Part shown: in pieces, positions 1 through 64,000 of the stretch
Layout: each line of letters starts with the position of its first letter
Position numbering within the stretch: the stretch's first letter is position 1
Assembly: GCF_002113885.1 (NCBI RefSeq)
Contig: NW_018403519.1
Coordinates: forward strand, 364,242-428,241
From: Mizuhopecten yessoensis
Lineage: Eukaryota
Direction of reading: 5' to 3'
DNA: 64,000 nt
Program-made: the position numbers and the translations under genes
Notes under the pieces: generated by a model
Seen by the model: only the letters and a program-made list of their open reading frames with translations
Database searches by the model: none
What the model was told of the DNA's origin: nothing

Positions 1-2593
1 TTATGCATGTACAGTACACTGTGTAAGACACTGTTACTATGTGGGAAGTAGTAAATAAGTACACATATACAGTGCACTGTGTGAGACACTGTTACAGTAC
101 TATGTGGGAGGTATACATGATACGATATATGACGTCATTGCTGAAATACTTAACTACGCATCTCAGCTTGAATGGAAATTCAATGCCACTTCCCCATTCC
201 AGGACAGTAATGAATCCCTTGTATGACGTGTCCCAACATATTTCTCATCCTTAGATCATTAAGTATACAGTCCTCGGAGTTCACTCGCTTGGTGATTTCT
301 GTTTTCTGTTATTTTAAATTCGTATCAACTTTAAATGTTGATTTCGGCCTGTTGTGGTAACAAATTCCTGAAGTTGGCTTTCCCTTTGTTGTGGTGTCTC
401 CCCACCCAGTTCAAAGTGTTGTCTGTCCTTTCGTTTTGGCGTCTATTCGATTTCATATCGATTTTAAGTTTTAATCTTATCCGCTTGTGGAGGGACGCTG
501 TGATATATTTTTTCTGCTTTTTGTAAGCATATGTACAGACAGCTAACCTAGATCCATATCACAGATTTACAAAACAGTGAAAAATTGATCGTTTTTTAAC
601 AAACTTAAGGACAACACAAGACGAACTTTTTTTATTAGCATTCTTTATTTAGGGAAAAGGATTTCATTCGTGTAACAACAGTGATTAATCTCATTGCTTT
701 TTGGCAAATTAAATATCTTTAAAATATAATTATTCTTAACCGACCTATTTTATAAGTGTTACGGTCATGTCATAAATATGGTAATACACACGTGTAATAA
801 AACCTAAAGGTGCTGCGATTGGTCTAAACCGTGGGAACATATTCCTACACCACTGCAAGTACTTCTTTTTTATTCACTTTACCACATGATTACTTTACTG
901 CTATTTTAAATGAATTGGAAATGGGTTTTTTGTCATTATTATTTTCCTTGTGTTTAAAACTGTTCATTATTTAAAAAAACACATCAACATGACATGGACA
1001 CTCATGTAAGATCCTATATTTATTCATTGATCGAAAGTCCCTTCGGAGGTTAAGCTAATATAAAAGTCCAATAATTTCATCTTCAAGCTAACGAATTAGT
1101 CTAAACTTTGTCTTACAACTGACATAGTGTAACATTATCATAATCAAGCGTATGAATTGTAGGTGGAAAGTACTGATCTAAATAGGTTTATAATGTACAC
1201 CACGTGCTAGTGTGTACTACATAATAACATATAAAGATGTAGTCCATAATGATATCACAGGACAAAGGTGTTCAGAATGTAAAATAAAAGTAGATACATA
1301 AGGACTAAGTATTTCTGTAATACTATCACATTTCATAAATAGTTTTATATACGGTAACGATAACTACCAACAGAACAATTGAATTATATCAGATCACATG
1401 ATTTAACAAAAATACGCTCATAATAAACAAAACGATTTTTGTTTTAAATTACATCACAGCACCTAAATTGTAAATATAAAACATAAACACAGTTATTGTA
1501 AAATAAGTATGAAACTGATGTATAGTCAATGCATATGTAAATGTTTAACATAAATATGGTAATTATACTATATTAACAATGATGATTAAGTAGAAAGCAC
1601 ATGTTTCTACAAAATTAACCAAACCGTCAAAACACATATGGACGTATTGCTATGGTTACTCTTAACAGTTAGGATAAAAAACATAGTCAAAGTACACCTA
1701 GGTAAGCAGTTATAATAAATCTAACAGCTTTGTTGGCGTTATAATTTTTTAATATCGAGAGACATACAAAACATATCTGGTAAATAGAAAATAAATATTT
1801 TTAAATTATATCTTCCACAATAAATATGGCACGAAAATACGAAATAGAGAATGTTTTCATCAGCTTGAACACATCATTAAAGAAATAGCTTTACGTCTAG
1901 AACATAATTGTATAGAGTAAAATCAACCATATTAACACCTCAAATTATCTTTAACAACAACCGTAACGAAATGCAGAATAAAACATATACACCGGGCGAT
2001 ATATCCAATACCGTAAATACCAGTAGGTCAAGACTGTAATATAAGATGAAACCAGCAAATCCTGATAAACAAATAAATCGAATACCTCTTAGCATTAATA
2101 ACAGAAGATCAAGACTGATATTTAACATAAACATATCGCGCGACAACTATAGTTCGCTGTACTTTACTGTTTCATTTCGCCAAAGTGTAATGAATGTCAG
2201 TGGTATAACTAATCGTAATTATTCTCTAAACAAGAATGTTTTTGGCAAGTAGTTCGAAATTTTGTTACTCTCTCATTTTTTTCTGAATGACTTATATTTA
2301 AATAAGATGATAAAATATTAAACAACGGTCCCAGTAATATCTATCATTTAATTAATTCCCAAACACAATATATTTCTTGGTTGTTAATGTTCCATCTACG
2401 ACAGAATATCTCGTTAAACGTGTGTAGCTTTCGATGACCTGATGATCCGTTGTACATTCAAGGTCAGCTGTGATCCTCTGCATTTCGATCTGACGATGAA
2501 TGTGTTTCGCATTGCTCACATGTTCAATTCTGCTGTAGGTAATGCTCACTTGTGCACGTTTTTGAGCTGAGTGTTGCTCGATCGCACAATTGC

Positions 2594-5527
2594 TTACGAT
2601 ATGATAGCCTTGACCGTGCCTCTGATGTAAGTCCGACAAACTGGACACTTCCGTAAGGCCGAGGCACACATGGGACACGTGACCAAATGTCCACAAGGCA
2701 GGAACACAATACTAGCCTCCTCGTCGAGACACACCTTACATATCTTTTGTTCGCGAAGTTCTTGATTTTCCTCTGTAAGCTCATCAATACCTGTTAAACA
2801 AACAAAACATTAAGTTAAGGAAACTATCACTACAAATTCCTAAACATTCCCGTTTTCATTTAATCGAAATGGAGATGGCTTCATCGATGAAGTCCCATAG
2901 TTGGATATCGTTCCGAGACCGTGTTCAGATATTTACCAAACGTAAACTGTATGGTTATGGTAGCAGATGCTTATCATAGAATGCCAGCTTTATTTTACTG
3001 CAGATTCACATTGATGATGTTCTATGTAATAGTCTGTAACCACGTAAAGAGTTTTTAGTATTGTAGATTACAATTTGTTCACACAGTCGTAACATTAAGT
3101 CTTCCATGAGAAATCCTAAAGTACCTTTTTATGAAATTTCTATATATTGTTTAATTACCTTTCTTCGTGAGTTCAGTATCTTCACTTGTACTTTCACATT
3201 CCCTTTCCTCTTGATTATGATCGGCCTGTTTGGTTTCTGTAATGTCGTCTTCTGGGATGACATCCATGTCATCATTTTCCTCTATTTCCCAGACGATAGG
3301 CAAAAGCTTCTCAGCACACAAATCCGTGCCTGTAAAATGAACCAATGATAATAAACATATATTCATCAATTCTTTTTAAGAAATATATGGGTTAAGTGTT
3401 ATTCAAATTGACATTCAGATATTTTTTTCTTCCAAAAATCACATAATTATGTAATATGTCTCATGTTTAAAGTATTGTTTTTAAAATATTAAGGTTAAAA
3501 TATCAAATTATTACATTTTATTTACGTAATATTGAAAATACATATGAGAATAATCATCATTTATTTAACAACAATATTGACATAAATAGTTGTACAGAAG
3601 GTATGCATACCGTGACGTTTCCTGTACGCTGTAATCGCCTTTGTCAGAATGGCTTTATTGTAGCCCAGTTCCATGACGCTGAGTACAGCTGGATGTTCAA
3701 ACATGTCGATCTCTTGTCTGGACTCATCGCGCTACAAACAAAATAACATAATGAGTAATAAGACACTATTTGACAAGTATGCACTACAGGTTTGCAAAAA
3801 TGTTTGTTATCAAACATTCATGAACTGTTCGTGAAAACAGCAAGCTAGAAATTAGACATCATTCAAAATAAATCAAATTCTAATATACAGGATGCAATGG
3901 ACTTAACAATATCCTGAACAATGAACTGTGAGGGCCCCTAATTTGCACACGGTCCTTGCTTATTTCTAAAACAGCCATTATAACTGAAGCTTGCTAGAAA
4001 TATATGTTCGTAATATAATTAATTTAAACGTAAATATAATTATGTACATGTTCATTTAAATATATTGTTTTATTTGCCTTCTAATTACTTTGTAAAGACA
4101 TGCATTGCACTGTACTGCCTTAAGCTGATATAATTATTCAAAGCAGCTTTGTTATAACTCGGTACAACCGTTAATGTCTATATATTTACCTGTACATCAG
4201 GTGGTTTGATTGTTCCAGACTGGACACCCATTATGTACTTGTCGCCCTTGATCAGTTTCATGAACGGACAAAAAGGGAACCAGCGCGCATGCTCATAAAA
4301 AGGATCATCTTCCGGGTCCCATTCACGTAATCCGCCTGCGCAGTGGAAGCATCTCACGTAGTCGTTTGTTCCTATGTGTCCATACAAAAAGGAAAATCAG
4401 TAACAATATTGGAAATCAAAAGATCTAAACTTCATAGAGTTTGGAATACATAATTCATCACCTAGAAATGCATAATAATGGAGTCAGTGTGATTTATCCT
4501 TCCCGAAGGAATTGATATTACCTATATATTCGATAATTTTTACATTGAAGTAAACAATTCAAGGTTTTCCGATAGTATCCTTACCTTCATAAAAGAGACC
4601 AGCTTTAGCCAAGTCCTCGGGACGTTGTTTGAGATGCTTTGGCCAGTGTCTATATGAGTTAAGACGGGTGGCGAGTACAGAGAACTGCTCATACTTCGGT
4701 GAGACTGTCTCTAGTGTTCCAGTCGAAGTTTCGTTGGTCCTAGTATGACTAATAGAATCATGACTTGTATTATACATGTTTCCTCTGCCACTTTGATCAC
4801 GTGATTCTACTGTCTGTGTCTCGTCTGAAGGAGCTGTATCTTCTGGACTTGAAACGTGCTCAGCCTGGTGTTGTTCTAGTTGCGTTTCCTTGTCATACAT
4901 TGATTTGGCGATACGAGATTGTGCCGGTGCATTTGCCATATTTTCCTCCTTCATAGAATTGTCTGGTTTATTTTGACCTGCATCTTCACCACTTTGGTTT
5001 TGGATCTTAACAGAAGATTCTAACTCGTTTGTAGGTTTCAGTATTTCTTTGGTGGCTTCTGTTAGGTTTGAATCCTGAAATCCTATGTCAGCCGGATATT
5101 TATTGGTATTTGAGTGTTGCTGCATCTTGTCCTCAGTTCCTCGTTCTACTGACGTGTCGTTTGCTCCACCACATGCACCGGACATCAGTGCTTTCTCAGA
5201 GTTGTCTCCGTCAATACCAGCTTCAGATTCACTTGTTTGAAAGAATGGACAATTGGGAGATTTCTTCAGATGTATACATTTGGGATCATTCCCCTTTTGC
5301 CATCCACTGTACCTGAGTCCACACTGACGACACACTACCTCATCATTTTGTCCTTCGTAATGAAAGCCTGCCTCTGCCAGCACAAATGCACCTACTTCAG
5401 ATGGATAAGGGTATGAATAGAAACTTGCCAGACGTGACTGGTCGGCCATCTTTGATTTCATAGATTCGTTTCCTAATGATTGATTTTGGAACAAATAACA
5501 CCCTTCAACAGGCGGATTTATCGTCAT
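2594..5527 (-). CDS. IAP paralog 1 (BIR-BIR-UBA-RING, BIRC2/3/7-like E3 ligase), about 537 aa, 5 coding exons
   Basis: Hand-spliced complement(join(2594..2790,3159..3329,3611..3731,4190..4371,4585..5527)) = 1614 nt, all introns GT-AG. BIR1 is CRQC-x16-H-x6-C; BIR2 is [28 protein letters not shown]; the UBA-like exon reads [12 protein letters not shown]; the C3HC4 RING reads [35 protein letters not shown] and ends AIIS*. Confidence 0.93.
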
Positions 5528-5954
5528 GTTTTCTGAAAATAAATATAAGTAAATTGTAAATCTTTATTAACTGTAGCGTGCTAAACAAATCAGTTAATCG
5601 CTTACATTATGACTTAATTTTGAGATTACTTACATAGCCATCCATAAAAGATATACTTTCCTCTCAATGGAGAAAACATTTGAGCTCAATCCATCTTAAA
5701 TGGGAATGACGTCACAGGGCAAAAACAATTAGATGACATCATGACGCGGCAAGTTTGACGTCATTTTAATTGATTTTGCTAAAATCACAATTTTCCATGT
5801 CAACTATTGTATCCGCAATTATTGCCGAGTCGTTTATAGACCAAAGAAAGTATTAACCTAATTGTATTGTGCTCTTTTCAGTGGTATAGATGTTTTTCAT
5901 AAATTAGTTCATCATTCAAGTTGATATTTTGCCACAAGATGGCAGCTACACAAC

Positions 5955-6168
5955 ATAACATAACTATTGTATGATAGAAATGTCCTACTTTCGGGTATAA
6001 CAAAACTGTTGTATGATAGAAATGTCCTACTCTCGGGTATAACAAAACTATTGTATGATAGAAATGTCCTACTCTCGGGTATAACATAACTACTGTATGA
6101 TAGAAATGTCCTACCCTCGGGTATAACATAACTATTGTATGATAGAAATGTCCTACTCTCGGGTATAC
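5955..6168. repeat. 42-bp minisatellite, about 5 copies
   Basis: ATAACTATTGTATGATAGAAATGTCCTACTCTCGGGTATAAC with period 42. Confidence 0.95.
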
Positions 6169-6940
6169 AATTTGAGTTCAAAAACCTTGGTAAGCCTCGG
6201 TTATCGCCCATATTCTATACGCTTCGGTTGGATATTTCTATCATATATATACAATCCAGTAACACTTATAAAAATACTGCAAATTCTTTTGTCTGTACTT
6301 TCGTTATTTTTTCAATGCTCGTATATATATTTAAGAACTATGTTTCCAGCCAATATTGGTTTGTTCGGATCAAGTGTCAATACGTGGATCATACTGTCGT
6401 TTTTACTTATGAGATCTATATACTATTATTGCATACACAACAAAGTTATATAATTTCATTCGTCTACTGTATGTAGATACCTACTCTTAATGTTTTATTG
6501 GTAAACATTGCACTGTGTTATGCAATCCAATGGGCATTATACCGCTGCAATAATACCGATGTAAAATGGTTCACTATGGTTATATTTGTAAAAGTAGAAT
6601 TTTTCCCGATGTGGCAATACTCACTAGTTTCGCATATTGAGTATAGAAAATATCCACATGCAAATGTGTATTTATAGAACATATTAATTATATATATTAA
6701 AAACAATGTCGTGGCGATAATTTTGCACACCGAGATGTATTTTTCATTCCCACTCGCACAAAATTCTGCTTTTACAGGTTGCTGGTCAAGTTTATATTTG
6801 AAAGAACTTGCGGTGCTCATTATACAATATGTTAACCACGATTTATGTTCGGAAACGGTTCAAAAGAGCAAGAAAATGTATTATTTGATCAACAATTCGG
6901 TCGTGCGATTCAATACAAGTAGGCTAAACTGCAAACTTAC

Positions 6941-7079
6941 CTTGTACCTCTCAAATACCCTATAGATTAAGGTTATCACATTGAATGGTTTACACGAGTG
7001 AAGTCCATGGTGATGGATCGATGATATGATTTTAACATTATTGGTTGATCCACCCATCATGGTTTTATTGCGTATTATC
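6941..7079 (-). other. Putative 5' UTR exon of paralog 1
   Basis: tttacag acceptor at 7080-7081 and AAG|gtaagt donor at 6941/6940. No transcript evidence. Confidence 0.5.
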
Positions 7080-7313
7080 CTGTAAATTTAAGTGCAAACT
7101 TTATATGAGGTATTGTAAACAATATGTACAAGTCATAAATTATGATAGCGTATGTTTAAAACACGATAATAAGAAATAAATAGGAACAGTTCTTCAAGAA
7201 AACTTTTTGTTCAATTTGGAATATAAAATAGCTAAATTTTATTTTATACACAAACAATATATATGTACACGTAAAAAACGTATGACTCGGTGAGTGATTT
7301 GCAATGTTTACAT

Positions 7314-7397
7314 CATCCTCGATATCCAGGGGTTACGCTCACTTTCGCTCTCTACGGGCAGTAGTGAAGTGAGCGTAACCCCTGGATATCGAGGATG
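7314..7397. mobile_element. 84-bp MITE with 31-bp perfect TIRs and a 9-bp TSD (Mutator-like signature)
   Basis: TIRs at 7314-7344 and 7367-7397; TGTTTACAT is duplicated at 7305-7313 and 7398-7406. Confidence 0.9.
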
Positions 7398-7599
7398 TGT
7401 TTACATGTAAACGATGTGACTAATCTGTTTGACCCACTAGGCTGCACCCAACAAATAACATATTCGACACAGATCTAGAGTGTAAACATTTTATATCGAT
7501 AGCCGAAACGTCCGTTCGTCTAGTGACATTTAAAGTTTACAACAATACAAATCAGTCACACAGTCATAGCTTGACAAAGAGACCAGTCGGTCTAGACCC

Positions 7600-7667
7600 T
7601 CTGGCCCTAACACCAGACTTAGACATGTTGACATCAATCCGGCAACATGTCTGGTGTCTGGGCCAGA
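7600..7667. repeat. Imperfect inverted repeat (hairpin)
   Basis: TCTGGCCC..ACACCAGAC..ATGTTG pairs with CAACATGTCTGGTGTCTGGGCCAGA. Confidence 0.7.
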
Positions 7668-8061
7668 TGAAAGTCGCACTACTGTCGGTCTTGCAATGTT
7701 GAGACACGGAATTAGCTATCTAAGTCCGTGGTTGAGACACGTTTTATTGTTTGTGTATAAAGTTGCACTTTGATAGAAGAAAGATAAGCGTTTATTTTTA
7801 CCAAACTATAATGACTTTGTAATAAAAAAGAAAACAGAATTTGCACTTGAAAGTAGTATTTGAGAGAGGATTAACGCTATTGCAGTGTGTCCTAACGTTA
7901 ACATTAGTTATATATTATCGCACTTTTTACCAGCACCAGTCATAGAATACTATACACATAGGAAATATCTATTTTATAGTTCAGACCCAATGGTTATATT
8001 TATCATACTGAGCGTATTACAAAATATTTAAAACTAGACTATAAAGAAAAGAAAAACTTAC

Positions 8062-8250
8062 AGTGTCTGTATGAAGTAACCTGGAAATTTTGCTAGTAGT
8101 TTACCGAGTCTCGGTTTTTATACACGGATTCTAAATATAGCCAATTGTTAAGAGTTCCGGTATCCTCTAGATTGTACTGGCTTTAATATATATATAGATT
8201 GGCAGTCCCCACTAATGACGTAAACAATCATGTGACCATGAGTCAGGGTT
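8062..8250 (-). promoter_or_regulatory. Candidate promoter and first exon of paralog 1
   Basis: gtaagt donor at 8061-8056, TATA-like run at about 8184-8196, CCAAT at about 8198-8202, TGACGTAA at 8216-8223 and AP-1 TGAGTCA at 8239-8245. Confidence 0.45.
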
Positions 8251-8849
8251 CACTGTACCTCAGACCCGTGCAGCACTACACGTATTGGTTCCTATTCATA
8301 GTTCATGTTACAAAAATAGTCGCTCCGGATTTGGTTTTATATTTATTTGATCCTTTTGGTATTTTGGGATGGACGATGAAAAGAAAAAAAGATTCTTTAA
8401 TGCAGTTAGAGAGGAAACGATACGGTAACTATTGCTTAATTTGATGTATGATGTATTTGGTTATCTGTCGGGAACGCGTACTGTTTATTTACCTCGCCGC
8501 ATGCAGATTGCTCCGTAGGCACTACGTGGATTAGCACACTATTTGTTTGTTTAGATTCATATGTAATGTTTCTATGATAAACATGTTATCTATCAATGCA
8601 AATAGGTTAAGTTGACATTAATAAGTAAAGAATATATGTGTCTTTAAGTGAGTAATTGACTAATACAGTATAACTGAACAGTGTATAATTGGGCGAGTGG
8701 TCTCGTATCAAAATATGTGTGCATTGTATAGGGGACGAGTTGTCTCAATGTAAACAATATGACACAAAGATGTATTATTTCACTGAAATTTTTTATTTCA
8801 ATTGTAAGAACTTTATCAGAACTTTGTAATGTCTATTGTTTAAATAATG

Positions 8850-9412
8850 GCACTTTCATATCATAAAAGAATGTCTTTGTGACATATTCAGACAAGAATG
8901 TTTTGAAAAAATATCCAATCTTCTCCTAAAGGAGCATTGTATCAACATGTGTAATTTTGGTCACCAGTACTATTTATCAAAACCTGTAAATATAAATTAT
9001 TTAAAACAAATATGTAAAATTCGAATGTCTGCACATAAGTTAAATATTGAGTGTGGCAGATATAATAGAACTGAAAGACAAAACAGATTGTGGACAGTAT
9101 GTGACCTGAATGATGTGGAGGATGAGTTCCATTTTATTTTAAAATGTCTATAAGGTTGAAACTAATTAAGAAATATTATGTAAGACATACAAGCATGTAA
9201 GAATGTATCCGACATTAGAAATCTGGGCAAATTTTTAATACACGCAAACAGGAGATCTGAGCTGATTGCTGGTTAGTGTTCACTCTCCACGGTATGTGTG
9301 TGTGTATGTGTGTGTGTATCATATTGTATGTTGTCTCTGTATTGTTTTGTATATATGTTATAACTGAGAAGTCAACCGACTTAAAGCTATAAAGAACTAG
9401 AACTAGAACTAG
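8850..9412 (+). mobile_element. 3' end of a 5'-truncated LINE (ORF2 C-terminus, 3' UTR, (GAACTA)n tail)
   Basis: KIRMSAHKLNIECGRY...VCDLNDVEDEFHFILKC is a typical LINE ORF2 C-terminal motif. The 3' UTR recurs inverted at about 18425-18660. Confidence 0.8.
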
Positions 9413-9583
9413 AAATTGATCACATTCAATCTTTCCTCCATAAATGAATTGGCGTCGTTTGTCATGACTGAGATGCTGCACTTGGAGTTTGGGATCTACA
9501 ACACGTAAGTATGCTATGAATTATCGTTCTTTCAGGGATGTATTTACTTTCTCGGAACTTTATATTGTGGAACGTCGTCAATA

Positions 9584-10115
9584 CACGGAAGCAGTAAAAA
9601 CGTTTCGACATATTACAGTATTTCATTTTCATGTTGTGTTTTTTTATATATGACGTCAACTAATATAAATATAACACAACAACAAATGATAATTGTATTC
9701 ATATAGATTACATTGCATTCATAAATGTGAAAAGGGTGTTTATTATACAAATAGAGTAATCACGGAAGCAGTAAAAACGTTTCGACATATTACAGTATTT
9801 CATTTTCATGTTGTGTTTTTTTATATATGACGTCAACTAATATAAATATAACACAACAACAAATGATAATTGTATTCATATAGATTACATTGCATTCATA
9901 AATGTGAAAAGGGTGTTTATTATACAAATAGAGTAATCACGGAAGCAGTAAAAACGTTTCGACATATTACAGTATTTCATTTTCATGTTGTGTTTTTTTA
10001 TATATGACGTCAACTAATATAAATATAACACAACAACAAATGATAATTGTATTCATATAGATTACATTGCATTCATAAATGTGAAAAGGGTGTTTATTAT
10101 ACAAATAGAGTAATT
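9584..10115. repeat. 177-bp tandem repeat, 3 near-identical copies
   Basis: Units start at 9584, 9761 and 9938; each contains TGACGTCA. Confidence 0.95.
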
Positions 10116-10684
10116 CCTTCGATTACACCTCCATTAGTATGCCTAAAAAGCACTACGTATAACTTTTTTCAATTCACCGACTATATGTCCCTCTGTCATG
10201 ACGAACCGATTGATCAAAGAAACAAGTAAATTACATGTAGCCTCAAACCCAAAAAGCATAGGGCATTTGGTCTAAACTACACAATGTATACACAATGGGT
10301 CAGTTCAAGTGCGGTACCTGTGGGAAACGGCCTTTGTCACATACACAAACATAGTAGCATCCCGAACTTCAAAGAAATGTTGCAAAGACAATCCGTAATG
10401 GCTGTATTAATGTTGTACTTGCTTTTGAAATATGTGTTTTTATTTTATCTTGTCACTTATCTCTTGATGGGATTCAATTATTCAGTTACCAAAATGAAAA
10501 TTAAAGATTTATTTCTTTCACTCCGACAAACCAAAAGGCCCACTACTAAGTTTAATAACAAATAAAAGGTTACATATAAAATACATGTCACAACATTACA
10601 GACTAAATACAAAGACTTTTTAAATAATCACACATAAATACATGGTATATAAAATAACATTGGACTACGTGAAATGGTTGAAAC

Positions 10685-11119
10685 ATCTTATATTTGCTGG
10701 TAAATGTATCACTTGATGCAATATCTTTTATCTAATACACCTAAATTACCCTGGCTTCGCCACCAGTTCATGATGTTTTCCTTTTAGTTTTGGTATACCC
10801 CCGGTTCCAAGTCATTGAAAGTGTTGTTAATATTTGTGAAAAAGTTTATTATGACGTCATTTCGTTGATGTCCCAAGTAGTTGCTTTATTATGATGTCCC
10901 AATCGAACTAAATCTGAAGGGTTACAAAATGGGCAAAATTACTTCAAGAATTGCTCTATGAGTTTTTATTTGATACATCATTACCTTGATATCAGCGTAA
11001 ATTGTATTTAGATCGTTTGTTCCTGTTTAAGTGTGTGAATAGTATGTTCGACTGTCCATATCTTATAAAGAAATCAATGTAATGGTTCCAGACAGGTTTG
11101 TAAGGTCAATCTGCGTAGT
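10685..11119 (-). repeat. About 435-bp inverted copy of 15926..16376
   Basis: Reverse-complement match can be followed over the whole length, with scattered substitutions. Confidence 0.93.
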
Positions 11120-14100
11120 GCTCATTGTATGAGCTTTGCTGGCTGTAAACATTGCGATGTGGTTCCTTATGAGTGTGCTGGTTTAGGAATAAACATTTAG
11201 TTATAGCACATACGATCTGGCCATGGCGTCAAATGGTGAGCTAATACGTGAACCGAACCTTACTGCTACGTCGTTTGACCATTCCTTATTCAAGCTTCCA
11301 AAAAATTAGTACATTGCCAAAGTAGTTGATATTGCCACTAACTCGGAAAGTAAAATTGTCTGATATCGGGCTATTCTTTTCGATCACGCAAAGGATATTG
11401 AGGGGTGTCCTGTCGTTTCGCTTTTTGCACGTAAGAAAATTTCAAAGGGCCCAGCCTATATGAAGTATGCGAAAGACTGCTATGCTTTAATTAAATCAAT
11501 TTATAGACGGCGAGTCCGTAAGCGAGATAGCAGATATCTTCTCTTCGCAAAGACTTACTAGAACAAATAGTCAGCTTGATACCTCAGTAATGGACTGCTC
11601 GGGCAACATCATGGGTGAGTCTGCCCCCGTCTCCCGCTCCGAGTATGATTCTCTTCAGCTGGAGCTAGTGAACCTTCGGACAATACTTCATGAATCGAGA
11701 GAGACCTCAAAACTCCGTATAGACTCGGCGGAAGAGCTTCAAAAGAAATTGGACCATGATATGTCGTTTCTAAAAACTCAGCTGAGTAAGGCATGTGAGT
11801 CTATTGATAAAGTCTTCGATATTGACCATTCCAAAACAGTTCCCAGGGCGTATTTTGTCGAGAGTATCCACCGCCTGACTTCAAAACTGGTGTCTCTAGC
11901 GAAATTCAGGAAGTCGACAGCCTTGAAAATCACTAATATTTCAAATTCGATCGACGACAATAGTTGTGGAATTTCGCGTCTGAACGATGACCGCTTTGGT
12001 AATACCTCAGCCATTCACAACGACGTTCGTGATATAAACGGACAACTTGCCGTCTTTGAGGGTGACGTACAGACAGCTATATCCAACGCGTCCTCTAGAT
12101 CTGCTGTAAGTGGAGTGTCATCTCTGAAATCGCGCATGCGGCAAGTTGAGTCTGACATAAAAAAAAAACCGCAGGAAAAGCTAAGTAAACAACAGACATT
12201 GCCGTTAGAGCTTTTGCAGAGGAACTTGGGTCCCAATTAACAAAATTTGAGGAACTTATGACAGCTTCAACTTACGTCCGAAGGAGAAAGGCTTACCAAT
12301 ACCGACTACTCCACGCTCTTTCCCGTCTTCCACCCATCACAATTCAGTCACACCGACTCGAATCAATCCCGGTTTTCCGATTTCCAGTCAACAGGCGTCA
12401 GATCAAAGCCTATAATGTAACAAGTCAACACCGCTGGAAGTTGCTTTAACATCTGTAACTAGTGATGATTCCTCAACTCCAACGTATTTAAGTAAATCTC
12501 ATCACCGAAATTTATCTCGGTCGTCACAGCTTCCATCCACCTCAACTTTACCACTCATCCCGTCCTGTTCGAGAAACCCTCGCTTTATGTCGCGGAACGT
12601 AACTGGCATAATGTCGGCTGCCTCTCATATTCACATATTCATATATAAACAGGGAACGCGTTGACATTTGTGGAAGAGCGGAACACTGGCTTTTCAAAGA
12701 AAATCTACATCTATTCAAGAGTTTTCATCCAGTGGTTTCGTAGCTGTTTCCCGGCATACAACTACGCGCCTTTTTCTTAGCGGTATGTCGTCAGAATCGT
12801 GTTCAGCGGATGATATACATTTTTACCTACAAACTCGCGGTGTCAATGCCACATTTGTTCGCCTCCTTAGGAGCCAACGGAAGCTTTGCGTCTCTGCACG
12901 GGTTAACGTCATTTCATCTGATATCCCCAAAACGAAAGAGGACAACTTTTGGCCAAAAGGTATCCGATGCCGGAAATGCGTCTCTAAAAACCGGTTCTAC
13001 GGTAACGATAATACCTATAAACTCGACGGTGGGATCGAATAGATTTGCCGTTCTTCGCCTGTTGCATATCCTCCTCCTCGTTGTGTCGAACATTCGATTC
13101 ATGTCGTGGAACGTAACTGGCATAATGTCGGCTGCCTCTCATATTCACGAAGCATTAAACAGGGAACGCGTTGACATTTGTGGAAGAGCGGAACACTGGC
13201 TTTTCAAAGAAAATCTACATCTATTCAAGAGTATTCACCAGAACTATAACTCCTTAGCAATTGCAGACTTTTCCTTTCATCCACTAGCCGATCATCGATC
13301 TCGAAAAGGAAGTGTTGCTCTGAGGCATAAGAGACTTAATGATCGTTTCGATCGTGGATTCTAATGATGATAGGATTGCTATTATCAAACTCGTCCTAGA
13401 TGTTGAAACACTCCATGTTCTTCAAATGTATCTCCCTACATCAATATATGGCACGGACTTATTTAATAAATACATAAAAAAGCTTGACGAGCTGTACACG
13501 ATATTTTCCCTGTATGGATCTGTAATTGTCATGGGGGATTTCAATGTCCGCTTACATGGCTCGCGTATTCCCGGTTATCAAAACCAACGCGGCAGGCTTC
13601 TTCAAAATTGCCTTGACCGTTTACAGTTGTTTACGCTGTCAATCTGTAGCCTCTGTAAAGGTCCATTACATTCATTTGTTCATTCCGAAGATGGTCCATC
13701 CTCCCTTATATATCATATTATCATCAACTCATCTAAATAAGACCTCGTGAGTGAATGTTTCATTTTGAATGGCGATTATCTTGACGTGTCAAACCATAGG
13801 CCGTTGGTGTGTGAACTGTTTTATCCTGATTCGGTTTCTGGTGAAAATGATTGTGATAAACACACACGCATTTCGTTTAAGTGGATCGCCGCGGGAGCCT
13901 CCAAAAATGTTGACAACTACCGGGACGATCTTGTTGCACGTATCAACGGTTCCTCTTTGAATACCTTACTGAGTCTTGATACTAAAGATGAAGTTGATAA
14001 ATACTCAAGCGAGCTTGTGACATGTTTACTGAAATCATCAGATTGTACCTTGACGAAACGTAAATTTTACAAATTTTTAAAACCCTATTAGAACAACAAA

Positions 14101-15706
14101 CTAAAAGATCTTCAACAAAACCTGTGGAGATGTCAGGTTTTGGTCTCTAAAGGTCGACCGCGTGAGACGAACTCGGTCACATTTAGAAACTACAAAGATG
14201 CGAAACGCTTATTTAGGAACAGACATAGACAGGTATCAGAGGATCACATTGTAGACTTAAACAACGAAATTGAATGTTATGTTGGTGTTAATCAAAAGAC
14301 GTTCTGGTCTCTTGTTAGAAAACGTTGTACTAACATTTCGGGGTTTGCTGGAGCTGAAATGAAATTTAATGATGAAGTTATCGGAGATCCTGCTAGCCTA
14401 GCCTTTCACTGGGGAAAGAATTTTGCAGATATTTATTCCGAAACCTGGAATAACACGTCGGCATCTTCTTAAACAAATTCAAACCTGGCTGTCCAGACAT
14501 CAATGAGATTGTTAACAAGCTACGTAGTCAATGTTTTGCACTACTACATTGTAACCTTTTCGGTACTGGGATCAATCCAATGACAGGTACAAAGTTATAT
14601 AAGTCTATTGTTTTGCCTAGAAGCCTCTTTGGCTGTGAACTTTAGTTTTCTCTAACAGAAACTGATGTGTCTCGTATTGAAACTGTACATCACTTATGTA
14701 CAAAGCTCATTCAAAGTTTTCCCCGTCGCACACGATCAGATATCTCTCTCAGTATGTTAGGCCTTACCTCAATACACCTCGAGGTTGAATTATTCAATCT
14801 CCGCTTTTTTGCTGCTTTATGTAGACTAGATACACGATTTACTGCAAAGAGAATTTTATGTTTCGTCTTTTTCACACATATTATGGATTTTTTCAAGGTG
14901 GAAAAGGTTTTGTTTCAGATATTTGGAAAATCTTTCATAAATATGAATTACATGATGTATTGTTGGCCTTCCTCCAAAAAGGATTTCTTCCTCCTAAACA
15001 ATCATGGAAATGTCTAACGAAGGGTGTTCTAATTCGTAATTCCTGTACACTTATGAGTGGAGAGACTTTTCTAGATTTATGTATCTGCAATATGATATCT
15101 GTTTTTCGACTATTTGGTTTTTATCTATACGTTTTTCCTACTTTTGTAGAACATGCGCTAATGTTGCAAAGCTCTGGATTATTTCTCCAGATTGTGAATT
15201 AGCATGTGCACAATGCAATGTGTTTTTAGCCGATGCTGTTGCACATTGTTTCTTGGACTGCTCTGGGGAAGAAGTGTTAGCTTTACGCGATAACATCTTC
15301 TCCAAAATTGTCAACGAATACCCTGTTCATGCTTACGTTGCACTGGACCAGGCGAGTCGGGATATTCAAATAGCAACGTTTCTTGGCTCTCCTCCTGATC
15401 TGTTTCGAGATATTTTTGAAGAAGACGACGATCTTTTCTTGTCTTTTATACGAGACTGTTGCATTTTTGCAGAGATAGCTTCTGCTCTTACCTTCCAATA
15501 ATACATGAGTTCCTGTAAATAACCTTTTTGTATTATACTGGTTGAAGGCTATGCAATCGTTAAATGTATAAGTTTGCATCATTCAATTAGCTTATTTTTT
15601 CAGTCATTATACTTTATTTTGTAACTGTATTAATTTTCTTATATCTATTTTCTTAAAATATGTATTTCATATAACTGTTCATGTTTGGAGGAATACAAAT
15701 ATGAAA
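11120..15706 (+). mobile_element. Decayed APE-type LINE (ORF1, endonuclease, RT core deleted, Cys/His C-terminus); clade uncertain
   Basis: Coiled-coil ORF1 pieces ending FWPKGIRCRK; APE motifs SWNVTG, AEHWL, GDFN and SNHRP; frameshifts; a jump at about 14472 to the post-RT region; CAQC..AHCFLDC. Confidence 0.85.
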
Positions 15707-16494
15707 AAGACTTTTTAAGTTATCACACATAAATACATGGTATATAAAATAACATTGGACTACGTGATATGGTTGAAACAGACATGTTTCACTTCTGTTT
15801 ACACTTGTTCATTGATCCGCTAAAAAGTCTAGTAGGCTGAACATTGAGGAAGATACAATTGTTCTGACACCTCATTAAAACACTGTTTCTTTACATCATT
15901 TCAACTCGTGATGGGATAAAATCGAACTGCGCAGTTTGACCTAACAAACCTGTCTGGAACTATTACATTGATTTGCTTTATAAGATATGGACAGTCGAAC
16001 ATACTATTCACACACTTAAACAGGAACAAACGATCTAAATACAATTTACGCTGATATCAAAGTAATGATGGTATCAAATCAAAACGCATAGAGCAATTCT
16101 TGAAGTAATTTTGCCCATATTGTAACCCTTCAGATTTAGTTCGATTGGGTCATCATAATAAAGCAACTACTTGCGACGTCAACAAAATGACGTCATAATT
16201 TACTATATCCCAAATATACACAACAGTATCAATGACCAGTAAATAATTGGAACTGGGGATATACCAAAACAAACAAAAAGGAAATCATCATGAACTGGTG
16301 GCGAAGCCAGGGGAATTTAGGTGTATTAGATAAAAGATATTGTACCAAGTGCTACATTTATCAGCAAATATAAGATTAAAAACAATTGTTAACCATTCTA
16401 CCTGACTATGTGACTTGGAAGGGTTTAGAAATCAATGTAATGTTTATAACTCACGTTAATTCGGCACGTCATTGTATAGTCCAATCCCGATCCC

Positions 16495-16948
16495 ATCATC
16501 ACGATAACTTGTAGAATTGATACAATTACAATGTATATGTTCTTCTCTTTATCATCACGGTAACTTGTAGTCTTTATACAATGTATATGTCCTTCTCTCT
16601 ATCATCACGGTAACTTGTAGAATTGATACAATGTATATGTGCTTCTCTCTATCATCACGGTAACTTGTAGGCTTGATACAATGTATATGTCCTTCTCTCT
16701 ATCATCACGGTAACTTGTAGAATTGATACAATGTATATGTCATTCTCTCTATCATCACGGTAACTTGTAGACTTGATACAATGTATATGTCCTTCTCTCT
16801 ATCAGCACGGTAATTTGTAGACTTGATACAATGCATATGTCCTTCTCTCTATCATCACGGTAACTTGAAGACTTGATACAATGTATATGTCCTCTCTATC
16901 ATCACGGTCACTTGTAGACTTGATACAATGTATATGTCATTCTCTCTA
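16495..16948. repeat. 50-bp minisatellite, about 9 copies
   Basis: ATCATCACGGTAACTTGTAGACTTGATACAATGTATATGTCCTTCTCTCT at 16551, 16601, 16651 and onward. Confidence 0.95.
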
Positions 16949-17947
16949 TTCAGTGTACTCTCTATACGTTCTGATTCGTCAGTGGTATTTTCTCTTTCGT
17001 TTACGTTTACGAATACACGTAAATGCCTATATTCTGTGCTCGGTCATATTTATTTTGAGATTTTAGAATAGCTTACGTGTTATTTGGCGGATTTTGCTAG
17101 CTATTTTCGTACATTCCTTCACTATGTATAATAAAGTATTAACTGGCGAGTCTAAAAGTGAAAATGTCTAAACTTGTATATTACAGATATAGTTTGAAAT
17201 GATCAATTCAGATAATAATAAAGATAACAGTTTCTCTTTGGTAGTCGTTACAGCATTCAATAATTAAACATTGTGGAAACTCATTCAAGATTTGTTAATT
17301 ATACCGGGACATACATTTGGAGACCATAAAACGTAACAATAACAGAACATATAATATGAAATAGATTGAAAATTATAAAACTACTCCATATGGTTTTTAT
17401 TCCCGATATATCAATAAACGACATTGGGATGTCACCACTGTTACTGTGCATTTTAATACTTATAATTAAAATATTGAGAGATGTATTTGGCAGCAAAATG
17501 ATAAATCACAATTCTCTATGTGGTGTATATACGTTTTATTGAAGTACAATTTACTCACGATATTGACAATGATTGAGTATTAATATCTATATACTGGAGT
17601 GTTCTGTCCGAAATACAATAATGCATTGATATTTCTCTATTTTCATACACTTTGTAGAGCAGTGTCTGCCATTTAACTCATATATCCCCAGCTATTAAAT
17701 AATCATACTGAAATACCAAAAAAATGCAAATTTGAATATGGAATAATAATCATAAAAACACATTAAATATAAGTTGTTTTTAGAGGATTGTATGTTATGA
17801 TTAGTTTCTATACGTAATTCAATTTATTTATTATTGTGCAATGTACCTTTACTTTGTGTGTCTTTTCAGACCCTGTTCATTGCTGAATAAACATCTGTTA
17901 AAGTAAACGGAACAGAGTCCCATTTATGAACACGGTGTGAAACCACA

Positions 17948-20900
17948 ATGCCAGCTGTAGCCTGCCCTATCACAGACTGCAACTATGTCACGGATGACCT
18001 GGATGCCACTATCGTCGCGGCACTCATCACGGCTCACTCCGCTGTACACATACCCAAACGAGAACAATTCAAGTTTATTTGGTAAAAAGGTACAACAACA
18101 TATATAACAATTTCATACAGTAACCAATACATGTTTTGGCACTAATAATGTATATGGCTGATTACATTATAAAACATGTTAATGTAAAATTATATATAAG
18201 TCTCTAAAAAAAGTTATCATACTTTTATAAATTACAAGATAGGTAATGGTTATTCCTACGAAAAATGAAATAACTAAAACATATGTTGCCCTTAAAACCA
18301 GGATTACCCAGAAAGCCCTGAAGCCCATTTCCACTGGGGTCCATTAAAAGACACATAAACACTACCTAAATAAAAATTACTATAGTTATTATATTTTGAA
18401 GATAATTTTATGTTGAAACTGATGTTCAAGTTTAAGTTCAAGTTCTTACTTACTTTAAGTCGGTTGACTTATCAGTTATAACATATATACAAAACAATAC
18501 AGAGACAACATACAATATGATACACACACACATACACACGCCTCCACACACACACACACACACCGTGGAGAGTGAACACTAACCAGCAATCAGCTCATAT
18601 CTCCTTTTGTTTGCTTGTATTACAAATTTGCCAAGATTTCGAATGTCGGATACATTCTCACAAGTAAGTAGTTGAATTAATGTATATATGCTTGTATGTT
18701 AAGATATAGGTTGTAACTTAAAACACATTGCATTGAAGTACAGCACCCATATTGTGTACACACTCCCATATTTACATACACAAACATATATATAGAACAT
18801 ATTACGTTAATACAATTCCAATCTTTAGCAGCATTTTAATAAAACGTGGTAGATTCTGTCCCGCTCACATTTGGAATATAAAAAATTGTATTCACTAGAT
18901 CTTGTATAGTGTTGCTGCAGTTCTGTTAGCCTTTTGAATTATGTTTTAAATAGGAGGGGCATTTGTCATTTAAAATATTAAAAGCATGGTTTACTCTGAG
19001 TTGTTTTACTCTGTTACTAACATTAAGCATATTTAGACTAGAGAATTCATTGTAACCCATTCTGGAAATCTAATTTAAGAATAAATCTAATAACTTTATT
19101 TTGTGAAACCTGCAGTCTTTGTTTTAGTTTTTAGTTAAACCAGAGTACCAGGATGAGCAAGAGTAATCAAAATGACACTGTATTATAGCTGAGCATAATA
19201 TTTTCCTGGTGGATAGTGGAAGAGAACTTGTTTGCCTATACATTCACCAGATAAAAAGAATTCAATCGACAAATCAAGATAATCGACGAAGGGTTGCATC
19301 AGAATAGTATGACCATTACAAATAATGTTCACCATTTTTAGCTTTCTCTTAGTTCCAAAGAGGATACATTCAGTTTTTCCGAGATGTAATGACAGTTTGT
19401 TATCAACTAGCCAATCTAAACATGATTCTAGAACTTGGCTCAATTTGGTAGATATAAATTTTGGGTCAGAGTGAGAAAAGAGAATGTACTGTCATCAGCA
19501 TATAAAATAAGTTTGCAAGCAGGATCTATACTGATTTGCATGTCATTTACATAAGTTATAAATAATAAAGAGCCTAAAATACTCCCTTGAGGAACTCCAC
19601 AATCAACTTCAGCTTCTTTAGATTTTACTCCATTTACATAAACAACTTGTTTTCTATTTTGCAGATAAGACTGGACTCATTCAACAGATTTAACTCTCAT
19701 AATTTCCAATTTGTTACAAAGTATATGGTGATCGACTGTGTCGAAAGCTTTCTGCAGGTCAAGCATTATTATACCTGTGAATAATCCCTTAGCAGGTTGT
19801 TTAAATATGATCAAATAGATAATTTTAACAAGTGTCTGTAGAATAACAACTTCTGAATCCAGATTGTAACTCATAGAGTATATTATTAGAAACTAGGAAT
19901 GTTCCAGTTGGACGTAGACCTTTTTTTCAAGAATTTTGGTAACTGCATAGTATGCTCACAGGTCTGTAATTTTCAACTTGAAGTTTATCTTTTTTCTTGA
20001 ATAAAGGTTTTACTATTGCTTACTTGAGTTCATCGGGTACTGATCCAGTACTTATAGATGTATTAATGATAAAAGTAATAGGAATTTTCAATACATCAGC
20101 TCCGTCCTTCAAAAATCTAGCAGGTATTCCGTCCAGACCGGTGTTTTTGTAAGGGTTGATATTGCAAAGTTCTCTACGAACAAAATCTTCAGAAATATTT
20201 TTCAGATGAAAACTTACATTTCTAGTATTTCTAGTTTGGTAAAAAAATAAAAAAAAAAATATCTAAGCCAAAATTAAAAGTGTTCTTTGGATCGGGTAGT
20301 CTACTAACTAAGCTTGAGACAATGGTAGTGAAAAGTTACTGAAAAAAATTGGCTTTAGTATGACCGTCAAAACAGCTTTTATCCTCAATATTTAAGACAA
20401 TCTTGGAGTTGGATTTTTTTTCTTTTTGATATCCTAGGTCTTTCAAATGTTGCCACTGTTTTTTGGGTTTGTTACAATTTTCTTCGATCTTGTTTTGAAA
20501 AAAAGTCTGATTTTGATTTTTTGATTTCTCTTTGGATCTTATTTCGAAGTAGAAAAAAAAATTGTAGTCGGACTCTCATTGTGTTTTTTATATTGATGCA
20601 AAATTTTTATCTCTCAAACGAAAATTCTCTAAAATTTCTGAGTTCATCCATGGTTCAGTTCTCTGCTTCAGTCTGATTTCTTTGACTGGAGCTACAATAT
20701 CCAAAACTTTCATAAATATTTCTCTAAATTTTGTCCAAGATTCCTCCTGACTCTGATCACAAAATCATTCTTCTCAATTGGCATTAAGAAGTTTTTCTTT
20801 GAAGAGATCTGTGTTGTAATTTGTAGAACTTATTTTCACTGTATTGCGTTTCTTAATTGAGCCTCTAGTGACTTTCCTTGTACAATAAGTAAGAAAGTGA

Positions 20901-21670
20901 TCACTTAAACCAATTGAGATAGTTCCAGACTGGCAGATTCTGTCTTTGTCATTACAAAGAATGAGATTTAACAGGGTACATCCGTTATTTGTAATTATTG
21001 CATCTTCATGAATGATTTGATGAAATCCAAACATATGTAATATGGTGTGATAAGTTTTATACATCTGATTTTCTTTATGATTCCAACAAATATTAAAATC
21101 ACCCAACATTATTATTTCACAATCAGCTCTCAACATAGTAAGAATTTCCTCAAAGTTGTATAATTTCAGTTGAGAAAGTTAACCGACCCACGCTCAGTGC
21201 CGCAGGATCTAGCGAGGGGTGGGCATATTTCCGATATCGGTGGTCGGACTATGTCAGTGCCACGAAAATCACTGGACGAGATAAAGTAATCCAGCTACTA
21301 GAATGCTGTGACGAACCATTACGGAAAGACTTGACACGATCAGCCGGTGTTAGTCTCCCTGACAAAACTGTGGATGAGGTTTTAGCTGCAATTAAAAAGC
21401 TCTCGGTACGTGAGGAAAACACTATGGTTGCAAGAGTGACGCTACACAATATGCGACAGGATCGTGATGTCACTGTCCGGAGTTACGGCGCTAGACTTAA
21501 AGGACAGGCCGGTAGATGCAAGTTTGTGGCCCGGATGTACAACCGACGTCAATTATACTGACGCTACCATGCGTACTTACCCGAGGAATTACCGATCCGG
21601 AAAAACAACTTGATCTGCTAAGACACAAAAATCAGGACATGAGTCTTGAGGATGTATTTTAATTTGTTGC
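17948..21670 (+). mobile_element. Gypsy-like LTR retrotransposon gag relic split by a LINE (17948..~18060 plus ~21169..21670)
   Basis: MPAVACPITDCNYVTDDLDATIVAALITAH resumes as VEKVNRPTLSAAGSSEGWAYFRYRWSDYVSATKITGRDKVIQLLECCDEPLRKDLTR. Family assignment is from recall of marine-invertebrate gag proteins. Confidence 0.7.
18065..21165 (-). mobile_element. Decayed CR1/L2-like LINE ORF2 (APE plus RT), 5'-truncated
   Basis: GDFN and GLSDH (APE); LDLQKAFDTVDH, PQGSILG, YADD at about 19490-19503 and WLVDNKLSLHLGKTE (RT); many frameshifts. Confidence 0.9.
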
Positions 21671-22169
21671 GTCACTTTATAATAAGACATGAAAATTACT
21701 CATCATTTTATCATGCGACATGACACTTCTTGGTGGCTAAGAACAACTAGGTCTGGTCACGGTTGTATATAACAGTAGGAACACGTACAACACATTTCTG
21801 TAAATTGTAAATATTTACCCCTTATGTACTACTGATCGTGATGTATGAATGCCCGAAATGAACAAATGCTTTTTTTATTTTTATAGTGCTGGACTGAAAA
21901 TGTGTTTTCTTTCATATAATGTTCCTATTTAGACTTCCTGAGGCTGGTATTTGAATACATGATTCACTTTACGGTTTAAATTTCTATTTACGGGAAATCT
22001 GTGTTTTACATATTATTCTGAAGTACTGAATAAGAGGTTGTTTTAGCATATACATGATACGTTTGAGGAATTCATGTGATATCTATGAATATATTCAACA
22101 GATGAAGAAATGTCAAAAAGGATTTTCCATATCATTGATCCATGCTTTTTAATTACATGTATCTTGTTT

Positions 22170-23730
22170 AAAACAGAACGCATGTGACTGATCCATGCTT
22201 ATAGTATACACAATGTTGCAAAATAATACATCTGACTGATGTATGTTTATAATACTCCGTGTTACAAAATATTATATCTGACTGATGTATGTTTTTAGTA
22301 CATCACATGATAATTTCTAGGATATACCTTTTTAGTAGCGTGACGCTAAGAGTGGTGCCCCTTCTCCTAGGGAGCGCTGTACATATTCTACTTTCAATTC
22401 ATTGTTGTAGTCTGCAATAATGGCTTCGATATTCGGGACCGGGAATGCCGATTGCTTCGTAGAAGCTCAGCAATGCATAAAGACGAAGCAGGCGACACAA
22501 CTTGCCGTCGCAGTCCTTAAAGACTTCCTACTGGAAAGGGAAACCGTATGTGACTTAGCGGTGATTCAATCCAGTGAATTGAACGGTGTTTTGGTGGATT
22601 TCTATGCCAATATACGCAATAAGGCAAGGTTTTCGGTGGCATTTACAAGAACCATCATGTGGCAGAGAATGACAGTCATGTGATGTACTAAATCTATTAT
22701 GACCCTTTTCCGAGGGAACTGTTCTCTTATAGTGTCGTCTGGGGAGGTATAGTGCCCGAGCCGTTAGAATAGTAGTACACAGTGTTACAAAATAATATAT
22801 CTGACTGATGTATGTTTATAATACTCCGTGTTACAAAATAGTATATCTGACTGATGTATGTTTATAATACACAGTGTTACAAAATATTATATCTGACTGG
22901 TGTATGTCTATAATACACCGTGTTACAAAATAGTATATCTGACTGTTGTATGTTTATAATACACAGTGTTACAAAATATTATATCTGACTGGTGTATGTC
23001 TATAATACTCCGTGTTACATAATATTATATCTGACTGATGTATATTTATAATCCTCCGTGTTACAAAATAGTATATCTGACTGATGAATGTCTATAATAC
23101 TCCGTGTTACAAAATATTATATCTGACTGATGTATATTTATAATACTCCGTGTTACAAAATAGTATATCTGACTGATGTATGTCTATAATACTCCGTGTT
23201 ACAAAATAGTATATCTGACTGATGTATATTTATAATACTCCGTGTTACAAAATATTATATCTGACTGATGTATGTTTATAATACTCCGTGTTACAAAATA
23301 CTATATCTGACTGATGTATATTTATAATACTCCGTGTTACAAAATATTATATCTGACTGATGTATATTTATAATACACAGTGTTACAAAATATTATATTT
23401 GACTGATGTATATTTATAATACACAGTGTTACAAAATATTATATCTGACTGATGTATATTTATAATACAGTGTTACAAAACAGTATATCTGACTGATGTA
23501 TGTTTATAATACACAGTGTTACAAATTATTATATCTGACTGATGTATATTTATAATACAGTGTTACAAAACAGTATATCTGACTGTTAGCTAGCCTAAGT
23601 GGGGTTGCCAAAAAACGCCGAAGGGACTGATGTATGTCTATAATACACAGTGTTACAAAATAATATATCTGACTGATGTATGTTTGTAGAACTTTGTGTT
23701 ACAAAATAATATCTGACTAGTGCATGTTCA
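22170..23730. repeat. 46-bp minisatellite with two insertions
   Basis: TGTTACAAAATATTATATCTGACTGATGTATGTTTATAATACTCCG with period 46. Confidence 0.95.
22296..22779 (+). mobile_element. Internally deleted Crypton/DUF3504-like element inserted in the 46-bp array
   Basis: ORF 22420..22683 (KTKQATQLAVAVLKDFLLER...ELNGVLVDFYANIRNK) resembles the N-terminal part of DUF3504/Crypton recombinases; TAGTACA occurs at both ends. Confidence 0.55.
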
Positions 23731-24824
23731 TAGTATTCTTCGTTAATAATAGACGATATGGTACTGATTTCCACTTTCTGTTTCAGAGGCCACCTTTACA
23801 ATTATATCTACAAACGGCCGTCCTGAGAAATTCTCGTGAAGTTTCATATTTAGTAATTGGCATTTACTTCTGATAACATCATTTCACAACGACAGCGGTC
23901 TTCATTCTTTATGAAGTGTTAATTCTATCTTTTTAACACGTTTTCTTCCGGAATACGCAATTCCTCTCTTTTAACTAACCTTGATTGCGTGTTTACTTTG
24001 ATATATCTGTGGCACCCTGTTAGATTTGTCAATGTGGCTTCCATCAAAAACTTAAGATTATACAAAGTGGTTGCAAAAATACCAAACATGGTAGCAACTA
24101 CAATCAAAATATAACTAAAAACCTTAGCTAGCCTAAGTGGGGTTGCCAAAAAACGCCGAAGGTGAGGTTGCCAAACCCATCTTTACATTATATACTGCGA
24201 GCCGGCTGCCCCAACCCTGTTAATTAGGGGAGGTAGGTTTACCCAATGCTCTGACCAGTCGGCAAGTGTTGTCTCACTTTAACATAAACTAGCAACAACC
24301 TGCCAGGTTACAAATTATACATATTACAATAAAAAAATAACTGCCAGGTTACAAATTATACATGTTAAAATAAAAAATAAAATTAAAATTAACTAAAAAC
24401 CTTAGCTAGTGGAGTTGCCACAAAAATTGCAAACGCCATCTTAGCCAGCCTTATTGATGGTTACATCACAAAAAATGTCAATTTTGTATTGACCAAAAAA
24501 ACAGAGGGTCGGAAGTGGGTGGGATTTAAATATCAAGTTAGATTTGATGATAACGATTCGCAAGATGGCTGCCTTATGAACAAAGGGACGCGACGCTCAT
24601 GTCACCTTGACCAATTAGGGGCCAGCATCCCGATTTACGTCATCAGCAGCCAATCAATAACCTCCAATATTTTCAGAAACCATTAAGGTGTCTTGTTCCA
24701 TAATATTGTAATATTAATGTTGCTAACTTATAATAACCCTCACAATTAAATTAGTTAGATAACAAATTTAAACTTGTTATGGTGTTATGAGCATAAATTA
24801 AGCTAATTGCTTAGCTGCCTTATA

Positions 24825-39500: not shown

Positions 39501-40524
39501 GACGAATCTGGACTGATAAACGCACAAGGCCGGTTTAAGTGTACAACCTCTGGATTACGTTTTGTACAGTAAGATTCACTTCAATAATTAGCTGGTATTG
39601 TCAAAGCAAATCTGGCGCATGAATGGTTGGATGCGGTGCTTATGTAACATGAAAACAAGAACAAACGGATGTCATCAAGTAAACTCATTCACTATGTAAA
39701 TGTACAATCAAATCGGAAGATTGGTCACAAGTAGACTAGCTGTACATAAAAAGATAACTTATATTTACCAAATATCAAAAAAAAATGTTTATATTAAGAG
39801 CACTAAAACATCACTAAAAGTATTAAACAATAACAAAAAAATGGCTCGACGTTAGCTGATATAAAGTTCTGATATATTGTCTCCTACTTGTATACATATA
39901 ATTTACCTCCAGTACTTGATAATGTACCTACAATATTTTTGATACATTCCATACAACAACAAAACACACTTTGTTATACAATATTCGTGCAGTAATTATG
40001 TTTTGGATCAGAAAATTAGAAATATTCTAGCAATGGGAAAGTAAATATATAGTTGATATTTCTCCAATGTATTCATCAACCTAAACACTGTTCATAAAAA
40101 TGTATCTATTACTACAAAATAAAATCTGTAGGCATTAAATCGGGACGATGTCATTACCCACCTCTCAACTGACCTCAAATATCTCCCAAGGGGTCAAACT
40201 TTTTTTCTAGTATTGCAATTTATTTATGTCAGACCAAAAGGTATCACCATACAAACATATGCTTTTTCGGTGAGGGGCGTAAAACGGCCGAATATGGCAC
40301 TGAACCCTGATTCAGTATTTATTTTAATAAAAATGACGACTACACTGAAGTATAAAACTGTTTCCGTATGGTTGGATACAGAAATGTAGTCTGGATCTTA
40401 AATAGACTTATATCTGTCACAATATCAAGTTAAAGGCGTGTGTGATATCCACTGACCAGCATACCATCACTGAACTGGAACTCAAAAACACTAATATCTG
40501 TCAAAATTTCACTTTTCCGGTGAA

Positions 40525-43500
40525 TTACGATATGATAGCCTTGACCGTGCCTCTGATGTAAGTCCGACAAACTGGACACTTTCGTAAGGCCGAGGCACAC
40601 AATGGACACGTGACCAAATGTCCACATGGCAGGAAAACAATACTAGCCTCCTCTTCAAAACACACCTTACAGTTCTTCTGTTCACGAAGTTCCCGGTTTT
40701 CCTCTGTAAGTTCATCAATACCTGTGAAAATAGGACCCTGATTAAAACTAATAATGGTTTTGCATATATTAAATATTTACTCATTGATAAGAAAATAAGT
40801 TGAAATAAGTTGTTCAGTTAAATTAGTCATTCTTTTCTGGTTTAAAAAAAAATCATTTCGAATAAATTTACAAGTTTGACATCTTTGATTACCTTTATTG
40901 GTACTTTCCGCTGCCGTAACTAGTTCCGTTACATCACTTTTACTTTCACATCGCATTTCGGTTTTATTATCGTAGGTCTGTTCCTTTTCAGAAACCTCCT
41001 CGTCTGGAATGACGGCCGTGGTACCGTTTTCCGTGATTTCCCAGACAAAAGGCAATAACTTTTCGGCACTTAAATCCATTCCTATAGTGGAAAATTAGAA
41101 TAAAATGTATACAAATTCATGGGTCATTGGAAATAAGAATTAAAATCGTTTAAAATTGTTTAATTATATCCAACTTTTACAAAGTATTACAACTGTCAAT
41201 TACTTCTGAGTGTTTGTTAACGATCAAAACATCTTACGTCGTTCGATAATAATAACTTACCATGGCGTTTCCTGTAGATTGTAATTGCTTTTGTCAGAAC
41301 AGTTTTAGTGTAGCCCATCGCCATGACGCTTAGCACTGCCGGATGGTCATACAAGTTTAATTCCTTACTTTGTCCTAACTTCAGTTTGTTATCCTGCAAT
41401 ACATAAGGTGTAAGGCAATGTTTACAACATCGTGGCAAATACGAAACAGGATAATGTTCAATTGCAAATTATCATTGTAATATATGTGTTTAAACGAAAG
41501 TGTATTTCAAAGATCTATCTGTTTGGTAAGTTCTGTATCCTTTGTTGATCAGATATCTGTGGTCTATATATTTACCTGTATGTCAGGTAGATATCTGATG
41601 TACATATATACCTGTATGTCAGGTAGATATCTGATGTACATATATACCTGTATGTCAGGTATATATCTGATGTACATATTTACCTGTATGTCAGGTAGAT
41701 ATCTGCTGTACATATTTACCTGTATGTCAGGTAGATATTTGACGTACATATTTACCTGTATGTCAGGTAGATATTTGACGTACATATTTACCTGTATGTC
41801 AGGTAGATATCTGATTTACATATTTACCTGTATATCAGGTAGATATTTGATGTACATATTTGCCTGTATATCAGGTAGATATCTGATGTACATATTTACC
41901 TATATGTCAGGTAGATATCTGATGTACATATTTACCTGTATGTCAGGTAGATATCTGCTGTACATATTTACCTGTATGTCAGGTAGATATTTGATGAACA
42001 TATTTACCTGTATGTCAGGTAGATATCTGATGTACATATATACCTGTATGTCAGGTATATATCTGATGTACATATTTACCTGTATGTCAGGTAGATATTT
42101 GACGTACATATTTACCTGTATGTCAGGTAGATATTTGATGAACATATTTACCTGTATGTCAGGTAGATATCTGCTGTACATATTTACCTGTATGTCAGGT
42201 AGATATTTGATGAACATATTTACCTGTATGTCAGGTAGATATCTGCTGTACATATTTACCTGTATGTCAGGTAGATATTTGACGTACATATTTACCTGTA
42301 TGTCAGGTAGATATCTGATGTACATATGTACCTGTATGTCAGGTAGATATCTGATGTACATATTTTCCTGTATGTCAGGTAGATATTTGATGTACATATT
42401 TACATGTATATCAGGTAGATATTTGATGTACATATTTGCCTGTATATCAGGTAGATATCTGATGTACATATTTACCTGTGTGTCAGGTAGATATCTGATG
42501 TACATATTTACGTGTGTGTCAGGTAGATATCTGATGTACATATTTACCTATATGTCAGGTAGATATCTGATGTACATATTTTCCTGTATGTCAGGTAGAT
42601 ATTTGATGTACATATTTACCTGTATATCAGGTAGATATCTGATGTACATATTTACCTATATGTCAGGTAGATATCTGATGTACATATTTCCCTGTATGTC
42701 AGGTAGATATCTGATGTACATATTTCCCTGTATGTCAGGTAGATATTTGATGTACATATTTACACGGAGATCAGGTAGATATTTGATGTACATATTTACC
42801 CGTATGTCAGGTAGATATCTGATGTACATATTTCCCTGTATGTCAGGTAGATATTTGATGTACATATTTACCTGTATATCAGGTAGATATCTGATTTACA
42901 TATTTACCTGTATATCAGGTAGATATTTGATGTACATATTTACCTGTATGTCAGGTAGATATTTGATGTACATATTTACCTGTATATCAGTTGGTTTGAT
43001 TGTTCCAGACTGAACACCCGTTATGTACTTGTCGCCCTTGACCAGTCTCATGAACGGACAAAACGGGAACCAGCGCGCATGCTCATAAAAGGGGTCATCT
43101 TCCGGGTCCCATTCACGTAATCCGCCTGCGCAGTGGAAGCATCTTACGTAGTCGTTTGTTCCTGTGTATAAAGACAAATGAGAACTGAATCGTCGGTGGA
43201 AATTGAAGACATTAACACAATGTCTTAGTAATTATATATAATGTTTTCAATCAGTTTTATCGTTTAAAAAATGAAGTTTAGTGTTTTACAAGTTGATTAA
43301 TGTTTGAGGAATGTTACCATACGTTAACTAAACTATTTCTTTTTTTATATGTCAAAGGCTAATTATTGTTTGATGAATACGTGTGCAATTCTGTGTGTAT
43401 AGTTAGCAAAGAAACCTTCAACTTGAACCAAGATCGAGGGTGCTACCACCTACCCCAGGTCACATGACTGAATTTTCAGGCTAGTCTAAAGCCCCCTACT

Positions 43501-44516
43501 GATTTCAGTAAGGGCTGCAGAAGGCAACAAGGAGGTCCCCGAAACCTACCCGGGAGTAGTACTTAGCAGAGACTCTGTTACATGTTTGTTTAATATATAG
43601 TAACCTTACCTTCATAAAAGAGACCAGCTTTAGCCAAGTCCTCGGGACGTTGTTTGAGATGTTGTGGCCAGTGGCTATATGAGGTAAGACGGGTGGCGAG
43701 TATAGCGAACTGCTGATACTTCGGTGAGACTGTCTCTAGTGATCCAGTCGATGTCTGAATTGTTATTGTGTCAGAATGACCTGCAGAGTCGTGACCTGTA
43801 TTAAACAAGACTTCTCTGTTGTTTTGATCAATTTGCTCTACTGATTGTGTCTCGTTAGGAGCTGTAGTAATCGCCGAATCTTCCGTTCCTGAATAGTGTT
43901 CTAACGCCTCGTTTTCATTTCTCAGGTTGGAAACGTCGGAACGTGTCATCGAATTTACTGTATCCTCTCTATGTACAGCATTGTCAGGTACATCTTGACC
44001 TAATTTGAATCCATTTTCTACTTTCGGTACTTGTGTGGCCGCTGCAGGAATATTCTCGTTTTCCTGGAAGTTTATCAATGTGGTATATGTGCTGCTTTTT
44101 GTGTGTTGCTGTTTTATGTTTTTCCGTTCTGTCACTATTTCGTCCGGTCCACGTCTTGCATCAGGCCTTAACATATTTCCTGTCTCAGGACTGTTTCCAT
44201 AAACACCAGCTTCAGGTTCATTGGATTGAAAGAATGGACAATTGGGAGATTTTTTCAGATGTATACATTTGGGATCATCTCCCTTTTGCCATCCACTGTA
44301 CCTGAGTCCACACTGACGACACATTACCTCATCATTTCGTCCTTCGTAATGAAAGCCTGCTTCTGCCAGCACCAATGCACTTACCCCAGACGTATAAGGG
44401 TATGAAAAGAAACTTGCCAGACGTGACTGGTCAGCCATCTTTGATTTCTTACGTCCGTTTTCCAAAATATCCTGAGGACACACTGAACATGGTTCTGCAG
44501 TCGACGTAATCATCAT
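40525..44516 (-). CDS. IAP paralog 3 (BIR-BIR-UBA-RING), about 535 aa using the proximal BIR2 donor
   Basis: complement(join(40525..40721,40893..41081,41261..41393,42980..43161,43610..44516)) = 1608 nt, in frame, all Zn ligands intact. Confidence 0.92.
41565..42990 (-). repeat. 36-bp minisatellite made of the duplicated BIR2 exon/intron junction (39 units, 40 donor positions), paralog 3 intron
   Basis: Unit GTAAATATGTACATCARATATCTACCTGAYATACAG. Junctions run from 42980 to 41576, exactly 39 x 36 with no indels; many units are variant. Confidence 0.97.
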
Positions 44517-47500
44517 CGTGTTTAATTGGAACCTGCAATTAAATTGTTTCAGTGTATAAAGTTATATACCAATAATCACACGAGGGAACTCGGTGTAAAA
44601 CATTGCTCTCTACAACGTTATATGGCTTTAACAGGTTTAGCATTGACACTTGAATGAAGTAGAGATCTACAAATAAACGAAACTAAACTAATAATTAATA
44701 TATAATAATTCCAGGTTCTAATATACCGCTTTTTCGCAAACTAGTTTGAAGGTCGTCTCAAAGCGGTTTACAAATTATTGTCAAAATAACATGTTTATTT
44801 TATCGATCTATAAATACACGCTACGTGAATACGACGTTTCTTCAATTGTTGTACTTTTTGAAATGTACAAGCAATAAATAAAATCAAATTATGGCGTGCT
44901 TATATTAAGCACTTAAATGTTTGCTCAATAATATTTCGACATATTGTGACAAACGCACCCATATTATCAGAAGTATATACTTTTTTTTGCAATTAAGATA
45001 ATACGCTACGTTTCAAATTAATAATTTACCTTATCCTCGACAAACTGATGACATAATTTGACTTCTTTCACTAAAAATAATTCTTACACCTAACGATACT
45101 AGCTTGAAGTATACATAAGTAAGCTGACACGTGACAATAACCATGTGTGTAGGCACTTAATGCGAATGTGTATATAGTTCCTGCTTGCTGTAAATATAGA
45201 TTTTAAAAAGTAGGGTATTTTCAAAGAGCTTGTTAGTTCAGGTAATCTTATGCTTTTTTCAGTTGTTGACTTATGAACCAGTAATATAATTGGATCTATA
45301 CAATCTAGATAACATTTCAGTGATTAAACCATTAGTACGATTTACATAATTTAGATCTTCCTTTGGAGGAAAAAGTAGAATGCTTCACATGTACAACAAA
45401 TTAATCGTTAACATAAAATTTACCTGAAATAAAACTTACGTTTTGTGCCATATATCATGAAATGAACATAGTATAACCTCACTGTTCCATCTTCAGCTGG
45501 AATATTGAAAAAGAACCCGATGTAAATCCCATACCAGCTAGAACTGCTGATTTTGCTTGTTTCATTTTCGATATTTAGACATGACGTCATGTACATACTT
45601 TCGTTAGGCAAATGTGCGATTTTGGACGAAAATAGCTTTCTTGTCCCTATAACAACTGCTGTGGGTCGTCGGTACCTGGATTAGTGAGATTTAATATGCG
45701 AACTGATACATATAATTAAATCATTCTTAAACCTTACAATACCGATTTAATCGATTTGTTTGCCGTGTCAGACACGCTACAATTCGTTTTCGTCTCCAGC
45801 ATGTAGATACAGTTGAGAACTTTCCATAGATCACAATGTATTGAGTAACACAAAATGACATGATTAATGAAAAATATCATAATACAAATACAAAGCCGTA
45901 CCCCGTTGTGTCCCGTTGTAGTTGTGCTAACGAAGATTTATGTATATAGATTTGTTATGTTTCCCCTTATGATTGATTTAGCGGTTTTTATTCATTGAGC
46001 GTACATATTTCAGTATTTCTGCCCCCACTCCAGTATAACTATTCAATGTAAAAATGATCAGCTAACGATATCTATTTTAAATGTACACATTTAGACATTT
46101 AAATTATGATCCAATTAGCATGTTCACGTTGGTGATTTGGAATAGTTTACACACCAACGATATTTATAAACGTTTTCCAATTGTACACGAATCCACAAGT
46201 CACCACTGCATTTATATATTAAGTCAACTTTCAATAATCAAGAATTTAGAACCTCTGTGTTGACGTATCTATATAAAAGAAATGATATCTAAAGTCAGTT
46301 TTTTACTTTTTGGATTCACATTAATGAAAAGACGAGACTTGAGTAATGATAACAAACAAATATTATAAATGCGTTTGTTTTATAGCAATATCTCTCTGTG
46401 TCTATATCAATAGCACATGTCTGTAAATACATCGTACGAAATATGTTCGCTTACCGTCAACGATTTCGCAACCAAATCGAAATACAGGTGAACAGCATAT
46501 ATTATATATAATGACATGGGGTTTCCGTATTCTATTTTTAAACCGTTGGTAAACATTTCATATTTTGGGTCTTTACCCATCCACTCAGCGATAACGTAGA
46601 CCATTGGCATTGGATGTGGTTTACAACCAGTCTGTCATACAGGCCATAATTTTCAGAATTACTGATGTGGTTTACCATCCCGGGCTTATTCTCCTTACAC
46701 CGTGTCATAGATGGTTTCCAGGTAAATCATTCTTTGGTTTCATATTCTGTCCTAGTTTTATCGATTTTGAGTTCATAAGGCGGTTTGGTTGACAATTCTG
46801 TATACTTTTGTTACTTTAACGGTATGTATACCATAAGCTCTTAACGGAATGTCATTTACACGATATATAATTGTAATTTCTTACGTTAAATTATACATAA
46901 ATATATACTTACACGTTATATATATATATATATATATCAATAAGCCTTTAATGTTCTACATCCCTGTTGTATTAACGGAATGTCACTTACACGGTGTATA
47001 CTTTCAATTTCCTATGTTAAATTCTACATACAATATATAATTACACGTTATATATATCAATAACCATTTAATGTTCTTCATCCTTGATTTATACACGGAA
47101 CGTCACTTACTAAATATATTCTTACAATTTCTTATGTTGAATTCTACAAAAATACACAAATAATTGTATATCACCAACCCTACCCTCGTTGTATTAACGG
47201 AACACGTTCACACCTAAGTTACTGGTAATAATTAAACATTATTCAAATTCTAGCAAAGTCAATAATTGAAATGCTTTACTGGCGGATTATTTGTAAATAC
47301 TAGCAACAAATTTGTAAATAAAAGCTGATTTTTTGTCTTTTGTGTGCGATGTGGTAATTTTGAATGAAATCTTTCGAAAACTGTATTTTATTTCCACTTT
47401 TTTATGCAGAGTGTTGCAATCGTTTCCCTCCAAAATTTCCAATATGGAATTCTACACACATGTATACGTATTATAGGTAAAATGGAGTGTGTCATGGCTG

Positions 47501-47852
47501 CGATCTATTTTAAGACTATTCATCGGCAAACAATAGATGTGCCGCACAAACTACGAGAGTCACACTGTTGATAATAAAACATACTTGGTTTACGTAATAC
47601 AGCAAGTCAATAATATGTATTGTAGTTGGCCAATAAAAGATAAATGGGTGATCTTACACAGGAAAGCTTATTACTTAGCACTACTTCAGAAGCGCTAGCA
47701 CAGCTACATAATATGTACTAAGGCAATATCTTTATCGTCTGCTGCTACCGAGCAAAGCATAACATAGCATACAGGCAAATCTGATTTACTTTACCAAGCT
47801 GCTAGAACGCATTTGTTAGCGTATTACTGCCATCTAGTTAATACATACGCGT

Positions 47853-47890
47853 AGGTTTCTGCCTCGAATCAGGTATCGAGGCAGAAACCT
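47853..47890. repeat. Perfect 15-bp-stem hairpin
   Basis: AGGTTTCTGCCTCGA-ATCAGGTA-TCGAGGCAGAAACCT. Confidence 0.9.
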
Positions 47891-50800
47891 GTGTTGATGT
47901 AGATGGTGTTTAATACGGTAACACGACTGCCAAGGTAACTATGGCGACAAATCATGTATTTTGACTCAAAATGCGATTTTGTTACAAAGATATCGACATG
48001 TCGCAATAATTTGTCACGATCGGTGAAGTTAAATCATTACGGAGCACGACCACGATTTGCAATAAGTCATACGTAGGCACTGGTGATTGCAGAACATCTA
48101 TTCACACAGACAAGATATTTATAACAACCAATCACACACCCGTACTCAGCTTATTGTGTGTTTAGAAAGACTTATGCGGATTTACATTCCCTATAATAGT
48201 TCCGAAAATTACAATTTCGCATGAACAGACAATACCACGTCGCATGTTAAACCGTTAGTTGTTTTTCATTTACATCTTTAGTATCGAAGACTTACAAAAG
48301 AATCCAAAATGCGTAGAACAAAAGAAATACGAGTATAACTATAATAGACATTTGTCAATTATAAAATACGGTCCGACATTTCTTCAGCTATTCTTACCTG
48401 GAAATATTTCTTGAAATATTGATGTACCGTGTACTTTTTTTTAAAAAACAAATTGAAAAAATAGCTCGCGGATTGGTTATCCAATATTTCTATACATATA
48501 TATATATAAATAATATAATTATATGTTTTGGGCATTCAAAGCATATTCACCATTTGTAAAATAAATACGTTATCTTTTCTCTTTATCACATGAATGTGAT
48601 TGTTCATATTAAAAAATATATATAGCTTTTTTTACACTATTTGTTGGATATTAACTTTGAATACGTTTTTGCTGTGGAGAATACACACGACCATCATACA
48701 CGGCACCTTGCTTATCATTAGATGAAGGTAAACGTGAGCGTCAGGACTTGAACGTAGAAGTAAATCATTTACTAAGATGATAATTCCGTCTTTTCGTATT
48801 GCAGTGTTATCTGCCCTTGTGAGCAGGTATTGATTGAACGTCATTAGTTTGTGTGAGAATAGACGGAATACATACAACGTCGTTACCTCATACAATACGT
48901 AGGTCACCTGAATTACTCTATATTAATATTGTTGAACAAATATGTTACTGTAACAGTCGACTGTAACTCTAATGTGGAATAACCTTTTATCTGACAAATA
49001 AATGACAAAGATACTTGTTTTATCACTTAATTTCACATTTGTATCTTTTGAATAATGTTCGTTATTGAAAAACAGGAATGTCGAAAACTACTTGGTTACT
49101 TAAATTACGAAGTTACCCTGTTAAGTACGTGTACAACAATACTGGTCGACACACTACCAAGTGCTACGACACAGCTGTAAGATACTCGATTTCATGGTCG
49201 TTAAGTTTCCATTAATAGTGATAACCGTATCAGCTTCCATAAAATTTGATTTCCTGGAAATGTGTAAGTTGTTAACCAATAAGAACTCTGTCAGGATTTT
49301 TCCATTTTTAAGAAGCTTTAACTAAAGAAAGCAGTTCATTTGTAGGGAATTTTGCAATGAAAGGTTATAAATTCTCAGAATATCCATTTCGGGGATATCC
49401 ATTAAGTATTCTCTTTGGGACATACAGACAGACAGTCTACAATGGCGGAAGTCGGAAACCCCTTTGTAATAATAATCGCTATACTCCGAACCGCGTATAT
49501 CTTATCACCATATCCTTTATAACGTGAAGTATTAAAGGCTAGAAATAGACGTCGTGACCTAAACAGAACAGGTACACTTCCTACTTTAAAATATATATGG
49601 AGTGTTTTGATAGAGCCATGACTAATACATGGTCGACAGTCAACAAACAAAATTTCAAATAGTAACTGATTAAAAAAATATTAAGTAGACAATGGAACTA
49701 AACTAACAATGAATATCGTTTACAATTTAATGACATTTTTTTTTTATTTGTGAATAACAATCCATCTTCATTGACGATCTAATAAAAAGGGGGAAACTAA
49801 TCAGTTGTTTAAATTCATTTTCAATTGCTTATATACGTAGATAATTAATTTGCACAAAACAACAATGAAATATGGAATCGAATATTTTATTGATAAAACG
49901 TAAACAATAAATATACATGGAAACACACATTGCAGTCTGAATAAGATGATAGGGCAAGATCCGGGCACAAAAAGTAACAACAATGTTATATTTTTAATCA
50001 GTTAAATTTTCGTTCAAGTATGTATTTATCCTATGATATTAATTTTGTCTGAGCCAGTCGACATTATGACGGTTAAGGATGTGTTATCTATCATTGGTGA
50101 TACATATAACTACAAACCGCCTATAGAAAATAATGACTTAGTCCGTGATATGTTTTGTGCTTGCGTGTTGATGTTATTTGTAAAAATAAATCAAAAGAAT
50201 GATACAGGATTTTAAATTAAAAACAAGGCGGCTTCTGTTTAATTGTTAGACCTAATTACTTGACGGGTGTATAACTGTTTGGTTTTGTTGTTTTGGGGGT
50301 TTGTGTATTCGCGTATAGTTCACATTTGGTTTTAAGTTTTCCTTTTATTTATTACATCAAATTTCCTTGAAAATCGTTATTTAAACTTTTCAATTGTTAA
50401 ATAACATAATACATGTATTAGCATGCAATTTACACAGTTTGTTTGTGGATTATTGATACTACTAGATGCAAAATAAAGGATTATCACAAATGTGACCACT
50501 CCACTGAATGTTTTTGTGATTTATGATTATTGTTTTAAGTGTAGAAAAGCTGTTAAAAATATATATTGGGGATTTATCAGTTCAGCTGGATCATCTAGTA
50601 TTCAAATAAGACGCGTGCAGTATGTATACATACAGATCCGATTTTCTACGGAGTAACGCATCAAAAGACATTCAAATTAAAACAAAAACAATAAAACAAA
50701 AACAAAACAAAAACAAAACAAAAACAAAAGACCTTCAATCAATATTGGTGAGACTTAATTCCAAAATAAATAAATCATTTACCTGATTAAGGTTCGGTTG

Positions 50801-51347
50801 GAGGTAAACTTTTGTCCAAAAACATTTTTTTAACAAAATAACTATTTTGTGACAGGTAACAACCAAAAACAAAATAACTAAATATAATTGTCCTATGAGA
50901 AGTACAAATATCCGACTGGTACGCTGCTACAGTTTATAATTCCTATATACATGTACACAGGTATATTAAATACAAAAAAAAATATAATAGCTACCCGAAA
51001 TCCCCGTTAGCTTTTGGAAACCCATGAATCAAATATGGTGGTCGAGTCTTTTACTTTGGGACAAAATATGGTTGTACTCTCGTACATCCCAGATTGTATA
51101 ACTATTTCGGCGAACATACCAACTACCCTGGTATGACCCACAGAAATCAAAACGTCACGTTCATCAAACCGTACAATACGTGACTAATTGGACGTCTAAA
51201 TCTGAGTGTTCCGGGGAAACCTCCGACTGACGTATTGGCCATTCGCCTTAAATTCTCAATTTGTCCGTCTCTAATGTAAGTGTTAACATTAGAATAATAT
51301 ACTTAAACGTGTCCTTTTAATCTTTATTACTCTAGTTGATGGATCTT

Positions 51348-51470
51348 AATCTGAGAAAACTCACGTGGTCGGGCAAATGACCAATACCTTTTTCGTCTCC
51401 GATAGGAGAATCGAACCCAAACGCTTTCAGCAAAAGGCGTGTGCTATATCCTCTCCGCCAACTGACCATC
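51348..51470 (-). mobile_element. tRNA-derived SINE of the same family, just 3' of the paralog 4 stop codon
   Basis: On the minus strand: TGGCGGAGAGG A box, GGTTCGATTCT B box, AGGTATTGGTCATTTGCCCGACCACGTGAGTTTTCTC. Confidence 0.7.
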
Positions 51471-51551
51471 AATGATCTGGACTTCAAAAAGGCATATATC
51501 TGTCCAAATTTCATAGGTCCAGTGCAAAAGAATGGTAGCACAAGCTATGGA

Positions 51552-54500
51552 TTATGAAATGATAGCCTTGACCGTGCCCCTGATGTAAGTCCGACAAACT
51601 GGACACTTACGTAAGGCAGATGCACACATAGGACACGTGACTAAATGTCCACAAGGCAGGAACACAATACTAGCCTCCTCGTCAAGACAAACTTTACATC
51701 TCTTTTGTTCACGAAGTTCCCGATTTGCCTCTATTAATTCATCAATGACTGTAAAAAGAAAAATAATCTGATTAGGTCAAACTATTTGGAAAATTGCCTA
51801 ACGTTCTTAAAAAAGAGTCTTTCCTATTTCAGTTTTCTTCTCATTAGTTGTTCAAACATAAATTCGGAATAGAATGTATACGTGTCACATCATAAATTCC
51901 CTTTTTTATCGTTAATGCCCTTTCACATCATTAATTACCTTTCACATCATTAATTCCCTTTCACATCATTAATTACCTTTCACATCATTAATGCCCTTTC
52001 ACATCATTAATTCCCTTTCACATTATTAATGCCCTTTCACATCATTAATTGCCTTTCACATCATTAATTCCCTTTCACATCATTAATTACCTTTCAGGGC
52101 ACTTTCTACTGACGTGTCTAGTCCCATTATATCACCGATATCACCACTTCCGTTATCGTTAGTCTGCTCGTTTATAACATTGTCCTCGCCTTGAATAATA
52201 TCTATATTAGTTTCCTCTATTTCCCAGACAACAGGCAATAACTTGTCGGCACTTAATTCCATTCCTAGAATTAAACAAGAAAAAAATGAATAAACACAAA
52301 TAAATTTGCTATTGAAAATAGGACGTCAAATCAGAAGAATCGGCTATGAACCTAAACTTAAACAAACTGGTAGAACTTACAATGACTTCTGAGTGTTTAT
52401 GTGATAACCAAATATCCTACACCGTTTTAAATATAATTAATCTTACCATGGCGTTTCCTGTAGATTGTAATTGCTTTGGTCAGTATAGTTTTACTGTAGC
52501 CCATCTCCATGATGCTAAGTACAGCCGGGTGGTCAAATAAGTTTAATTCCTTACTTTGTTCTGACTTCAGTTTATCAACCGGCTACAAAAAAAAGGATAT
52601 GGCGAAATCAATACAGGTAACAACTTAGCAAACTCAAAATATGTTACTGTTCATACACACTTTATATTACTATAATGTATGTAGTTTACCGGAATTACAT
52701 TTCATCAACGGATATCTGTGTAAAGTTATATTTCCTGTTATGATAGGATTTCTGATGTACATGTTTACCTGTATATCAGGTAGATATATGATGTAAATGA
52801 TTACCTGTATATCAGGTAGATATCTGATGTACATAGTTACCTGTACATCAGGTAGATATCTGATGTACATATTTACCTGTATATCGGGTAGAAATCTGAT
52901 GAATATATTTACCTGTATATCAGGTAGAAATCTGATGTACATATTTACCTGTATATCAGGTAGATATTTGATGTACATGTTACCTGTATGTCAGGTAGAT
53001 ATTTGATGTACATGTTTACCTGTATATCAGGTAGATATCTGATGTACATATTTACCTGTTTATTTACCTGTATATCAGGTAGATATATGATGTAAATGTT
53101 TACCTGTATATCAGGTAGATATCTGATGTACATATTTACCTGTATATCAGGTAGAAATCTGATAAATATATTTACCTGTATATCAGGTAGATACTTGATG
53201 TACATATTTACCTGTATATCAGGTAGATACTTGATGTACATATTTACCTGTATATCAGGTAGATACTTGATGTACATATTTACCTGTATATCAGGTAGAT
53301 ACTTGATGTACATATTTACCTGTATATCAGGTAGATACTTGATGTACATATTTACCTGTATATCAGGTAGATACTTGATGTACATATTTACCTGTATATC
53401 AGGTAGATACTTGATGTACATATTTACCTGTATATCAGGTAGATACTTGATGTACATATTTACCTGTATATCAGGTAGATACTTGATGTACATATTTACC
53501 TGTATATCAGGTAGATACTTGATGTACATATTTACCTGTATATCAGGTAGATACTTGATGTACATATTTACCTGTATATCAGGTAGATACTTGATGTACA
53601 TATTTACCTGTATATCAGGTAGATACTTGATGTACATATTTACCTGTATATCAGGTAGATACTTGATGTACATATTTACCTGTATATCAGGTAGATACTT
53701 GATGTACATATTTACCTGTATATCAGGTAGATACTTGATGTACATATTTACCTGTATATCAGGTAGATACTTGATGTACATATTTACCTGTATATCAGGT
53801 AGATACTTGATGTACATATTTACCTGTATATCAGGTAGATACTTGATGTACATATTTACCTGTATATCAGGTAGATACTTGATGTACATATTTACCTGTA
53901 TATCAGGTAGATACTTGATGTACATATTTACCTGTATATCAGGTAGATACTTGATGTACATATTTACCTGTATATCAGGTAGATACTTGATGTACATATT
54001 TACCTGTATATCAGGTAGATACTTGATGTACATATTTACCTGTATATCAGGTAGATACTTGATGTACATATTTACCTGTATATCAGGTAGATACTTGATG
54101 TACATATTTACCTGTATATCAGGTAGATACTTGATGTACATATTTACCTGTATATCAGGTAGATACTTGATGTACATATTTACCTGTATATCAGGTAGAT
54201 ACTTGATGTACATATTTACCTGTATATCAGGTAGATACTTGATGTACATATTTACCTGTATAACAGTTGGTTTGATCGTTCCAGACTGGACACCCATTAT
54301 GAACTTGTCGCCCTTGATCAGTCTCATGAACGGACAAAAAGGGAACCAGCGCGCATGCTCATAAAAGGGGTCATCTTCCGGTTCCCATTCACGTAATCCC
54401 CCTGCGCAGTGGAAGCATCTCACGTAGTCGTTTGTTTCTGATTGTCAAGATAAAAAGAACTAATTAGCCAGTATAAATTACAGACACATTCTACATAGTG

Positions 54501-55386
54501 TCTTGATTGGTATCTTGATGCAGAAACATATAAAGCATATACGTCTCTGCTTGATGTAAATATATATTGTAAACACGAAATAATTATCCAAAGTTTATGT
54601 AATTTAAAAGCTTGATAAATGTAAGTGAACGAGAAGAAGTAAGTGAGAGACAATAAGCTTAATAACCTTACCTTCATAAAAGAGACCAGCTTTTGCCAAG
54701 TCCTCGGGACGTTGTTTGAGATGTTGTGGCCAGTGTCTATATGAGGTAAGACGGGTGGCGAGTACAGAGAACTGCTGATACTTCGGTGAGACTGTCTCTA
54801 GTGATCCAGTCGATGTCTGGATTGTTATTGTGTCAGAATGACCTGCAGAGTCGTGACCTGTATTAGACAAGACTTCTCTGTTGTTTTGGTCAATTTGCTC
54901 TACTGTTTGTGTCTCGTTAGGAGCTGCAATAATCGCCGACTCTTCCGTTCCTGAAAAGGGTTCAGATTCGTGTTGTTGCTTTGTCCTGTCTTCACGTTTT
55001 CGTTCTGCCACTACGTTTACCGGTTTACTACATGCACCAGAGAAAAGTACGTTTCTTTGTTGAAAGTAGTCCATGAAAACATTTTCAGATTTTCCTTTTT
55101 GAAAGAATGGACAACAGGGGAAAATTTTCATATGCAGTTTTTTTGGGTCATCTCCCTTTTGCCATCCACTGTACCTGAGTCCACACTGACGACACATTAC
55201 CTCATCATTTTGTCCATCGTAATGAAAGCCTGCTTCTGCCAGTTCAAAGGCACTTACTTCAGACGTGTAAGGGTATGAAAAGAAACTTGCCATTCGTGAC
55301 TGGTCAGCCATCTCTGGTTTCCTGGGTTCGTTTTCCAGTATGCCATTTGGATACATTATGGAACTCTTTGCCGACGACGTAATCAT
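51552..55386 (-). CDS. IAP paralog 4 (BIR-BIR-UBA-RING), about 467 aa using the proximal donors; shorter inter-BIR linker
   Basis: complement(join(51552..51748,52091..52264,52447..52582,54256..54437,54672..55386)) = 1404 nt, in frame. Coding exon 1 is 192 nt shorter than in paralogs 2 and 3. Confidence 0.92.
51912..52096 (-). repeat. 19-bp minisatellite made of the duplicated exon-4 donor of paralog 4 (about 10 copies)
   Basis: Unit AAAG|GTAATTAATGATGTG; most copies have GG or GC in place of GT. Confidence 0.93.
52735..54265 (-). repeat. 36-bp minisatellite of the same family (about 43 donor positions), paralog 4 intron
   Basis: Junctions every 36 bp from 54256 to 53068, then 53056, 53020 and 52984; after a 1-bp deletion, 52949 down to 52769. 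The core units are identical ([12 protein letters not shown]). Confidence 0.97.
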
Positions 55387-56329
55387 TGTAATGGTTTTAT
55401 TGGTGCCTGCAATTGTAATGTTACGTTCAGTCTAGCGATCTATATTATGTATATGAAGATATTCAGTAACAACGGAAACATTGTCTTAATAATGTAACTT
55501 AATGTCAAAATATTTAGACGGTAAAAATGGTTTTCCGTAGTAATCTCCCTTAGTACAAGTTCACAAAATAATTTTATTGGAGAGATATTGGATGTTTCAA
55601 TCCACTCATATATTTGTCAACAGAATATCTTTTTTACTAAACACTTATCTGATTTTAAATTGAAATAATTGGATATTTTTTGGTATAAAGATTATTTATT
55701 GCCATTACCAAATTAACACATTAAGAATATTTATGTCTTGAAAACTGATCTAGCATATGACAGTAAAAACAGGAATATATTTACAATTATAACGTTATTA
55801 GTCCTGGATTAGTTATTCGATGACAGTCTAATTATTCAAAACAATACAAAAATGAACAGTAATTATTAAACATAATTTGATTTATAGACATTTATTTTGG
55901 TTTGTATGATAAGTGCTTATATTGTTTTACTCTTTGCTATGTACATGTAATATAATATTTGTGAATATCACAGTACGTCGAAATATTGCTTAGGTATGTG
56001 ACCTACACGCTCCTTAAGTCAGACATGTATTAACCCTTGTACAATTAAGCTATCATACCACTCTGCAAATTACTGTTATAGTTTAGCCTCGGCAACACGA
56101 TGGCATACTTTGTCTTGCTTTTCAGTATAATACTGTCAATGCCACGTTCTAATTGATGGCACAAAGACCAGATTTGTCGGGAATCAAGCATGACCACGCA
56201 GAACTAGCATGGTTGTAGCAGTGCATATTTATAACCTGTTTCTCCCCATCAACCCGTGTATGACTGTACTTATGTTAATGGGCCCAGTCAATCTGATCCT
56301 TATGCTGATGATACATAAACATATAGTTG

Positions 56330-56610
56330 ATACTTACCCAGACACAAACTGTACTTACTATAGTGGTTGTGTATACAGTTTATATAGTTCCTAAAAGTTA
56401 TAAATAGAGTAATGGGGACACACGTATACGTTGAGTCATTTCCAGCCATTAACCAATGATACGCGCACGCTCGTATATATATTTATATGACTTGGGAATT
56501 CCTGAAATATCCCTGTCGTCCACACATATCCAGGTAAACGTAACGAAGACAGTGTTATATGACTTCCTGATATAGAATTTATAGTGAAGTTTGGGGAAAT
56601 ATTTCACGAT
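56330..56610 (-). promoter_or_regulatory. Candidate promoter of paralog 4
   Basis: gtaagt donors at 56337 and 56358, TGAGTCA at 56432-56438, TATA-like run at 56475-56487 and GGGAATTCC at 56494-56502. Confidence 0.4.
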
Positions 56611-57241
56611 CCAACGTTCCTATGCGATACTTGCACAAGTTCTTTGTTTGACCACAGCACACGACCGCATTCAGTGACGTATCTACATCTGGCACCTTGG
56701 AGCGAGCGAATCAAGTATACATGACATAGTTTTACTGCCAGAAATATAGGAATACTTACTGTAAGCTGTATCTCTTTCTCACGAACAAAATTTCAGTTTC
56801 ATATATTGACACATAAAAATTAAATCCGAAAGCAACCTATTAAATCTTACATAATTCCGATTTTTATGAGTCTAAGCGGCGTCAAAAATAGATGAACAGT
56901 TAGTTTGTGTCATAAAGAATAATCATAACTTAACAAGGAAGGTGGGTTTTTCTATCGATAGTGAGGAAGAAAATGGTGGGTGGGAGAAAGTGGCGCAGTT
57001 TAAATCTTTGCTTATTTCACAACTAGTATGCTTAACATATATCTACATTGTACATGTACTTCTTTACAATTATGTTAATAGTACGTGTACAATTTTACAC
57101 AACAAAATCATCTACAAATTATAAAAAAGTAATAAAATGAAAATTAATAGTACCGATCAATCTCGCATTTTTATGTAATAATGGTTGATTAATATGGTAT
57201 TTTCAAATTAAGTATATTCATGCTCAATAAAAAAAAAAAAT

Positions 57242-60200
57242 GTTTTTTTACAAATATTTTATTCACCCAGCCATTTTTTCATAAATGTGTTTATACATAT
57301 ACTGCTTCGAAGCAGATATATATATACATATATAAATATTTTGATAGGGGATGCCAGGGTTGGGGAGCCCTGAAGTCAGCCCCTGAACAATATGGTGTCC
57401 TCACGCAGGAGGGTTCTTATTAAACATCCATCAGTCAAACAATAAATAAATAAATAGGAAGGGCAATGGGAAAATAAAATATTTGCAAATAGAGTACAGG
57501 ACAAGAACACAAAACATACTTCTTTCACACCCTAACAAATTCCATATACAACATAATATTACAAACAAGGATAAACATATAGCAAGTATACACCAAAAAC
57601 ATAATACACATACAAATACACCCGACATATATACTCATACACACATACATATATACATGAGACAGACAGACACACAGACACACAGACAGACTCACAGACA
57701 GACAGACAGTATATACATACATGTATACATTGAGACATACTTGCATACATTGAATCAAATGCATCATTATGCACGCATAATTTCAAGTAGTTAAGAAACA
57801 ATAATAAATACACTGTGCAAACAGTGTCAGATGTACATATATATATATACACATGTGTATGAATATTTCTATGACACATGCATGTGGTCATTCACATTGA
57901 TATGGACATATACTGACATCAATTTTCAAATAGCATTTTAAAACCGGTTTTCATACAGGTTTTTATGTCCGCTAAACGGGTAATTATAAAACAAAACAAA
58001 CAAAAAACAGCACATACACCCACTCACACCATAACACACCGGATATATGCAGTTTTATTTTTATCAGATTACAAAATCAAGATGAAATTTGAATATTCAT
58101 TTCAAGAGAAAGAGTATCAATTATATAAACAAAGATACAAAGATGTATGGATTGTGTAAACTTGTTTTTTCAATCTGTTAAAAAATATCTTTCCATTCAA
58201 ACAATATTTGATCAAATTTTTTGTTGCGTAAATGTTTTGAGGCTGAATTTTTGTCCATGTTATATCGGAATGCTAGAAACTCAATCAAACCACCTAACCT
58301 GAGTCTTTGTTTTTTTCTTGATACAGTGTAATACAGTTAATTGGTAAGGCAACATTTTCTGTCTCTCCAAATAATACTGTTTCTAATCTACAATCAATTA
58401 ATTCATCTAAGTTGTGTTATATTTGGTTTTTCAAATCTTGCCAAAGTCTAAAAGAATGAGGACATTCTCAGAAAATATGTTCTATAGTTTCAATTTCTGT
58501 GTTAAACATACTACAAAGGTTATTGTTCAAGTAATTATTTAATGGGAGAATGCGATTTTGTAACTGATACTGGAACCACTGTAGTGTTGTATCCGTTGTA
58601 CTTTTAAAAGGAATGCTATACAATCATTTCCAGTCTATGTTTCTAAAACTTTCTTTCGATTTCCATTTTATTTCAGCTGTATTCGCACATTTATTTTTAT
58701 TATTTAGGGTAACATACATGTCTTTACAACCTTTCTTGCTTTTCATAATTACATTGATATGGTGTGGTATAAATGGTCTTTCAACAATGTTTTCAGCAGT
58801 TAAATTAAAGTTAAATTCTCTATATCTTTGCTTAATTGATTGGCATATACTTTGATAAATTAAGAAGTTTTCTGAATCGATATTGAATTTTAGTTTAAAG
58901 TTTGCAAAGGTTAGAAAAGAATTATCTTGGTCCAGTAGGTCACACACATTTTTAACACCCTTCTCAAACCATGTTTTAATGAAAAAAGACCTGTTATCAA
59001 TGCAGAAAATTGGATTATACCATATAGGAAAAGTAAGAAACTGCTCAATATTTTTAATTTGCATTTGTGTTTCTTCTGAAATATCTACCCATGCCTGAAA
59101 AACATTTTTCCAGACGGCATTTTTGGTCTTAAATTTTTTAATGAAGTCAGTACCAAAATCTGATATGTTGATGGTGGGAAAATGTTCTGCTTCAAAAATA
59201 TTTGTCCAACATTTATCATTATTCTTAAGTAATCTTCTTATCCATGTAGACTTAAGGCTTGTTATAAAATTCCTGATATTAATCATTTTCAGACCCCCAT
59301 TTTCATAGCTTTGGACTATAGTGTCTCTTTTAATTTTGTCGACTGGTGATTGCCAAATAAAATTGAAAAAAGTAGTGTTCAACTGTTGAATAAAATTATT
59401 GTCGGGTGTAGGAACAGATATGAATAGATGATTAAATTTTGGTATAATGATTGATTTTAATACAACTATCCGACCAAGAGGTGTTAAAATTCTGCGTGAC
59501 CACTGGTTTATACTTTTATTAACATTTTTAAGAACTGTGGTATAATTCAAAGTAACAACCATATCTAGATTAACTGAAAAATAAACCCCTAGCATATAAA
59601 ATTTTGTTTCTCCCCATTTCAGTTTCATTCTATGATGGTAAACGTCTGCACTTAATTTCTTGCTGCCAATCCAAATCACCTTTGTTTTATCATTATTTAC
59701 TTTTAGTCCCGATATTTTGCCAAAGTAATCCAAAACATTCAGTGCTTCGTTGAATGAGTTTCTAGATCCATCTAAAATTATTGAGGTATCATCTGCAAAC
59801 TGTGAGAGCTTATGATCTTTCTGTTGTAATGCCCTTGATATTTCTATTGTTTTTTTTTATAAGAATAACCAATATTTCAACTACAAGTAAAAATAGATAT
59901 GGGGAGACAGGATCCCCTTGTCGACAACCCCTTTGTATATAAAAACAAAAATTGAAAGTATACAATTTTGGCTTATTGCAGAGTAGGTATTTTTGTATAA
60001 TGTTTTTATCCATTTTTTAATGCTTTTACCAAAATGAAAAAAATCAACTACTTTGTATAAAAAAATCCATGAAACTGAATCAAAGGCTTTTTCGAAATCT
60101 ATAAATATTAAAAGGCCTGGTATATTGTTTAATTCAGTAAAATTCATAATGTCGTAATTAAGTCTGGTGTTTTCCCCAATATATCCTCCACTTAAAAAAC

Positions 60201-61635
60201 CTGTTTTTAGTCTGTTGGCTATACAAGCTGAAGCAAGTTTATATATAACATTTAATAAAGTAATCGGCCTCCATTTTTTAATAAAATGTCTAACTTTATC
60301 TCCTTTGGGAATACAGGTGATAATACTCTGTCTTTGTGTAATGGATAGCTTCCCCTTATTATAACCAAAATTCAATGCTCTGATAATAAAATATTTTAAA
60401 TTATTCCATTTTTTTTATTTTTTTATTCACTAGTAAAATCTTCAGAACCAGGTGATTTACAGTTTTTTTTATATTTTTTAATGCAAAGAGTAATTCTGTT
60501 TCTGATAATTCGCCTTCTAAATTTACACGTTGATTGACTGTTAATTTAACATATTCTAAACCATCTAAAAGGCTGTCTAAATTAACATCTTCAATATTAT
60601 CTGAATGGTCAGCATATAATTGTTTGTAAAAGTTTTGTATTTCCCTAAGAATTTCATCTTGACTAGTTATGATTTCCCCATTTTCTTTTTCAACTTTAAC
60701 AATAGTTTTATTAACATAATTGTGTGTTTCTAAGTTGCAAAAATATTTTGATGGTTTTTCCCCTTCTTCCAGCCAAGTTACTTTTGATCTATCATATGCC
60801 CTTTCATTTTTATTTTTCTAATATTCTCTAGCTCGTTTGTTTTCTGTTCGTATTCATCTGAATTAGTAGCCCATGTATTATTTTCTTCTAATTTTCCTAG
60901 ATCAGATATTAGTATTTTTTCCCTTTTGTCCCGTTCTTTTTTGATGAATACGATATAGTTGTTCCCCTGATTTCAATTAATAATGTTTCTAAAAAAAGTT
61001 GTTCATCTATACATAATATTAGTTCTTCATCAGTTATATTACAGATATCTTTATCGTAAATTGGTGATGAATATTGCTGTTTGATCTTATATATGGTATC
61101 TTTAATATATTGCACATATTCTTGATCATATAAAGGACTGTTATTACATTTCCATAGGCCCCTCCCTTTCACAAAGTTATTTAATTTAATTTCTAGTGAT
61201 ATTATAGAATGGTCTGATCTGTAACCAACAAAAATATTAACCTTCTCAATATAGTTTAAAATATTTTCTGATGTGAGGAAGAAGTCCAATCTAGCTTGTT
61301 TTATAGGGTTTTTCTCCTGCCATGCATATCTTTTATAAGTAGAATGAAAAATTCTAAATGGGTCAATAAAATTTGTTTCCTCGATCAGTTTAAGAAGTCT
61401 TGTACGGGCATTTGGGTTGTTTATATTTACATAATTATTTGTGTCTTTTTTCCTGATCTAAAACCAAATTGAAGTCACCACAAATTATGCAACAAGGATT
61501 ACTAAAATTGATAATTTGCTTATATATTTTTTCATAAAATCTGGATCATCTTTATTGGGACCATATAAATTATTTAATGAAAATCTATCTTTTTCAATGC
61601 TTATATCAAGGGCTATTACATTTCCTTCTGTGTCT
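57242..61635 (-). mobile_element. Decayed L1/Tx1-like LINE ORF2 (APE, RT, C-terminus) and 3' UTR
   Basis: GDFN, RLDFFL and SDH (APE); WRPITLLN, DFEKAFDSVSW, RQGDPVSPYLF and FADD (RT); frameshifts; AATAAA plus an A-run near 57242-57262 on the minus strand. Confidence 0.92.
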
Positions 61636-61644
61636 TTCCATTTA

Positions 61645-64000
61645 CTGTGTCAGTGTAACAGCTACACTGAGTATGATAGTGTGTATGCCAGTGTAACAGT
61701 TACATTGAGTATGATAGTATGCCAGTGTAACAGTTACATTGAGTATGATAGTATGTATGCCAGTGTAACAGTTACATTGTTACATTGAGTATGATAATAT
61801 GCCAGTGTAACAGTTACATTGAGTATGATAGTATGCCAGTGTAACAGTTACATTGAGTATGATAGTATGTATGCCAGTGTAACAGTTACATTGAGTATGA
61901 TAGTATGTATGCCAGTGTAACAGTTACATTGAGTATGATAGTATGTATGCCAGTGTAACAGTTACATTGAGTATGATAGTATGTATGCCAGTGTAACAGT
62001 TACATTGAGTATGATAGTATGTATGCCAGTGTAACAGTTACATTGAGTATGATAGTATGTATGCCAGTGTAACAGTTACATTGAGTATGATAGTATGTAT
62101 GCCAGTGTAACAGTTACATTGAGTATGATAGTATGTATGCCAGTGTAACAGTTACATTGAGTATGATAGTATGTATGCCAGTGTAACAGTTACATTGAGT
62201 ATGATAGTATGTATGCCAGTGTAACAGTTACATTGAGTATGATAGTATGTATGCCAGTGTAACAGTTACATTGAGTATGATAGTATGTATGCCAGTGTAA
62301 CAGTTACATTGAGTATGATAGTATGTATGCCAGTGTAACAGTTACATTGAGTATGATAGTATGTATGCCAGTGTAACAGTTACATTGAGTATGATAGTAT
62401 GTATGCCAGTGTAACAGTTACATTGAGTATGATAGTATGTATGCCAGTGTAACAGTTACATTGAGTATGATAGTATGTATGCCAGTGTAACAGTTACATT
62501 GAGTATGATAGTATGTATGCCAGTGTAACAGTTACATTGAGTATGATAGTATGTATGCCAGTGTAACAGTTACATTGAGTATGATAGTATGTATGCCAGT
62601 GTAACAGTTACATTGAGTATGATAGTATGTATGCCAGTGTAACAGTTACATTGAGTATGATAGTATGTATGCCAGTGTAACAGTTACATTGAGTATGATA
62701 GTATGTATGCCAGTGTAACAGTTACATTGAGTATGATAGTATGTATGCCAGTGTAACAGTTACATTGAGTATGATAGTATGTATGCCAGTGTAACAGTTA
62801 CATTGAGTATGATAGTATGTATGCCAGTGTAACAGTTACATTGAGTATGATAGTATGTATGCCAGTGTAACAGTTACATTGAGTATGATAGTATGTATGC
62901 CAGTGTAACAGTTACATTGAGTATGATAGTATGTATGCCAGTGTAACAGTTACATTGAGTATGATAGTATGTATGCCAGTGTAACAGTTACATTGAGTAT
63001 GATAGTATGTATGCCAGTGTAACAGTTACATTGAGTATGATAGTATGTATGCCAGTGTAACAGTTACATTGAGTATGATAGTATGTATGCCAGTGTAACA
63101 GTTACATTGAGTATGATAGTATGTATGCCAGTGTAACAGTTACATTGAGTATGATAGTATGTATGCCAGTGTAACAGTTACATTGAGTATGATAGTATGT
63201 ATGCCAGTGTAACAGTTACATTGAGTATGATAGTATGTATGCCAGTGTAACAGTTACATTGAGTATGATAGTATGTATGCCAGTGTAACAGTTACATTGA
63301 GTATGATAGTATGTATGCCAGTGTAACAGTTACATTGAGTATGATAGTATGTATGCCAGTGTAACAGTTACATTGAGTATGATAGTATGTATGCCAGTGT
63401 AACAGTTACATTGAGTATGATAGTATGTATGCCAGTGTAACAGTTACATTGAGTATGATAGTATGTATGCCAGTGTAACAGTTACATTGAGTATGATAGT
63501 ATGTATGCCAGTGTAACAGTTACATTGAGTATGATAGTATGTATGCCAGTGTAACAGTTACATTGAGTATGATAGTATGTATGCCAGTGTAACAGTTACA
63601 TTGAGTATGATAGTATGTATGCCAGTGTAACAGTTACATTGAGTATGATAGTATGTATGCCAGTGTAACAGTTACATTGAGTATGATAGTATGTATGCCA
63701 GTGTAACAGTTACATTGAGTATGATAGTATGTATGCCAGTGTAACAGTTACATTGAGTATGATAGTATGTATGCCAGTGTAACAGTTACATTGAGTATGA
63801 TAGTATGTATGCCAGTGTAACAGTTACATTGAGTATGATAGTATGTATGCCAGTGTAACAGTTACATTGAGTATGATAGTATGTATGCCAGTGTAACAGT
63901 TACATTGAGTATGATAGTATGTATGCCAGTGTAACAGTTACATTGAGTATGATAGTATGTATGCCAGTGTAACAGTTACATTGAGTATGATAGTATGTAT
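61645..64000. repeat. 38-bp satellite, about 62 copies, running off the window end
   Basis: GCCAGTGTAACAGTTACATTGAGTATGATAGTATGTAT, with the internal palindrome TGTAAC-A-GTTACA. Confidence 0.98.

What the first reader, a model, noticed from the sequence alone, without database searches (positions are those of the whole stretch)
41576..54256. Each repeat unit carries a U1-like anti-donor that can hide the donor in a hairpin, in two possible registers
Seen: in the pre-mRNA the unit alternates AUAUCUACCUG (or GUAUCUACCUG) with CAGGUAAAUAU, an 11-bp stem with one mismatch. Established: the 5' end of U1 snRNA is AUACUUACCUG, nearly the same as the anti-donor. A donor can pair upstream (5-nt loop) or downstream (9-nt loop). 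Upstream pairing leaves only the first donor free; downstream pairing leaves the last one free. The two paralogs with expanded arrays both read CCA-ACT (Pro-Thr) where paralogs 1 and 2 read CCA-CCT just before the true donor, which weakens upstream pairing of the authentic site. Inference: the structure explains why about 40 decoy donors are tolerated, and might act as a structure- or temperature-sensitive splicing switch or an ADAR substrate.
Basis: partly seen in the sequence, partly recalled or inferred. Interest (0 to 1): 0.8.

Follow-up and report, generated by a model that had tools for sequence, protein, structure and literature searches.

The report
Hairpin-forming splice-donor minisatellite in scallop IAP introns
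Two neighbouring scallop anti-apoptosis (IAP) genes carry an intron repeat that copies the exon end and its splice donor about 40 times, each copy with a built-in complementary arm; RNA shows only the first donor is used, so this is a known kind of repeat with an extra, functionally unproven, hairpin.

Summary
Two 36-nt arrays lie on the minus strand (41568-42990, 40 donors; 52753-54266, 43 donors). Both start at the exon-2 donor of tandem IAP paralogs of Mizuhopecten yessoensis. Each unit holds CAGGUAAAUAU and AUAUCUACCUG or GUAUCUACCUG, giving 10 of 11 pairs with 5-nt or 9-nt loops.

RNA contigs from two runs splice from the first donor across the whole array (1586-nt GT..AG intron, zero depth on the array). 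Public protein models do the same. Arrays that repeat an exon end plus its donor are already known: amphioxus "mirages", and human F7, IFI6, CBS, LMNB2 and PDGFA. In F7 the first site wins and no masking structure was predicted. This scan has also noted the same kind elsewhere in this genome.

In folding models the two registers are iso-energetic. The used donor of paralog 3 is predicted as paired as its decoys, and 10-30 °C changes little. The structure therefore does not explain the choice of the first donor. No reads bear on a switch or on editing.

Two points leave room for a decoy-masking role. The anti-donor arms vary less than the rest of the unit (post hoc p about 0.01), and one double change makes a perfect stem.

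The most likely reading is an expansion-prone quasi-palindromic minisatellite. Related genes in two other scallops lack the array.

The parts
41568..42990 (-). Paralog-3 array: 36-nt units, 40 donors (1 authentic, 28 intact decoys, 11 damaged) and 39 anti-donor arms. It lies wholly inside intron 2.
   Evidence: TRF; unit parsing; zero RNA depth
52753..54266 (-). Paralog-4 array: 43 donors, all with CAG|GUAA. 30 units are identical; the 3' end holds older divergent units, including a 48-nt and a 35-nt unit.
   Evidence: TRF
42980..43161 (-). Paralog-3 exon 2 (second half of BIR2). It ends ...CCA ACT GAT ATA CAG, and the authentic donor cuts between 42980 and 42979.
   Evidence: Pfam BIR 1.2e-12; RNA joint; protein model P0002
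41394..42979 (-). Paralog-3 intron 2, 1586 nt, GT..AG. It is removed as one piece starting at the first donor.
   Evidence: Joint 41392/42979 (cut +1) in contigs of runs X1 and X3
41260..41393 (-). Paralog-3 exon 3 (linker/UBA-like, [28 protein letters not shown]...).
   Evidence: Joints; P0002
54256..54437 (-). Paralog-4 exon 2, ending ...CCA ACT GTT ATA CAG. The first donor cuts at 54256|54255.
   Evidence: model P0001 reads ...IKPTVIQ|PVDKLK
52564..52582 (-). Start of paralog-4 exon 3. An RNA contig joins it directly to an exon-2 end.
   Evidence: Loose end of an X3 contig at 42980. Its 19 letters match only this place in the window.
28449..28487 (-). Paralog-2 proto-array: one extra 36-nt unit, so two donors (28485, 28449) and one anti-donor.
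   Evidence: model P0004 uses the first donor
4182..4204 (-). Paralog-1 unamplified junction CCACCTGATGTACAG|GTAAATAT. It already holds the short palindrome ACCTG..CAGGT.
42036..42062 (-). Perfect 11-bp hairpin AUAUAUACCUG-ACAUA-CAGGUAUAUAU in the upstream register. Both partners of the usual C.A mismatch have changed.
   Evidence: -11.8 kcal/mol at 37 °C
41640..41666 (-). Second copy of the same perfect hairpin, probably a duplicate of the two-unit block.

Best explanation
The arrays are "mirage"-type intronic minisatellites. They are tandem duplications of the exon-2/intron-2 junction in tandemly duplicated IAP genes (BIR-BIR-linker-RING) of the Yesso scallop. The paralogs carry 1, 2, about 40 and about 43 donors, a spread consistent with stepwise growth.

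The founding unit was a quasi-palindrome. The exon end already held ACCTG-N5-CAGGT. In the intronic copy the left arm came to match 10 of 11 bases of the donor arm, most simply by a template-switch mutation. Every amplified unit therefore carries a donor and its complement.

The same palindromy lets single-stranded DNA fold, which favours slippage and expansion.

Splicing uses only the first donor and removes the whole array. That choice comes from position: the upstream-most site wins, through exon definition or first-come-first-served capture, as shown for human F7. It does not come from the hairpin.

In the intron RNA the stems probably form and lower U1 access to the decoys. That is a helpful side effect that makes a large array cheaper to carry. 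It is not a regulated switch.

Shown here: the anatomy, first-donor use, the stability and near-equal energy of the two registers in silico, and absence of the array in two other scallop homologues. Inferred: the template-switch origin, slippage, and masking in vivo.
For: **Array anatomy.** Array structure and the 1, 2, 40 and 43 donor counts come.

**First donor used.**
- RNA contigs from two runs (X1, X3) skip 41394-42979 with GT..AG ends and put zero depth on the array.
- A contig loose end equals the unique start of paralog-4 exon 3.
- Public models P0002, P0001 and P0004 join exon 2 at the first donor. None of the 14 homologues carries the 12-aa repeat.

**Structure does not pick the first donor.**
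- Hairpin energies for the two registers are near-equal.
- The paralog-3 first donor is predicted paired yet is the one used.

**DNA fold.** Single-stranded DNA folds with z = -4.1.

**Age.** There is no array or anti-donor in the Ylistrum balloti and Argopecten irradians homologues.

**Literature.**
- Donor-reiterating minisatellites use the first site, and no masking structure was predicted in F7 (PMC1557585).
- Mirages do not disturb splicing (PMC3087553, PMC3902484).
- A paper titled [quoted passage not shown] fits the proposed origin; only its title and the start of its abstract were read (PMC8794818).

**Decay.** Paralog-3 decoys are decaying: 11 of 39 are damaged and the frame is closed, so they are not kept as working donors.
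Against: - Anti-donor arms carry far fewer variant types than donor arms or loops: 1 of 19 in paralog 3 (p = 0.009) and 4 of 33 in both arrays (p = 0.013). These tests are post hoc.
- In paralog 3, every donor-arm variant either cripples the donor or keeps the pairing.
- One double change turns the C.A mismatch into A-U.
- In paralog 4 the first donor is predicted about 40% open, against under 5% for most decoys.
- The hairpin-less 19-nt donor array in the same gene has lost GT in 8 of 10 decoys, whereas the hairpin array of paralog 4 keeps all 42.

These points fit selection for masking. Contigs drop rare forms, and NMD would hide most paralog-3 decoy products. Low-level decoy use is therefore not excluded.
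Confidence: 0.6

Rival explanations
1. Selected decoy mask. The anti-donor arms are kept by selection because they sequester the decoy donors from U1. Only thanks to them can an array of about 40 strong donors persist. The Pro-to-Thr change frees the authentic donor.
For: - Stems are as stable as the U1 duplex.
- Internal decoys are nearly always paired.
- Anti-donor arms are depleted in variants, p about 0.01.
- There is a compensatory perfect stem in the upstream register.
- The exon stem is weakened in paralogs 3 and 4.
- The 19-nt array without an anti-donor has mostly dead decoys.
Against: - The paralog-3 authentic donor is predicted as paired as the decoys and is still used.
- Three intact UAG|GUAAAU decoys are predicted open.
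- The 3' units of paralog 4 have live donors with weakened stems.
- F7 and other mirages stay silent, and no masking structure was predicted for F7 (PMC1557585, PMC3087553).
- The statistics are post hoc, and units are not independent.
- CCT to ACT is a single event (n = 1).
- Template switching could mimic compensation without selection (PMC8794818, title and start of abstract only).
Confidence: 0.2
2. Splice ladder or switch. Downstream donors are used under some conditions (heat, infection). They would insert n x 12 residues ([12 protein letters not shown]) between BIR2 and the UBA-like region, above all in paralog 4, where 36 decoys are in frame and free of stops.
For: - The open frame runs through about 36 units of paralog 4.
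- The two registers are near-equal in energy, so small shifts could move the free donor.
- Human IFI6 and CBS do use the first two pseudo-sites (PMC1557585).
Against: - No joint from a decoy appears in either contig run.
- No public protein carries the repeat.
- The 30 identical units are too young for the open frame to mean constraint.
- The paralog-3 frame is closed after decoy 3.
- The repeat peptide matches no Pfam family.
- Predicted exposure barely changes from 10 to 30 °C.
Confidence: 0.08
3. Long double-stranded intron RNA. Because the unit is self-complementary, stretches of units fold back on one another into imperfect duplexes hundreds of nucleotides long. These could serve as ADAR, Dicer or dsRNA-sensor substrates in an immune gene.
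For: The global MFE of paralog 4 shows nested long-range donor:anti-donor pairs spanning up to 336 nt. The ensemble is strongly structured (MFE -803 kcal/mol for 1877 nt at 20 °C).
Against: - Helices are only 11 bp with a mismatch, separated by 5x5 and 9x9 internal loops.
- Co-transcriptional folding should favour local hairpins.
- No RNA coverage of the array exists, so there is no editing signal to read.
- Exonic differences show no A>G excess on the transcribed strand (table 3).
Confidence: 0.05

Closest known systems
Human F7 intron-7 37-bp VNTR, with IFI6 (6-16), CBS, LMNB2 and PDGFA donor-reiterating minisatellites (PMC1557585)
   Same: The first monomer of a minisatellite spans the exon-intron boundary, so the donor is repeated in the intron (4-25 pseudo-sites in those genes). 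The upstream-most donor is used. The unit length is similar (37 against 36 nt).
   Different: Here there are about 40 copies in each of two paralogs, the donor is near-consensus (CAG|GUAAAU), and each unit also holds a 10-of-11 complement of the donor. The F7 authors looked for a masking structure and found none. IFI6 and CBS also use pseudo-sites 2-3, which was not seen here.
Amphioxus "mirages" (Adh3, TnC, globins, PGBD5; PMC3087553, PMC3902484)
   Same: They are minisatellite-like tandem duplications of exon-intron boundaries in an invertebrate. They are unstable in length, show concerted evolution, and leave splicing undisturbed.
   Different: No built-in inverted repeat is reported for mirages. 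Here the array was copied along with gene duplicates and expanded separately in each.
5' splice sites regulated by a stem-loop (SMN2 exon 7 TSL2, PMC1802598; MAPT exon 10 from general knowledge)
   Same: A short stem covers the -3..+6 donor positions and competes with U1 pairing.
   Different: Those are single, conserved, experimentally probed stems at the used donor, and they tune exon inclusion. Here the stems sit on unused intronic copies, are lineage-specific, and are untested.
Hairpins created and kept by template switching / quasi-palindrome correction (PMC8794818, title and start of abstract only; PMC7202029, start of abstract only)
   Same: An imperfect inverted repeat has arms that became more alike, including a double change that looks compensatory.
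   Different: The origin here is inferred from the four paralogs only. No outgroup reconstruction was possible.

Membership tests
Mirage / donor-reiterating minisatellite | Tandem array of a 10-160 bp unit | tested here: met
   36-nt period, 39.5 and about 42 copies
Mirage / donor-reiterating minisatellite | The first unit spans the exon-intron boundary that is actually used | tested here: met
   The RNA joint at 42980|42979 falls inside the first unit; the exon supplies GATATACAG
Mirage / donor-reiterating minisatellite | The donor sequence is reiterated downstream in the intron | tested here: met
   28 intact and 11 damaged decoys in paralog 3; 42 intact in paralog 4
Mirage / donor-reiterating minisatellite | Normal splicing from the authentic (first) site | tested here: met
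   Contigs of X1 and X3; loose end for paralog 4; models P0001, P0002, P0004. Rare use of decoys is not excluded.
Mirage / donor-reiterating minisatellite | Length polymorphism (VNTR behaviour) | not tested
   Only one assembly was found to carry the locus.
Structure-regulated 5' splice site (TSL2/MAPT type) | The stem covers the donor positions that pair with U1 | tested here: met
   In silico only: 11-position stem over -3..+8
Structure-regulated 5' splice site (TSL2/MAPT type) | Predicted structure accounts for which site is used | tested here: not met
   The used donor of paralog 3 is predicted paired (rank 20-30 of 40) while some intact decoys are open. Paralog 4 fits better (rank 4 of 43).
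Structure-regulated 5' splice site (TSL2/MAPT type) | Conservation or covariation of the stem in related species | tested here: not met
   No array or anti-donor in the Ylistrum and Argopecten homologues (orthology not proven). Within the arrays there is one compensatory double change, probably a single event.
Structure-regulated 5' splice site (TSL2/MAPT type) | Structure shown by probing, and splicing changed by stem mutations | not testable with these tools
   Needs DMS/SHAPE probing and minigenes
ADAR / long dsRNA substrate | Extended duplex plus clustered A-to-I changes in RNA | tested here: inconclusive
   Fold-backs are predicted, but the helices are 11 bp with loops. No reads lie on the array to score editing.

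The most novel reading that the evidence does not exclude
The quasi-palindromic unit makes the array a cooperative RNA device. There is one more donor than anti-donors, so exactly one donor must stay unpaired. Small energy differences between the two registers, multiplied over about 40 units, would decide whether the free donor is the first one (normal IAP) or a distal one (long-insert or NMD-targeted IAP). That would give a sharp switch of IAP output set by temperature or helicase activity, and selection would keep the anti-donor arms intact.
Probability: 0.08. Interest if true: 0.7.

Novelty: new variant of a known kind. Interest (0 to 1): 0.3.

Why it matters
If the anti-donor arms really mask the decoys, these arrays would be a natural large-scale test of how RNA structure and position together decide 5' splice-site choice. 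Each array offers 40 identical strong donors, with a built-in control in the hairpin-less 19-nt array of the same gene. They would also show how a genome tolerates runaway amplification of splice signals.

As it stands, the finding mainly adds a hairpin-bearing example to the known class of splice-site-duplicating minisatellites. Such arrays seem common in this scallop genome, and here they sit in the strongly expanded bivalve IAP family.

It also warns annotators that the long open frame through the paralog-4 array is not coding.

Tried and rejected
- **Local accessibility** (RNAplfold-type, W 200, L 150) suggested the first donor is 5-6 times more open than the decoys. The values were dominated by window-edge averaging and disagreed with global partition functions, so I do not rely on them.
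- **First constraint-based script** timed out.
- **Growing-transcript model**. D1 is open only until the first anti-donor is made. After that, all donors are paired at 1e-4 to 1e-8, with an odd/even effect. This is an equilibrium model, not a kinetic one.
- **Raw-read RNA runs** X21 and X24 put only 5 and 97 reads on the gene, mostly paralogous RING-exon reads, so rare decoy use could not be measured.
- **Coding-repeat reading** was rejected. The paralog-3 frame has stops, there is no Pfam match, no public protein carries the repeat, and RNA skips the array.
- **Recursive-splice reading** (AG|GU at each unit) was considered and dropped. The upstream tract is pyrimidine-poor, and no intermediate joints were seen.
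- **Other paralogs.** Look-ups of two further M. yessoensis paralogs (P0010, P0011) found no record.
- **Pecten maximus.** Locus L002 shows no tandem repeats, and its exon 2 did not align by blastn.
- **Paper searches.** Two searches failed on syntax.
- **Rules followed.** The N run at 34225-34552 was left untouched.
Full report
**1. What is there**

The window is 100% identical, over the 4992 nt of locus L004, to Mizuhopecten yessoensis assembly GCA_002113885.2, scaffold NEDP02000192.1. On the minus strand it holds four tandem IAP paralogs. I call them P1-P4, with exon-2 donors at 4190, 28485, 42980 and 54256.

Pfam confirms a full BIR, a second BIR split by an intron, and a C-terminal RING.

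TRF reports two 36-nt arrays:

| Array | Coordinates | Copies | Matches |
|---|---|---|---|
| P3 | 41568-42990 | 39.5 | 92% |
| P4 | 52753-54266 | about 42 | 33.5 copies at 98% |

Both arrays start inside the last codons of exon 2. The exon supplies GATATACAG and the intron begins GTAAATATGTAC....

P1 has the junction once. P2 has one extra unit, giving two donors. P3 has 40 donors and P4 has 43. These counts are consistent with growth from 1 to 2 to about 40 copies.

The 5' part of the P4 array is 30 identical units of a private variant (CAAGTATCT). Its 3' end keeps older units like those of P2 and P3. The big expansions are therefore recent and separate in each paralog.

**2.

Every unit reads anti-donor (AUAUCUACCUG, or GUAUCUACCUG in P4), a 5-nt loop, the donor arm CAGGUAAAUAU, then a 9-nt loop. 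The arms pair at 10 of 11 positions, with one C.A mismatch.

A complement that good occurs in 5e-4 of composition-matched shuffles of the unit. It is one event that was then amplified.

The resemblance to the U1 5' end is 9 of 11, taking AUACUUACCUG from general knowledge. It is the automatic result of complementing a near-consensus donor.

The CCA-ACT versus CCA-CCT difference is real. It weakens the exon-donor stem from -5.4 to -1.2 / -2.1 kcal/mol. P3 and P4 share much intron sequence (an 81.6% alignment over 2.4 kb), so this is probably one inherited change.

**3. What the RNA does**

I laid two Logan contig runs and two raw-read runs on 40400-44600.

- In both contig runs, one contig skips 41394-42979. 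This is 1586 nt with GT..AG ends on the minus strand. It joins ...GATATACAG to GATAACAAACTG..., which is the first donor joined to exon 3.
- The two downstream introns are also removed.
- Depth over the whole array is zero.
- A further X3 contig ends at 42980 and continues with 19 letters that match only the start of P4 exon 3 (52582-52564). A P4-type transcript therefore also leaves from the first donor.
- The raw-read runs were too thin on this gene to measure rare forms.

Public protein models give the same picture:

| Model | Paralog | Junction |
|---|---|---|
| P0002 | P3 | ...IKPTDIQ\|DNKLK |
| P0001 | P4 | ...IKPTVIQ\|PVDKLK |
| P0004 | P2 | ...IKPPDIQ\|PDYKLK |

None of the 14 homologues carries the [12 protein letters not shown] repeat.

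The repeat frame is closed in P3: a TAA follows decoy 3 and further stops come later. In P4 it is open for 36 decoys, but that part is too young for the open frame to carry meaning.

**4. Does the structure explain the choice of donor?**

Single hairpins are stable, and the two registers are almost equal:

| Paralog | Upstream register, 37 °C | Downstream register, 37 °C |
|---|---|---|
| P3 | -7.5 kcal/mol | -7.9 kcal/mol |
| P4 | -7.8 kcal/mol | -7.4 kcal/mol |

At 20 °C the values are -11 to -12 kcal/mol. This is close to the donor:U1 duplex in the same model.

Global partition functions over the whole intron (maximum span 400) give these results:

- Intact internal decoys are nearly always paired.
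- The preferred structures are long fold-backs of units on units, not a tidy row of hairpins.
- In P4 the first donor is about 40% open, rank 4 of 43. Three 3' decoys are more open.
- In P3, where the RNA evidence is direct, the first donor is paired to the first anti-donor: G+1 unpaired 0.004, 0.005 and 0.013 at 10, 20 and 30 °C, rank 20-30 of 40. Three intact UAG|GUAAAU decoys are 56-93% open.

The tool's own fold of exon end plus four units likewise pairs D1 with A1.

P1 and P2 have a stronger stem over their own donor, which the P2 protein model uses.

By order of synthesis, the first anti-donor appears 20 nt after the first donor, so co-transcriptional folding should hide the authentic donor first (inference). 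The structure therefore does not single out the first donor, and temperature does little within the animal's range.

**5. What is known**

Minisatellites whose first unit spans an exon-intron boundary are described in human F7 (37 bp), IFI6 (25 pseudo-sites), CBS, LMNB2 and PDGFA.

For F7, 50 constructs showed that the pseudo-sites are functional but that the most upstream site is always chosen. The authors predicted no masking structure and found no intronic regulatory element (PMC1557585).

In amphioxus such arrays are called mirages and do not disturb splicing (PMC3087553, PMC3902484).

Earlier notes of this scan report the same kind at several other places of this scallop genome, some with hairpins. 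One follow-up concluded that the hairpins were a by-product of local duplication (unchecked leads).

The array itself is thus a member of a known kind. The built-in complement is the only new element.

**6. Is the complement selected?**

Points in favour of selection:

- In P3 the anti-donor arms show 1 variant type of 19 (p = 0.009). In both arrays together they show 4 of 33 (p = 0.013).
- In P3, every donor-arm variant either cripples the donor (GT lost in 7 units, -1G or -2A lost in 4) or keeps the pairing (wobble, or a change at the mismatch position).
- One double change (C to A in the anti-donor, A to U in the next donor) makes a perfect 11-bp stem in the upstream register. It is present twice, at 42036-62 and 41640-66.
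- A 19-nt donor array at exon 4 of P4 has no complement, and 8 of its 10 decoys lack GT.

Points against selection:

- The tests are post hoc, on units related by duplication.
- The older units of P4 do carry live donors with weakened stems.
- A paper titled [quoted passage not shown] suggests that apparent compensation can arise without selection. I read only its title and the start of its abstract (PMC8794818).
- IAP homologues in Ylistrum balloti and Argopecten irradians have short plain introns at this position, so nothing here is old.

**7. Verdict**

Most likely (0.6) this is a young, expansion-prone, quasi-palindromic mirage minisatellite.

- Its palindromy comes from the ancestral ACCTG..CAGGT at the junction, extended by template switching.
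- The same palindromy lets single-stranded DNA fold (z = -4.1), which favours slippage.
- The first donor is chosen by position.
- The stems probably dampen the decoys as a side effect.

A selected masking role remains possible (0.2). A splice ladder or switch (0.08) and a dsRNA or ADAR role (0.05) have no support in the data I could reach.

Noticed in passing
window 51885-52096 (minus strand): A second mirage in paralog 4. A 19-nt unit (GAAAG|GTAATTAATGATGT) at the exon-4 donor is repeated about 11 times. The unit holds no complement of the donor. Only 2 of the 10 decoys keep GT, 1 is GC and 7 are GG.
   Followed up: partly
L005 501-53293 (same scaffold as the window); proteins P0001 and P0003: The public gene that yields P0001 spans 52.8 kb across several paralogs. 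P0003 joins the first exon of paralog 4 to exons 2-5 of paralog 1 (...IKPPDVQ|RDESRQ). This is either read-through splicing between paralogs or an annotation chimera.
   Followed up: no
protein P0012 (Logan-derived, 561 aa): A related IAP carries a coding tandem motif (PKHEFPSAPKREFPSALKREFPSE) exactly at the BIR2-to-UBA linker, where the scallop arrays sit. This linker may be a recurrent site of repeat gain.
   Followed up: no
L001 1061-2777 and 5877-6703 (Ylistrum balloti): Large arrays flank the IAP homologue: 13 bp x 132 (TGACATTAGGTAG, which contains a donor-like AGGTAG) and 38 bp x 22. Their relation to neighbouring exons is unknown.
   Followed up: no
window 40400-40681: Run X24 piles 97 reads on the RING exon. 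96 of them run off at 40525 into a different sequence. They come from other paralogs that share the RING exon but not the 3' end, so read counts on this exon cannot be assigned to one gene.
   Followed up: no
window 39381-39501 and 46929-47148: Two further short tandem duplications lie in intergenic or intronic DNA (58 bp x 2.1, 100% identical; 120 bp x 1.8).
   Followed up: no
window 53028-53075 and 52957-52991: Within the paralog-4 array, one unit has a 12-nt internal duplication that gives two donors 12 nt apart. One 35-nt unit shifts the frame of all later decoys.
   Followed up: yes

What the first reader, a model, noticed from the sequence alone, without database searches (positions are those of the whole stretch)
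52769..54256. Splice-donor ladder: a 5' splice site amplified into an in-frame 36-bp array between BIR2 and UBA
Seen: the repeat unit is the exon/intron junction itself (…GATATACAG|GTAAAT…). The intron is phase 0 and the unit is 12 codons ([12 protein letters not shown]). In paralog 4, 37 consecutive GT donors (54256 down to 52984) are in frame and stop-free, and each could splice to the UBA exon at 52582; six more lie beyond a 1-bp frameshift. Inference: alternative donor choice would give IAP isoforms carrying 0 to 424 extra residues between the substrate-binding BIR2 and the UBA-RING module, while the distal frameshifted donors would give truncated or NMD products. That would make a VNTR act as a splicing rheostat. 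I know of no description of this in IAP genes, but I cannot search the literature.
Basis: partly seen in the sequence, partly recalled or inferred. Interest (0 to 1): 0.9.

Follow-up and report, generated by a model that had tools for sequence, protein, structure and literature searches.

The report
Splice-donor minisatellite in scallop IAP intron
An intron of a Yesso scallop apoptosis-inhibitor gene opens with 43 tandem copies of its own exon-intron junction, but the RNA and gene models available use only the first copy, and this kind of repeat is already known from human genes and amphioxus.

Summary
In a Mizuhopecten yessoensis IAP gene (minus strand), the intron after the BIR2 exon begins with 43 CAG|GTAA donors spaced 36 bp apart. 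Thirty units are identical. A 499-codon stop-free frame runs through 37 donors, then a 1-bp deletion breaks it.

The "splicing rheostat" reading is not supported.
- An RNA contig joins the true exon end directly to the next exon, so the first donor is used.
- No contig joins a repeat unit to that exon.
- All three annotated models (paralogs 2, 3 and 4) use the first donor.
- The older sister array in paralog 3 has five in-frame stops and seven lost GTs.

The window preserves the history of the array: one donor in paralog 1, two in paralog 2, and about 40 in paralogs 3 and 4. Ylistrum and Argopecten orthologues have none.

This is a junction-spanning "mirage" minisatellite. The kind is known from human F7 IVS7, IFI6 (6-16), CBS, LMNB2 and PDGFA, and from amphioxus Adh3 and globins. 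A second one (19 bp, 11 units) sits at intron 4 of the same gene.

The scan has already reported the same kind three times on other pieces of this genome. Minor use of the first pseudo-donors and the true copy number remain untested.

The parts
54673..55386 (-). Exon 1 of IAP paralog 4 (P0001 aa 1-238: BIR1, linker, start of BIR2)
   Evidence: tblastn 100% identity; donor GAAG|GTAAGG read
54256..54437 (-). Exon 2 (BIR2 C-terminal half), ending in the authentic donor CAG|GTAAAT at 54256|54255
   Evidence: Pfam BIR at aa 212-276; RNA contig loose end at the acceptor carries this exon's tail
53176..54255 (-). 30 identical 36-bp units, each ending in a copy of the exon tail and followed by GTAAAT (pseudo-donors 2-31)
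52768..53175 (-). Older, diverged 3' part of the array: about 12 variant units, one 12-nt partial unit, and a 1-bp deletion near 52984 that ends the open frame
   Evidence: RNA? contigs at depth 5-11 cover parts of it, consistent with unspliced RNA or DNA carry-over
52583..52767 (-). Non-repeated tail of intron 2 with pyrimidine tract and acceptor ttttttttgtag|
   Evidence: homologous to the intron of paralog 2 and of the C2206 copy
52447..52582 (-). Exon 3 (UBA-like segment, P0001 aa 300-345)
   Evidence: joint 52263/52446 in RNA contigs; UBA not confirmed by Pfam or PDB
52091..52264 (-). Exon 4
51885..52090 (-). Second junction-spanning minisatellite in the same gene: 11 units of 19 bp (GTAATTAATGATGTGAAAG) starting at the exon 4 donor. 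Only 3 of 11 keep GT.
   Evidence: RNA joint 51748->52091 uses the first donor
51552..51748 (-). Exon 5 (RING)
41576..42979 (-). Sister array in paralog 3: 39 units of exactly 36 bp, 5 in-frame stops, 7 GT lost, 21 of 39 donor 9-mers intact (the authentic donor and 20 of 38 pseudo-donors; the donor after the last unit, also intact, is a 40th). The annotated model uses the first donor 42980 -> 41393.
28449..28484 (-). Paralog 2: a single extra 36-bp unit (two donors), the founding duplication state
   Evidence: same state in a pseudogene copy L013:4030-4066
4181..4217 (-). Paralog 1: the unduplicated junction ...CCACCTGATGTACAG|GTAAATATATAG (one donor, no array)

Best explanation
This is a junction-spanning ('mirage', F7-IVS7-type) intronic minisatellite. 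It is most likely a by-product of DNA slippage and unequal exchange, not a device for making isoforms. A roughly 36-bp tandem duplication covering the last 13-27 nt of the BIR2 exon and the first 9-12 nt of the intron arose in the Mizuhopecten IAP cluster; that state is kept in paralog 2. It then expanded to about 40 copies in paralogs 3 and 4, and paralog 4 recently amplified one variant unit 30 times next to the exon. The spliceosome uses the most upstream donor, as shown experimentally for the human F7 array (5'-to-3' scanning or exon definition). The downstream copies are silent or nearly silent pseudo-sites that decay by mutation. Shown here: the anatomy, the paralog series, first-donor use in the RNA available and in the gene models, and decay in the older array. 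Inferred: the slippage mechanism, the reason the first donor wins, and neutrality.
For: Anatomy. The unit contains the exon tail plus the donor (alignment A1). Series of 1, 2, 39 and 43 copies in four paralogs of one window. In the whole genome the unit occurs at high identity only at these loci and at one two-copy pseudogene copy. There is no array in the Ylistrum and Argopecten orthologues. RNA: an X1 contig (depth 52.5) spans exon 4, exon 3 and 96 nt of the true exon 2 tail; no unit->52582 joint appears in X1 or X3; array pieces sit at depth 5-11. The annotated proteins P0001, P0002 and P0004 use the first donor, and their clusters have one member each. There is no coding constraint: paralog 3 has 5 in-frame stops, and the 9-nt donor core carries 9 of 19 variant types in 9 of 36 positions (binomial P=0.029). 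No Pfam family matches the repeat translation, and its GRAVY is 0.02 against -0.9 and -0.4 for the gene's real linkers. A second such array at intron 4 of the same gene has lost 8 of 10 pseudo-donor GTs, and its first donor is used in RNA. Precedent: PMC1557585 (F7, IFI6, CBS, LMNB2, PDGFA) and PMC3087553 (amphioxus mirages do not disturb normal splicing).
Against: RNA support is thin. One contig-level run (X1, labelled only 'RNA?', though it carries spliced joints) shows the junction. Contigs drop rare variants, so pseudo-donor use below roughly 10-20% would be missed. The two raw-read RNA runs gave 2 and 5 reads and say nothing. In human IFI6 and CBS the first two pseudo-sites are used, so some use here is plausible. 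In paralog 4 all 43 donors keep GT and the unit is a multiple of three, so in-frame products would escape NMD. The donor-decay statistic is weak and its variants are not independent events.
Confidence: 0.8

Rival explanations
1. Limited alternative donor use, as in human IFI6 and CBS. Besides the first donor, the first one or two pseudo-donors are used at low level. This would give IAP isoforms with 12 or 24 extra residues in the BIR2-to-UBA-like linker. The rest of the array stays silent.
For: Pseudo-donors 2-31 are identical to the authentic one over the 9-nt core and in frame. PMC1557585 reports such use in IFI6 and CBS. Contig data cannot exclude minor forms.
Against: No such joint or loose end in X1 or X3. 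No longer isoform sits in the 90% clusters of P0001, P0002 or P0004. F7, with 37-bp spacing close to the spacing here, shows no pseudo-site use.
Confidence: 0.15
2. Donor choice ranges over the whole in-frame ladder and yields isoforms with 0 to 424 extra residues, tuned by VNTR length.
For: A 499-codon open frame across 37 donors.
Against: The open frame is accounted for by 30 identical young units. The sister array has stops from unit 3 on. There is no RNA or annotation support. The repeat peptide is hydrophobic and aromatic, unlike the gene's own linkers, and matches no family. In every studied precedent at most the first two pseudo-sites are used.
Confidence: 0.02
3. A regulatory U1-binding array. 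The reiterated donors are not spliced but bind U1 snRNP, and copy number tunes splicing efficiency, nuclear retention or expression of the paralog. This parallels the reported association of F7 IVS7 repeat alleles with factor VII levels (from my own knowledge, not checked here).
For: 43 intact GT donors in paralog 4. Two arrays at two donors of the same gene. Intronic pieces are present at 10-20% of exon depth in X1.
Against: Nothing here measures expression against copy number. The donors decay in paralog 3 and in the intron 4 array, which argues against selection to keep them. Paralogs 1 and 2 do without an array.
Confidence: 0.08
4. Assembly artefact. The array, or at least its size, is produced by short-read assembly or gap filling.
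For: 30 perfectly identical units (1,080 bp) in an assembly of 82,659 contigs.
Against: The array itself is real. A diverged sister array with higher-order structure exists in paralog 3. Variant units are recovered in independent runs' contigs. 20 runs from 9 studies hold at least part of the stretch's sampled words. The two-copy state occurs at two loci. Only the copy number is in doubt.
Confidence: 0.03

Closest known systems
Human F7 intron 7 37-bp VNTR (Borensztajn et al. 2006, PMC1557585)
   Same: An intronic minisatellite whose first monomer spans the exon-intron boundary, so the authentic donor is followed by identical pseudo-donors. Unit length is nearly the same (37 versus 36 bp). Only the most upstream donor is used.
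   Different: F7 has 5-9 copies and takes only 4 nt from the exon. Here there are about 43 copies with at least 13 nt of exon tail, and the unit is a multiple of three so the ladder is in frame. Pseudo-site competence was shown by mutagenesis for F7 and is untested here.
Human IFI6 (6-16) intron 2 minisatellite and CBS IVS13 31-bp VNTR (cited in PMC1557585, refs 9-11)
   Same: Reiterated donors at an exon-intron border, with many copies (25 pseudo-sites in IFI6, 15-20 repeats in CBS).
   Different: [quoted passage not shown] No such use was seen here, within the limits of contig data.
Amphioxus 'mirage' minisatellites (Adh3, globins; PMC3087553)
   Same: Tandem duplications of exon-intron boundaries in an invertebrate. 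Units are 10-160 bp, regular splicing is unaffected, copy number is unstable, and several occur per gene family.
   Different: Different phylum and genes. Here four paralogs preserve successive copy-number states.
Human LMNB2 and PDGFA junction-reiterating repeats (cited in PMC1557585, refs 12-13)
   Same: [quoted passage not shown]
   Different: Longer units (100 and 81 bp).
Other mirage-type arrays in the same scallop genome (earlier scan notes s1-507900, s1-510879, s1-514839)
   Same: The same kind of repeat in the same genome, spliced at the first donor where that was examined.
   Different: Other genes (IFI27-like, TPR and others). Those notes were not re-examined here.

Membership tests
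Junction-spanning ('mirage' / F7-IVS7-type) minisatellite | Head-to-tail array of 10-160-bp units lying in an intron and abutting the exon | tested here: met
   TRF period 36, about 42 units, 52753-54266; unit list
Junction-spanning ('mirage' / F7-IVS7-type) minisatellite | The first monomer spans the exon-intron boundary, so the donor sequence is reiterated | tested here: met
   Exon tail ACC..CTGATATACAG plus GTAAATATGT aligns with the unit (A1). 43 CAG|GTA sites.
Junction-spanning ('mirage' / F7-IVS7-type) minisatellite | The authentic (most upstream) donor is the one used; pseudo-sites are silent or minor | tested here: met
   The X1 contig joins the exon 2 tail to exon 3. No unit-to-exon-3 joint in X1 or X3. 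Models P0001, P0002 and P0004 use the first donor. Sensitivity to minor forms is low.
Junction-spanning ('mirage' / F7-IVS7-type) minisatellite | Copy-number polymorphism or instability (VNTR behaviour) | not testable with these tools
Copy number differs between paralogs (2, 39, 43), but alleles were not compared.
Alternative-5'-splice-site ladder producing protein isoforms (IFI6-type use) | Transcripts that join pseudo-donors to the downstream exon | tested here: not met
   None in the contigs of X1 or X3. The raw RNA runs were uninformative. No longer isoform in the protein clusters. A short-ORF search found nothing.
Coding tandem repeat (exonic VNTR) | Open frame maintained by selection across copies and paralogs | tested here: not met
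   Paralog 3 array: 5 in-frame stops. Paralog 4: a frameshift after unit 36. The variant units differ mostly by non-synonymous changes.
IAP (BIRC2/3-like: BIR-BIR-UBA-RING) | Two BIR domains and a C-terminal RING | tested here: met
   Pfam BIR with two stretches and zf-C3HC4_3 at 417-460 in P0001
IAP (BIRC2/3-like: BIR-BIR-UBA-RING) | UBA domain between BIR2 and RING | tested here: inconclusive
   No Pfam hit at E<=0.01 and no PDB sequence hit for aa 285-405. The label rests on position and an MGY-type motif only.

The most novel reading that the evidence does not exclude
Because the unit is 36 bp and the intron is phase 0, the first pseudo-donors could be used in some tissue or stress state, as in human IFI6 and CBS. 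That would add 12 or 24 residues to the BIR2-to-UBA-like linker of one IAP paralog. Array length could also tune splicing efficiency or expression through U1 binding. Either would make a fast-mutating VNTR a source of heritable variation in an expanded stress-response gene family.
Probability: 0.12. Interest if true: 0.45.

Novelty: new member of a known kind. Interest (0 to 1): 0.22.

Why it matters
As it stands this is a well-preserved example of a known oddity rather than a new mechanism. It has three uses. First, four neighbouring paralogs keep the 1-copy, 2-copy and about 40-copy states, and orthologues in two other scallops have none. This shows step by step how a splice junction turns into a minisatellite and how the extra donors then decay. 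Second, with 43 identical in-frame donors it would be a demanding natural test of the "most upstream donor wins" rule outside mammals. Third, gene predictors and short-read assemblers can go wrong at such introns, which matters for annotating the expanded IAP family of bivalves.

Tried and rejected
Following the tool's own advice I laid the part with fewer copies (50800-53283). That spent the single call, so the exon 2 side and the first pseudo-donors were not examined directly.
2. The raw-read RNA runs X21 and X24 gave 2 and 5 reads and are uninformative.
3. A protein search with the 499-aa read-through frame found only ordinary IAPs, none with the repeat.
4. A second search with a 99-aa query (exon 2 plus 3 units), meant to catch partial ORFs from transcript contigs, found 2 unrelated BIR fragments. 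This is a blank with no weight.
5. I did not build or search the joined (spliced) sequences for alternative donors. Spliced models were to be handled exon by exon, so that step was left out.
6. The idea that the unit is a genome-wide satellite or a transposon fragment that landed in the intron is rejected. Matches of about 90% identity or more lie only at the IAP loci. The 70-77% matches elsewhere are unrelated 31-41-bp minisatellites sharing short motifs, and their selection by my query makes any motif sharing uninformative.
7. Recursive splice sites were considered, since each unit has CAG|GTAAAT. They are not favoured: the 15 nt before the AG are not a pyrimidine tract and a 1.7-kb intron needs no ratcheting. 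This was not tested.
8. A UBA assignment for exon 3 was not confirmed by Pfam or PDB sequence search.
9. The findings look-up by place near the window returned nothing.
10. Turri et al. 1995 (PMC306954) is not held, so IFI6 details are cited second-hand from PMC1557585.

Full report
**What is there.** The window is part of Mizuhopecten yessoensis contig C192. It carries four tandem IAP paralogs on the minus strand. Paralog 4 encodes the annotated protein P0001 (467 aa, 100% identical exon by exon). Its exons are 55386-54673, 54437-54256, 52582-52447, 52264-52091 and 51748-51552. Pfam finds two BIR stretches and a RING. The 'UBA' label for exon 3 was not confirmed by Pfam or by a PDB sequence search.

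Exon 2 ends ...ACTGTTATACAG at 54256. It is followed by 36-bp units GTAAATATGTACATCAAGTATCTACCTGATATACAG.
- I count 43 CAG|GTA sites from 54255 to 52768, and 30 units are identical.
- The intron is phase 0 and the unit reads [12 protein letters not shown].
- The frame is open for 499 codons (52948-54444).
- 37 donors are in frame. A 35-nt unit near 52984 then shifts the frame, so the last six donors follow in-frame TAA codons.
- The acceptor at 52583|52582 starts a whole codon.

**Origin.** The window keeps the history of the array.
- Paralog 1 has the plain junction ...CCACCTGATGTACAG|GTAAATATATAG, with one donor.
- Paralog 2 has exactly one extra 36-bp unit, so two donors.
- A degenerate IAP copy on contig C2206 has the same two-donor state.
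- Paralog 3 has 39 units and paralog 4 about 42.
- An alignment of the four junctions with rotated units shows the unit holds at least the last 13 nt of the exon plus the first 10 nt of the intron. Weaker similarity continues further into the exon.
- A search of the whole genome with four units finds matches of about 90% identity or more only at these loci. Weaker matches (70-77%) are unrelated minisatellites of 31-41 bp.
- The orthologous introns of Ylistrum balloti and Argopecten irradians are short, carry one donor and have no array.

The array therefore arose in place, within the Mizuhopecten lineage, from a duplication of the junction. In paralog 4 the variant units at the 3' end resemble paralog 3 units (ATCAGATATC and ATCAAATATC types). 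The 30 identical units next to the exon carry a private variant (ATCAAGTATC), which indicates a recent amplification of one unit.

**Is the ladder used?**
I laid 50800-53283, which holds three perfect units, the variant units, the acceptor and exons 3-5.
- In run X1 a 408-nt contig at depth 52.5 covers exon 4, then exon 3, and runs on for 96 letters. Read on the minus strand these are ...AGTCTGGAACGATCAAACCAACTGATATACAG. This is the tail of exon 2 of paralog 4: GGAACGATC is specific to paralog 4 and CAAACCAAC is exon sequence, not unit sequence. It carries one allelic difference from the window (GAT for GTT, D for V). So the first donor is joined to exon 3.
- No joint from any unit to 52582 and no other loose end at the acceptor was listed for X1 or X3. 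Unspliced pieces of the intron and variant units lie at depth 5-11.
- The raw RNA runs X21 and X24 had almost no reads on the gene.
- The annotated proteins of paralog 4 (TVIQ|PVDKLK), paralog 3 (TDIQ|DNKLKL) and paralog 2 (PDIQ|PDYKLK) all use the first donor. Each sits alone in its 90% cluster, so no +12-aa isoform is on record.
- Limits: one run shows the junction, and contigs lose rare variants. Minor use of pseudo-donors is not excluded.
- I did not build or search joined sequences for alternative donors.

**Is the frame maintained?** It is not.
- The paralog 3 array has in-frame stops in units 3, 9, 12, 30 and 33, so at most two extra units could be read there.
- Seven of its units have lost GT, through three different substitutions at the same T. 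Only 21 of its 39 donor 9-mers are intact.
- The 9-nt donor core carries 9 of the 19 variant types in 9 of 36 positions (binomial P=0.029). This is suggestive only, because variants spread by unequal exchange are not independent events.
- The long open frame in paralog 4 follows from 30 identical young copies.
- The repeat peptide matches no Pfam family. It is far less polar (GRAVY 0.02) than the gene's own linkers (-0.9 and -0.4).

**A second case in the same gene.** Intron 4 opens with 11 units of 19 bp (GTAATTAATGATGTGAAAG) that repeat the exon 4 tail GAAAG plus the donor. Only three units keep GT. RNA contigs in X1 and X3 splice from the first donor (joint 51748->52091).

**Comparison with what is known.** PMC1557585 describes minisatellites whose first monomer spans an exon-intron boundary, so that the donor is reiterated.
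- Human F7 IVS7: 37 bp, 5-9 copies. Only the most upstream site is used. The pseudo-sites are competent but lose to 5'-to-3' scanning.
- IFI6/6-16: 25 pseudo-sites, with the first two used.
- CBS IVS13: 15-20 repeats, with two pseudo-sites used.
- LMNB2 and PDGFA: only the authentic site is used.

PMC3087553 describes the same structures in amphioxus as 'mirages'. [quoted passage not shown] The scallop array meets the defining features I could test. Copy-number polymorphism could not be tested. PMC7893105 on the Yesso scallop IAP expansion does not mention splicing or introns.

The scan's earlier notes report the same kind of repeat three times elsewhere in this genome. I used them as a lead to the term 'mirage' and checked that paper myself. 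Their claim of genome-wide enrichment at junctions was not tested here.

**Verdict.** The rheostat interpretation is not supported. This is a large, in-frame, well-documented new member of a known kind. The most likely mechanism is slippage and unequal exchange at the DNA level, with first-donor selection at the RNA level. Open points are minor use of pseudo-donors 2-3, any effect of array length on expression, and the true copy number in a fragmented assembly. The N run at 34225-34552 was left untouched.

Noticed in passing
window 51885-52090 (-): A second junction-spanning minisatellite in the same gene: 11 units of 19 bp that repeat the exon 4 tail plus the donor. 8 of 10 pseudo-donors have lost GT, and RNA contigs use the first donor.
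   Followed up: partly
window 55386-54673 joined to 4372-2597 (-): The annotated protein P0003 joins exon 1 of paralog 4 to exons 2-5 of paralog 1, about 50 kb downstream, skipping paralogs 3 and 2. It is either a read-through or chimeric transcript or an annotation artefact.
   Followed up: no
L021:4410-4610 (Argopecten irradians orthologue): The acceptor end of the same intron appears to be duplicated once, judged by eye on the sequence (about 120 bp, including ttaag|AAGGAGCAG). This gives a pseudo-acceptor upstream of the real one, an acceptor-side two-copy 'mirage'.
   Followed up: partly
L013:3960-4560 (G000 contig C2206): A degenerate IAP fragment with the two-donor state of paralog 2, a homologous intron and a frame-disrupted exon 3. 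It shows that the two-copy state predates that duplication.
   Followed up: partly
window 61651-64000, 22782-23732, 16527-16949, 9584-10114, 5955-6167: The window is dense in other minisatellites: 38 bp x 62 running off the window end, 46 bp x 21, 50 bp x 8.5, 177 bp x 3 at 100% identity, and 42 bp x 5. Every other genomic stretch I fetched was similarly full of 29-42-bp arrays.
   Followed up: no
P0011 and P0012 (other scallop IAPs): The stretch between BIR2 and the HPAVLSVM motif carries short peptide repeats in other paralogs (GASAMTSKQGNV/SASAMASKQEDV in P0011; KHEFPSAP/KREFPSAL/KREFPSE in P0012). Tandem duplication in this linker region seems recurrent and is sometimes coding.
   Followed up: no
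window 54265 (-), exon 2: An allelic difference in the RNA contig of run X1: GAT (Asp) where the window has GTT (Val), 8 nt before the donor. It makes the exon tail identical to the unit tail over 11 nt.
   Followed up: no
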